NCBI GenBank assembly: GCA_010405405.1
Contig: MU004237.1
Location: 2,305,345-2,369,344 of the forward strand
Reading direction: 5' to 3'
Source of the DNA: Microthyrium microscopicum
Lineage: Eukaryota
DNA: 64,000 bases
The notes beneath the pieces are model-generated. The model made no database searches. It saw only the letters and a program-made list of their open reading frames with translations, and was not told the DNA's origin. Both the position numbers and the translations under genes were made by a program. Shown in pieces: positions 1 through 64,000 of this stretch. Numbering within the stretch: the stretch's first letter is position 1; every line of letters begins with the position of its first letter.

Positions 1-1350
1 AACTTTAATTACACCAATACTGGCGCAAACAGTAACGGGTCAACTGGGAAATGCTATAGAGAGCGACAAGAACCCTGCCGGAGCAGCATATGTCGCCGTA
101 CTGAAATTTGGAGAAATTCAAGGCCGGATCATTGCGACGAATGCGCAAGATAAGGGAACAGAATTCTCAGTCTGGTTCTCAAAATTGCCTGCATCAGGTG
201 GACCATTCCGTAAGCCTTACATCCAGATATGTCAAATCATACACTGACAGCCCAAAGCATATCACATTCACGTCGACCCAGTACCAGCTTCCAACAACTG
301 TACTCAAACTCTAGGACATCTGGATCCGTTCATTCGCGGCGAAATGCCGCCCTGCGAACCAGATCGACCAGAGACCTGCCAAGTGGGCGATCTGGCTGGC
401 AAGCACGGCAAAATCACACCCACTGGTCCAACTCTCGCATTCCAGGCAAGGTACGTTCTCCATTCTCAACCACTCCCATCTTATCCAACCACTGACACTT
501 AATCTCCAGCTATACCGACCCCTATGTCTCCATGAGCCCAGGTGTCGGCGCCTTCTTCGGCAACCGCAGCTTCGTCATCCACTACGCCAACACCACGCGC
601 ATCACCTGCGCAAACTTCATCTCCGCTGATGCCGCCCTCGCTGCCCAGCCCGGCGGCACATGGCCATGGCCAGTTCCACCCGGAATTCCTGGCGCTGGAG
701 CAGGAGCCGGAGCCGGAGCCGGAGCAGGAATGCCTCCCGGTATGCCTATGCCTGGAGCTCCAGTACCCTCCGGTATTCCTGGAGTAGCTCCCGGCGCTCC
801 AGTTCCCTCCGGTATTCCTGGAGTAGTTCCCGGCGCCCCGGGCGCTTCCGGTATGCCCGGGCTACCTGGCGGATTTCCCGGCGCTCCTGGCGCCTCAGGT
901 ATGCCCGGTCTTCCCGGCGGATTCCCCGGCGCGGGAGGTGCTGGCTTCCCTGGTATGCCCGGTATTGGCGGTGGGGGTATGCCAGTGCCCACTGAGCTGC
1001 CTGGCATCGCAGCAGGCCCAGGTTCAGGTCGAGGCGGTCGTGGAGGCGGCAAAGGCAGGCCAGGCAGGAACGGCGCTGTGAACACGACAGATGTGACAAA
1101 TACCACCGATACGGCTACGAGTGATGTGCCCAATCCGATTGCCGGCAACGATGCACCGGATCTACTACCGGGCGAGTCAGCGAGGGCGCCACCAGCCAGT
1201 CCAGCAGCAACTGCAGTACCGGCGACAGTGAGCGCACCGGCTGGTAAAGACCAGGCGGTGGTGAGCAAGAAGAAGCCAAGTTCAGCAGGCAGGATAGAAT
1301 TGAGTGTGAGCATTCTTGGAGGGGTAGCCATGATTGCTGCATTGTTATGA
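1..1350 (+). CDS. Extracellular GPI-anchored Cu-only-type superoxide dismutase (SOD4/5-like) with Gly/Pro-rich stalk; 5' partial, 2 introns
   Basis: Spliced reading gives ...LPASGGPF/PYHIHVDPVP..NCTQTLGHLDPFIRGEMPPC..PETCQVGDLAGKHG../YTDPYVSM..GAFFGNRSFVIHYANTTRITCANF. It ends in a hydrophobic GPI-signal-like tail (SSAGRIELSVSILGGVAMIAALL). GT..AG introns at about 209-258 and 451-509. Confidence 0.88.
691..975 (+). repeat. Coding tandem repeats: (GA)n, 2x PGAPVPSGIPGV[AV] (39 bp), 2x PGAPGASGMPGLPGGF (48 bp)
   Basis: Directly visible in the nucleotide sequence and the translation of ORF 532..1350. Confidence 0.9.
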
Positions 1351-1720
1351 TGGTGAAATTGAGGCCAGGAAAATCATGAAGAGACGACAGGTTTGATGGA
1401 TTCATTTCGGTGGCGCAAAACATTATTCTCACGATCCTTATACGCGTAGCCTCTCCTTTAGCACAGCATACTTCACCCTATAATGGTAGCGAAGGGTGGA
1501 CAAAGTGTATTTAATACCATAACAGACAGAGTAGGAAAGGAACATGTAATTCTAGTTGGGAAAGTTTCCTGTATTTTATTAGCTCTAAAATTTGACTTGC
1601 AACATACCACTATCTTCAAATCGTTATTGAAAGCTTGATTATATGGTGATGTCCCATTCAATGCGTGAACGCTATGCAACGCTAATAGGGACCGAAAATC
1701 TTTATCGTACATGTATCTGG

Positions 1721-4700
1721 CTACATTGGGCCAGGACTGAACTCATCACTACCTCGCGGGGGAGGTATACGACGTCTTCGAGGCATCTCTCGAAATCTGG
1801 AATGGTCTGAAGGCTTTTCCCACTCTTTCAATACCTCTTCTTCGATCTTGTCGCCGACCGTGATGACTAGAATCGTCTCGCCAAACGTTGCTGCGATGGA
1901 GCGAGCGCCGACTCGTGCCATTACTCCGTGGTCTGGCATGAATAAATCGCCATCTTGTGGTGACAGCGACTTGGTCTCCTCAGGCGTAGTAGGTGAGACT
2001 GTCCATGCTTCCCACTGGCGAACTATCTCTTTCGAGACAAGATGAGAGGTTCGGGAAGGACGTGGCTCCGGCACCGATATTGGCGCGGTTGCTAGTCGAT
2101 GACGGAGTACTGCTCTCGAAGTTTCCGTCGCGGATGTGACTGAAGCCCCTATGTAAGCCTTGAGAGACGACTCCGAGTCAGAAGCGGGTGAAAATCTATC
2201 TTTACCTGACCTGGCGAAATGTTTGTTACTCCTGTCGGTCAAAGAAGATTCCGCAATTTTGATGCCAGCCTTGGACGCTACCTTGGAAAAATCTTTTGTT
2301 GATGGCTTGAAAGATCTGGCAGAGAATTTTGTTAAGGCCTTGGAAGTATCTTTCGCAATCTTTTGACGAACCCCCAGGATACTCTGGTGTCCAGTGACCT
2401 GCCATTTTCCAGGATTCACGACTTGAACCTCAGAAGTTACAGCAGAAGCTACACCGTCACAGCCGCGGTCCTCGCCGCTGTTAGTCGACTTAAGACATAT
2501 TAGCGACGACTCCGAGTTATTTGCTGTGAAGGTGAAGATGATGCAGTTTTGGCTTTCACCATCGGTGTATACAAAGGAGAAGGTGCGAATTGCTGGCGAC
2601 TTGCATTTCGGACATTCTTGAGGGGTGGAGTGAAAGAACCGAACTGTTGATAGCAATGGTTGATGAGGTGGTTTGATTGAACAAATCAGTTGTCGACTGT
2701 GTAGATCAATTAGTTGGAATTGACGTGACGGAAATCGCATTGCAACCAGGACAGATAATCCCGGTACCAAAAACAATTCCCGAATAGGTTCCTCCTCATC
2801 GTGTAAAGCAATTCGTGGATCAAAATCGCTGAGTATGAGTATGGGACTGTTGAGTATGATCGATGGACTTTTCTGCTGTCCATTTCGTTGAGCTTTATCG
2901 GGTACGTAGGAGGATGTCTTGGACATGAAGATTTGCCCATCCCGGCAAACGACCACTATGTAAGGCTTTGCCAAGATTGCTGAACGTGCAAAATCTTCAG
3001 AAATTTGGTGTTCAATCAGTCCTTTCGAGGCATCATCGATGGCAGAGCAAACTGAGTTAGCACTACAATAGATGAGTTTGCCACTGCGTGAGACCACCGC
3101 AAGATGGCAGTCTTTTTCGCCGGTAAGGGAGAAGTGAATCGGTTCGCCCCATGACCAGTCAAGGTCGACTCTCGAAATATGATAGCCAGTCGAACCATGT
3201 AATGTCCATATATACAGCCTTTGTGCTCCTTCATCAGCAAGTGCAGCAATACACTCGCCGTTATCGCTGATTGCCAATCGACTGACATTTCTCAGGCCTC
3301 GGTCGCTTGGAGTTGGAAGGCTTTCTACTAAATAGCTTTGTGTCGTTGAATCGAACATGTACAGGTTCATCGAGTAGTCAAGGCATTTGCAAACAATGTG
3401 CCCTTTTGGTGAACTCGCAAGCTTCTTGACATCAAAATTTCCCTGTTGTAGTCTTTGGACCTGAATCATTCCTGATTGGCGAGTTTGGCCATCCTGAACA
3501 CTTCTAGAGTCCCAGAGCAAATAGTCCATAAGGGCCAGGACTAGTCCCAAAAATATCCCTATGAAGAAGAGTAAGGGCAGAATTTGTTCGCTGATAGTTT
3601 GCCATGAAACGTGGAACACACCAGGATCGGAGACGCGTCCTCGATCAGAACCTTTTATCACCATGATCATTGGATCATAAACCCTAGCTATCATAGTGTG
3701 AGCACCCGGCTTGACGAATTCAAGCACTTCTTGTGATGTTTGATGATCTTGAAGTTTGAGCCAGGACTGCGGTGAGCGGGCTTGATTAATTTGCGGTGAA
3801 TACGAGTGGCCATTAGACTCTAGCTCCTTTCCACGGTGTAGTACGTGGAGCAAACCGTGAACTGAGTGAGACACTCGGCTGAAAATACCATCAGAGTTCG
3901 GAAAGCGCATATAAACGTACAGGACGAATAATCCGGTGATGCTTGAGCCTGCAGCTCGAAAAGAGAGTCCGGTTTTGCCTTGTATAAGTGCTGGAAGCCA
4001 GTACTGTCTCCCTGATAACTTTTGTTGGCCTTGTGATCTCATGTTGGCCTTGTCGATAAACTCTTGCAACTCCATTCTTCTTACATCGACAGAGAGGACT
4101 GCAGTGAAGAAGATGAGATGAAAGAAAAAGTCGAATGACAGAGCGACTCCAGCGAAAACACAAAAGGCTCGAACTCCTGGATTGAAGACTATTGACAGAA
4201 TCCAAAGAATGATAAGATTTTGTGCAGCAACGGCAAGGGACAGATGGCCTACGCGGCCAAGAGCGGATGCGATTCGTTTTGTCAGCTCGACTTGTTCTGG
4301 CTGTTCGACTACGGCATTCATCAAGCGCAACCTAAGAAACATTAGATTATCTTCAGTTTAGTATGGAAGCGAGTACTAACATGTTTTCTAATCCCATGAC
4401 AAACACTACAAAAGGGTATGTCTCTTGAGGAACCCAGCTGAGATCAATGCCTAATAAGCCACATATGGTGAAGCTCGCGAGGATTGATATAACCATCTAC
4501 ACTTGTGAGAAATGGCATATGGATGCAATCATTGCAGTGCTTACTTCGGTAATAACTGTTGCGACTAGGCCAATTCTACTCTTGACAGCAAGAGTTGCCC
4601 GAAGCTTGTAGATGAGGAAACACAGCATGCCGGCATAAGCGATTATGAGCAGACATAAATCTCGCAGGCTGATTAGTTCCCGACTGTAGGCATTCAATTG

Positions 4701-5592
4701 ACTATTCGTGTTGATCCCACTTTGCGGATAGAAAGACCATCGATCCGGATAGTTTGTTGCAAGTTTCATCATTCGCAAGTCCCAGCGTGAAGCCCCAGGA
4801 GAAGGTGACTTTTCAAAAAGGGTCAGGACAATTCCATCGGCTTTGACCAGGCGCTGTCCATTGAAGGATTTGCCGGAGAACACTGAGGTGGGCAACAGGG
4901 TGAGGTTGAGTTTCGTTTGACGGGTCGACTGTCGTTGAATTGTGTTGAGAATGTTCGGGTCAGATGAAATGCTTTCAGAAGAGCAGTCCCAGTACATGAG
5001 AGGTGAGTGAAAGGCTGAAGAGAAGTCATGACTAAAATCCTCGTAGCATCCATTGAGTGGTATTTCTGGTACAGTAGATTGAACATCTGTCTCGGCACTG
5101 GATTTGGACTTGGACTTGGACTCGCCATGAGGAAATTTGTCGAATACGAGAGCATTTTGAATGGTCAAGGCATCCTGGAGGACGTGCGGTTTCAGCGCAC
5201 CCATGTAGTCTCCATGAATGAAGACGCGGCGAACAGCTACATCACCCAAGATGCTTTGGTCTCCGTTGACTGGCCTAGCAGAAATCCAACCATGGCCAGG
5301 AAGGGTTGATATCCCTGAAGCAGAGAAGAGGAACCTATAGCAGACAGTCGCGGAAATCAAGACAGAACCGATGAGAAAAGTGCGCCAGTAGTGAGCAACA
5401 ATGCTTCCATGACGGTAAAAGGCTCTGTAGATGGGATGTTCTGCAGTAAGAACCGGGGGTTCGGTTGTTCTAAAGGAATACCATGTAAGTCATCTATAAG
5501 AATGGTGCTTGCAAAGGAGCTTAGAGTAGTGAGGCCTAAAGTCTTAGAGGCGGAACTTACCCGCGGAAGGGCCCGAGTAGGTACCAGATCAT
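1721..5592 (-). CDS. SCAP: SREBP cleavage-activating protein (sterol-sensing domain plus WD40-like C-terminus), multi-exon
   Basis: Starts MIWYLLGPFRG/TTEPP. The sterol-sensing region reads YPFVVFVMGLENM..RL.NAV, FCVFAGVALSFDFFFHLIFFTAVLSVDVRRMEL, followed by a long beta-rich C-terminus. Joins ORFs 4497..5360 and 1721..4342 through GT-AG introns. Confidence 0.88.
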
Positions 5593-6776
5593 GGTTGTCT
5601 ACACTGTCAAGTTACAGCGACAGGCGTGGCATTGCCAGCATCATGATACGATAAGGCTGGTAGATTGTCAGGCCGTGCCTGTCGGATATATGTAAGTATG
5701 AGGAGATATCAGGTCATGTTTTGATGGTGTTGAGTGAAGATGGCGTGTTGAAGACAGGAGAGAGTGGAGCCTCGACTTCGGTTGCAGGGGTCTTTTCCTC
5801 CAGCATGAATGATTCTTGTGCATGACTCCATCACTTTGACCAACACGCGACTTGAATCCATGAACAACATCTATTTACACAAGCCCCAAGGAAGGGGAAT
5901 ATTCTGCCCCTAAGAATCGTATGTTTAAGTACAATAGATCGTGATCTTTGGAGTTGATCTACTTAAAAGTCTGTTGCACCGGACCTCGACGTACATACAG
6001 CCCAACCTGGACTCGCTTATCTTACAGAATCCAACCCAACTACTGCATATATTGCATAACCCTGTCTTCCGTCAGAACCTAGATTCCTTCTTTATGGCCC
6101 CTCGAAGAACATGTGCAAAATGAAGCACTTCGCCCCTACCAATTGCGCTTCAAAGACATCTGATCAATACGCTCCTCTCCTGCGTTGTGTGTTGTGTACT
6201 CTACTGCCATGGCCAGCTGCGTTATAAAGACATAACTCAGCACAAACGCAGGTACACTCGACCTTTACAAAGGACACGCTAATCAGTGCTTCTCTCCACA
6301 TATATCTATGAGGTTGAAGATGCACAGCCAGGGGACACAAAACGATACAGCAATTGGCCTCCTGCCATCACCATGAGACGGGATATACTCCGTGAAAATG
6401 GCGTTGCACAGCCAGTTGCACAGCCACTAGAAATGGCAGTTTGATGGTCGTTTCTGGAGTTATCGTGAGGCGCATTTTTGCATTCGCTAACGGTGAGCTG
6501 TGAATGGCTGAGATGTCTGGCCAGACTCTCTTAGACTTTCCTCCCGCGACATATCCAACACATCCCCGCCAGCTGAAAGAAATCACATTTGGAGGCGTTG
6601 AGATCGAGACCATCTTTGTTTGAAGACACGCATTGAATATAAGCAAAGCTTGTCCAACGTTGAACCGACCTCTCATTTTTGCTTCATGTGCTAACTCCCT
6701 CTGTTTTCAACATCGCTGAAAATCGACTCATTAACAACAAAATAACAGCAATCCGCTGGTCCTCACGAACTTAACC

Positions 6777-9700
6777 ATGGCTGCTTTCAATCCGTCGACA
6801 AGTACGCTGCTGAGCGGCGTGGCAGCCGTCAGTACCACTGGGAATTCAATCTCTGTTACCATGAACTCCTTTCTAGACAATGTCAAGAACCAACCCCTAG
6901 GTTTTCGCGAACTGGGCCTGGACTTCCTGTCGATTTCTCAAATCCTAAACTCATTGGAGAGAAGTCTAACCGAGCACTTTAATACCAGCCAGCCGTTTCC
7001 AGAGGCAGCAGTGCCAGAATTGATGCGCGTTGTGAATAATACATCTTCCGACTTTTCTGAGCTAGAAAAGCTGCTAAACAAATTCATGGACTTTGAAAAG
7101 GGAGGTATGACCGCTCGAGTACAAAAGACATGGCGCCAGTTCTTTGCGGATAAAGATATCGCAAAGGTTCAGAAGAGTCTGAGAGAGCAAAAAGGGAGTC
7201 TGAATATGGCAATGCTATTAACCAATATGTCAGTATAAATGTGCGTTCAATTCAGCGAGCTGATACTAACGTAACAGATCTCCGGCCATGGCATCAACAC
7301 TTGGAGACGAGTATAAGATTCTTGCAGCGAAATTGGAACAAGTAGAGCCTGCGCAAAGCTACAGTACTCCTCCGCCTGGCTATGTAACAGCAGCTCATCC
7401 TCCAAGTGGTTATTATGCTCCTTCGACAGGACAGCCTCCTCATACTGCCATGCTAAACATGAGTATGGCTGATACGCCAACATCGCAAGGAATACACGAA
7501 CTACCAACACCGGACATGACCCATGCAATTCCTGCACTAACCAAAACGGTGCCAACAGTAACAGCGATCTCGAAAACATCCCAAGAAGCAGACTCTCCTC
7601 CTCCGCCTCAGCCAGGAGCTATGCCAATTCCGCCCATAGCACTCGTGAACCAAGATACAGCACCTCCAGCGCCACAACCAGGGCCTTCACCAGCACCTCC
7701 AGCAGCAATTCCTCCTCCAGAGCCAGCTCTCAAGCCGATGAAAGCTATACCAGTGGACAAAACACCAGAGCCTTTGCCGGAGCCAGTTATTGATTCAGCG
7801 ACCGCCAGCACAAAGAAGCCCATCAAGATTGAGCGTTCTCAACTTCAATTTCGCCAGCCCAAAACCGCCTCTACTGCTGCCAGTGCTGCTTTACAGAAGA
7901 CTCTGTATAATGCTGTTCTAGGAGGTAAAGCCAATATAGTGGAGCAACTGTTGGATCGTGGTGTCAGCCCAGATACTGGCGCAGATACAAACGCTGTGTA
8001 TGCTGCAGTGGATCGAAAGGATATTCCGTAAGTGCTGCCGTTTGATTCATTCTCTCTGTATTTAGAACGATCATATTTTCAAGGCTTCTTGAGGACATGC
8101 TCCCGGAAGATTCATCGTTCGCTAAAGTTTGCTAGTATTCTTCAACTACTTCTGGAATTTGGTGCCAATCCAGACCTGCCCAACCAGCATGGAAACACAC
8201 CACTTTACATGGCTGCGTTCAATCGAGTCGCTGAGACCAAGCTCTTACTATCGTATGGCGCAGATCCAAATCTGAGCACTCCTCACTGGACGGCCATACC
8301 ATGGGCAATTGACTCGAGCAACGCGAAGATTGTGCAACTTCATATCGACCACTCTGCAGACCCAAATCTCGTGTCCAAGAATGGAGAGACTGCCATAGTC
8401 TACGCTTGCTCTCGTCGCTTCAATGAGGCTGTTCTCGCCGCCCTCTTCACATTCAGTCCTAACGCCAACGTACCTAACGGCCAGAAAATCACCCCTTTGA
8501 AAGCAGCCGTCGCCCACAATCAGCCCCAGACGGTGGCATATCTGCTAAAGAAAGGCGTCGACGTTAATAGCAAAGACTCACCCAGCCCACTCCTCGAAGC
8601 TGCGCACAACCCAGCCGTTCTCACCGTTCTCCTTGAAGCAGGCGCAGACTGGCGATTGTGTCCCGAGATTCTCGAGCTAAGCGTCTGGCACAACGCACTG
8701 GATTGTGTCAAAGCACTTCTCGCTGCGGGCATGCCTGCCGATACACCAAATCCCAGAAATAACTTCACACCACTATCCACCGCAGCCCGCGATAACCGCC
8801 AAACGCAACTCGCCCTGCTTCTCCAACATGACGCGAACCCAAATCTCAAAGGCCAAGAACTTCCCCTCGTCCTCGCAACTCCCCACGCTACCCTCCTAAC
8901 CACCCTCCTCCAGGCAGGCGCAGACTGGCATCTCTGTCCCGAAATCCTCGAACTCAGCGTCTGGCACAACAAACTCGACTCCACAAGCGCCCTTCTCGCC
9001 GCCGGCATCCCCGTCGACACACCAAACCCAAAGAACAACTTCACAGCCCTCTCCACCGCCGCTCGCGACAACCGCGCCGCACACCTCGCACTCCTTCTCG
9101 AAGCTGGCGCGAATCCAAATCTCAAGGGTCAAGATTTTCCCATCGTTCTCGCCCTCCAGCACCCAGAAGCCCTTTCCACTCTTCTCTCCGCCGGCGCCGA
9201 CCCATCCCTCAAGCCAGGAATTTGCGAACTAGCCGTCATCCACAACCGTCCTGCGTCACTGAAGGCTTTGGTCGAAGCAGGCGCGAACATCAACGCCGCC
9301 ATGCCAGGCGGCTACACAGCACTAAGCACATCCGTCCGCGATAAACGCCGCACAATGTTCGACTTGTGCTTACAACTCGGCGCAGACGTAAACTACTGCG
9401 CTGAAGGCCATGAAAACATGCGGCCGCTACGTTGCGCGGCGGATAAAGAAGAATATGCGGTAGCCCTCCTCGATGCTGGCGCAGATGTGAGATTGTGCGC
9501 GAATATGCTAGAGAACGTCGTATATTTCAACAATCTGCCTGTCCTCAAACTACTGGTGGAGCGCGGTCGCTTGGATGTCAACGCGAGTTGTAAGGGGTAT
9601 TATCCTGTTGATACGGCGATTCGTGATAATCATCCGGAGATACTGGCGTATTTGCTTAGCCATGGGGGGAGCGTGGATAAGTTGGGTGATGGCGATTCGC

Positions 9701-9963
9701 CGTTGGTAAGAGCGGCGCGCGAGAAGAATTTAGAGTTGGTGAAGACGGTATTGGCGGCTGGTGCGAAAGTTGATGCGGCGAATGGGAAGGGTAAGACGGC
9801 GTTGGCGAGTGCGGCGTGGCATGGCAAGGGGGAGAATGTGACGATGTTGTTGGAGGCGGGTGCGGATGCGAATTTGGCAAATGCGGATGGCTTGACCGCT
9901 ATGGATGCTGCTGCGAATCAGGGACATGAGGATATCGTGATGATGTTGTTGGAGAAGATGTAA
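6777..9963 (+). CDS. Fungal N-terminal helical (HeLo-like/SesA-type) domain + Pro-rich linker + long ankyrin-repeat array; 3 exons
   Basis: ORFs 6777..7238, 7288..8031 and 8032..9963 are joined by introns at about 7229-7277 and 8028-8135. Many GxTPL/LL..GADPN ankyrin motifs are present. The N-terminal ~150 aa is helical (ELGLDFLSISQILNSL..KTWRQFF..KDIAKVQKSL..QKGSLNMAM). Confidence 0.85.
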
Positions 9964-10180
9964 TGAGATGATGACTGTGATATGGAGATGTATTATGCTA
10001 TGCGAGATGATTGATATGATGGATAGTTGTATGAAATTTGTAATCGTAGTACAAATCTAGTTCTGAAACTATCAGCTTCTAATAATCCAAGATGTCTTCA
10101 TGATTGTTACGTATTCTTTCAGACTCCACAGCGCCAAAATGCATGCCTGTAATTCGCTGTTCCGCCGGGATATATCTCAC

Positions 10181-11427
10181 TCAAATGCCCAAATACCATT
10201 TCGCTCGTTCGTATGCAAAGAAGCTGGTCGCTGCCATCGGTACGATCTTCAAATAACCAATTCCCAGGCCGACAAAGAAGCCCTTGAATCCCTTCTCAGC
10301 CAATATCTGAGACGCAACTTCGACCATGCGTAGCCTACGACCATCACCAACCACTCCGCCAACTTGCATCCGCCGTCGAATGACCTCTACCGGGTATGAT
10401 ACCGTTTGTGAAAAGAAGCCTGCAAAGCCTCCAGATAAAAGCTCAGCCCAGTATTTCAACTGCGGAGGTTTGTCAGGGTTGGTAGTCCCACCGCCACTAC
10501 CTGGTATCGTCGTTTTTGCTGCAAACGCCGGTGTACGTAGGAGTTCCGAGACTGTATCATGGGCAAGGAATGAAGCACCAGCATATGGTATCATGCCGAC
10601 CATGGTGGCACTAAAGCCACGAAAGAAGTTGGCCAGGCCCGCTAACGGAACCGATTTGAGAGCGATCATCTCATTTGGGTTCGTTGGGTGCGGTATCCGT
10701 GGTGATTCTGCGTATATTTTCTTGCAAATCCCAGATAACGTATTGCGCTTATCGACCTTCGTCTCAAAGGCGGCACGAACCCGGATCACCTCCAGAGGGT
10801 AGGTGAAAAGAACGGAAACCATACCGGCCAACGAGCCTGAAGCAAATCGGCGTAGATGGGTCTCGTACTCTTTGGAGGGTATTACAACATGGCGTATTTG
10901 TTCGTATGCTAAGAATTTGATACCTGCATAGGGGAAGATGCGAAGCAAAGTGGCAGAGTGGCCGCGAAATAGTCCCCGACTTCCATCCTGAGAATATATA
11001 CCCCTTAATGCAGTGACGAATCCGCCCCATGATCCGGAGTATTTAGAGTATTGTGGATTCGAGGTTTGGAAGAGAATCTTGACTCTGTCAAGCGGCGCTA
11101 CTATAGTTTTCGCCTGGATGGTTAGCATATATCAGTTCATCGCAGCAATTGATCGCTTACAGCACATCCAGCTATACCACCGGCAATACCACTCTTTATT
11201 ATGTATTCTCCGCTTTGTTTATCCAACTTCCTCCTTGAATTTCTTGGCACAATGGCTTCGTCGTCGGTCGGACATATCTTGGGATCGCGGGAAGAAGGTA
11301 GAGATCTCGTAGTCGCAACTGGCCGTATATCCATAGTTGTTACCTTGGAAAAGGGTACGCTGTGTGTATCGATTTGAGAGTCTGGCGCGGCTTGTCCAGA
11401 GTCATGTCGTGCGTCGGGGAATGACAT
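10181..11427 (-). CDS. LEU5: Mitochondrial carrier, LEU5/SLC25A16-like CoA transporter
   Basis: SGIAGGIAGCA/AKTIVAPLDRVKILFQT, LFRGHSATLLRIFPYAGIKFLAYEQIR, and three PxD/E motifs. The start codon is uncertain. Confidence 0.85.
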
Positions 11428-12354
11428 GCCACGGCAGTGGGGCTGATAAGGGGGATAAGCTACCGCGACATGAAGGACAAAGGTAGTGTTCTGTTGATTT
11501 GTGAGGAGAGAGGGATAATGTGGTGTCAATTGGAAGAAGAGAAGTCAATGTGAAAAGACAAGAGAGAAAGATAGAGAGCGCGAGTCAAGAAGTCTAAGTT
11601 TGGTGGTCACTCTGATCGCAAGACGGAAGCTGGGCAAAAATGCGGGTGACGCCATCGGCTCCTTCTTCTTTTACCGACGCCACGAGTTGTTCCATCCCCA
11701 GCCGTTCATCGTGCCTGCCTCTTTCTCCTTTCGGACATCCGGTATCAACTACATGCCTGATATCCTATCAGATACTCTGTAAGCTCAGTTCTCTACTTGA
11801 AGAGTATACAATTCCAGAGTCACAGCTTGTTCTTCGGATTCTTTCATCGGACGTACGGATTTGTCGGTAAACACAAGCATAGCGGATATCATCGGCTAAC
11901 AAGCCATGGTACTTTGCGACTTGCATCCGCTACAATATCAAGATCACGCTTCCTATAACACGAAAGACGAGCCCTACGATTGGCAGTTGAACTCATATGT
12001 CTTTCAGCCTCATATGTCCTCGTGCAATCTTCACTTTTTGGAAGTACTTGAGGCTTAACAACGTGGAATAAATATGGATACTGTGGCGTTCATACATCGA
12101 CTTCTGGACTTCAAGCCTCATCCACGCGTCTGAATTGAGACTTTGTCAACGCGAGTTCCTTGCAATATCGTATTGAGCAACATCTTGAATTCATTGGTAT
12201 CATTGCTAGAGGTATAGAACAACGAAAATACGACGCAATCGATCGTCAACTTCTCGTCCTCTTTCAGCGTACACTTTTGGCACGCGAATCTATACGCGTC
12301 GAGACTCAGGTCAACTTCATCAAATTTATCTCAACAGTCTACTACTCTATCTCT

Positions 12355-13032
12355 TTACGATTTAGTTGACAAAGCCCTCCATTCGTCCTCCAGAATAGAG
12401 AAACTGATCGTGTCATGATACGCACCATTCCACCAAATCCTATGCCTCAGTCGACCTTCCTCATGAAATCCAACCTTTCGATACATATTCAAAGCCACCG
12501 TGTTGAAAGAGTAACAGTCAAACGTAACAATATGCATCGCACACCAACGAAACGCCCAGTCCAAAGCCCACCGCCCACTCTCCTGTCCATAGCCTTTACC
12601 TTGCCACGGTTTCGCAATGGCAACGCCCAGACAGCCGGTTTTATAGCCTGCAGCAGAATCTTCTGGACGTTCATTTGATGATAGGATAATGTATCCAATA
12701 GGCGTGGGCTCGTTTCTCTTCTTCTCTGGGTTGTTTGAGACTTGGTTGTTCGGCTCTTGGGGTTTTGGCTTTTGATCTTGCTCGCCTTCAGTCGACTCGA
12801 CAGCAGGAAGACAGATTAGGACTGCGAGTTTGCATCCGTCTATCATATCATCTGTCCATTTATCACTGGGTTCTCGAGTTTGCGGTCTGAATAGGACGTC
12901 GGTGGTGAGACCGAACACTTCTGGCACATTTGTGGTATGTTCGAAGATGAATGCTCTGTCTGCTTCATTTTTTTCCATCGCTCGGTATACCAGTCGATCG
13001 GACTTGAAGATGCGTTCTAGGTGATTCGCCAT
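12355..13032 (-). CDS. GNAT (RimJ/RimL-like) N-acetyltransferase
   Basis: IAKPWQGKGYGQE acetyl-CoA motif; NTVALNMYRKVGFHEEGRLR. Confidence 0.9.
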   Translation of the reverse strand: MANHLERIFKSDRLVYRAMEKNEADRAFIFEHTTNVPEVFGLTTDVLFRPQTREPSDKWTDDMIDGCKLAVLICLPAVESTEGEQDQKPKPQEPNNQVSNNPEKKRNEPTPIGYIILSSNERPEDSAAGYKTGCLGVAIAKPWQGKGYGQESGRWALDWAFRWCAMHIVTFDCYSFNTVALNMYRKVGFHEEGRLRHRIWWNGAYHDTISFSILEDEWRALSTKS

Positions 13033-13949
13033 GGTCCTGGTTCCAGTATGTTGTTGGTCAATATGAGGTTTGATCGACTTTCAGGTAGTATGCCGGTATC
13101 CTGGGCATATATTTCCCAGAGTGAAGAGAGCAAGAGAATTTCAAGGAAATGCGTAAACAGCTGTTCTTTTGGGAACCGAAAACCTGAGAAACATCTGGCA
13201 CTGACGACGTACTTATAGACAACCGTTTGAATCCTTCAGAGGCCTGTTCTAGATACCTTGTCTAGAAATAGACACCGCACTCGAGCTTCCGCGGAATAAC
13301 TTCTCAATCCTTCTCGACATACTTTGTTATCCAAATCGGTCAGAATTTACCTGGTCATAGGGGGCTTAGCTTTCACGATGTACCTACCCGGTGAACTTTC
13401 AAGTGACCGGAGTACCTCGTTAACGAATATCGTCATAGTGCCATGAAAGGATAGCTTTGTGGTTATTGTCTCTTCAATCTTCTTATTCGTCACTGTGGCC
13501 TCAGAATAAGATTCTCAATGACTGATAGTACTTTGGAGATTTGATGCTCCGTGCATCGTACTGGCATATTCCAAGATGGTCAGTACATGATCATCAAGGC
13601 CTCAAGCGACTATAACAAGAAGATGTGTTAGGCAACATATGTTTCGAACAAATTTGCATACACCATAGATCTAGCATTCACTTATTAGATTACAGAGTCT
13701 TCCCGCTTGAGCCTCGATGGGTAGCGGCTTCCAAAACAGGAAGTCAATCTCCAATGCCTCACTGCTTGAAACGGCTCTAAATAGCAGCAGTCGCATTGAG
13801 CACTCCTCACACAATAAGTTATTTTGGAGTGACATAACTTTTGAAACCGGGTACAATCAACTCCAGCTTCTCTTCAACCAAGTTTCTCCATAACTTTCTT
13901 GGATTGCAAACATCACCACATTCCTGCGCCAAAGTCCGAAGGCATCAAG

Positions 13950-15019
13950 ATGGCACCGTAAGTTATAATCATACCTTCTAGTGGTTCAAAGGCTCTCAGC
14001 GAGTGCAATGTCTCCCAGCTAGTGCGGAACCGCCACATATGATGCGGAGACAAGGCACGGAAGTCATTCAAGATTACGGTGTTTGATTCAATTTTTGCTG
14101 ACAGTATTAGGAGCAAGCCGGCGGCAGCTTCGCACGGTAAAGCAACTCTTGGAGCCAACTCGTCAGGCGGAGTCCGTCGCCCAGCCTCAGAGCGCCCATC
14201 GTTCGATTCGCATGCCATCAAGATACTTGTCGGTTCGAAAGCTGTAAGTCATAAGTTACCTCTTGGTTTAGCATCTCTGCCACCACCCTTGTTTCTCGCC
14301 ATCCAATGCTGTATCTGCCATATGATGCGTTGGGACTTTCAGTTCTTTTGCAATGCAATCGCAAATTCAGCATTTCTTGTTTCCAAGCTTACATTGTCCT
14401 GCCTTTTGAGGCTGGAGGCTTACATCTACAGGAATCCTTCGTCGTACACACCGGCCACCTGCGCTCAAGTTCGAAATTCTTTTAAGCCATGTTACGTCCT
14501 GGTGCAAACTTCAGAGAGAACAACGATAACGAAATCAAATTGCCTGATTGCGATTCGGAAGCCTTCAGCTCCTATGTCGCCTTTCTCTACACAGGCAAGA
14601 TCTTCTCTCAGTTCACCAAAAGCGAAGACGAATTGGCGAGGGAAGAAGGCATGTTGTTTAGTCTTCTTAAGCTCGCCGACTTTCTACAAGATGATTTATT
14701 GCACAACTGCGTCATTGATACTTTTGTTGCGCAAGTGAAACAGAATTATTTCACCTGTAAGCTCATTACCCGGGCGTGTGAAGCTTTTCCCATCCACAGC
14801 CCGTTTGTTCGCTTGCTTCAGGCATTATGCGTTCAGAACAAACTAGACATGCCCTTCGATGACGTCCGCTCAGCGCATGACACAAGCGAATTCTGGTTCC
14901 TTGTTGCTCAAGGGAAGGAGAAGGAATGGGAAACTGGCAGAGCCCGTAGGAGAGTGGATGCATTTGAAGTGGAAGATGTATGTGCCTACCATATTCATGA
15001 GGATGGAAAGAGATGCTGA
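13950..15019 (+). pseudogene. BTB/POZ-domain gene copy 1 with an in-frame premature TAA (14483-14485)
   Basis: Micro-exon ATGGCACC|gtaag, exon 2 ..SFDSHAIKILVGSKA, exon 3 ESFVVHTGHLRSSSKFF*AMLRPGANFRENNDNEIKLPDCDSEAFSSYVAFLYTG. Confidence 0.75.
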
Positions 15020-15971
15020 TCGATACTGAAAATACCGTGATCGCTGGTCGCATATGCGATGTCCTCAGATTACGTTGCTTTTCAATCGAAATATACTTCT
15101 GGACCGCATATATTGTGAGCAAGTCAGTGACATTTTCTGAAGAATAACTAAGTTCAGTCCTGAGAAGCATGGTCAATTGAAATATCGACCAAACGAAAGC
15201 ATACGGCGTGCAGGCCCATCAACTACGGTGTCTTCCATAGCACTTTATAATCAAAAGTTGCTATGGCTCCCATCATATTTGACGAATAGTTGACGGCTTT
15301 ACCCATTCCATGGACAATAAAGCACTCGTTGATAGACATTAGGCTTGGATTATGCTCGGTAATTCTTTAAACACGTTGATCGTTCTCGGCGTACCCTATG
15401 CTCGAGGATCTGCGAACGATCGTCGTTCACATTCTGCAACCCAGCCTTGCTCCTATAACAGCATTCTGATTGGACGAACAAAAGCTTAAACAGAGCCATA
15501 CGTAAAATTGCATAAGGTATGCCCTCTAAGCCATCCGATGTCATTAAATCCACCATTGGACCAATGGCTACAAGTAATTCTAACCTACAGCACTTGAAAA
15601 GGATTGGCTCCCTGGTTCTATTTTTGTATCCCAGATTGTGCCTCGTCCCATATAGCCTTCCTCCATTGACATCGCAGATCTCTGTGCCGCAAAGTCAACC
15701 TCGTGCCACAAACACCTCCAGTTCGCTGCGGCAACCTTTTAAACTTGGCAAAGTATTGCGCCCGGATTTACGTCATGATCATACTACGTCCAGTCTGACT
15801 TTTCGTACCTTCTGATTGCTTTATATAAAATGTGACTCAAGGCGTATCGTTCCAACCGGTTCCTCGATTTCGCATAGTACCAAATGGTAATCCGGCAATA
15901 ATACTCTACATCTTAGCTTGTGCATGACAATCAATGATCAGTCAGGGTATCATCCACAGCTACGTCAAATC

Positions 15972-16562
15972 ATGGCAATAGCAGCTCTCGCCCCACTCGC
16001 TGCGCCTATTGCAGTGAACACCGACTTCATCGCCAATAAAACCGAAACCATTATCCTCAGCACAGAGCCACTCAGCCGCGACTGGCGTGTCAGTCTCCAC
16101 GACGGCACCCCCCTCCTCACCATCATAGGCGAGTCCATGTCCGCCTCGCACCGTAAAACAGTCTCCACGCCTGACGGCCAAACACTCTACCAAATCCGGC
16201 GCCAATTATGGTCCATGGGCAACACCTACTACGCCGAAAGAACAGAAGATGGACCAAAGCTGTGGGAGCTTGAGAGCCATTCTGGCTTCACGGGTCAGAA
16301 GCACAAACTGATGTTCAACAACGTTGCAGCTGGTGGTCAGCCGGCGATGCTGGACTTCAAGAATCGGAAGATGGGTGGAATCTCGGGGGAGGTCAAATTA
16401 ATCGACCAGAGTGTGGCGAATATTGAGCTTAAGAGAGGACTTTTGAAGAAGGATTATTATGTGACGGTGGCACAGGGGGTGGATATGTCGTTGCTTGTGG
16501 GAATGGTGGTCGCTATAGAGGATCGGATGAAGACGAGGAGAGCTGGTGCTGCTGGAGCGTAG
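15972..16562 (+). CDS. LURP-one-related / tubby C-terminal-like (scramblase fold) protein
   Basis: GTPLLTIIGESMSASHRK..DGQTLYQIRR and C-terminal YYVTVAQGVDMSLLVGMVVAIEDR, typical of LOR proteins. Confidence 0.85.
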   Translation: MAIAALAPLAAPIAVNTDFIANKTETIILSTEPLSRDWRVSLHDGTPLLTIIGESMSASHRKTVSTPDGQTLYQIRRQLWSMGNTYYAERTEDGPKLWELESHSGFTGQKHKLMFNNVAAGGQPAMLDFKNRKMGGISGEVKLIDQSVANIELKRGLLKKDYYVTVAQGVDMSLLVGMVVAIEDRMKTRRAGAAGA

Positions 16563-16618
16563 CATCACGTTGCTGTTATTCTGCCACTTCAGCTCGAGCC
16601 TAATGAACGATTCGCCTA

Positions 16619-17704
16619 TCAAGCTGTCTTGGCTACACACGCCTTACCTTCCTGATGACGATGATATCGACACAGTCCTAAAGCTCGCTCAGTGGGTGTA
16701 AGAGCGAGCTTGGATCCACCAGGTCTCAAAAGCTTTTGTTTTCCGGTCGCAACCGCAAACCAGAACTCGCCTAGTAGCTGGAAACGCGTTAGCAACAGCC
16801 ATCGTAAGTTGTATTTACACATAAGACTTGAAGAGGTTTCTTGCCCATTCCACGTACCTCCAAATTTGTTTGCTTTATCGACTGCTGCATTCGCTGTGCC
16901 TCCAGATTCAAGTGAACGTATATGTCTTTCAACATCAAAATGAACGGGCTATCAGCAGGTAGGTTTTCGTATGCTTTGACAACGATATCGATGGACGGTC
17001 GCTCATCTTTATACTCGGTCATGCAATCAAAAAAGGCACCAATAACCGAGTTATGAAGGTCATCAGCTTGCAAGTAATCGGCAAGAATAATCAGATCGCA
17101 GAGAGCAGTCCACTCTTCGTGGGCGGCCGCTCCACTTGTAGCTTTGGTGGACAGCCAGCCAGTGTAAACGTATTCGACGTAGAGACTGAAACTTTCAGCT
17201 GAGCACTCCGGTAGTTTTATAGTACCCTGTTCACGTCAGCGTGGTAAATGAATGCCAGAGTAGTCGATCGTGATCAGAGTAGTCGATCGTGGTCAAAGTA
17301 GTCGATCGTAGTCAGAGTAGTCAATCGTGGATCGTGGTCAGTGGAAGCCATGGGGGCCAACGGCATATTGTTGTGATATCGTGGGGCATGAGTACCTCTC
17401 TATTCTCCTTGAAATTTCCTCCAGAGCGCAGTAGTCCTTTGAAGAACTCAGAGCTCTCTCGTAATTGATTATTGTGTACTATGAACGGTACCTCGTTCTC
17501 GCCCACCAGAATACTGGCTACATCTGCTGTGAAGCTATTTCGCTCAGAAGGTGGACGTCGAATTCTCCGACGCGGATTGCCGTCAGGACGATCGCCTGGA
17601 TTCGATCCAGGTTTAGATGCTTCACTGCTTTGACTCAGTCAGTAATTTGTCAATGCCTGTCTTTTGAACTGTCTAGAAAGACCAAGATTGACTTACGGTG
17701 CCAT
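16619..17704 (-). CDS. BTB/POZ-domain protein copy 2 (4 exons)
   Basis: ATGGCACC|gtaagt, then SFTADVASILVGENEVPFIVHNNQLRESSEFFKGLL..FKENRE|GTIKLPECSAESFSLYVEYVYTG..LADYLQADDLHNSVI..|LLGEFWFAVATGK..LCRYHRHQEGKAC. Confidence 0.85.
17256..17341. repeat. ~4.5 copies of a 19-bp tandem repeat (cagagtagtcgatcgtgRt) inside an intron of BTB copy 2
   Basis: cagagtagtcgatcgtgat / cagagtagtcgatcgtggt / caaagtagtcgatcgtagt / cagagtagtcaatcgtgga. Confidence 0.9.
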
Positions 17705-18201
17705 GAGGAGATTTTGCGAAATATATCTTGTCAAGCTGTGTTTGTATATTGAGTTGAGAGCTCAGTGAGCTGGTGTGGAAAAAAGGGTGTTAGAGGAGTG
17801 CAGAAAGTTCAAGAGGTCTAGAAGAACCTACAACCCTCGAGATATATGAGCTCCCGTTTACTCAGTAGACTGCTAATTTCACTCTCCAGGAGCAACGTGG
17901 CGAATATCAATGAGCTTGATCCTGGAGATAGGTGGTGAGCTCCTTGAAAATCAAGTAACTTCTTGTCGCTGTTACTGTTCTTGACCTTGAAAGTAAAAAC
18001 AAAGGAAGGGCACCTCGAAATGGCTGGAGGTGTTCTGCTACTTTCTCCCTCTGATAATTCACTTCAGAGGTTTAAAGCAGTACTTAATCTCCTGTGGCCC
18101 AGGAAATCTCGTTCTCTAGTTTCAACAATTCCCTCTCCAACTCCTACATCTGACCATATTTGAAGATCATACCCGACCAACTTCTTGCGTAACCACTAAA
18201 G

Positions 18202-19331
18202 ATGGCGCCGTAAGTTATTTCTTATGCTTATGGATTGTTGCTGAAAAGTTTAGACCCTCAATTCCTTCAAAGTCTGCTGCAAGCCAGCGAACGGTCTCCG
18301 ATAACAAGTATCGTGTAACCCGACGACCAATACCAGGACGCCTCGATCATATCAAAACAGAGGTATGTTGTATTCCCTGACATAAAGCAGTATATTGAAT
18401 TAGTACTTTCCCTGTCGTCACAATAAGCAAGCTCTTGGGATGTATCTTCCTATCAACTACAGTGTCTACCATGGACTGCGAACATTATTGGCCGCTCTGT
18501 TTGCCATTTTTCGCGAAGGCTATCAAACACGATAGGAGCCATGCCTTTGTCTATTTTCACGTGTCTTAACATACGTTGTAGTTGATGGGAGTGGCGCCCA
18601 AATACTCCTCTATTCTGACACGAAAGTAGCATTGCAACACTCGCGATGGTTACCTACCTACCTGGTAAACAGTCACTAACATCGTTTAGGTGGTCAAAGT
18701 CTTAGTCGGCAAGTCTGAGGAGGCTTTCATGGTGCACATCGGGCACTTGATCTCAACGTCCGATTTCTTCAAGGCAATGCTTCGAAGCGGAGCCAACTTC
18801 AAAGAAAACAACGAGTCCACCATCAAGCTTCCGGAATGTCTGCCCGAGACTTTTAGTCTATATGTCGAGTTCATCTATGCCGGCCAAATTTCGATGGACA
18901 AGACACTGGACGTTACTAGCCAATATTGGCCTCTGACAAGACTTATACGCCTAGCCGACTACATCCAGAGCGTTGAGCTTTACAACGTGGCTATTGATGC
19001 GTTTATCGATGTTTGCAAAGATACGAACAAGAGTCCGCCTTTGACGGTGGTTCAGACAGCCTACGACGATCTTCAAAGTGATTCTTCGTTCATTCAACTT
19101 TTGGTTGACATGACTGCCAACAGCAATTGCTATGCCGAGAAGGACGTTCCGACCGCTATGATGGACTCGAAGAATCTAGGAGTGTTTTGGTTTCGGGTTG
19201 CTCAGGCAATGAAGAAAACAGAAGCAACCCCGGGAGATGCAGAGAATGGTCGAGGTTCATTTGGAAACCACAAAACTCGCTATCATCGTCAGAAGATCCC
19301 AACAGCACAGGAGGCGAACAAAAGCGATTAA
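18202..19331 (+). CDS. BTB/POZ-domain protein copy 3 (3 exons)
   Basis: ATGGCGCC|gtaagt micro-exon; VVKVLVGKSEEAFMVHIGHLISTSDFFKAML..FKENNESTIKLPECLPETFSLYVEFIYAG. Confidence 0.88.
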
Positions 19332-20152
19332 GCTTCACCGGAGTGCAGGATCCGGGAAGTGCAAAACGTCTTCTGCCCCTGTTATCCAACCCAACGGACT
19401 GATTTCACGTCCTCTTGTGTTGCAAACCTGGACTGCTAGAGGTGGGATATTCCCCACTATTTAATAGGTAATTTCAAAGAATGCCAAGTTGACAATTTTC
19501 TTCTGGGATTGAAAATGCAGGATTTTGTGCTCAAGTCAACTACATGTGCGTGTAGCTATCAATTAGAAGATTCACGTTAATCATGATGTCGACATAGATT
19601 TTGGAAGTTGACGCCAGCCCAGAGTGCGTACTCGAGCCATCAGGCTGAACCTCAGCCTTGTGACGCCATCCGAAACATAGCTGGCCGACGCCTTCCAGCT
19701 TTGCTGAATCCCATTTGACACACTCAGTGACTGAGTATTCTTTTCCCTATCAATAGCAATTTTCATAGATATTTGATCTAGCGAGATGGCAAAACAGGTA
19801 GGCTATTGTTAAATCTTGCGGTGGCAGCCAACGTCCCAGATGGGAGGTGGCGAGATCCTCGCCTGAAATAATGAGTGGCTCGCTCCTTCCTAAATGCCTT
19901 GTGGGTCATCTCGATCGTACTTCCCTAAATAGGCAACTGAGCGCACTAGTCGCTCAATGTCGAACAAATTTCGCCTTTTCAACCTCAGAAGGTTCCAGCA
20001 CCTGGAAACTTCATCAATTGTCGTGTCTGTATTTTGGCTTCTTCAACTCCTTTCCCTACCATCTATGTCGTGACCTCCGGCGTTTTCTCTCCCTACCATC
20101 TGACTCGCTGGTCTCCAACGTATCTTCCTACAATATCAGCACCGTCCGAAAA

Positions 20153-21058
20153 ATGGCACCGTGAGCATCCCAAGTTCCCAACCATTCCCAATTGACCAGA
20201 ATTAAGAAATCTTAGGCCCTCCACCCCCTCAAGGACTACCGCAACCAAGACTTCTACTACGGAAAAGAAGTATCGAATAACCCGACGACCTCTGGCAGAG
20301 CGCCCAAAAGTTGGGACACAGGTTAGTCTAAATCCTCATGGGCTTGGAGAATGCACTCGATGGGCCTACGCAACAATCCTGGGAACCACGACACTCTATA
20401 GGCTGACACGATCTAGGCGATTAAGATTCTGGTGGGCGAGAAGGAAGAGCCGTTCCTTGTACACTTGGGCCATCTACGGTCCACATCTGATTTCTTCCAA
20501 CGCGCCTTACGGGTTGGAGCGACCTTCAAAGAAAACAACGAGTCTATTCTCAGACTTTCACAATTTGCCCCAGAGACGTTTAGCTTGTATGTCGAGTACA
20601 TCTACACCGGCGAGCTTTCCATAGAGTCCGATGACCGCAAGCAAGAACAAACCACCATAGCCAAACTCGTTGTTCTCGCTGATTATCTACAATCTACTGA
20701 ACTTCACAACGTCGCCGTAGATGCGTTCGTCAACCGTCAAAGCCCCTATCTAGGACCGACGTCACTCGCAGCCGTAAAAATAGCTCGCGACGGATTGCGA
20801 CCCGATTCTCCTTTCATGCGATTGTTAGTTGACATGTGGATATGGAGAGATTTTGCCCCACGCGAAACAGAAGTCATAGACAGATTGTCAGAAGGCCTAG
20901 GTGCATTTTGGTTCAAGGTTGCTCAAGGCAAGAACCGGTTCATGAAATCTGGAAGCTGGGACAAGAAGGATTATCCATGGGTCGTGGACAAGAGCCAGTA
21001 TTACTGCGAGAAGGTTGACGAGAACGTCGAGACAAGCCAAGAACACCGGATACAGTGA
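20153..21058 (+). CDS. BTB/POZ-domain protein copy 4 (3 exons)
   Basis: ATGGCACC|gtgagc micro-exon; AIKILVGEKEEPFLVHLGHLRSTSDFFQRAL..FKENNESILRL..PETFSLYVEYIYTG. Confidence 0.88.
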
Positions 21059-21412
21059 AAAGTAACTGATATGCCGGGGACCACTCTGGTACATGGAACG
21101 AATCAAGAACGTGGATGGCGAGAAGTTGAGAACGAAGTCTTCTAGTTGAGAGCGAATACAATGGCAAAAACAATGTCTGCCCTGTTGTTGATGAGAGCAT
21201 GCCATTTTCCACTGCAAAGCATATCCTGTTCAAGACGTTAGAATATTGGTATAGTAGTGCTGTTACCTGCATCCTGAATGTCTCCAAGATACCCCTCACC
21301 CTTTTCCGACCAGAGTAACAAGTAGCTCACCTCCTCACTTCAAGTCTCCAACGTATCAAGATCCGTCCACACACTACTGGCACCTTTGTCAAACTTCACA
21401 AGCCACCTCAAG

Positions 21413-22310
21413 ATGGCACCGTAAGTTCATTCCATACTTCTGAAGCTGTGTTCTAACTGCCCTCTAAAGCACATTCGCACCAAAGACCGAAAAGAAGTGC
21501 CCCGAACCTGACAAATGCACCAATGTCAGCGCCATTCGAAAGTGGAACTCAAAACGACCCTCTCGCTTCACATCCAATGTCGTCAAAGTTCTCGTGGGCG
21601 AAAACGAAGAAGCCTTCACAGTGCATGAGGGACACCTAACTTCGACATCGGATCTTTTCCACCGAATGCTACACGGAGGAGGAGCAGAATTCAAAGAGCG
21701 CATAGAGGGAGTCGTCAAGCTTCCTGAATGCAGCCCTGAGACCTTCAGCCAGTATATGGAGTATCTCTACTTTGGCCACTTATTTACAAACACGACTGAA
21801 GACAAGCTTCATTACGCTGAACACATGCACGGAGAGATGTTCAACGATGTGGTCGCCGATGAATCTAACAAAGAATACGCAATGCTATGTGAGCTCATTG
21901 CCTTTGGGGATTATGTGCAGGATGATGACCTCTACAACGCAGCTATTGAAGCGTTCATCGACGTTCATAATGTTTGGGGCGGAATACCAAAGCCTGCAAT
22001 CGTCACGACAGCTTACCAGAAGCTAGAGGCCGGGTCTTCATTCATCCGACTCCTACAAGATATATATGTCGACGATCGGGTGATGGACGCCATGTTTGCC
22101 GTGAACAACTACACTGAAGATAATGTGCCTCCAAATCTGGCTGGGTTCTGGTTCAATGTGGCCCTGAAAAGAACTAAATACATGGATTCGAGTAATCCTC
22201 GTACTTGTCCATGGAAGAAAGACAGTTGCCAATATCACCGGCATAAGGATGCGGAAAAATGCGAGGCTAAAGTCAACGAAAACGAAATCTCTGGAGTGAT
22301 CAAGACTTGA
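21413..22310 (+). CDS. BTB/POZ-domain protein copy 5 (2 exons)
   Basis: ATGGCACC|gtaagt micro-exon; FTSNVVKVLVGENEEAFTVHEGHLTSTSDLF..FKERIEGVVKLPECSPETFSQYMEYLYFG..CQYHRH. Confidence 0.88.
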
Positions 22311-22627
22311 CGTTTCTAGTCTGAAAGTCGTCCAGTTGGGTCGTAGTGATTTTGGAAAGGAAGAATGGCTGGTGGTGACTTTGTATCGGGAAGCAGGAGA
22401 GACTTTCTACTTGAAAGTCAAAGCCACAATGGGCTACGCATCGAAAGACATGTTCTTATTGATCAATTTCAATCCTCAAAAAAATCATTTCCCAGTTCTT
22501 TCTTCCTAGCGGATTCCTAGGTTGTTGTGTCGCGCGTAAAACACTAACTTTACCATTCAGGATTAATAAGGAGCGACAGTGCTTTTATGCCCATTTCCTT
22601 GCGTATACTTCCAACCCCAGAATGAAA

Positions 22628-24356
22628 TTATATTCCGTTGCTCTCACATGAAAATGGTCCTCCAAATCCAGTAGGCGAGTTGTATCCGTTGATAATACTT
22701 TGCACCGAGGCCTGCAATTGTTAGTTCAGTCATATTGCGACGCGAATAAAGACTTACATATGTTCCAGCAGTCAAGAACAAGAAACCGAAGCAGATGCAA
22801 GCAATATTGACAACTATTCCAAGGTATCCACGGAATCCTCGCGTCTTCCAGAAATCAGGACCATACTCTGCGTTGCGCATGCGAATATAGGCAACTCCCC
22901 AGAAGATGAATCCGAAGAAACTATCAAACAGGGAGCTCATCAGGGAAAGCAGATCCGAGAAGAATGGAATGACCTCCGCAATGATGAAAGCAAAGACCCA
23001 GGTGACTCCAAGAATTGCGGCCCAGGAAGCCCAGCCAACAACGGTGTGGTTGTGCACATGTCTGGAACCCTTGAAGACGTTGAAGAAAACAAATCTTGCT
23101 GTGACAGAGGCATAAAGCACACCGAGGAAAATGAGTGTTGGGATCATGAAGCTGAAGGACACTTTCTTGTACAATTCGTTTCCGAGAGATGCAAATGCCG
23201 GAGCAGGATTTTCTTGGCCAACAACTCCAGTGTAAGCGTAGATGATGGATCCAACCAGACTGAATAGGATCACTTCAGCAATGGTAACCGCCCAGAGAGC
23301 CTTTGGGAAATCGCGAGGATTCTTCATCTCAGCGATGAACGAAGGCAATGTTATCTGCCCAATAAATGTATATGAAATATTCATAAATGCGTTCATGCCA
23401 GCAACAAATGTAGTACCCTTAGCAGGCACAGCCAAGATCTGGGCCGGATTGAGCTCCGGATACAGCGAGCGGTCCTGGATTCCGGCAAAGATGGTGGCCA
23501 AAATGACGGAGATGAAGGTGAAGAACGCGGAAACGGTGGCCAACCTAGCAAGCGCACTGAATGTTCGCGGAAGAGAACAACACCAAGAAATAATGGCCAT
23601 AATCGCTGAAAATGCAACGGTGCATAGTCCTCCATTGGACATGGTGTTCAAGTACTTGGCTCCAACAAGGCAGTGGAAGCCTTGGATGAAGGTGTTGTTG
23701 AGCACGAACATGACCGCTGTGAACCACCAAGCCCATTTGGAATCCCAAAAGAGCTTTTGTCCAATATCGCAAACGTCTTTGACTTCTGGATGGCGCATGC
23801 AGAATTCCCTGCTGTTGTTAGCAATGCTATTCCCGATTATTTACGCGGACCTACCATGTAATCAAGGAAGTGTAAAGGACGAGACCGGCGATCACGACGG
23901 TAAGAATGAGACCTGGAACAAGACCGAGAACGGAGTAGCTATCAAATATCAGTAACGGATTCGTGCATGGGTTTTGTTGGCAGTACTTACGAATAAGGGA
24001 AACTCATGATAGCCAAGCAAATGTACTCTGAAAAGAGCAAGGCTGCGGTCTATCCTCAGTCAATATGCATTCCCATACATGCCCATCGCGGTACTGACCT
24101 TTTTCCAACCACAAGATCGATACTTAATACTATTTCCTTGTTCCATTTCAATCTGTGCGCCAATATCGACACCGCCATCGTCAACCGGTGGTTTATCGTC
24201 GATGCGGCTCATGCGTCTTCCAGAGAGCGTGGTGCTACGGACACTGCCCTGACGCTCTGGGTCGCCCTTTTTCTCATCATGACTGAGAATGGTTTCTGAA
24301 GGTGGAGATTGGGATTGAGGCGAAGCCTTTTTGGAATTGAGCCATTTCAACGCCAT
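22628..24356 (-). CDS. Neutral amino acid permease (AAAP/Aa_trans, Mtr-like), multi-exon
   Basis: IKYRSCGWKK/TAALLFSEYICLAIMSFP, MRHPEVKDVCDIGQ, YTFIGQITLPSFIAEMKNPRDFPKAL, and about 11 hydrophobic segments. Confidence 0.9.
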
Positions 24357-25991
24357 TTTACCGCGCGAACCAACTGAACAAAGGGATAGTAATGGAACGA
24401 GGTAGGTAAACGTTGAATCGGCAGCATTAATCTTATCCTGGCTAGATCTAGGTTATGATTCCAACTGGATAGGTATGGGGGAAGGGCGGGAAGTCTGAAA
24501 ACTGAGCCGCTTTGTAGGTTTGTTTCCCGATTGAAGAAATAGTTGAAAGATCACGGAGTAAGAAAGCTGGATGTCAGCAGTGAGAGGGATTAGAGGTTAG
24601 GCGGTCTGGCGGTACAAGATGCAATGGTGTCGCAAAGGGTTCAAAGCAGGCAGGGCCGGGATGGTTTTGTACCAATGAGTTGGAAGGTTTGACTAGGGTG
24701 ACCAGACAATTAATAGGATTGACTTTCCCGCTATGAATTTGTCGACAAGCAGCCTGACCAGGACAACTTGCGATCGATTTATGGATTTATGCAGCGCGGA
24801 CACCATTACTGTATGCACACGCCCCAGCCTGTAAACTAGCTTCATGCTTGGGCTCGTGGGTTGTCTGTGGAGATCGACAAGCTTTTGGAAAACTTGGATT
24901 TTGAACTCCTCTAAACTCGAGTACATCAGGTATGTTGAGGATCCTCAAACAAGACCAAAAACTTCCGCAAACATGGCTCCTTCAGTCTATAAGCTTTACC
25001 TCAAAACCGCAGCCGAATACAACTTTCCAGGCTCATTTGAATGCTGAACAGGTGTTTCATGATGTCATGTATATCATCGGATGTGACCCTAGGAAGCCGT
25101 TGAATTTGTGAACTTATACCGCGCCGCTAAGGGTCCGCGTTGATGGACTTTGAGGTCGTCCAGACGGCGGTCTATCAAATTATGCATAACCACAAAGTAT
25201 CGACTTCTACTACTTCCATGTTATGGTCCTTGTTTCAGACGAGACTTTGCCTGTTCATCTAAGAATCAAGATCTGGTTGGCAAAAGCTTGAAGACATGGC
25301 CGAGCACGACACCAAGCTGATGGTAAAGATATGTGTAAAACTTAGCTCATAACGGGCATGCTAAAGTTTCCAAACTTCTCCAAGACTCCATCAAACCACA
25401 ATTCCTCGAGTAATAATTCCCCAATTGGTCAAACTATAATGCACATGGCATCAAGCTTCGGGAAGAAGGCTTCTAAAAAATCTAAACTCAACCAGTCCCA
25501 CGGTACTTTGCAACTAGCAAGGCTGCCCTGACAAACCATGTCCAGCGTGAACCACAATTCTGCCTTGCCAATTCTACCTAACAAAAACATATGACGCGAA
25601 TCAATTCTGGGCACTGCAAAACTTGTCAATTTCCTTTTGTCAAAGTGTGGGATTTGATTCGTGATGGATTATTATTTGAGTGGCTCCGCTGGCTCGTGGG
25701 ATTTCCATGCCCCATTTGCATCGCACGCAATTTTAGCGTCGTCAAAGAGCACAATTGCGCCGCTCTGCCTTGGTCCTCTTTGGTTGACTCGCGTGCTCTT
25801 TGTTCACGAGGAGAAAACTACTTGTACAGAAGAGTACATCTTGGCTGCAGATCGTTTGAAGTGCAGAAGCCTTCATTGGATGCTCTGCAAGGCGTTTGCT
25901 CCTTTGCATCAACACTATATCTATCTCGACAACGCTGCAACCGACATCCAATGTCTTTGAGGATAATATGGCTGGCTGATTTTTGCATGGG

Positions 25992-26680
25992 TCAAAGGTT
26001 GCTTTGGTTCCGTGACCGATGGTCTAATTCTTTGCGTATTTGACGACGAATCTCAGCTGCTAGATTTGCTGCTTCATCGTCGTCCAAATCATCTCGTTTT
26101 CCCCTGCCGAACATTGTCCAGCTTTTATTTTGGATGGTTGGTACGCTTTCTGGTCGAGGGATGATGTGAAAATGTACGTGAGGTACCACTTGAGCTGCAC
26201 GAGGGCCATTGTTTTGTACAATGTTGTAATCAGTAACCTTGAGCGGACTTTTAGTCCAATATCACTTCAAATCGTGACTTTGACTTACGCCTACTGTCTG
26301 GGAAACTGCCTTGGCAAGAATTGGTAGCCAAAATCCTATGCAGGTTAGTTGAGGATTCGAAGACTGTCCCTAAATATCGCTATACCTATATCACTGGCTT
26401 CATTTCCCGGTACATGTTCTATCTTCAGACGATGCGATCTCGTTGTGACCAACAAATGTCCCATTGTCATGGGCATGATATCCAAAAAGGCCAGGACTTC
26501 TGGAGCAGAGAGCACTAGATGGCAGCTTGGTGATACCTTCTCCGCATCCACTACATCTGGTACACAGCTCTTGAGATCATCTGAATTCGATATTTGACTG
26601 ATTGGCGATGGATATGTTTGCGCAATGCCACAAAATGGGCAATCAACAGGATAGTGATCTTCAGCCGTTGTAGCGGACAT
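25992..26680 (-). CDS. HIT-family nucleotide hydrolase (Hnt1-like)
   Basis: [41 protein letters not shown] histidine triad. Confidence 0.9.
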
Positions 26681-27190
26681 TGTGCTATGGCGTGACGAGT
26701 CCGGAGTAGGGTCTTTGGTGCCGCAGTTTGAATGTCATTAGACCTATGGCTTGAAGAATTTTGACGATGGTTGTAGATGAGTTGAAGTCGTGGTGTTGAA
26801 GCTGTTTCAACTATCTCGTCAAGGCGTCTGCAACGACGTAACGCTTCTGATTGGGCCGAGGCAAACGCGACTTGAACTTTATCCCAACCACTTTTCTCAA
26901 CTTTCTTCCCCCTTCATTAACGCTGATATAATTCATAAAAGCTTGATATAGCATCGGTTTCGTATCTCATGGCGCTTCGTGTCTTCATGTTCAGTCGAGA
27001 TGCGGCGATAAGCGCTCAAACCCCTCATTGACCGATTTAGCTCGGGTACTCAAAAGCGGAGCATTGGTTTTGAAGTTGTCAAGATTGCTGACATGATTCA
27101 ATTTCATTTCCTTGAAATGGCGCATCATTCTTCGCGTCTAAACTTTTGACTTGTATTCATCACTGGACGCGCTCCATTTTACTGAACACT

Positions 27191-29061
27191 ATGCCATCCA
27201 ATCGGCCCATTCGCATCGCATCATGCTCCGGTTCTGCCTCTGATCGACGCCATGGCATGTATTCTCTGGCATCAAACTATCAAAATGATCCCGTCGAAGT
27301 CATTATGGGCGACTGGATGTCGGAAGCGAACATGACCTCAAGAGCATGGACCAAGACATTCAATGATGGTGATTCTTACGAGCCTACGTTTCTGGAAAGT
27401 CTAGTTCCTTCTCTACTACTCATCGCCAAGCACAAGATCAAGGTTATTACCAATGCTGGTGCAACGGACACGCAAAAGTTGTACCACGTGGTTGGGGATC
27501 TGGTCAGGAAGCAGAGCCTAGATTTGAAAGTTTGCTGGGTCTCTGGTGACGAGGTGCTGTCGCAAGTTCTGGAGTTACAACAGAGTGGCGAATCTTCATT
27601 TAAGAATGTTTATACTGGGGAAGCTTTGCAAGATTGGAAATTCAAGCCCATCTACGCTCAAGCATACCTCGGAGGTATGGGGATATCAACTGCCTTGCAA
27701 CATGGCGCAGACATCGTAATTTGTGGTCGAGTCTCCGATGCCTCACCAGTGATAGGAGCAGCACACTGGTGGCACTCTTGGAATAGATCTGATCTGAAAT
27801 TCTTGGCCAACGCTTTTGTGGCTGGTCATCTAATCGAGTGTAGTACGTATATTACAGGCGGCAATTTTACTGGCTTCAGATCCTTCGAAAAGAGCGGCTG
27901 GGAAGACATTGGATTTCCTATAGCTGAGATATCCAAGACCGGAGAAGTGATTATTACCAAACAGAAGAACACAGGAGGTTTAGTGTCGAGAGATACGTGC
28001 ACATCACAACTTCTTTACGAGATTCAAGGACCATGGTACTTCAACTCAGATGTCACTGCCATCTTGGATGGTATCTGGTTTGAAGAGCTGGATAAAGACA
28101 GAGTTGCTCTACACGGCGTAAAAGGAGATCTACCTCCATCCACCACCAAAGTTGGCATTACAGCAGATGGCGGCTATCAAGCAGAGTTTCACTGGTTTCT
28201 TGTCGGACTGAACATCGAGGACAAAGCCCGAATGATCGAGACGCAAATTAGGAAAATCCTTGCACCTCAAAGCAAGGACTTTACTCTTCTTCATTTCCAA
28301 ACTTATGGCTCCGCCGCTGAGAACCCCATCAACCAGCCATCTGCCACTGTAGATCTTCGAATCTTTGTCCAGGCTCGTAAAGAAGCTTCCCTTTCCCCTC
28401 AAAACTTCCTGAGGCCATGTTTGGACGTTATCATGCAAGCTTATCCCGGAGCGACACCGCATCTTGACTTTCGTCAAGGCTTTCCGAAGCAGGTATTCGA
28501 GTATTATGTAACGCTATTACCTCAGTCAGCCGTGGATCATAAAGTGCATCTACATACAGGAGAAGTTATCCGGATACCGCCACCACCCAAGTCGAAAACA
28601 TGGCCTCATACTCAACCAAGCACACCAACGACACAGTTTCCGATATTACTGGATAGCTTTGGCCCAACAGAAACCGCACCCTTGGGCACTTTGGTACATG
28701 CTCGAAGCGGCGATAAAGGCAGTGACGCCAATGTTGGATTTTGGGTCCGTTCAGATGAAGAATTCGAATGGCTTCGAACACTTCTTTCTGTCGATACAAT
28801 AAAGAAACTGTTGGCTGATGAGTACAACGGTAAAGAAATCGTGAGTGCGTCTGCTCTGGAACTACGATGAAATCTAATGTAATTTAGGACCGATTCGAGC
28901 TACCAAAGGCCAGGGCCGTACACTTTTTGCTTCATGATCATCTGGATCGGGGTGTTAGCTGTACAAGTTCTTACGACTTTCTTGGAAAGAATGTGGCAGA
29001 GTTTCTTCGTGCGAGACATGTTGAGATTCCTGTCAAGTTTCTTTATCAGCCGAAGCTTTGA
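27191..29061 (+). CDS. DUF1446 / acyclic terpene utilisation AtuA-like protein
   Basis: IMGDWMSEANM, AYLGGMGI..GADIVICGRVSDASP, AGHLIEC, QLLYEIQGPWYFNSDV, HARSGDKGSDANVG; one 3' intron. Confidence 0.9.
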
Positions 29062-29775
29062 AATTCTCAAAGGACTGGCCCTTGAAAATTGATCACATAA
29101 TAACTTTTGCTATCAGGGAGTTCAGTCTAGCATCCAATTGCTAACTGTCTACTCCTGTAGTTACCCTGGCCTGCCCGTATGTCGCCAAACATGGATGGAT
29201 TTCCCATAATGAGCTGAGATTCGAATTTCACATTCATTTTCATACTTGGAATATCACGTCCATCCGAAATTCTCAATTCAGACTGATTGTATACCATTCT
29301 ATGACTCTTCACGCCCTATTGTACAACCACTCGACACTTTTAACTTGCACAATATATGACAGCCAACCAGAGCTCTATCTTGCAGTTCATTCATGCAGCC
29401 AAGAGCCAAGACGCTCAACAAACTCCAGCCTTTTACCAGGTTCTTCAATATATCTTGTCTTGTCATCCGCTTTCTAATCAGTCATGCTTCGTATCTCTTC
29501 CCCGCTGCGAGCTAATCTTGGAACCGTGCTAGCTCAACACCACGATGATTGGACCATATGCGCCTTTTGCAGCCTTACAAACTCGCTGTCACTGGCTACT
29601 CCGAATACCGAGATGCGAGTTCTAGGTTTGCTCGGTTCTTGGCAGTTGAGTTATCTTGATTCTATGTTTGGACTGAGATATAAAGATGGATTGTTGAGCT
29701 CGGCTTGAACACTGGCTTGATAGAATCTTTCTGGAACGTTGGTCACCTCCTTTTGAACCTAACATAACCACCAAT

Positions 29776-31029
29776 ATGAAAGCTATCTCTGTTGCTGAGC
29801 CTGGTGCTGAGTGGAAGGTGATTGATACTGCAATCCCAGAGCCTGACGATGACCAAATTCTCGTGAAGATCATCTATACTGGTTTCAATCCAGTGTAAGT
29901 CTTCACTCATTCCAGAAATACATCCACTGACGCGAACAAGGGATACTTTTCAGGCCGTCTATGGACTGTTGGTTCAAGAATGGCCACTCACGCCAGGCTG
30001 TGATCTAGCAGGAGTTGTAGTCAAGGCTGGAAAGAATGCCATTTCACCACTCGGCAAGCCTTTTAAGGAAGGCGATAAAGTTTGCGGATGTTCTCGACTT
30101 GGCCCAAATAAGTTCCAAACCTACCAGGAATATGTATAGCTGAAGCCTTGTCCGCATCGTGGAAATCGATACTGATAAAGTTTGCAGAATATCATGGATG
30201 CTGCTCTTGCTACGCCAGTGCCAGATAATTTGGACCTTGTTGGAGCTTGCGCTGTTGGGTCCGGGAGTTATGTATGAGATGGTATTCTACAGGAACGAGG
30301 ACAACCAACTGATACCATCACAGACAGCTGGTCTTGCCATCTTTGGCTCCTTGGAGATTCCAGTTCCAAAGTCGGATTCGACACCATCTTCCACAGATGA
30401 ATGGGTTCTCATCCTTGGCGGCGGCTCCAATGTTGGTCGTATGGCTATCCAGATGCTCAAAGGACTAGGCTATAAAGTCATAACCACCGCATCAGCCCGC
30501 TCCTTCGATGTAAGAGACTTCGCTGTCCACTCACTTTAGCGAATGCTAACTACACCTACTGTAGGTCATGACCAAGATTGGCGCCGACACAGTCGTTGAC
30601 TACAAGCAAGACGAAGCAGCCATCATCGCAGAAATTGCCAGCAAGACCGACGGCAAACTGTACAAAGTCTTCGACGCCGTCGCAGCAAACCTCAAGTTCT
30701 CGATTCCCTTATTTGCCGCCCTCAAAGGCGATGAGCACAAGAAAGTCTTCACATCAACCAACGATTGGGATCCCAAGCCAGAGACAAGCGACTTCCTGCT
30801 CACAGACGTGAAGTTGGGGCCAATTGGGCAACCTCAAGCATCGGAACTGAATGGTCTGATCAAGAGTTTCATTCCGTTCGTACATAACCTTTTGGAACAA
30901 GACAAGATCGTAACAACCGAGTACATAGTACAAGGCAACGGTGTCGATGCAATTCCCGACGTAGCAAAGTTCCACGCAGAAGGCAAAGGCGGCAACAAAA
31001 AAGTCATGGTCAAAGTACAAGACGAGTAA
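29776..31029 (+). CDS. MDR-superfamily (Zn-binding dehydrogenase / enoyl-reductase-like) oxidoreductase, multi-exon
   Basis: PEPDDDQILVKIIYTGFNPV/D, PGCDLAGVVV, WVLILGGGSNVGRMAIQ, GADTVVDYK. Confidence 0.85.
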
Positions 31030-31271
31030 GCAAGTATCTAGGCATTCAATAATAATTATGAACAGTGTCTTGATTAAGTATTTACACAAGATAACGATCG
31101 CAAAAACAGAAAAAGGGATATTCAAAGTCGTACAGTCGTCGCTATATGCAGCGCAAACCCGCTAGTAATAGTAATAAAAAGCTCAAAGAAGTGGTATCAG
31201 GCGTCCATCTATATCCCTTGCATTAGAAAATATTCCACTCCGTATCCCTTGATTAGTTGTATACACCCCAT

Positions 31272-33751
31272 CTATTGAATGGGTGAATATTCTGCTTCTT
31301 CTAATCCTTCTAGCAATATTCGTTGCGCATCGAGTAATTTTGTGCGGAGGAGGTCGCGTTTGTCGTTGTGGGCGCGTTGCAGTTCCAGACAGCAGCGTTG
31401 GAGGGCGGTGACGACGCTCTCGACGACTGCGCGGTCGCGTTGTATGGTCTCGGGGCTTGCGATGAGACTGTCGAGACCGATGAAAGAGCTGAGTAGGGCG
31501 GAAGAAGGTCGGTCTTTTGTGGAGAGTAATTGCGCAGCTGCGTTGCTAAGAGGTGGACTTGGGAGATATGTTGGTGGTGCGGGTAGGATGACGGAGCTAC
31601 GAGGGCTGATCAATGAGTATCGTGGATTCATGAATTGGAGTTGTTGATGCTGATTGATGGAAGATAGCTTTGGGCCTGTGATTATGTCAAGCCCGGAACT
31701 GGTTACTATGTCCAGTCCGGCATTGTCCTCCAATACCGCTTCAGCTTCCTCGCCATCAGTATCGACTTCATCAAGCTCAGAAAGTGCTGGTTGATAGGAT
31801 TCATCTCCGTCAAGCGCGGTCTGAAAAGTATTAATGGTCGAGCGACTTTGACTTCGTTCGTGCGAATAGAAGGGTTCGTCTTCTGAGCTCGAGTTCTCAT
31901 CCTCCAAGAACCCGTCTTCAGAGTACGTGTCTTGCGTGCTTCGAAGCGGACTGCCAGCTGGTCTTGTTGTCTCAACACTGCTTTCCGAGCTGTAGCTTCC
32001 ACGGCGAGTATCTCGAGTATAACTTCCCATGGCACTATGAAGAAAGAAGTTCTCATAATCGAAGGCGTCGACTCGATCTTCGTGTCGTTCAGCTACAACA
32101 TCGGCATCAAAGTATTCAGTTTGGCCAGTTTCACTAGCACCTTCAAAGTCTTCTGGTTCTTCCTCGATCACTCCATTTGAATACGAGCGAGGGTATTGGG
32201 ATATTCCTAACCCATTCGATGGGCCATTTTGCAATTCATCTTCGAGATCGTCCAGTGTCTCTTCGGCATCGTCGTAATGGCTTTCCTCATATTCGGCCGC
32301 ATCGAGTCTACTTTCGGCATCCGCAAAGTGTTGCTCAGGGGCACCGGGACTTCCCTCTGGCGTCATATCCCTTGCAGTGCTTTCACTTGTGGTAGGACTT
32401 TTGAAAGAGCCCGCGTATTGTTCTCCATTGCCATATGGGCTTGGTGTTCGCAAGGTCAAAACACTTGCGCGTTTGTTTCCTTCCTTGGTCCGCTCCTTGA
32501 TGTTGGATATTCTATCTCTCAATTCGTTCATTTGAGCTCGGATCGACGAAGCCTGCGAAACTGGTCGCCTCATCTCTGACGGCGTTGGAGATGTTCGTTG
32601 AGTTATACTTATCATGGAGCTACGATGTTCCATGTTTGAGGCGGATCGAACCATTTCCGTTGGAGAAGGGGTTCGGTCATCCATTATCCAATTCTTCAGC
32701 CTGTTTTCCCTCATTGATTCTTGACTTTCTCGCATGGCCTCGTGGCTTTTGGCACCTCGAAGGGAATTTAGCACGACCCTATCAAGTACTGATAAGCCTC
32801 CAGGTCCAGCAAAAGAACCAAGCGCACTAGATGATCTCTTAGGCATATTATTCGGTGGTAGAGGAGCTGGCAAAGAAGGAACGGGGGAGGGCATCGATGC
32901 TTCGCTAGCAGCGCGTGAATGACCAGGCGCAGTTCTTGCTTTGCCAGCCATGGATTGACGTGGACGAGAAGAAGCGTATGATAATCTATTGGAGATGCTG
33001 CCACTTGAGAGAGAATAACGAGCGCCTTTGAGATTACCTTCCATCATCTGAGCCTGATTAGCAATGGCTTTTGGGCCCGAATGGCTCGACTCACATTGAG
33101 GCGTTTCTTCGCGTTGGCAAGTATGATTTCTGCGCGCCGACTAAGAAAGTCGTCGTCGATATCGTCGCGTTTGTTGCCATCTTTGTTGTCACTATGGGAT
33201 TGAGAAGTTTGCAAAAATTGGTCGTCTTCCTCATCAAGCGCCATGGCTGACTCGTCAACGTCCGCGGCAGCCATCGAGGCCTTGTTCGCGGCCCATCTTT
33301 CTAGTTCTTCACTACGCACAGAGCTCGAAGTATTACTGTTGGCACTGAGTCTGCGAACCTTCAATGGCCATTCAGACCCATTGTTATCGTGTCCCAACAT
33401 GCGCAATGTAGGACTAGAGGACAATGCGCCAGTCGCGTACAACTTTCTCGTTGGTGTTGTATCGGATTCGTCGAGCGCTACTGGACTAGAAGGACGGACG
33501 AGAATTGAAGGCGATGTTGGTGCTGGAGATACGGGGGCGCCGTGATATTTTGCCTGATCCGTAAGTGTAAGAACCGATTGCGAAGGCTGGTGTAAGGTCT
33601 GGGTAGAGTAGTAGTGCTGTTGCTGGGCGTTTGCAACAATGGCAGCGGGAGACATGAACAGAATGCTATCGCGAGTTCGCGACGGCAAGATCATGTCAGG
33701 GTTCGTGAGGGTAGGAGAGGGAGGCAATTCATCGTAGACGTCGATAGCCAT
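31272..33751 (-). CDS. Conserved-looking fungal hypothetical protein, Ser-rich and acidic, largely disordered (2 exons)
   Basis: ORFs 33044..33778 and 31272..33047 are joined by an intron (RAEIILANAKKRLN/MMEGNL). Coiled-coil-like patch and HEDRVDAFDYENFFLHSAMG block. Confidence 0.75.
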
Positions 33752-35242
33752 TTGTCCAGCAGTCCCGTTGTAGGACAACAGATTGAACTAAACGCATGCA
33801 GTGGGGCCGCCGGACTAGAGGGCGACGTAGTCTATAGACGAGCAAGGTGGATTCAGGGAGTCAGGGACGAACAGCCGAATTGGAGCAAATTGACAAAGTA
33901 GCGCTCGGTAGACTGGAAATGGAAGAAGAAAATATGGAGATAGTGTTGGAGGGAGAGAAAATACCAACGAAAGGGGGCATACAAGCCGCAATGGCCAATA
34001 AGGCGGCTGAGCCTCTTTGCACCGTCTACCACCCAGTCCCAACCGGGGATTAGTAGTATCCAATGATAAAGAGTAACCAGCAGATCTTAAATCCAGCTGT
34101 TTGGTTTGTCTATTCAGATCATCAAAAAGGGTGTGATGAAGCGGAATTGATCTTGAAGTGCCAGTGGTTGTATGTATGTAGTATGTACTCCTGAACAGGT
34201 GCACGAGCTGCAATCTTCATCCTTTCAGTGCCATGTGCGCCGAATCTGCACCTCTCTTCCACTCTCGCCCCAGCAATCTTTCTTCATGCACCAAAAGCTT
34301 CAGCCATTCAGCTCCTGTATCAATCCATAGTGCATATTGCATACATAGTATGTACCTACATAGCAAAGGTACCAATAAGGTATCATACATTGATCCTGAC
34401 TGCTGGCTACTCCAATTATTGTACTGGCTCACAAATCCACCAATGTCTGCCATCATACAAATCAATTGCCGATTCTCTTCCATCTATAATCCATGAAATG
34501 TGGTTGAAATAATGATAGATCGGCGTCCGCCTGTCTAACTATCATCTACTTTATCTTTAGCCCAATAGCCTAATACCTTGCGGCGTTCACTAACCCCAGC
34601 CAGCGGCCTTAAAAAACGTAGCCGGGACAGCCATATCCGCGCCTATGGCCAGGTGCAGGGTAGTACTTGGACAGAGTACTTGTATCACCATCGCCCTCAG
34701 CTTCGATGCCATGTCTCACAGAGCTTCACTTCTTCGTAGAGCAAATATTTTTCGAGCAATGCTCAAGAGCAGAGTAAGATGTTGTTACTGGAGCTCGGCC
34801 TCGTCTCAACTGTGACTGGCTTCTTTTGACTGGTACATTACCGAGAACCTACCGTATTGAGTCGAGCAGACCTTGATGAACCGGACCCTCATGCAAGCAC
34901 AGCAGGTGTTGGATCTGGGGTTATTGCAGCTCAGGAGAGCAGCTGATGAAACCGATGTTATGACCTGTAGAAAACCTACGGAATACTCAAAGTATGGCAC
35001 GCAGAGGTATCGTGGTTCAAATGACCACAGCTTTTGGTTGCAACGAAGGGTAGGGCTTGCTCTCAACACCACCTGGAGATATACGAGAAGGATTCCATGG
35101 TTTTATATTACCATCTGGGGCGGCGAGAACGCGCGAATCGTACGGTCCTACAAAGGCTTCTTGTGAAAGCACTGCATAGCCTGCTTTCACAATTCGACTC
35201 CACTGGAATGCTCAAGTTTTTACTCGACTGTGTTGATTCAAA

Positions 35243-36515
35243 ATGAAGTACTCCCATCTTTGTTTATCAACAATTGTTGGCGTCGCACTTGCTCAGGAGC
35301 TATTCGATCCACGAAAATATATCCAATTCGACCCCAGAATACCCAAGGACTGCTCTATTTTCAAGCCATGTACAAGGGATACTCTCCAGTTCTTGTCAAT
35401 GTTGGCATCATTTGGAGGACTTCAAGTTGGACCAGAGGAAGTACCACAGAATGGAACTGTTCCACCTGGATCTGGGAAGATAAAGGGCCGCAGGTGCGCT
35501 TTCGGAGACAGCCTCATTTGCATGGTGGTTACTCCAGAAAACGTAAGCTAAGATCTCAATTCATTGACAAGACTCATTGTTCACTCATATAGTATGATAA
35601 GTCGGATGCCACATGGGGTAACGGAAGATTTTTATCCTCATATTACAATTTGACTGATCCTAATAATCCTCTTGCAAAGGTTCTGCCCTTAAAAGCCTTT
35701 CCCGCACAAGTCCTATATTATCCCCTTTCCCCACCTGATATCAAGCTGCCAGTCATCATTCTTAATCATTTTTCTACTACCGGACTGGATCCTACAGTAT
35801 TTCCTATGTTGATAGGATGGGCAGCTCATGGATTTGCAGTGTTTGTGACAGGGGTTGACCCGAGCAAAACGTATTCACCGCAAGATCACAATGAAGAAAC
35901 AACCAGAATGAAACGAATTGTTGATGCTGTCATTGATTTGGCGGCCTCGAATGAAAGCAGCTTAGATACTACTCGAATCGGAGTGGCTGGAATTGCATAC
36001 GGTGGTCGAGCTGCCCACGAATTTGCTCATGATTCTCGCGTCAAAAGTCTGGCAATGCTCACAACAAGAGCGTATGAAGGCCAAACTCTGACCGTTGCAA
36101 ATTCCACTCGGGACTTCAAGACACCCTCCGCCTTCTTCATGGGCGAGCGAGGTACCACACAATCTAAGCTTGTCAGTGACCCTTTAAAACTACCTACACA
36201 TCTGGAAGCAAGCAACTGACTTGAATATAGACGGAAAAAGAATTTGAAGCAATTCCTGCCGGTGTCCCAAAATGGAAAGGCATCCTCAATACCGGCGATT
36301 TCGGCACGTACTGTCAGCCCTATGGAGGACAATTTGGAATTGCTAGCACAAACTGGTGGAAATGGACTCTCCAAGGCGACTCGAAGGCTGGCGAGTATTT
36401 TACCAAGTCGGGTGCTACGAATGACGGCTGGCAAGTGTTCTGGGAAGACTTGGAGAGCTTCAAAGTCCCCAATCCACTTACTCCTTCAGCAAAATTAGGT
36501 AGTTCAGTATCATGA
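35243..36515 (+). CDS. Secreted alpha/beta-hydrolase-fold protein (chlorophyllase/cutinase-like), catalytic residues apparently substituted; 3 exons
   Basis: Signal peptide MKYSHLCLSTIVGVALAQ; KLPVII..WAAHGFAV..LDTTRIGVAGIAYGG..DSRVKS..PSAFFMG..WKGILNTGDFGTY..WWKWTLQGD. Confidence 0.7.
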
Positions 36516-36653
36516 AACCTTGACTGTTCCTGGCTTGCTAATTGAAACTGAAACCTCTTAAGGCAGGATACTATGATCCGGACACAAGGGGAAACTTCTC
36601 ATTGTACCAGAAGATAAGAACTTAGGGATAGACAACTTGATTATGATCGGAAC

Positions 36654-37709
36654 TCAGCCAACACGTACAAGACTTCTAGAGACTGCCATCCATTGCCTGA
36701 GAAGTTTAAACCCACCACCTCCTTTCAAATCAGCCTTATGAAAGTGACTGAATGTAAAGCCTATCATAGCCCATATGGTTTCCTGACGTGCGTCCACAGC
36801 GAAGGCATCGATTATTTGGTAACCTTGCTCTTTCGGTACTTGAGCGACTACCTCAGGATCCTTTTTACCCCAATCTTCGACACCAAGTCTCTTGATCCAG
36901 CTGCCTTGCGTCTCACTGTTGCTTTCGGTAACCCAGTATATCGATCCATCAACGTACTGTATCCTCTTCGCATGTCTCTCGTCTTTCAAGAGCATCTGTA
37001 CGCCAGATCTATTCGTCGCAGTCTCTTCAGGTTTCATCGACAATGATAACTTGTGCAGACTTCCAGGGATCAGTGTCCATCGTAAAGATTGTGTCCAGTA
37101 GATGTCCATGTTTCTTGTATCTATAGCCATGTCTTGCACTGGTGGACATGCGGTAGCATTCACTCCAATACTACATGCGTATCTCTTTGTATCGATCACT
37201 GTTTCAATTTCAGTCCTATTGTTGACATTGAAACGCTTGATCAAATGGCCTGCTTGGCCTTCCAATCCCTCTGTTCCTTCTACCCAGTACAACATCTTCT
37301 TGTTTGGGTGTTCAACCAGCTTCAGAGCAGTCGGCAGTGAGTTGGTAGTGATTATTGTTCTAAGATCCGTACCGTCTGTATTGATTTGTTGTATCTTGCC
37401 TTCCCAAGTGTTGTTGGCCTGCTTTCGTCCAGACGTAAAGTATATGCGTCCAAGTCCTTCGTCCACGGCCACGGAATCGGGAATCTCGCTTTCGTCTTTG
37501 AAGATGTAGATTTCTCTCCGCTGATGTCCGTCAAGTTGGATTCTGCAGACTCTGCCAGTTTGCCGTCCGAGCAGAACATCCTCCAAACGACCAAAATATG
37601 TCTGCCCGGGCAATTCAACGTAAAAGAAGCCAGGGCCATAAAAATCTTCCTGCTTGGATGCTATGACTGAGCCCAAGATCGACAGTAGCGCAAAAGTCAA
37701 TACAATCAT
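36654..37709 (-). CDS. Secreted YWTD/LDL-receptor-like beta-propeller protein
   Basis: Signal peptide; repeated PDSVAVD..GRIYFT, MLYWVE, MAID..DIYWTQ, GSIYWV blades. Confidence 0.8.
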   Translation of the reverse strand: MIVLTFALLSILGSVIASKQEDFYGPGFFYVELPGQTYFGRLEDVLLGRQTGRVCRIQLDGHQRREIYIFKDESEIPDSVAVDEGLGRIYFTSGRKQANNTWEGKIQQINTDGTDLRTIITTNSLPTALKLVEHPNKKMLYWVEGTEGLEGQAGHLIKRFNVNNRTEIETVIDTKRYACSIGVNATACPPVQDMAIDTRNMDIYWTQSLRWTLIPGSLHKLSLSMKPEETATNRSGVQMLLKDERHAKRIQYVDGSIYWVTESNSETQGSWIKRLGVEDWGKKDPEVVAQVPKEQGYQIIDAFAVDARQETIWAMIGFTFSHFHKADLKGGGGFKLLRQWMAVSRSLVRVG

Positions 37710-38989
37710 GATGAAACTATTTTAGGTGTTGGACGAATGGATTATGCAGCTTCTTTGATCGAAGCTGCTTTGCTGTGAAATCATAGTGCGTGAACTTGTC
37801 CGTTGATGAGGAGAACGGTTTCCAGCAAAGCTTGATATGATAAATTTGATATTAAGCCAAAATCTGGGGGCTATTATATCAAGCTTCAGGTTCGAGGTAA
37901 CGTCTTTTAATTTGCGAAAGAATATAAATATTATAAACCCAGCCACTCAATGCATGCTGAGTCTGAGATTTGACTCCTTCTCGATATGAAGCCCTGGTGC
38001 GCAGATTTGCTCTATAGATCTCTCAATGACACTGCCGCTTGCTTTAGCAGCTGAGATCGTAAGTTTTACGTAAGTTTCAGATCCTTTGGTCTTTGTTAGG
38101 CTGAGAAAAGCATTATACTTATGGACTTGAATGGGATTAAGGTGGTCGGCCTTGTGAATATAGTATTTTCGTGACATGTATTCCCACTGCCTTTCAGTAC
38201 TTGGCTTCGGAATCAGTTTACTTCTGCGGTATCACCAAGTTGATCATGCATTCCATGCGTAACTCGGCCAAGCATCATTCGACTGGACTGATAGGTGCTG
38301 TTGAATTGCCTGGTATTGCTGTGAGTCAGACAGGTGCTACGCCGCAGTATACTAACTTTCTTCTTATGCTGGTTCTTTCTACGGATTAATGCTGATGAAT
38401 AGCTGAAAGTGTCACCTGATTCTGATGAGTGGGATGGTGTCATGAAATGTCGACGGTATTCCGATATGGACTCTGATGATTATTCTAATACTGACGATGG
38501 TAACCAACATGCGTTTGAAGCAGTAGGCTGGTGGCAGTTCGAAAGTAGCGGAAATACCTATACCAAGACTGACTAGTAGTGATAAGAAATGACATAGAGA
38601 TGTGGATGTTGTTCCGTCATGAAGCTCATTGTGACGAGCTTCAGAACCGTCAGGAAGCTTAGGATAGAGCACTATAGGAGTAATGAAAGACTTTATTGAG
38701 CGGACACTACCTTTTCAACTGGAGAATACGGCAATGCTTCCTCATCGCGTTGCGGAGCTGAGGACCAAAAGTGAAGTGCGATCAAGAAGGACGAGATGGA
38801 ATGATGGATAGGATTAAAAAGTCACTAATCGGTCAGGTGACCACGCGCGTACTCCCCGTATATCGACGCGCGTGCCATCGCGTCTGTCTCAACTTTGAGC
38901 TCTCGACATCTATGACATTGTGGCGGAGAGCACTCTTATATTTCAACATCCTCGAATCTCGAGGACCTTAGTTCTCAGAACCAACCATC

Positions 38990-40396
38990 ATGCCTGAAGT
39001 AAGCTCTCATTTAACAAATATTCTATTGACCCTGCTAATAAACCTCCCAACAGATTGGCGAGGTCCATCGGCTCGTTCACTTCCTTCGACGGCATGTCAT
39101 CAACCGCAAAATCGTCAAAATTCACACACAAGAAGATACCATCGTCTACGGCAAAGTAGGGTGCTCCGCCAGCCAGTTTCAATCATCACTAGTCAACAAG
39201 ACCGTCGTCGATGTCAAACAGCAAGGGAAATATTTCTGGCTGGTTATGGGCTCCCCGCCGCATCCATTGATGCATCTTGGAATGACTGGATGGATCGTCT
39301 TTTCCAACGATGACACGGCTTACTATCGACCGAAGACGGAAGAGACAGTTTGGCCGCCAAAGTTCTGGAAATTCAGACTGGTTATGGAAGGCAAGCCAGA
39401 ATGCGAGGTTGCTTTCGTGGATCCAAGACGGTTAGGCCGCATACGCTTGGTGGATGTTGCTGCCGACAAGATGCGACTCACGGCACCGTTGAGTGAAAAT
39501 GGGCCTGATCCGGTTGTCGACAAGGATGTCTTCACGAAGGAGTGGTTCAGGGAGAAGATCAAAAGCAAAAGAGTACCTATCAAAGCGCTGTTGTTGGATC
39601 AACACAACATCAGCGGTATTGGAAACTGGGTCGCGTAAGTACCCACACTTTGATTACTCTACTTGCAAATCACTAACGTATTCGAAGTGATGAAGTGATG
39701 TATCAATCTCGAACTCATCCAGAGCAATACAGCAACACTTTCAGCGACGAACAGGCCGACCGGATACATGATAAGATTGTTGAGGTTTGCGGCATTGCCT
39801 GCGATACACTCGCAGATTCGGAACAATTTCCTGAGAATTGGATGATGCGGCATCGGTGGGGCCAAGGCAAAAAGAATGCCAACACTCTGCCTAATGGAGA
39901 GAAAATGGTCTTCATCAAGGTCGGTGGACGGACGTCAGCCGTTGTTCCAAGTGTTCAAAAGAAGACTGGTGCTGTCGCGGGGGACATTACCGAGGAGACA
40001 ATCACCGGTGACGAAGACGGTGCAACACCCGCAAAGGGTCGCAAGAAAGCGGCCAAAACGAAGAAGGCCCTGAAAGATGATGACGAAGAAGAAGAAAACA
40101 CCAAAACACCAGTAAAGGCTCGCAAGAAAGCCACCAAGCCCACAAAAGACGTCGGAAAGGAGGATGACAGCGCAGGCGAAAGCGAGGAGGAACAGGTCAA
40201 GCCCAAGTCTCGGAAAAAGGCTATGAAAGCATCTGCCAAAGCGAAAGACGAAGTAGTCAACAAAATTTCAGCATCATCACGGAGCAAGCGCAAGACCATC
40301 GGTGGTGACGGATCAGACATAAAAGCGAAAAAGATTAAAGCTGAGAAACCCGCTCCTGCTGAAGGTACTAGGCGATCATCACGGCGCAGTACGTAG
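38990..40396 (+). CDS. fpg: Formamidopyrimidine-DNA glycosylase (Fpg/MutM, fungal type) with Lys-rich tail
   Basis: MPE|IGEV catalytic N-terminus, QQGKYFW, MHLGMTGW, FVDPRRLGRIRL, H2TH motif PIKALLLDQ..ISGIGNWVA/DE. Confidence 0.92.
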
Positions 40397-40509
40397 AAGA
40401 CACTGTCAGATACAACCTGTACATTAATGCATTAATGCTATTTAAAAGCACTTTTTAAGCTCGTCCGAAAATTTGATCAAGTATCAACCAGTCTCAACTT
40501 CCATCCACT

Positions 40510-41526
40510 CTACGGAAATTTGAATCCCACGACATTCTCATGGATCGGCTCCACCATCAACGCCAACCGCTCCTCCAGCACACCCTTCCACGTCCCCCAC
40601 AGTTGATCAGGATTGATTAGCCATCCTGTTTCATTGCGACTATCGACCGCTTCGATTTTTGGCACCTTGTGTAGCAGCTTGGTCAGCATCGCAGCGATTT
40701 CCGGCTCGGGTAGGTCGGCGATGGATAAGTCGAAGTCATCTACTCGGCGCTTGGAGACCTCTTTGGACGCTGCTTCGACACGCTCGGGGGAGCTGGTGAG
40801 AAGGATATAGCGGATGTGGTCTAACCACCAATGAATTGCAATTGGTGGGAAGTGATCCTGGAAGAGAGATGTCCTTGGTAGTTGAATGGAGCTATGGATA
40901 AGCCATGGTGGATTGCTTGATTGTTCTAGGCGTTCCGAGCTGTCGGGAGATTGAGACGGGGTTTGAGGCTCGGTGAAATGGGAGGTGAAAAAGGATATGG
41001 AGTCTTGGGTCGAATCTGATGAGTCGGATTGAGTAGCCTTAGAAGCTCTGTGTTCGTTTGTGAGATTCTCCGTGTCCTCAGAATCTTGATGAGTGTCATA
41101 TTCGGAACTCTCATAAATTTCCCCGTCCTCTAGGCTGTCAGAGCCATCCTTTGAGAAAGTCTGGCTGTGCTCGCTTCCGCTTTCACGGATTTCTCCGTCC
41201 TCTAGGCTGTCAGAACCGACACTTGAGCTAGCCTCGCTCTCTTCAATCTTGTCTCCGTCTTTATCTCCCTCCCACAATTTTGCAAGTTGGGAGTAGAAGC
41301 GCTTGGGCGAGATAGTTTGAGGTGTCAAGTCGACCAGCAGGTGATCTTCCGGAGTCGTGGTGTGCAGGGAATGGTCTATGAGTAATTGAGACTCTGAACC
41401 CAAGCTCATATCATCATTGAAAGCAGGAACTGGCAGCTGTGGAGAGGCTCTACTTTGACAAGCCGGTGGAATGACTGGTTCCGGAAACCAGATCTTGAGA
41501 TCTGTATTGAGTTCTGTAGGCGACAT
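40510..41526 (-). CDS. Hypothetical protein (acidic Ser-rich middle, duplicated SDSLEDGEI motif)
   Basis: 338-aa uninterrupted ATG ORF; no family recognised. Confidence 0.55.
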   Translation of the reverse strand: MSPTELNTDLKIWFPEPVIPPACQSRASPQLPVPAFNDDMSLGSESQLLIDHSLHTTTPEDHLLVDLTPQTISPKRFYSQLAKLWEGDKDGDKIEESEASSSVGSDSLEDGEIRESGSEHSQTFSKDGSDSLEDGEIYESSEYDTHQDSEDTENLTNEHRASKATQSDSSDSTQDSISFFTSHFTEPQTPSQSPDSSERLEQSSNPPWLIHSSIQLPRTSLFQDHFPPIAIHWWLDHIRYILLTSSPERVEAASKEVSKRRVDDFDLSIADLPEPEIAAMLTKLLHKVPKIEAVDSRNETGWLINPDQLWGTWKGVLEERLALMVEPIHENVVGFKFP

Positions 41527-42352
41527 GTCGTGATCTATCGTGTGTAAAGACTTTGGCTTCAGCGCTCAGAAGTTTCGACCAGTTGAAGGTTTTCAAGCCC
41601 AATGCTAAAGAAGAGTATTGATCTTGAGGGAATCGCTGTGAAGTTCTGGTTTAATGGAGATCAAAAATGGAACAGTTATGGAAAAACTTTACGATAGTCA
41701 AGGGTAGAAGTGGTGACTGCAACATCAATGATACGCCGGGTGCTGTGAGACGCTGAGCATATAGTGAACTCAACTGAGAAGTCAAGACCGCCGACTGAGC
41801 TGCGATATGCCTTGTTGAAGAAGGCGCTTGGGGTTAGAGGCTTCTGAAAAAGCTTGAGCATTCCCAAGTCAGTAACATAGATCACGAAGACACGAAATAG
41901 CCAAGAGAGGAAGTCGTCAGTTGTATAAGTACCCAAGTAGCCTCAACAGGAATCGACGAGCAGGCCCAGACGTTCTGATAAAAATGAAGAGCGAAACGAC
42001 GAACTCTGTAATATTGAGCGCCTCGGGAAAAGTGTCTTCAAGTTATTCAAGTGTAGCTAAACGACATATAAGGCTGGGCGCCAAAGTCATGATTTCCCCT
42101 AACGTACTCTATCTCGTACCTGATCAACCAGGGGACGGAATCAGCGGCAAGCTTGCATCTCGTTGGCGCCAATCTGCTAGGTTCTAGTTTACTACTGCAT
42201 TTCCCATCGAGTCCGTAAACTAACTGAGAGATGTCGAGTAGGACGAGAAGTAGAATAGTATGCTATTCGCAAGGTGCGATGGTAGACAACGCACTCCATC
42301 GAAGGTAGTCATATATTCTGTCGATCCGTTCCTCATGTAGCATTCCAGCTAC

Positions 42353-44418
42353 TCAAATAGCTTCCAACAAATGTTTTGCAGCGGTAGCCTTTTTACGCTT
42401 TTGAGTTTGCTCCTCTCCTTTCGCATCCTTGTCCAAGCTTTCGCCCTCCTTCATGATCTTCTTGAGCTCGGAAGCAGAGGCCTTCACAGACTTCTTGACA
42501 ACTGAAACTCTCTTCTCATCCTTCCATTGAGCTTCAAGAAGAGCGAGAACGACGAAGATTCCGTCTCCAGTAACCCAGCTGGACAACTGTGGTTCGATGA
42601 CATCCAACAATGTATCAGCAAAGTGCAAGGGTGGATCCAGAGGAATAACCTTCTCGGCTTTTGTATCGTAAGGACCTCCCTGTATAAGCAGCTTGAGCGT
42701 TTTGGCGGCAAATGGTGAATGAGAGATGTGCGATTCCTCACTAAGATCTCCTTGACATAGATCAGCTATAGCTTTGCAGGCCGCAGCTTTGTCGCCTAAT
42801 CCCGCAATGAAAATTTCAGAGATGAAAGGACAGCCAAATCGGTTTATAAGGTCGTCTGGACGGGTCTCAATTGTGTGCATACAGAGTGGCGACAGTTGTT
42901 CGACTAGTTCGCTGCGTCTCACAGATTCATCTTTCTTCGATGTTGTTGATCTGATATCTTGAATCTTCTTCATGAAGTTCGCAACATCTGGATAAAGTAA
43001 ACGGCCCGAGGGGCCCATGAATGGGTACAGTAACGAAGCGCGACCGATCTGGTTGGTAGCCAAATTGATGATTTTGTGGTCTTGATCGTCTGCCGTAGCT
43101 GTCTTTGTCAACAGCACCAGCTCGTTGTAGACGCGCACTTTGATCTCTCGTGTATCATCCAGGACTTCAAAAGCAGTAAGAAGAACTTGATGGCCATGTT
43201 TGTCAAATGCAAGCATCTCATACACATCCTTGTAAGCTTTGAGAATTTGACGACGTTGTTTCGCATTTCCATAAGCGAGAGCATAACAAACCACCTGAGA
43301 GCCCGACGACGTGAATGCTAGATTTTTCAAAAGATCGGCTTCCTCTTCGTTGTTATCACCAATGACTAGGTTGAGGAAAGCTGTGAAATCTTCACTCTCA
43401 GGAGAAATGTTAAGGAAGTATTCGAGCATAGCATCATGCAGAATCGTAAATCCCGTCATTTTCTTTTGTACGAGTTGATTGATTCGTTCATGAAGGTATT
43501 GGAGGATGGGTGTTCTTTTCTCCGGTGAGGCCTTTAAGATTGTGGAGAGATCAGCCGAAACTTTGGTGGGCTCTGCAGATTTGAAGACAGCAAATTCAGG
43601 GCCGTAAAACTCGCGTAGCATAATTGCCTTTTGACTTTTGGACGCAACTGATCGATACATGTCGTCGAGAATCCAAGAGGCCTCTGGATCGTTAATGAGG
43701 CGGCGGATATGGCCATAAAATTCGGGAATGATCATGGCTTTGGTTTCGTTATCGCCTTCGGTGATGATCTTGGCCAGTAAGAACTTGGCATATTTGCTCT
43801 TGGCTAGTTCAATGTAAGTCCCCTTTAGTTCTCTAGCGATTTCCTTCTTTCGAGCGATGGTGGAGTATTTGACGGCACATTGAATGATTCGGACACTGTC
43901 GTGCTTGAAGACAAAATCGTGCACTCGTCCAGTGATGATTTCAAACAATTCGGTGAGAAGCTTTTGCCGTTCGTCTTTCTGAACATGAGACTTCAACCGC
44001 AATCTCTCCCACAGCTTCTTGGCTCGTGCAATCTCGTCGGCGTTTGGTTTGGCAGCTTTGCGGGCAGCAGCCTGTTCCTTTTGCTTCTTGTGGGACTCTC
44101 GAGATTTGTTTGGATCTAGAAAGTGTCAGTCCAGTGCTTCAGACTGCAGATAGTAGAGTAAATAGAAATCATACCATCTTGTCCATTGGCGGGTGCATCT
44201 TCCCGCTTTTTGTGTGATTGAACGGGTATGGCCTTGTCTTGTTCATCATCAAAGCCTTCAAAGTCGCTGGTGTCGTCGGAGATGTCTTTGCGGAGCGGGG
44301 CGGTACTTGGAGTGAACGTTTTCTTTGGCGCAGGATTGGCAGTCTTTTGTTTCTTGAAATTCTGGTTCTTCGAAGCTGGGGCAAAGGATTGCGACTTTCT
44401 CTTCTCGGGTAGAGCCAT
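42353..44418 (-). CDS. PUF6: Pumilio/CPL-domain ribosome-biogenesis protein Puf6
   Basis: AKKLWERLR, FVFKHDSVRIIQCAVKY, ELAKSKYAKFL, EASWILDDMYR, KMTGFTILHDAMLEY; intron at 44116-44174. Confidence 0.9.
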
Positions 44419-44533
44419 GATAATGGGTGGATGTAGAGAGTTTGGAGTTTGGTGGAAAGATGGAAATATTTCTTTGGATCCAAAATTTCGAGTTGGAAAA
44501 ATATTGAAAACAAAAATGGTGAGGGGAGACATA

Positions 44534-44629
44534 TATGACGGCGCATTATCGCCAACACCGCTCAAGATAAGAACTTCTAAACTTCTAAACTTCTAAACAC
44601 GTTATTATATTACTATATTAATGACGTTA
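44534..44629 (+). repeat. Left terminal inverted repeat (3x acttctaa internal units)
   Basis: Reverse complement of 55742-55845 with few mismatches. Confidence 0.93.
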
Positions 44630-45131
44630 CCCTATTACTATATTACTATATTATCCTTTAATCTCTAGAGCTCTAGGTTATTAATTATAGATAATTATAA
44701 TTCTACCTTACTACTTAGAAGTTATTATATTTATATTAGGATATATCTTTTTAATAAGTTAGTATAGTTATATATATATTATATAATAATTAGTAAAAAG
44801 TATAAAGTATAAAGTATATAAATAATTACTAAATATAAGTTTATATTACTATTTAATAAATAGGTATATATATATATATCTACCTAAACTAATTAAGTAT
44901 TTATCTCTTTCCTAAAATTATTCTTTATACTTTTTACTTTATTATCTTATTTATAATAAAATACTAGGCCTTACTTCTATTAATTTAGAGTTCTATTAAG
45001 ATAAAATTAAAAATCTTATTATAAGATAGTTTTTTACTTATTTAAAAGTTATATATTAGCTAAAAGAAAACTATAATATTAACGTTACGCTAAGTATACT
45101 ATATTAAAAGATTAAGTAATAAAAGATCTAA

Positions 45132-46756
45132 TGCCTTATAGCTTTTCTATTAGAGCGCTATAAAAAGCTTAAAGAAATAATAAAATTCTTATTTTATAAT
45201 AAGAATAATAATAAAGATAAAATACTCTTTACTCTTTAAATTATAGAATATTTAATAACTATATAAACTCTCTAGTATTATTAGTAAAAGCTTACTCTTA
45301 AATGCTACTATAAGTTTACGTTAGATAAAGATTTTATAATAGCTTACTACTAAGATAAAGTAATAGTTTTAGTTAAGCTTTATAAAGCTTATTTATTAGT
45401 GTCATTATATAGCTATTAAGCTCTAGCTACTAGACTTTATAAATATAAATACCTAATTCTAGAGGCCTAGATTAATTAAATTTAATAAGATTTAGATCCT
45501 ATTAATATATAAGCTTACTAGAGATAAAAATATTAAAAACGTAGTAAATATAGGACTAAAGGCCTAAACTATATCTAATTAATTAATAAGTATAATAAAC
45601 TTAAAAAAGTAAGAATTAAAATTTATAGCTATATTAATACCTACTTATAAAATATAATCTAGTATTATGTTAGTATATTAAATACTATAAGTATAAGTTA
45701 TTTATATTAGTACTTAGATTAGTTAACTATTAATCTTATAATCCTTTAGTTTATTTACTTAGATTAAGAAGGTAAAACTATAATACTTACTAACGCTTAT
45801 TATAAGTTTATAAAGGCTCTAAAGTATAGAATTTCTTTCTTAGATTATTATCTATATAAGACTAGTATTATAAATTAAAGGATTAAGTACTAATAAAAAA
45901 GCCTTAATAGATTAGCATTAACTAAATAGTAAGTAAGTTATATAACTATATATACTTAAGAGTTAGTACTAATATAATAACTTACTAAATATTCTTTAAT
46001 AAGCTAGTTAACAAAGGTTCTTATTTAAAAAATAAACTTAAAGACTAAATTATAATACTAGCTATTTATCTTCTTATTCTACGACGTATAGTAAAGGAAT
46101 TTATTAATAACTAGAATAATTATAAGATTATTAATAATAAAAAAAAATAACTATACGTAGTAAATAGTAAACCTTAGTATCTATATACTTTTCTTTAAAG
46201 AGCATAAAATATAAGCCTAGTTATTAATCTAGTAGTATTTTAGGCTAAGAAAGTAGTAGTAGGAAACTAGAATAAGAACGCTTTTTTACTATTTAATATA
46301 CTTTAATAGTATAATAAAAAGCTAGATATAATAAAATTTAATCCTAATAGTAACCCCTTTAAAATAAAAAAGGATTAGCATAACCTAATAAATCTATATC
46401 TTAGTTACTATCTCTACTTATAAAAAATAATTAGTTATTATATAGTATTAAGTAATACCCTAATTTTAGCTACTCTTAAAAATTCTTAAAGTAATAAAGC
46501 TTAAATTAGAGATTACTTAAACTACCTTATAGTTTAGGAGATATAAAGGGCTATAAATAAAGATAATAGAGATAATAATATTATAAAGTTTTAGGCTATT
46601 ATAGAATATATAGGACTTAGCTATTTTAATAATAATTAATTAAAGGATAATTCTAATATTAATTTAGCTAAAAAAGAGGAAATTTAAGCTAATAATATAA
46701 AAAGTAAGGATAATATAAAAGAGGAGCTTTAGTTTATATTTAGGCGTTCTAATTAA
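45132..46756 (+). pseudogene. RIP-inactivated DDE integrase/transposase (rve-like core); ends approximate
   Basis: Literal frame reads KGLNYI*LINKYNKLKKVRIKIYSYINTYL*NII*YYVSILN..FIYLD*EGKTIILTNAY..KTSIIN*RIKY**KSL..EFINN*NNYKI. Reversing C>T/G>A gives GPNYIWSIDGHDKL..GIEIYGCIDAYSR.IIW.YVGISN / SDxxGET..LA.AH / GTS..NQRIE.WW / F...WN.H.I. Confidence 0.82.
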
Positions 46757-47105
46757 TAATAATAATTTATAATAATTTTATATACTTTAACTACTTTTTA
46801 AAACCTTATTATACTAGTAAAGCTTAATACTATAAGGTATATTATTAGATAAATAGTATATTTCCTTTATATTAAGTAGTTAAAGATTTCTAAGTCTCTT
46901 AAGTTTCTTAAATCTCTTAAATCTCTTAAGTCTCTTAAAAAGGATAATATAGACGTTACTTAAATTTTTAGTTTTTTTCTTTATTCTTAATAGTATTAAT
47001 AATAGAGTAAGGGCTTATAGTAGCATTAGGCTTAGTACTCTTAAGTACTTATCTTATTATTATAAATAGCGTATAAATTAATTATAATTAAGTAACTAAA
47101 ATATA

Positions 47106-48893
47106 ATGCCTAAAGTATTAGGCGCTTATAAGCATATTTTCTAAAAGAGTTATTCTTATGCCTTTAGTTATATCTATTAATTTATAAAAGCCTAGGTAAA
47201 GATAAATAAAAGATAATCTAAGGCCTTATATATTATTACTATTAGTACTATATATAATTAAAAACCTAGATAATATAATTAAGGTTTCTAACTCTAAAAC
47301 GCTACTATAATTATAGTAATATATTAAATAAGAGCTTTTCCTTATTAAGATAAAAGAATATAATAATATTCTATTATAAAATCTAAGTAATAAAAGAACT
47401 CTAAATAATTTTATTAAGATATAATATAGTTAGAGAAGCTACTAGAACTATATAAGATATAGATTAATAAATACTATAGCAAAGCTAAATTTTATTATAT
47501 AAAAGATTTAATAAGGCGTATTAGTAATTCCTAAAAAAAAAGGTATAAGATTCTATTAAGATATAAGTATAAAAACTTACCTTAGTTTAGTTCCTAAAAT
47601 AACCTTAGTATAAATAGAATAGAAAGTAAAAATTTATTTTTATATTATTAACTATAAGACGTAGGGTAACTATATATAATTTAACTTTATTAAAGAATAT
47701 TATAAGTAGCTTAGTTATTAAGGTAGCTTATATTAATGTATATAATAACTTTAGTAAATATAGACCTTTTTTAAAGTAACGTTAAGAGTATTTAAGACTT
47801 TATTTATAAATACTTAACTCCTTATTTAGATAATATAGTACTTACTAACTATAATAAAGTCTTTACTTATAATAGAGGTATTTAAAACGTTAAACTTGCT
47901 AGTAAAATTAAACTAAGTAAAAGACCTATAGATTACGTATTTTTAAAGAATAAGAAGAGTAAGACTTTAGGCTTTTCTTTAAAATAAGGAGAGCCTCTTA
48001 AGATTAGCCTTATTAATAGAATATATAACGTTATTAAGCTAGCTAGCATTACTATAAGTAAGTTTATTAAAAGAGCTATCTTTAATATTAATAAAAAGAA
48101 TTAACTATAAATCTACTTAATTATATATAAGTATTAAGAAATTATTCTAGACTCTAATTCTAATATGCCTATCTTATTAGTACCTACCTTAAAGACTTTA
48201 AAAATACTTACTCTAAAGACTCTAAAGATATACTAATAGCTACTCTTAAAATAAACCTTTTTAAAACTTAGGTTAAATAAAGTTATTAAAGCTAATCTAG
48301 GTACTTAGGTAAAGCTTAAGAAAATTAAGCTTAATATAGACGTCCTTAAGAAAATAAAAGCTACTATACTAGAAGCTAAGCAAATTATAAAGAATTTATA
48401 AATAGTAAAGAATCTAATAAAAAATAAAAGTAAATAAGACTCTAAGTTTACTATAAATAATAAAGATAATAGCCTTAGTAATAAGAAAAAAGCTATAGCT
48501 AGTAGTAAAAATAATAATTCTAATGCCTTATTATTATTACTAAGAATATTATTTTAGTAACTAAGAGAGAAAAAAGCTACTAAAAAAGAGAAAAAAGCTA
48601 CTATTACTAAGTAAGAAAAGAAAACTACTAAATAAGATATATAAAAGTAAGCTATATTCTAAGTTAAGCTATTAAAAAATAGTATATTTACTTATATTTC
48701 TTAATCTTATAAAGTAATACTTACTTTAATAAATAAATAAGTAGCTATAGCTATTAAAGTAGATATTCTTAAGGCAACTAAGGCTAACGTAATAATAAAG
48801 AAATATAAAGGGCGTAGAGAAAAGAATATAAAATATAAATATAAAGATAAAAAGCAAAGTAGCACTACTTAGTTACGTTAAAAGGCTATTTAG
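47106..48893 (+). pseudogene. Second RIP-degraded ORF relic of the transposon (charged/coiled-coil C-terminus), function unknown
   Basis: Purine-rich codon-like periodicity on the + strand, e.g. ..gagaaaaaagctactaaaaaagagaaaaaagctact.. (EKKAAEKERKAA-like after de-RIP). Boundaries are approximate. Confidence 0.4.
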
Positions 48894-51800
48894 ATATCTT
48901 TACTTATTTAATACTTATTATAATTTTATTATACTTATTTTACTCTTTTCTTTACTAATTCTTAAATAATTAAGGTAGTATTAACTTACTAATAATTACT
49001 TAATAAATACTTTCTTTATAAACTTAGTAAAAGTTCTATATATAATAAATATAATGCTATCTTAATTTAGTAAAGAAGCTAATAAAACCTATAACTAGTA
49101 CTAGCCTATTATTTCTAACTCTATTACTAAAGTTACTAATCTAAAAAGAATATATTAAATACTTAATTAAAAAGTAAAAAGTAAGTATAGAAAACTTACT
49201 AGGGTTTCCTCCTAATAGTAACGCTATAATTAGGATTAAGCTATATTTAGTAAGTAGATCCTACGCTAAGTCTACTAAACTATAAGTTACTTATAACTTA
49301 ACTAAACTTTAATAAACTCTAGTTTCTTAAAATAATTATTCCTTAAAGTTAACTAAGTAATCTTTTATTAAGCTTTAAGTATTACGTTCTTTATATATAA
49401 ACCTTAAACTTAAATAAAACTAAATCTTAGAAAAGGCTAATACTTTTCCTAAAATAGAACTAACTAATCTAATAATATATTCTTATATAGGTACTATATA
49501 TATACTATAAAAGAATAAGTAACTAGCTTATTAAACTATTATGCTCCTTCTTTATTCTACTAAACTAATACTTTTATAATACTTAAGTAGTTTATTAATT
49601 TATAAGTTAAACCTAAATAAATATTAGTAAGTATAATAATTAATATAATTTATTAAATAGAAGTTATAAAACATAGTATAGAAAACTACTATATAAAGAT
49701 AAAATAGTTAAAAAATAAGCTTAAGGAATTTATATAATATTACTATAAATACTACTAGAATTAGAACTACTAATTAAAAATTAAATTAATTAAAAGTAGT
49801 ACTAAATTATAAATCTAGAAGCTAGGGAAATTATTAGTTAAGTATTAATATATTTCTATAAAAAATTAATTATATTTCTATCTAATACTATTAATTACTT
49901 ACTAAAAAATATAATAATAGTTATTAAGCTCTAACTCTAATTCTAATAAACTTTCTTAGGCTATTAGTCTATAGAGAAGTTATAGTCTTATTTAAAGTAG
50001 ATATAATATTAGTTAGTAAAAAATAACTTAAGAAGGATTAATAAAGTTAATTATTAAGCTACTAGGTACTTAAGGATAAGAATAGTAGGCTTTTTAATAT
50101 CTAAACTATATCCTTTTAAGACTCTCTAATTAGGAGTAACTCTATTTTTTCTCTTATACGTAATATAGTTATTTATATCTTTATTATTAAATTTATAATA
50201 GCGTTCTAACTACTTCTTACTATTATATTTATAAAGAGGGTAGCCTTTATTAAAGTTAACTTCTTAAACTAATTACTTATTCTCTCCTTATTCTATCTTT
50301 ACTCTATTTATCTTTTTTAAAGCTCTTAAAGATATATTAATTTTTTTAGCGTTATTTAAAATATAAATAAGCTAGTAATACTCTCTTTATTTAGTACTAT
50401 TTATCTAAATAAAGCTTACCTTAGCTTTACTTATACTTTTAAGAATTCTTCTTATTTACTTTTACCTTTTAGAAGATTTAAGTTACTAAACTTAACTAAT
50501 AAGCCTATTATATTACTATTACAATCTATATATATCTTTATCTTCTCTATTTTTAAACATACTCTAAAAATATCTAACTTCTCTTTACTATTTATATAGT
50601 GCTAAAGGTCCTTATAAAAAAGCGTTAGGTAAGATTCTTTAATTTAATATTATATTATATTAATTTATATTTAGTTATTAGTATTAAGGACTTAATTAAA
50701 TCTATAACCTTTAGAGTAAATATTATTAAGATAATATATAAGACAAAATAAAGCTTATAAATTCTTAGCTACTCCCTAATAAACTAAGAAAGTAGCTAGA
50801 AACGTATAAACTTTATTTATTTTAAAGACTTTTTAGCTAAATACTTCTATATTAGAATATTTTATAAAGTAGTAACTTTAACTATAAAGTAAGATTTAGA
50901 GAAAGTTATACCTATATTAACTTATAATTTTAATCTACTCTTTATTCTAGATAATATACTACTAAAAAGTATATTATACTAAAAGAGGGTTAAATTTAAC
51001 TTATATATACTACTCTTAGTATTTTTAAGTTTTTATTTTTTAATATTAGACCCTAACTACCTTTTAAATAAACTAAGAAAATAATTAAGGTCTAATATAG
51101 CTTTAAAGAAGCTAATGCCTATCTAAATTAGGATTTTTATTAGTTTAATATTAAGTTAGCATTCTTTTTAATAGTAAAAAGAAATAAATAAATTTTTACT
51201 TATTAGTTATCTTATTACTAATATATATTTCTTTTATATAAAGTATTACTTTAATTAATAATATAGTAGATAAAGATTTAGTACTTTATTAGTATATATA
51301 TAATAAAGTCCTTAGTAAAAATATACTATTATATTAGATATAACTATCTTTCTAAAAAGAAGTACTACTAGCTATACTTTAATTAATACTTATAATATAT
51401 ACCTAAGTTTATAATTAGCTTTAACCTATTAATATAATATTATCTCTATAAATAGAAGACTTTCTAAAAAGATAAAAAAACTAAATATATAATAAGTATC
51501 TAGAGTAGATAAAGTAATATACTTACTTTACTATTCTAAGTATAGTAATAATAAGTAAAAGTAAATATATTAAAAAATAACTACTAAAATAAATAGAGAT
51601 ACTAAAAGTAATCTCTACTATTTTAAAGTAAATTAATAGATAATAAAATAAATTTAGAATTTATCTAAAGTATATATTATAGGCTTAAATCTAGTAAAGA
51701 ATAGTCTATAATACGCTTTTTATATTTTTATTTCTATTAGTTATAATATATAAAATATAAGCTTACTATTCTATACCTTTAGATATTTTAAATAAACTCT

Positions 51801-53868
51801 TAGTTTATTCTTAAAGTTATTAATTATTATTAAGTAATAAAGTAGATAAATATATAAGCTCTATAAGTTAAAAATTTAACTACTTAGATTTTATAATATC
51901 TCTTTATAAATAAGCATAATAACTAGTTAGTAATTACTATAGCTAGTAATATATTTTTAGATATTAGCTAACTTTAAGCTACTTTTTTACTACTTAATTA
52001 TTTAGTATTTAGATATATACTATAGTTATTACTTTTACTTACTAGAGATTAGTACTTTTTAACTTAAGGAGAATGCTACTTAAATAAAAATATTTAGAAG
52101 TAGTTAACTAGTCTATCTCTATATATTAATAAACTAATAATAATATTTATTAATATCTATTTACGTTATCTAGTATATATTAATAGAAAGTATATTCTTA
52201 TCTTTCTTATAATATATTATTAATTATATACTAAATAATAAAGTTTCTCTATTTTTTTAAAGACTTCTATATCTATATTCTTTTAATAATAATATTTACT
52301 ACTTTAGATTAATAATATATACTAAGATTTCTATCTAAGGAAAAATTAAATATATTTAAAGTATAACTACTAGCTAATAAATAATATAGTTAAATTACCT
52401 TAATAAGGCTATCTAAAGTCTTTATCTAATAAACTTAACTTTCTTAGAAAAAATATATACTTTATACTAAAGTAAAGAGTATAACCTTTATTATACGTTA
52501 GGGCTAATATATTAGATATACCTATTAATACTAAATTAAGGTAAAATTACTTTTTATAAATAAGAATACTCTTAGTAAAATTAAAAGCTTATAGTTTATA
52601 TAGGTTAATAATCCTATAACCTACTTATACTATTTATATTATTTCTAATATAGTGCTTATACTTCTTAAGGATATAGAGTAGTATATAGAATTATCTCTA
52701 TATATAATAATAATAAGGTTATAATAATATTAGAAAGTCTTTAGAGAGCCTAGTTTAAATAAAAATTATAGTAGAAAATTATAATAGTTAGCTTTAGTTT
52801 TTAGGCTTTACCTTCCTTTTAATTACTAACTTACTAATATTTAGTTTAAATAGTATTTAAATAATATGCTAGTTTTTAACTAACTTTTCTCTATATTATA
52901 AAATATAAGCTTCTTTAATATATAGAATAACCTAATTGCTATACCCTAGACTAGAGTATAACTACTATATAAGTATAATAAGTTATATAAAACTATAGCC
53001 TTAGAAGAGTATTATTAGTAAAATAGGTAAAGAAAGAATAAGATTAGACTTAAAAGGTATACTAGAATTACTCTATTATAACTAGTAAGCTTATCTATAA
53101 TATAAAATCTCTAAATAAGAAAGTAATTAGTTATTATTAATAAGCCTACTATAGATAGTAGTCTATAGTAGGCTATAACTAATAAAGAGTAGTAATATTA
53201 TTTATATCTTATATATAGTATCTTTAAGTAGTAAGTAGTTATAGTATTTAGTATAACTAAAATACTAATTAATTAATAGTTAAAAACTACCTATATTACT
53301 ATAAATTAACTTAGCGTAATATAATATATTAATATAAAATATATTAATATTAAAGATATTAAGACTTTTTTTTAAAAGAAAAAAATTAATATAAAAAATA
53401 CCTTATTATTTTAATCTTCTCTAAAAAGCGTATTAAAAAAAAGTAACTAATAAAGTATAATAAGATATTTCTAATAATAAATACTAAAATATAAATAGTT
53501 ATAAAGATTATTATAATATTATTACCTTAAAAGAGTCCTAATATTAATTAAGATCTATTAAGATACCTTTATAGTAATTTTACTAAGTATTAGTATAAAT
53601 ATACTACTTAATAAGCTTTATTATAGAAAGCTTTGCTTACCTAAGTAATACGTAGTATTAAATAATACTACTTAGTAATAGAAAAGCTTTATAGCTATCC
53701 TAGCTAGTTAATATTTATATATCTAGAAAACTAGATTAGGTTATAAAAATAGGTTAAACTAATAATCTCTATTAGTTTTAGCTACCTTAAAGCTAAGTAA
53801 TTATTAAATAGTACTTTAAAAAGTAACTATAAGTTATTCTTTTTGTTTTACTAAAATAAATATATATA

Positions 53869-53932
53869 ATAAGTAAAATAATATCTTAATCCCTTATATA
53901 ATAAGTAAAATAATATCTTAATCCCTTATATA
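53869..53932. repeat. Perfect 2x 32-bp tandem duplication inside the transposon
   Basis: ataagtaaaataatatcttaatcccttatata repeated twice. Confidence 0.9.
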
Positions 53933-55741
53933 AGGTATCTCTTTATAAAGGATAGATATCTTAATATATTTTAATAAGTTATTTATAAAGTATACGCTAT
54001 AAATAAAATACTAAGTATTTTACTATAAGGTATCTTACTATATATATTCTCTTAAGTAATCTTTAAGAAGAAATAGTATAGTAGGCTTTATAATTAATTT
54101 TATATATATAGAAGTATACTATATTAGAAAGTATAGAATTAAGAGTAAAGAGAGCTTTTTAACTAAGAAGGCTTACTTTATAATAGTAGAACGTTATTCC
54201 TAAAGTAATACTTACTACTAAATTATTATAGTAAGACTACGTAAGTATAAAACTACTATATAGTATAAGCTTAAATAATTACTATAAATTCTATATAATT
54301 TTAAGTTATATAAATTTTTTTAGATAATTATAAATAATATTTTTTCCTTTTTTTATAAAATAGCTAAAAAAAAATTATTTTTCTACTAACCTAGCTCTTA
54401 ATATAGCTATAAAGAAACTTAATAAGACTTAGATACGTATACTACTTACTATATAAACTAGCTTAGCGCTACTTAGATATAATAGCTAGATTAAAGTTAT
54501 AATTTCTCTCTTACTTAATACTAAAAAATCTTACTTTACTAAACCTTTTCTATTATAATTTTATTACCTAATTATATTAGTTATACTTAATTTAATAAGA
54601 AAAGATAAACTTATATATAATTTAGCTCTATAAAATTATTATATAGTAGTGTTAATTATCTTAGTACTAATTTTATACTATTTTTTTACTTTTTTTATAT
54701 TCTTATAGATATAGTATTCTATAATAATAAGCTAGCTCCTTAGATATTTAAGTATAAATATATTTTATAAAATAATTAGTATTTATAAAGAATACTTACG
54801 CCTCTAGCGTTAGTAGTTTTACTAATTAATAAGCTAAATAATATATATAATAATTTAGTACGTAAGCTAAGGAATATAAACCTACTAAAACGTAACTTTA
54901 CCTTATATAATATAAATAGAGAAGTCTAAAATACTCTATATTAACGTCTTAAAGCTTATATAATTATATTAAAAGCTAGAAATTACTTTTAAGGATATAA
55001 ATTAGTAGTAAAGAAGTATTAGAAAATATTATAGCTAAAGGAATAGAAGTTTTTAGTAACTTAGACTTACTAAAAGTTAGTAAAGTAGTTATAAGTAAAA
55101 AGGACAACGTATTAAAATAATATTATTTAGTAAAGGATTATATCCTCTTTACTATTAAGATATAATGCTTAACCTAAAAAGATAATATATAAAGAAATAA
55201 CCTAAGAACCTATAAAAGAAATAACGCCTTAAAAAGAATATTATAGCTAAGGCTTACCTATAAGCTAATTTAGTAAGAAACTATTATTACTAAGCTTTAC
55301 TAAACTTTACTATAGTTATAAATTTATAATCTTACTTTTATCCTTTTAAGGAAGAAGCTTTATAATACTTATTCTAATTAAAACCCTTAGGTAGTATTAT
55401 TTTATTTATTAAAGCTATTTTAGGAAAGATATTATAAGTATAGTTCTCCTAAAGAATATTTCTTTATTAAATTTAATAAGCTTCTCTATAAACTAATATC
55501 TTTACTTATAATATATCTCTATAACTATACTAAAATCTATATATAGCTTACTAGACTCTTTTATATAAGCTATAGTATTATATAAGAGTACTACCTTACT
55601 AAATATTAGTAACCTTATTATAAATAAAGATAATTTCTATTACTAAAATATAAAAAATAATTATTACTAAAAATACTATTTAGAGATAACCTTAACTAAG
55701 AGTAGAGTAGAATAAATATTAGAATTATTATTAATAAGGGC

Positions 55742-55845
55742 TAACGTTGCTAATATAGTAATATAGTAACGTGTTTAGAAGTTTAGAAGTTTAGAAGTTT
55801 AGAAGTTCTTATCTTGAGCGGTGTTGGCGGTAATGCGCCGTCATA
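55742..55845 (-). repeat. Right terminal inverted repeat (4x ttagaagt internal units)
   Basis: Reverse complement of 44534-44629 plus one extra 8-mer. Confidence 0.93.
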
Positions 55846-56121
55846 GACATATGATTAGTCAAACATTTTTGATAGCCACGATCCACGAGCCACAGTCGCG
55901 ATTTCCCATTTCAGCCACTTCAATATTGACTCCATCATCGCATCTTGATCAACACATTTTCCTTGTGACATCTTCCCACCTTACAACATTGACCCTCCAC
56001 TATCTACTATCCTCACGCTTGCCCTTCAACGAACTCTGTCCTTATTCGTACTCATTAACCTGTCCGTCAGATCGCGTTGCTCAGATGACAATATGATATC
56101 GCTGCCAGCTCTCTAGCCATC

Positions 56122-57400
56122 ATGGACGGTGTTGACGCGACTGTTCGCGGCTCTGTGAGAACTTCTTCTGGTGATTCTATCTAATATGACATTTGTTCGT
56201 GTGCTGACATTGTAGTGAAGCTGCTCCACCCTCTCTCCTAACCATAATACTCGATACGAATCCTCTCTCGTGGTCTCATTTATCATCCTCCTTGCCACTC
56301 TCCGCCGTCCTCAAAACACTGCTCATCTTCGTCAATGCCCACCTTGCCATAAATCACGCAAATCAAGTCGCCGTTCTAGCTAGTCATGTCGATAATGTAG
56401 CTTGGTTATACCCTACACCAGATGACGGAGATGCCTCGAAGCAATCTTCTCAGACAAATGGACATACGGAGGTAGCAGATGAGCATAGGGTGGTTAGCAA
56501 CAAATACCGACCCTTCTTGACCATAGAAAAAAACATAAGCAAGAATCTGCGGAATCTACTTACATCAGACATACCATCTGCCGAAGCTCTCAAGTCTCCT
56601 CCACTACTCGCCGGCGCTCTATCCATCGCCCTGGCATACGCCAACCTTCAGCTATTAAAAGCGGACCCAATGACCAGCGATAGTGCATCAACTGGTACGG
56701 GAGCCGTCGGTGCTGCTGATTTGGACGCACATACTTCCGCGCTGCGAACCGCTAGATCAGGTCATCAATTCGTCAGTCGAATATTGATCGTCAGCGTATC
56801 ACAGGCGGACTTGTCGAGTCAGTATATTGGACTGATGAACTCTGTATTCGCAGCTCAGCGACTGAACATACCACTTGACGTTCTTCGTATAGGCGAACGC
56901 ACTGCATTTCTTCAACAAGCAAGCGATGCTACATCTGGAGTCTACCTAACCTATGATCCTCCAAACTCGACAGCGAATGGTACAAATGGGGCAGCTACAG
57001 CGAGCTTTAGTTCCGCTACTGCAGGACTGCTTCAAACCTTGATGCAGGGGTACTTTTCGGATGTCGCAGCACGAAAATTGCTTGTCATGCCTGGGTCCGC
57101 CGAAGTCGACTTTCGTGCCGCCTGCTTTTGTCATGGCAAGATTGTAGACTTGGGAGGTGTTTGCTCTGTATGCTTGAGCAGTAAGATAACCTCCTGCAAC
57201 AAATATCGAGTTTTTTCTAATGCGATCTAGTTTTCTGCCTTCCACTGGAATTTACCTCGTGTCCGACTTGTCAATCCCCTCTGAGAGTACCCAAGTCAGT
57301 GACAACCAAACCCGTCGCCTTTGCGAGAAGAAAGAAGAAGAAGAGAAAGATTGGCGACGGCGGACGAGATTCTGCGGCTGGGACTCCTGTTCCCAATTGA
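56122..57400 (+). CDS. TFB4: TFIIH subunit Tfb4/p34 (3 exons)
   Basis: PSLLTIILDTNP..W, LLIFVNAHLA, SRILIVS, QYIGLMNSVFAAQR, FLQQASDATSGVY, VDFRAACFCH..VCSVCLS/IFC..CPTC zinc finger. Confidence 0.93.
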
Positions 57401-57713
57401 TTTAATATGTACTCTACTACTTTGATGCTGTTGTGGTAGGATGTGAAAGTTGCATTTGTTGGGCGTTTTGAGCTTTAAGTAATTGCATAGCGTTCACTCT
57501 GTTATCATGAACTTTTGCATTGAATTCAATTTTATCTATTTGCTCACTGATTACCCTCACATTCTACATTATGCAACATAGTACACGATATTTTGATGTA
57601 TTGTACTCCTTTTTCTGGCCATTAAGGCTGCGCCCTAGCCCTCGTGGCCATCTCCTACTGACGCTCCACTCGAAATCAGACTCCTCAACATCAACATCAG
57701 CAGCAACAAATGA

Positions 57714-58664
57714 ATGAAAAACATTGACAAAGTTCCCAAAAATCTAGGCGCTCATCGACAAGCTGGTTTGCTGAATTCTCCCTATATATGCTGTTATAAC
57801 TAACGTTCCACAGCCATCGCGCTTTTCCGCGCTCTCCTCTCACAATGTAGTCTTCTTCCCATTGACCCAGGCTCCATCCACGCCCTCAAAAACATAATCC
57901 GCCAACGTTTTCGCCTCGCGCGCCCTCAACGTATTCGTCTCGGTCTAGCCTTTCAATCTGGCTATACCGCCCTCGACATTCTCGATGCGTCCGTCGCCGG
58001 CTCTGCTGATGCGACCAAACGCGTCCTGGATCTGCTCGCGCGCACACCGAACAAGCTGAAAACTACGCCCCTCTCGAGACAGGTTTTCTTTAAGAATGAA
58101 CGGGAAGCAAAAAAGAACCCAGCACATGCAGATCCGCCACCAGAGAAGCGTTTTGAGGCAGTGTTTCCTCGCGAAAAAGTGGAAGGCGTGCGCAAGGTCC
58201 CTTTCATGGTCAACGCAAATGGCCTGCCATTTATACGGTGGAAGAAACCGCAGCCAAAGAATGTCAGTCGTACAATCTGGATGAAACTGCGCACGCAACA
58301 GCGGCAGCTGGATCAGGTTCAGGCGATTGCAGCTCTGCATTGGCCGTTGGCGGATCGGGAGGATGAATGGGATGGCATGATGAAGAGACTAGGCGCAGAG
58401 TATGAAGAGACTAGGGGCAGGTGGGCAGAAGCGGTGGAAGGGTATGAGAAGGAGTTGAGTGATAAATGGCGGGCGGACAAAAAGAGGGATCGAGAGAGGG
58501 TTGAGAGGTTTACAAAGATTATTTGGAGAGAGAGGGAACTTGCGGAGAAAGAGAGGGTAGAGAGGAAGGCTTTGAAATTGGAGAAGAGGACTGAAAGTCT
58601 AGCAGAGCGAGTGAAGTCTGAATTGTCTGAGAAGTCTGCATTGTCAGAGTGGAATGCGGTGTAG
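57714..58664 (+). CDS. Mitochondrial LYR-motif (Complex1_LYR-like) protein
   Basis: GAHRQAA/IALFRALLSQC..IIRQRF; VPFMVNANGLPFIRWKKPQP; coiled-coil tail. Confidence 0.75.
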
Positions 58665-59022
58665 TTGAGTTGTTGTCTCCATATTTTTTGATATACTAGT
58701 CCGCTAAAGATACCCCAGATTACTAGCACATTATGAACTTAGCAACCTCTTGCCTTGCTAATGATTGTGAACCAGTAGAATTATCGTATACTCCCATGGA
58801 GAACGGCAACTCGGTACACACTGACATATGCCAAATGACCCGTTCCGGATAATATTAGCCAGTGTAGCCATTCAAAGGTACATCAGAATCCGACATACAT
58901 CGAGCATCGCCAAAACTCACAACGCGCCTGAAAACAAGCTCGAAAAGAAAATCAACTTCACTTCAGATCCTTGAACTCCTTCAGAAGACTCCTGACAACT
59001 CACCCAAACAACTAGAAATACC

Positions 59023-59571
59023 ATGGCGCATTCAGACTCCCACTCGCATTGCGCCAACTGCTCTCCTCAACCAGTCCTCCCGCGCGTCGTTAATCACATT
59101 GGCATATCCGTCCCCGACATCGACGCCGCCATAAAGTTCTACAGCGAATCCTTTGGCATCAAATGCCTACGCGAAAGCAACACCTACTCCGCCGCCAAAT
59201 CACCAAGCATTCCCATCTTTAAGATCTATGGCGCCGCGCTGAAAGAAGTTCGCGTCGCATACATGACCTCCGGCAACGGAGTCGGTATCGAGCTATTCCA
59301 ATTCATCGATCCAGTTCATGAGCCAAAACAGCCGTATAAGCACCCAGAAGGCGATTTACCATTCGACTATCCAAGAAGTGGATTCTTCCACGTAGCATTG
59401 ACAGTGCCGAGCGTGGAACAGGCGGTGGAGAGAGTGAAGGAGTTGGGTGGGAAGATTGTAGGGGAAGTGGTGGAGTTGGGAAAGAATAAGGCTGCGTATA
59501 TTCAGGATCCGTGGGGAAATGTTTTTGAGATGATTGATAATAGTTTTGAGTGTTTGTTTGCTAATACTTGA
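59023..59571 (+). CDS. Glyoxalase/bleomycin-resistance (VOC) family protein
   Basis: NHIGISVPDIDAAIKFY, GIELFQF, GFFHVALT, YIQDPWGNVFE. Confidence 0.92.
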   Translation: MAHSDSHSHCANCSPQPVLPRVVNHIGISVPDIDAAIKFYSESFGIKCLRESNTYSAAKSPSIPIFKIYGAALKEVRVAYMTSGNGVGIELFQFIDPVHEPKQPYKHPEGDLPFDYPRSGFFHVALTVPSVEQAVERVKELGGKIVGEVVELGKNKAAYIQDPWGNVFEMIDNSFECLFANT

Positions 59572-59684
59572 GAGTTTATACGAATGAATGCAAGTTATGG
59601 ATTTATGAGGCGGTCTATTCTAGTGGGCTTGCTTGCCTTGTGGATATCATTTTCACTCATTGAGGTCTTGGGCGACGCTATTCT

Positions 59685-60971
59685 CTACTTCATCTCTGGC
59701 CCAGCGAAGAAAATGCTCATTAGAGCCATTGTCTCTGCCATGTTACCATTATGCTGCTTTCGCCTATTCTCTGGTTAGACGCAATGAGCAGTATACATTG
59801 GACGGACATGACTTACAAAGGATGCTTCTCCAAATCATACGAAGCCTCCAGTGTCATATTATCTCCCTTCTTGACCTTCATCGGCTCTTTGGGATAGCAA
59901 TACGTCATCTCATTGATAGTACCTTCGCCAGGATTGTTTGGATCAGAGGCAGCTCCACCATACTTTGCGAAGGATGAACAAATCTCCTTTCCGTTGATCT
60001 TTGCGCTCAATGCAACACCTCCATCATGCAAATGGCCACCTAACACAGTCAGCACATGGAGTCATATCAGAACAACGTTCTTACGGAAAGCTAGGAAGAC
60101 TCCATCTTGGACAATAGTCATCTCTGAGCCTGAAACTGAATACTGCTTCACGTCTTTCGGCGGTGGATTTGCTTTCATTCCTCCAGTGCATGTCTTGACA
60201 TCCCAAAGCTGTGTTACTGCTTCCATACAATCAGACGCTTTGCCCTCAATGTACTGGATATCCGAAAGATGATATACTTCCTGTGTCTCGTTTTTGTAAT
60301 TGACAACATCCCCAAGCATTATAATCCTATCATTCTTCCCAATGTAATACCCAGAGTTGAACTCGCCACTCGGTGTGCTATAGAACGCACCTCCTTGGTC
60401 TTCAGAGCTGCCAGAAAACATTGACATTCCTGGTGGTTGTACGCCTCGACCATTGGCACATTTTGCAATCGTTGGTGCTGACTTGCTGGTATCGAGTACC
60501 AGTAGATGGTGGTTGTATAGGCCAGAGTTGATATCTGCCAGTTTGCCATCTTTCAATATCCATGTTGAGTTTGAAGTTATTATGGTCGCGTCGCGAGGGA
60601 TATCTGCGCTCTCGTAGTTGAAGGCGGTACCGGCTGGGTCCATGGATCTACCATTTCCAATCTTCTCCTTACTCTGCAAGAGAAAGATGATCAGTCTTCG
60701 TTGTAGTGATAAACACTCCCAGACTTACATTAGCTCCTTTTATTGGATAAGGGCCATATGTGAGTCTCAGTCTCTTGACGGTATGTCCTTTGCGTGATAC
60801 TGTTGGTGGTAGACCTGTCTCAATTTTCATGGCTTTCTGACTCTCCAACTTCCCCAACATTCCCGACAATTGTCTTTTGTCTATCTCCTAGTGAGCAAGA
60901 TACAACCTCGACTGTATAAAATTTCATACCATGCGACTTTGCTGGCGCTGCCGTGGCGCATAAAATTTCAT
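59685..60971 (-). CDS. Hypothetical protein with HH / HxH / Met motifs reminiscent of the copper type II (PHM-like) monooxygenase fold; multi-exon, 5' end uncertain
   Basis: Exons read KRLRLTYGPY, GLYNHHLL, SGYYIG..GDVVNY, GHLHDGG..NGKEICSS.A.YG, MTYC..VKKGD.MTLEASYD..KHP, MAETMALM. Confidence 0.6.
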
Positions 60972-61612
60972 TTTGCCAACTTGATAACGAAACAATTCCG
61001 AAAGGGAGCCCAGATGAAAAGAACATGTACTTCAAAGCCCCAAAAAATACCAACTTGTCGAGGATGCAGTGCTTTTAATAAATATGTCTAGCTCTGTTTT
61101 TGCCCGATATCACACCAGTTATCAGAATCGTTAAGCGATTCTTACGGCACCTGGACATAGCTCCATGGGCCCAAGTTGGTAAACTCAATCATTGGTCTGC
61201 TGAATATAATGGATGGTTGTGCAATAAATTCGAAACCAGCTTGATCACTCAAACCCCCATCTACAAGTTGACGATCTCGTTCGGTTATATGGCCCTGTAT
61301 GTCATCGACAAAGATTCGTGCTCCGATACAAGACCGATCAGGCCTAACCGGACAAAAGGCTGTCAGTCACCTACAATGTTCGCTTCAACCCTAGCAGACG
61401 TATTCACGTAGGTTGTTTCACCCAGACATGAGAGCACGCGACAGTGATATATTTTCCTTTCCAGGACACATTGAGGGCATGCGGCAAAAGAGCCTCACTT
61501 TCAAGCATTGACACGGATATAAGTAATCAGACAACTTGATTTACAACTTAAAATAAGGCTGAGCCCGCTAAACGCATTTACATGTTCCAACCAAGATACC
61601 TGATTTTATATC

Positions 61613-62584
61613 CTATTCGTAGAATACTAAGCACCGAACTTCGATACTCTGTCTGCCTGGAGCGTTGCTTGGAGTTTCAGGGTCAACGAATGCAGTGTGA
61701 GGTGTATAACTAGCAATACCCTTCTTGCCAGCCGGAACTGCCTCGCCTCTGGAATCAAAACACTTGATGAATACAGCCTCTTCTGGCTTCATGTCCTTGA
61801 GATAGTAGAATTCGTGGTCATCACTAGGCGCCACTGAGAAAGTCTCGCCTTTGGCAGCATAGCCTTCTGTAGATTCGTTGGATACGACGGGTGGAAGTGT
61901 TTCCTTTCCACGATCATCGCCATCATCGCCGTCAGCTCGGTCTGGGTACATCAAGTCTACAGGAATAAGATCTGCGGGCTTTGTGCTTCGATAATCGACC
62001 AGAGCTAGTGGAAAATCCGATGCTGGATTCTCAATTGGGCGCCAGACATTGATGATTTGGAAACGGCCTTTGGCTAGTTCGCCAGCTTCTTCTTTGGGTA
62101 GATGTCTGAAGACGCGCTTTTCTGCTGCTGCTGGCGTTTGGTCGACATGGACTCGTTGCACTGGTTGGCGAGGTGAGTCCTTGGTTCGTCGGCGGATGGT
62201 GTGGTCGAATATGACGACTTTCTTGACGCCGGGGAGCTTGGATTTGACTAATTCTTCAACTTCATGGTAGTAGCCATTTCGCACGGCGTTGTCGTCGGTG
62301 AATAGCTTTTCTTTGGCCGGTGAATTGAAATATTGGAAGCCAGTTTTGTCGACCGAAAAGTTGGCCTCTTGTCCACGAACGTTGTGTACGACCTTGGTGT
62401 TTGTGACAGTTCCGAACGATTGTCCACCACCGTCGACTTTAGTCCATGGCTTGCCAGCATATGATTTGGGGTCAATGTAGTTGAATTCTGATGGCGACAT
62501 TGTGGATAACTTGCGAAGAGCAACTTTTGGTATTTGATGAGTTGGTTGAAGTCGAGTGGCGGAAGATACCAGACTTTTGAGCAT
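61613..62584 (-). CDS. AsaB/CmcJ-like (hydroxylase/desaturase-type) family enzyme
   Basis: FSVDKTGFQ, YYHEVEEL, VIFDHTIRR, VHVDQT, RFQIINVWRPI..DFPLALVD, KCFDS, TPHTAF, RQSIEVR. Confidence 0.88.
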   Translation of the reverse strand: MLKSLVSSATRLQPTHQIPKVALRKLSTMSPSEFNYIDPKSYAGKPWTKVDGGGQSFGTVTNTKVVHNVRGQEANFSVDKTGFQYFNSPAKEKLFTDDNAVRNGYYHEVEELVKSKLPGVKKVVIFDHTIRRRTKDSPRQPVQRVHVDQTPAAAEKRVFRHLPKEEAGELAKGRFQIINVWRPIENPASDFPLALVDYRSTKPADLIPVDLMYPDRADGDDGDDRGKETLPPVVSNESTEGYAAKGETFSVAPSDDHEFYYLKDMKPEEAVFIKCFDSRGEAVPAGKKGIASYTPHTAFVDPETPSNAPGRQSIEVRCLVFYE

Positions 62585-63442
62585 ACAGTATAACTAAAAT
62601 CTCAAAAGCAGTGAATATGGAGCTCTTGTATGGTTGCAATTGTGATAAGTAGAGTGTTGGCGGATAGGAGCGGCTGTTCTTATACTGACTTGACTGGGGA
62701 TGAACGATGGCGCAATTGATTACAATTGGTAAGGCGCTCTCACGATGACAAAACCATAAAGCCACAGCTTACAAAACAGTAGAGTCAGTGATGTCACGGA
62801 AATTGACGTGCTACAATTGGAGTTTATTTCCAAATGCGTGAATCGCCACTTCAATGTTCAGGATCAAATATTGCTGTCATTGTGTCCAATCACTTTCATG
62901 GAAGCAACATTGAATTGTACCTGTACATTCGAAGATGACATTGGATGCGCCCTAAATCTCAATGGCATAATGAGCCAGCCTTTGCCTGCATAAGCAAGGG
63001 AAAGTACAATGTATGAGTGGTCCAAATGGGCGGGGTCGCATCATAAACGGAGATCTTTCGGTTCAAGCTCCTATACAATTCGACTGAGATCTAAATCCAT
63101 TGGTAGGCTGGGCTGATTTAAACGACCGGAACAATAAGCTTCATCAGCGAGGAAGCATGACGCCTCTGCTCCGTATAGTTCTGGACTTAGCTGCTTTATT
63201 TGCCTCCATCAAGGTTGATACACAGATACATCATACGGCGTAAAAGATGGCAACTATTTGAGCCTGGAGAGTCCAGCCTCAGCCTTACTCAGTATTTCTC
63301 AGCCTTGTTTGACTTGCGAGTCACCTTCTGCATACAATAAGATAACTCACCAGATCAGAACTGTTGCAAGTCTCTTCAATATATCCCTTCGACATCTTCC
63401 TCTGACATTGACCACCGATGATGAGAACCAAAGCCATCAATC

Positions 63443-64000
63443 TCATTTCTTTGCCTTGGCCAGGTCCGCCAACCACGGAGCTTCTTCTACCGCCTGCGCC
63501 CAAGTCTTTCTCGGCCGCTCAAAAGTCTCCGTCACACGAGCATAGGCTATACCGCCCAGCTGAGCAACTGGCTTCAACACGTTCAAGTCAATATGATTCC
63601 TACTCTCATCGAGCGCATCGCTGCGGACCCAGAACCATTTCGCTTCCAGGATAGCAATGGACGCAACGCTGAAGCCTGGCTTGGTACGATGGTTGAACTC
63701 CTTAGAATCAGCGAGCTTGCACTCGATTGAGAAGACGGATTCTTTGACACGTGAAGGTTTCACCACCTTGGTCTCTCCGCGCGTCAACCCAGAAATCTCC
63801 CACTCTGAAACACCGTAGGGTGCATCGACTGAGGTTGCCATGACGGCTTCGACCATATCTTCGGAGACGATGTTGATGACACATTCGCCAGACTCCAAGA
63901 GATTGCGCCATGTATCCTTTGGTCTGTCAGTCCGCGAAGAGAAGCCGACCACAAAAGTTGCTGGATCATGATCAACAACCTGGAAGTAGCTCATTGGAGA
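63443..64000 (-). CDS. Flavin reductase-like FMN-binding split-barrel protein (5' partial)
   Basis: PMSYFQVVDHDP, KDTWRNLLESGECVINIVSE, GVSEWEISGL, PSRVKESVFSIECK, LKPVAQLGGIAY. Confidence 0.88.
   Translation of the reverse strand, partial: SPMSYFQVVDHDPATFVVGFSSRTDRPKDTWRNLLESGECVINIVSEDMVEAVMATSVDAPYGVSEWEISGLTRGETKVVKPSRVKESVFSIECKLADSKEFNHRTKPGFSVASIAILEAKWFWVRSDALDESRNHIDLNVLKPVAQLGGIAYARVTETFERPRKTWAQAVEEAPWLADLAKAKK

Follow-up and report, generated by a model that had tools for sequence, protein, structure and literature searches.

An 11.3-kb RIP-saturated transposon with long terminal inverted repeats, probably of the IS3EU superfamily, in Microthyrium microscopicum

Ends, flanking duplication and RIP pattern

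The 64,000-nt stretch of contig MU004237.1 analysed here (the window) contains a block of AT-rich DNA between two genes, which raises the question of whether the block is one mobile element and, if so, of which kind. GC content is 0.16–0.21 per kb across 45–55 kb, compared with 0.44–0.58 elsewhere in the window, and no stop-to-stop ORF of at least 100 aa was found between 44596 and 56208, in agreement with the ORF-free AT island described in an earlier note on this DNA. A tRNA scan of the whole window gave 0 genes. Our preferred reading, probable rather than firm, is that the element at 44534..55845 (11,312 bp, no strand assigned, GC 0.192 against 44–51% outside, RIP-saturated) is a large DNA transposon of class II (TIR, cut-and-paste), represented here by a single, structurally complete copy, with IS3EU as the best-fitting superfamily.

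The borders of the element consist of terminal inverted repeats (TIRs) of about the 100 bp that had been claimed for them. The left arm (44534..44633, plus strand, ~100 bp) starts TATGACGG and the right arm (55738..55845, minus strand, ~108 bp) ends CCGTCATA; RIP mutation is absent from the outermost ~50 bp of either arm. Aligned without gaps, 44534–44620 and 55759–55845 are 90% complementary over 87 nt, the left arm opening with TATGACGGCGCATTA and the right arm closing with GCGCCGTCATA. A gapped alignment of the full arms gives 7 mismatches (6/7 transitions, 1/7 a transversion) and one 8-column gap. There is a second alignment register because the right arm carries one extra unit of AACTTCTA, a subterminal 8-mer that is present in 3.4 tandem copies within the left TIR (44572..44598, plus strand) and in 4.4 copies in the right arm (55773..55807, minus strand; GTTTAGAA on the plus strand). 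These arrays are candidate transposase-binding repeats. The 38-nt TIR tip occurs in the window only at the two ends of the element, and two or more matches were obtained in 0 of 100 shuffles. Since the TIRs lie exactly at the composition boundary, are flanked by an exact direct repeat and have a tip unique to the two ends, one insertion event that kept both ends and the target-site duplication (TSD) is supported.

The exact duplication of GACATA reported earlier is found at 44528..44533 on the left and 55846..55851 on the right (no strand). The maximal flanking direct repeat is AGACATAT, at 44527–44534 and 55845–55852, which overlaps each TIR by 1 nt, so that the TSD can be read as 6, 7 or 8 bp. 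The 6-bp reading gives maximal TIRs and termini TA..TA, while the 8-bp reading gives termini AT..AT; the alternative of ATG.. termini with an 8-bp TSD, also raised before, is therefore readable, with the repeat on both flanks. Taken by itself, the geometry of the flanks would slightly favour 8 bp over 6 bp, because 8 bp needs one coincidence (complementary TSD ends, ~1/4) and 6 bp needs two (~1/16). The TSD and the other features of the copy are judged from one member of the family. The repeat could not be extended past 8 bp, which argues against a MULE/Mutator element, as MULE TSDs are 9–11 bp.

Inside the element TpA/ApT is 1.62, versus 0.65 in the flanks, and (CpA+TpG)/(ApC+GpT) is 0.063, versus 1.31–1.36 in the flanks; the customary RIP cut-offs are 0.89 and 1.03, respectively. 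The high first ratio and low second ratio, relative to non-repeated DNA, identify the element as RIP-mutated. Counted in 50-bp bins inward from the tips, CpA+TpG is 5, then 2, then 0 throughout, symmetrically at both ends, whereas the flanks hold 6–11 per bin and show no outward leakage of RIP. Where the repeated unit begins and ends can be read exactly from the taper over the last 50–100 bp. As 10 CpA/TpG sites are intact across the two TIR tips, the terminal TA is probably original rather than a RIP-converted CA. RIP-mutated AT blocks of Dothideomycete genomes are alike in their extreme TpA/ApT excess, CpA+TpG depletion, GC of ~19% and sharp borders. Those blocks are mosaics of fragments, in contrast to the single element with both ends and TSD found here, which is a clean case of a complete giant TIR transposon surviving saturating RIP. 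The word 'intact', used of it earlier, holds for the ends but not for the interior, where the reading frames are destroyed.

Comparison with IS3EU, KDZ and Styx elements

According to published descriptions, the termini of complete IS3EU families are 'always' TA..TA and the TSD is 'usually 6 bp' (PMC10045372), and in fungal IS3EU elements the TSD is 6 bp long, the TIRs exceed 30 bp and the ends are TAYGG..CCRTA (PMC12730594); the hallmarks that the earlier note had named, TAY..RTA termini and 6-bp TSDs, are thus in print. In Table S1 of PMC12730594, all 27 consensus sequences of fungal IS3EU elements start with TAY (TAYGG in 26/27, TACAG in 1/27), and their lengths are 5,625–13,389 bp, with 26/27 being at least 8,069 bp. 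These sequences, like those of KDZ elements below, were compared by first bases and lengths, read by eye. Under the maximal-TIR reading the present element has TA..TA termini with a TAYG start, and its ends, TATGA..TCATA, match the fungal pattern at 4/5 positions, the fifth base being A where 26/27 consensus sequences have G. Its TIRs are over 30 bp, and a 6-bp repeat is present, although in this single copy it extends to 8 bp into the TIRs. With 11,312 bp and two separate coding relics (see below), it falls in the 5.6–13.4 kb class of elements with several genes and, like the fungal families in PMC12730594, would have had more than one gene. Both also have a subterminal region rich in G/C in which short motifs recur, as judged by eye.

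The fungal families described as carrying TET/JBP and alpha-kinase genes are IS3EU-n_PGr, _PSt, _PTrit, _PCor, _MLP and _MMed in rust fungi and IS3EU-1_TuIn in Tuber indicum (Kojima 2025, PMC12730594). The host here is a Dothideomycete, in contrast to rusts and Tuber, and none of the rve, TET/JBP or alpha-kinase domains of those families was detected by Pfam in the RIP-degraded frames. IS3EU membership is plausible but unproven, and is argued from ends and size, since a transposase or other domain was never recovered. What is observed directly is the ends, the duplication, the RIP pattern, the site of insertion and the two plus-strand coding relics, whereas the superfamily, the type of enzyme and the 6-bp TSD are inferred. 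The IS3EU-type family proposed earlier fits in termini, TIR length and size under the 6-bp reading, but the rve/DDE relic that belonged to the proposal was not detected. The novelty it implied was overstated, as large multi-gene fungal IS3EU elements have already been published (Styx, and TET-carrying families in rusts and Tuber), and at best the element is another member of this known group, in M. microscopicum. Should it indeed belong to IS3EU, Microthyriales would join the hosts of a poorly sampled superfamily whose known fungal members are the rust and Tuber families and Styx.

One competitor, though an unlikely one in our view, is a superfamily with 8-bp TSDs, in which case the element would start ATGACGG and end CCGTCAT between two copies of AGACATAT; it would then be a KDZ (Kyakuja–Dileera–Zisupton) giant or, less likely, belong to hAT, P or another lineage. 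For hAT, TIRs are short and have YARNG tips, which speaks against that assignment. The 8-bp reading uses the whole of the maximal flanking repeat and would need fewer coincidences, and fungal KDZ elements are similarly built. Those described in Cryptococcus are ~9–11 kb long with long TIRs and extra ORFs (KDZ1, 10,944 bp, TSD of 8 bp, TIRs of 236 bp; KDZ2, 10,053 bp; KDZ3, 9,218 bp; PMC11343200), and Zisupton and Dileera are described as generating 8-bp TSDs (PMC12730594), which would suit the element in its alternative reading. However, at least 14 KDZ consensus sequences, namely those compared among the 51 matches to 'KDZ' in Table S1 (9.8–24.4 kb; PMC12730594), start with CAC, CAG, CGG, GAC, GCC or GGG, that is with C or G and never with AT or TA, whereas the element starts with TA, or with AT under the 8-bp reading. 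The KDZ examples compared are also all from Basidiomycota, in contrast to the Dothideomycete host here. Pfam returned 0 matches to KDZ, hAT or MULE domains, including the KDZ transposase domain (PF18758) with its CxC zinc module, which is weak evidence in frames degraded by RIP.

The multi-ORF Styx element of Zymoseptoria, cited earlier as an IS3EU relative, is indeed published as such. In the descriptions available, Styx (REP9) is 7.9 kb long with four genes, two with DUF3716 and one with an rve integrase, TIRs of 36–43 bp and a 6-bp TSD; RIP-mutated copies occur in sister species, and the authors report no Styx-like elements outside Zymoseptoria (PMC8232023, PMC10853768). Styx and the present element are both multi-gene TIR elements of Dothideomycete hosts, with a 6-bp TSD in Styx and one readable as 6 bp here, and both are known in RIP-mutated form. 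They differ in that the element is 11.3 kb long with TIRs of 100/108 bp and has no DUF3716 or rve match in Pfam. Compared by description, it does not fit Styx/REP9, given the differing TIR and element lengths and the missing DUF3716 and rve matches. There is a small chance that it represents a Microthyriales lineage of large multi-gene transposons beyond the known IS3EU families, either a Styx-like relative or a long-TIR AT..AT group with 8-bp TSDs outside the described superfamilies. A Styx-like relative would make this kind of element an old one with a wide distribution in Dothideomycetes, against the report of none outside Zymoseptoria.

Coding relics and content of the interior

Two plus-strand segments of the element gave a coding signal with models trained on host genes. 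Relic A (45959..46729; 257 codons, 20 stops) scored 49.2 bits in a RIP-aware hexamer model, compared with at most 45.0 among 100 Markov resamples (the null maximum), and 34.4 bits in a transition-blind purine/pyrimidine model, under the null maximum of 43.7 for that model. Relic B (47742..48854; 371 codons, 22 stops) scored 92.6 bits against the same 45.0 and, in the transition-blind model, 81.3 bits where shuffles reached at most 43.7, and has 5.9 stops per 100 codons compared with 12.2 over all six frames. Simulated RIP of host ORFs produced 5.4–5.9 stops per 100 codons, which fits the stop density of the relic. Other plus-strand segments, e.g. 49061–50581 and 50578–51075, were rejected as genes because their 22–25 bits stay under the null maximum of 45.0. 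In the right-hand ~4.5 kb the RIP-aware model found no coding signal above the null, at low power: after simulated RIP, 5/6 held-out host ORFs scored 6–27 bits in this model, below its null maximum of 45.0, and the sixth scored 81. A six-frame stop-density scan was too noisy for frame calls.

For homology searches, read-through translations were made with X at stops. The DDE relic that had been placed near the left end was not recovered: Pfam matched 0 families with twelve 500-aa read-throughs in all six frames of 44534–47235 (E ≤ 10), 0 with the six frames of the whole element (E ≤ 1) and 0 with five candidate segments (E ≤ 10). A phmmer search of 47700–48959 against 1.84 billion representatives gave 0 matches at E ≤ 0.001, and a word-index search with 45902–46801 gave 1,194 candidates, 0 of them at E ≤ 0.1. 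A single-sequence AlphaFold2 model of relic B (mean pLDDT 48.8, pTM 0.19) was too poor for fold comparison. Simulated RIP at two settings, one on either side of the observed GC, left 43–48% identity to the ancestor and 34–39% of the BLOSUM62 score, which would put a typical transposase domain near or below detection, and the missing domain matches are for this reason uninformative. The evidence for the multi-gene character suggested earlier goes no further than the two statistical coding relics, for neither of which a homologue was found.

The size and multi-gene content might also not belong to one family, if unrelated insertions nested in a smaller TIR element and expanded its interior, either before RIP or while it was under way. 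RIP-mutated AT blocks often contain insertions nested in older repeats, relics A and B lie in different frames ~1 kb apart, and in the right-hand ~4.5 kb any coding signal stays within the null. On the other hand, a transition-blind self-comparison (W = 80, ≥88%) found 0 direct repeats, and the TIRs were the sole inverted repeats; ordinary direct repeats were at most 43 nt long, apart from one 32-bp tandem. Both results reject an LTR retrotransposon, whether nested or as the whole block, and both searches were empty for an internal LTR or second TIR pair, so that an intact internal LTR element or second long-TIR element is unlikely, although LINE fragments, solo pieces and short-TIR elements would escape these tests. 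The composition is uniform, at 0.16–0.21 GC per kb, and nesting is unnecessary to explain the size, as consensus sequences of up to 13.4 kb are published for fungal IS3EU. We consider such a composite improbable, though not negligibly so.

Somewhat more doubtful is a non-autonomous or cargo-carrying derivative that lacked a transposase gene of its own from the outset, with captured host-like genes as the relics and an autonomous relative needed for movement. The absence of a transposase signal in the Pfam, phmmer and word-index searches and the good scores of the relics on a host-trained model would agree with this; however, simulated RIP would itself push a typical transposase domain near or below detection, and the model also responds to every gene whose codons show the usual purine/pyrimidine periodicity. 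Finally, a non-mobile AT-rich isochore bordered by a chance inverted repeat, for which nothing speaks beyond the absence of detectable genes, is very nearly dismissed by a ~100-bp inverted repeat of 93% identity exactly at the composition step, the exact flanking duplication, a tip pair reproduced in 0/100 shuffles and a RIP signature, which implies that the genome had more than one copy of the sequence.

Insertion site and proposed history

The preferred reading, a single large transposon, places the insertion in the promoter from which a PUF6-like gene and TFB4 diverge. The TFB4 exon matches the M. microscopicum protein at 97% identity overall, without a difference over most of its length. 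We propose that the ~100-bp inverted ends served as binding sites for a transposase of the DDE type, possibly through the subterminal 8-mer arrays, and that a staggered cut in the short divergent promoter would have let the element insert and duplicated GACATA. Because the family would have had more than one copy, RIP could then have struck it over the repeated length, converting almost all CpA/TpG and the majority of other C/G, destroying all reading frames and halting ~50–100 bp short of each end. The copy is unable to move on its own, but in principle could be mobilised in trans by an active relative, which is conceivable because the TIR tips are still intact.

Among the literature matches listed, two papers name M. 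microscopicum and neither concerns its transposons. The importance of the locus is modest and it opens no long-standing question, the 11.3-kb copy being a tidy but ordinary example of a RIP-wrecked giant transposon. A compact housekeeping bidirectional promoter (PUF6-like/TFB4) is nevertheless split by 11.3 kb of AT-rich DNA, and the site could be used to probe the effects of insertion on neighbour expression. Within the RIP-mutated interior, a perfect 32-bp tandem duplication (53863..53933, no strand; 2.2 copies, 100% identical) probably reflects a later slippage event.

Boundaries of the element

An AT-rich block at ~44.5-55.85 kb has a GC content per kb of 0.16-0.21, compared with 0.44-0.58 in the rest of the window, and is free of stop-to-stop ORFs of ≥100 aa. 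Inverted repeats form its edges (44534-44620 versus 55759-55845, 87 nt each, 90% complementary) and delimit an element proper of 11,312 bp (44534-55845). The repeats also align in a second register, because the right arm holds one extra copy of a subterminal 8-mer, AACTTCTA. By gapped alignment the terminal inverted repeats (TIRs) span 44534-44633 (100 nt) and 55738-55845 (108 nt), and the two arms differ by 7 substitutions (6 transitions and 1 transversion) and one 8-column gap. This sole indel is the difference in 8-mer copy number, the array having 3.4 copies in the left TIR (44572-44653 region) and 4.4 copies in the right TIR (55739-55807 region). These subterminal arrays may represent binding repeats for the transposase. 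After the left array comes a degenerate TTACTATA array (6.4 copies, 71% matches).

Within the 64 kb, the 38-nt tip is present at the two ends of the element and nowhere else, and two tip matches were obtained in none of 100 dinucleotide-preserving shuffles. GACATA lies directly outside the element on both sides. Among the flanking direct repeats the longest, AGACATAT (44527-44534 and 55845-55852), shares 1 base with each TIR. The TIR alignment, the uniqueness of the tips and the flanking repeats therefore confirm the ends described in the earlier note and its alternative readings of the target-site duplication (TSD) as 6 or 8 bp.

Repeat-induced point mutation and integrity

Blocks of transposable elements mutated by repeat-induced point mutation (RIP) are commonplace in Dothideomycetes. 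The TpA/ApT ratio is 1.62 in the element versus 0.65 in its flanks, and (CpA+TpG)/(ApC+GpT) is 0.063 versus 1.31-1.36. The mutation tapers symmetrically at both ends: the outermost 50 bp of each end keep 5 CpA/TpG and a GC content of 44-46%, 2 remain in the following 50 bp, and none in any deeper 50-bp bin. The flanks retain 6-11 CpA/TpG per bin, and therefore RIP did not leak outward. This pattern shows these TIR tips to be the limits of the repeated unit that RIP recognized. Since RIP requires duplicated DNA, it also implies that the family had at least two copies. Because 10 further RIP-susceptible dinucleotides survived in the two tips, the terminal TA is more likely original than a CA converted by RIP.

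A self-comparison of the region in purine/pyrimidine code, which transitions and hence RIP leave unchanged, was made with 80-nt windows at ≥88% identity. It found no direct repeats and, apart from the TIRs, no inverted repeats. With the exception of a perfect 32-bp tandem duplication (53863-53933; 2.2 copies, 100% identical) amid heavily mutated DNA, all repeats detected by an ordinary search were 43 nt or shorter. The duplication probably arose by replication slippage after RIP had stopped acting on this copy. Judging from these searches, which are blind to fragments and to short-TIR elements, the island is therefore unlikely to harbour an intact LTR element or another element with long TIRs.

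Coding relics

Homology searches with translations of the element (Pfam, phmmer and word-index) found no homologue, and a single-sequence AlphaFold2 model of the longer coding relic (relic B, 47742-48854, plus strand) was unusable, with a pLDDT of 48.8. The DDE relic previously placed near the left end is therefore unsupported. The homology negatives are weak: when 24 flank ORFs were driven by simulated RIP to a similar final GC (0.17-0.20), their products shared 43-48% identity with their own ancestors and kept 34-39% of the BLOSUM62 self-score.

To detect the coding periodicity that RIP cannot erase, 24 flank ORFs were used to train a dicodon purine/pyrimidine model. It identified a single plus-strand segment, 47727-48869, with 81.3 bits versus a shuffle maximum of 43.7. 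Under a second model, in which hexamers are passed through an explicit RIP channel, relic B (371 codons) scored 92.6 bits and relic A (45959-46729, plus strand, 257 codons) 49.2 bits, the maximum of 100 first-order Markov resamples being 45.0. Stops per 100 codons number 5.9 in relic B and 7.8 in relic A, densities that fit simulated RIP (5.4-5.9, range 1.4-8.7) and are far under the six-frame average of 12.2. From the bit scores and stop densities, therefore, at least two plus-strand stretches in the left half of the element were formerly coding; they may be separate genes or exons of a single gene. After simulated RIP, five of six held-out host ORFs scored just 6-27 bits. Consequently, the method misses many genes, and the lack of signal in the right-hand 4.5 kb carries little weight. 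Between the two relics lies a 9-bp tandem repeat, TAAGTCTCT (46886-46939; 5.3 copies, 89% matches), which in one frame reads as a repeated SLK motif.

Superfamily and insertion site

Complete IS3EU families, as described in PMC10045372, always have TA..TA termini and usually a 6-bp TSD. Fungal IS3EU elements are characterized in PMC12730594 by 6-bp TSDs, TIRs >30 bp and TAYGG..CCRTA ends, and carry a transposase gene, a TET/JBP gene and an alpha-kinase gene in opposite orientation. All 27 IS3EU rows of Table S1 in that paper start with TAY (TAYGG in 26, TACAG in one); lengths are 5,625-13,389 bp, at least 8,069 bp in 26 of the 27, and the one ascomycete family, from Tuber, measures 12,049 bp. 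Styx/REP9, the IS3EU relative of Zymoseptoria, is reported as 7.9 kb with four genes, a 6-bp TSD and 36-43-bp TIRs (PMC8232023, PMC10853768). The present element starts with TATGACGG, which matches TAYG and has A at the fifth position. The IS3EU call of the earlier note thus agrees with the TAYG start, TIR length and 11.3-kb size, but not with the fifth base or with an 8-bp reading of the TSD. With both the terminal motif and the flank geometry taken into account, we assign the element to IS3EU with moderate confidence.

We consider it unlikely that the element belongs to a superfamily with 8-bp TSDs, although an 8-bp TSD requires just one coincidence (complementary first and last TSD bases) and a 6-bp TSD requires a pair of them (at both flanks, the base beyond the TSD equals the adjacent element end). 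Among fungi, giant elements with long TIRs and 8-bp TSDs do exist, such as KDZ1 (Kyakuja-Dileera-Zisupton; 10,944 bp, 236-bp TIRs; PMC11343200). However, among 14 KDZ consensus sequences, out of 51 matches to 'KDZ' in Table S1 of PMC12730594, the first base is C or G in all 14, and AT or TA starts are absent. Unclassified or composite readings take the remaining weight.

Large multi-gene fungal IS3EU elements are already published (Styx/REP9 and families in Table S1), contrary to the novelty previously implied. Novelty extends at most to the host lineage and to a family bearing ~100-bp TIRs; a search of literature listings found no paper on transposons of Microthyrium microscopicum.

To the right of the element lies TFB4 (ORF at 56208-57227; Pfam Tfb4, 7e-79), 97% identical overall to the Microthyrium microscopicum protein and identical over most of its length, which identifies the source of the window as this Dothideomycete or a very closely related strain. 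Because residues 1-14 of the reference protein are missing from this ORF, the first exon is placed between the element and 56208. TFB4 coding sequence begins no more than ~360 bp from the element (55852-56208). A minus-strand PUF6-like gene (CPL domain, 6e-32) lies to the left of the element; its putative start codon, the first plausible ATG (MALPEKRK...), is at 44418, ~116 bp from the element. From these positions, therefore, the element split a short divergent promoter shared by two housekeeping genes.

The remainder of the window contains ordinary genes and no transposon domains. Three consecutive plus-strand ORFs at 18690-22307 each have a BTB/POZ domain (E 3e-07 to 8e-09), which suggests a small tandem gene cluster. 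An Fpg/Nei-type DNA glycosylase (Fapy_DNA_glyco N-terminal domain and H2TH) extends over two ORFs at 39042-40393, presumably split by an intron. At 27116-28867 there is a strong match to the AtuA (acyclic terpene utilisation) family (E 1e-168), which is better known from bacteria.
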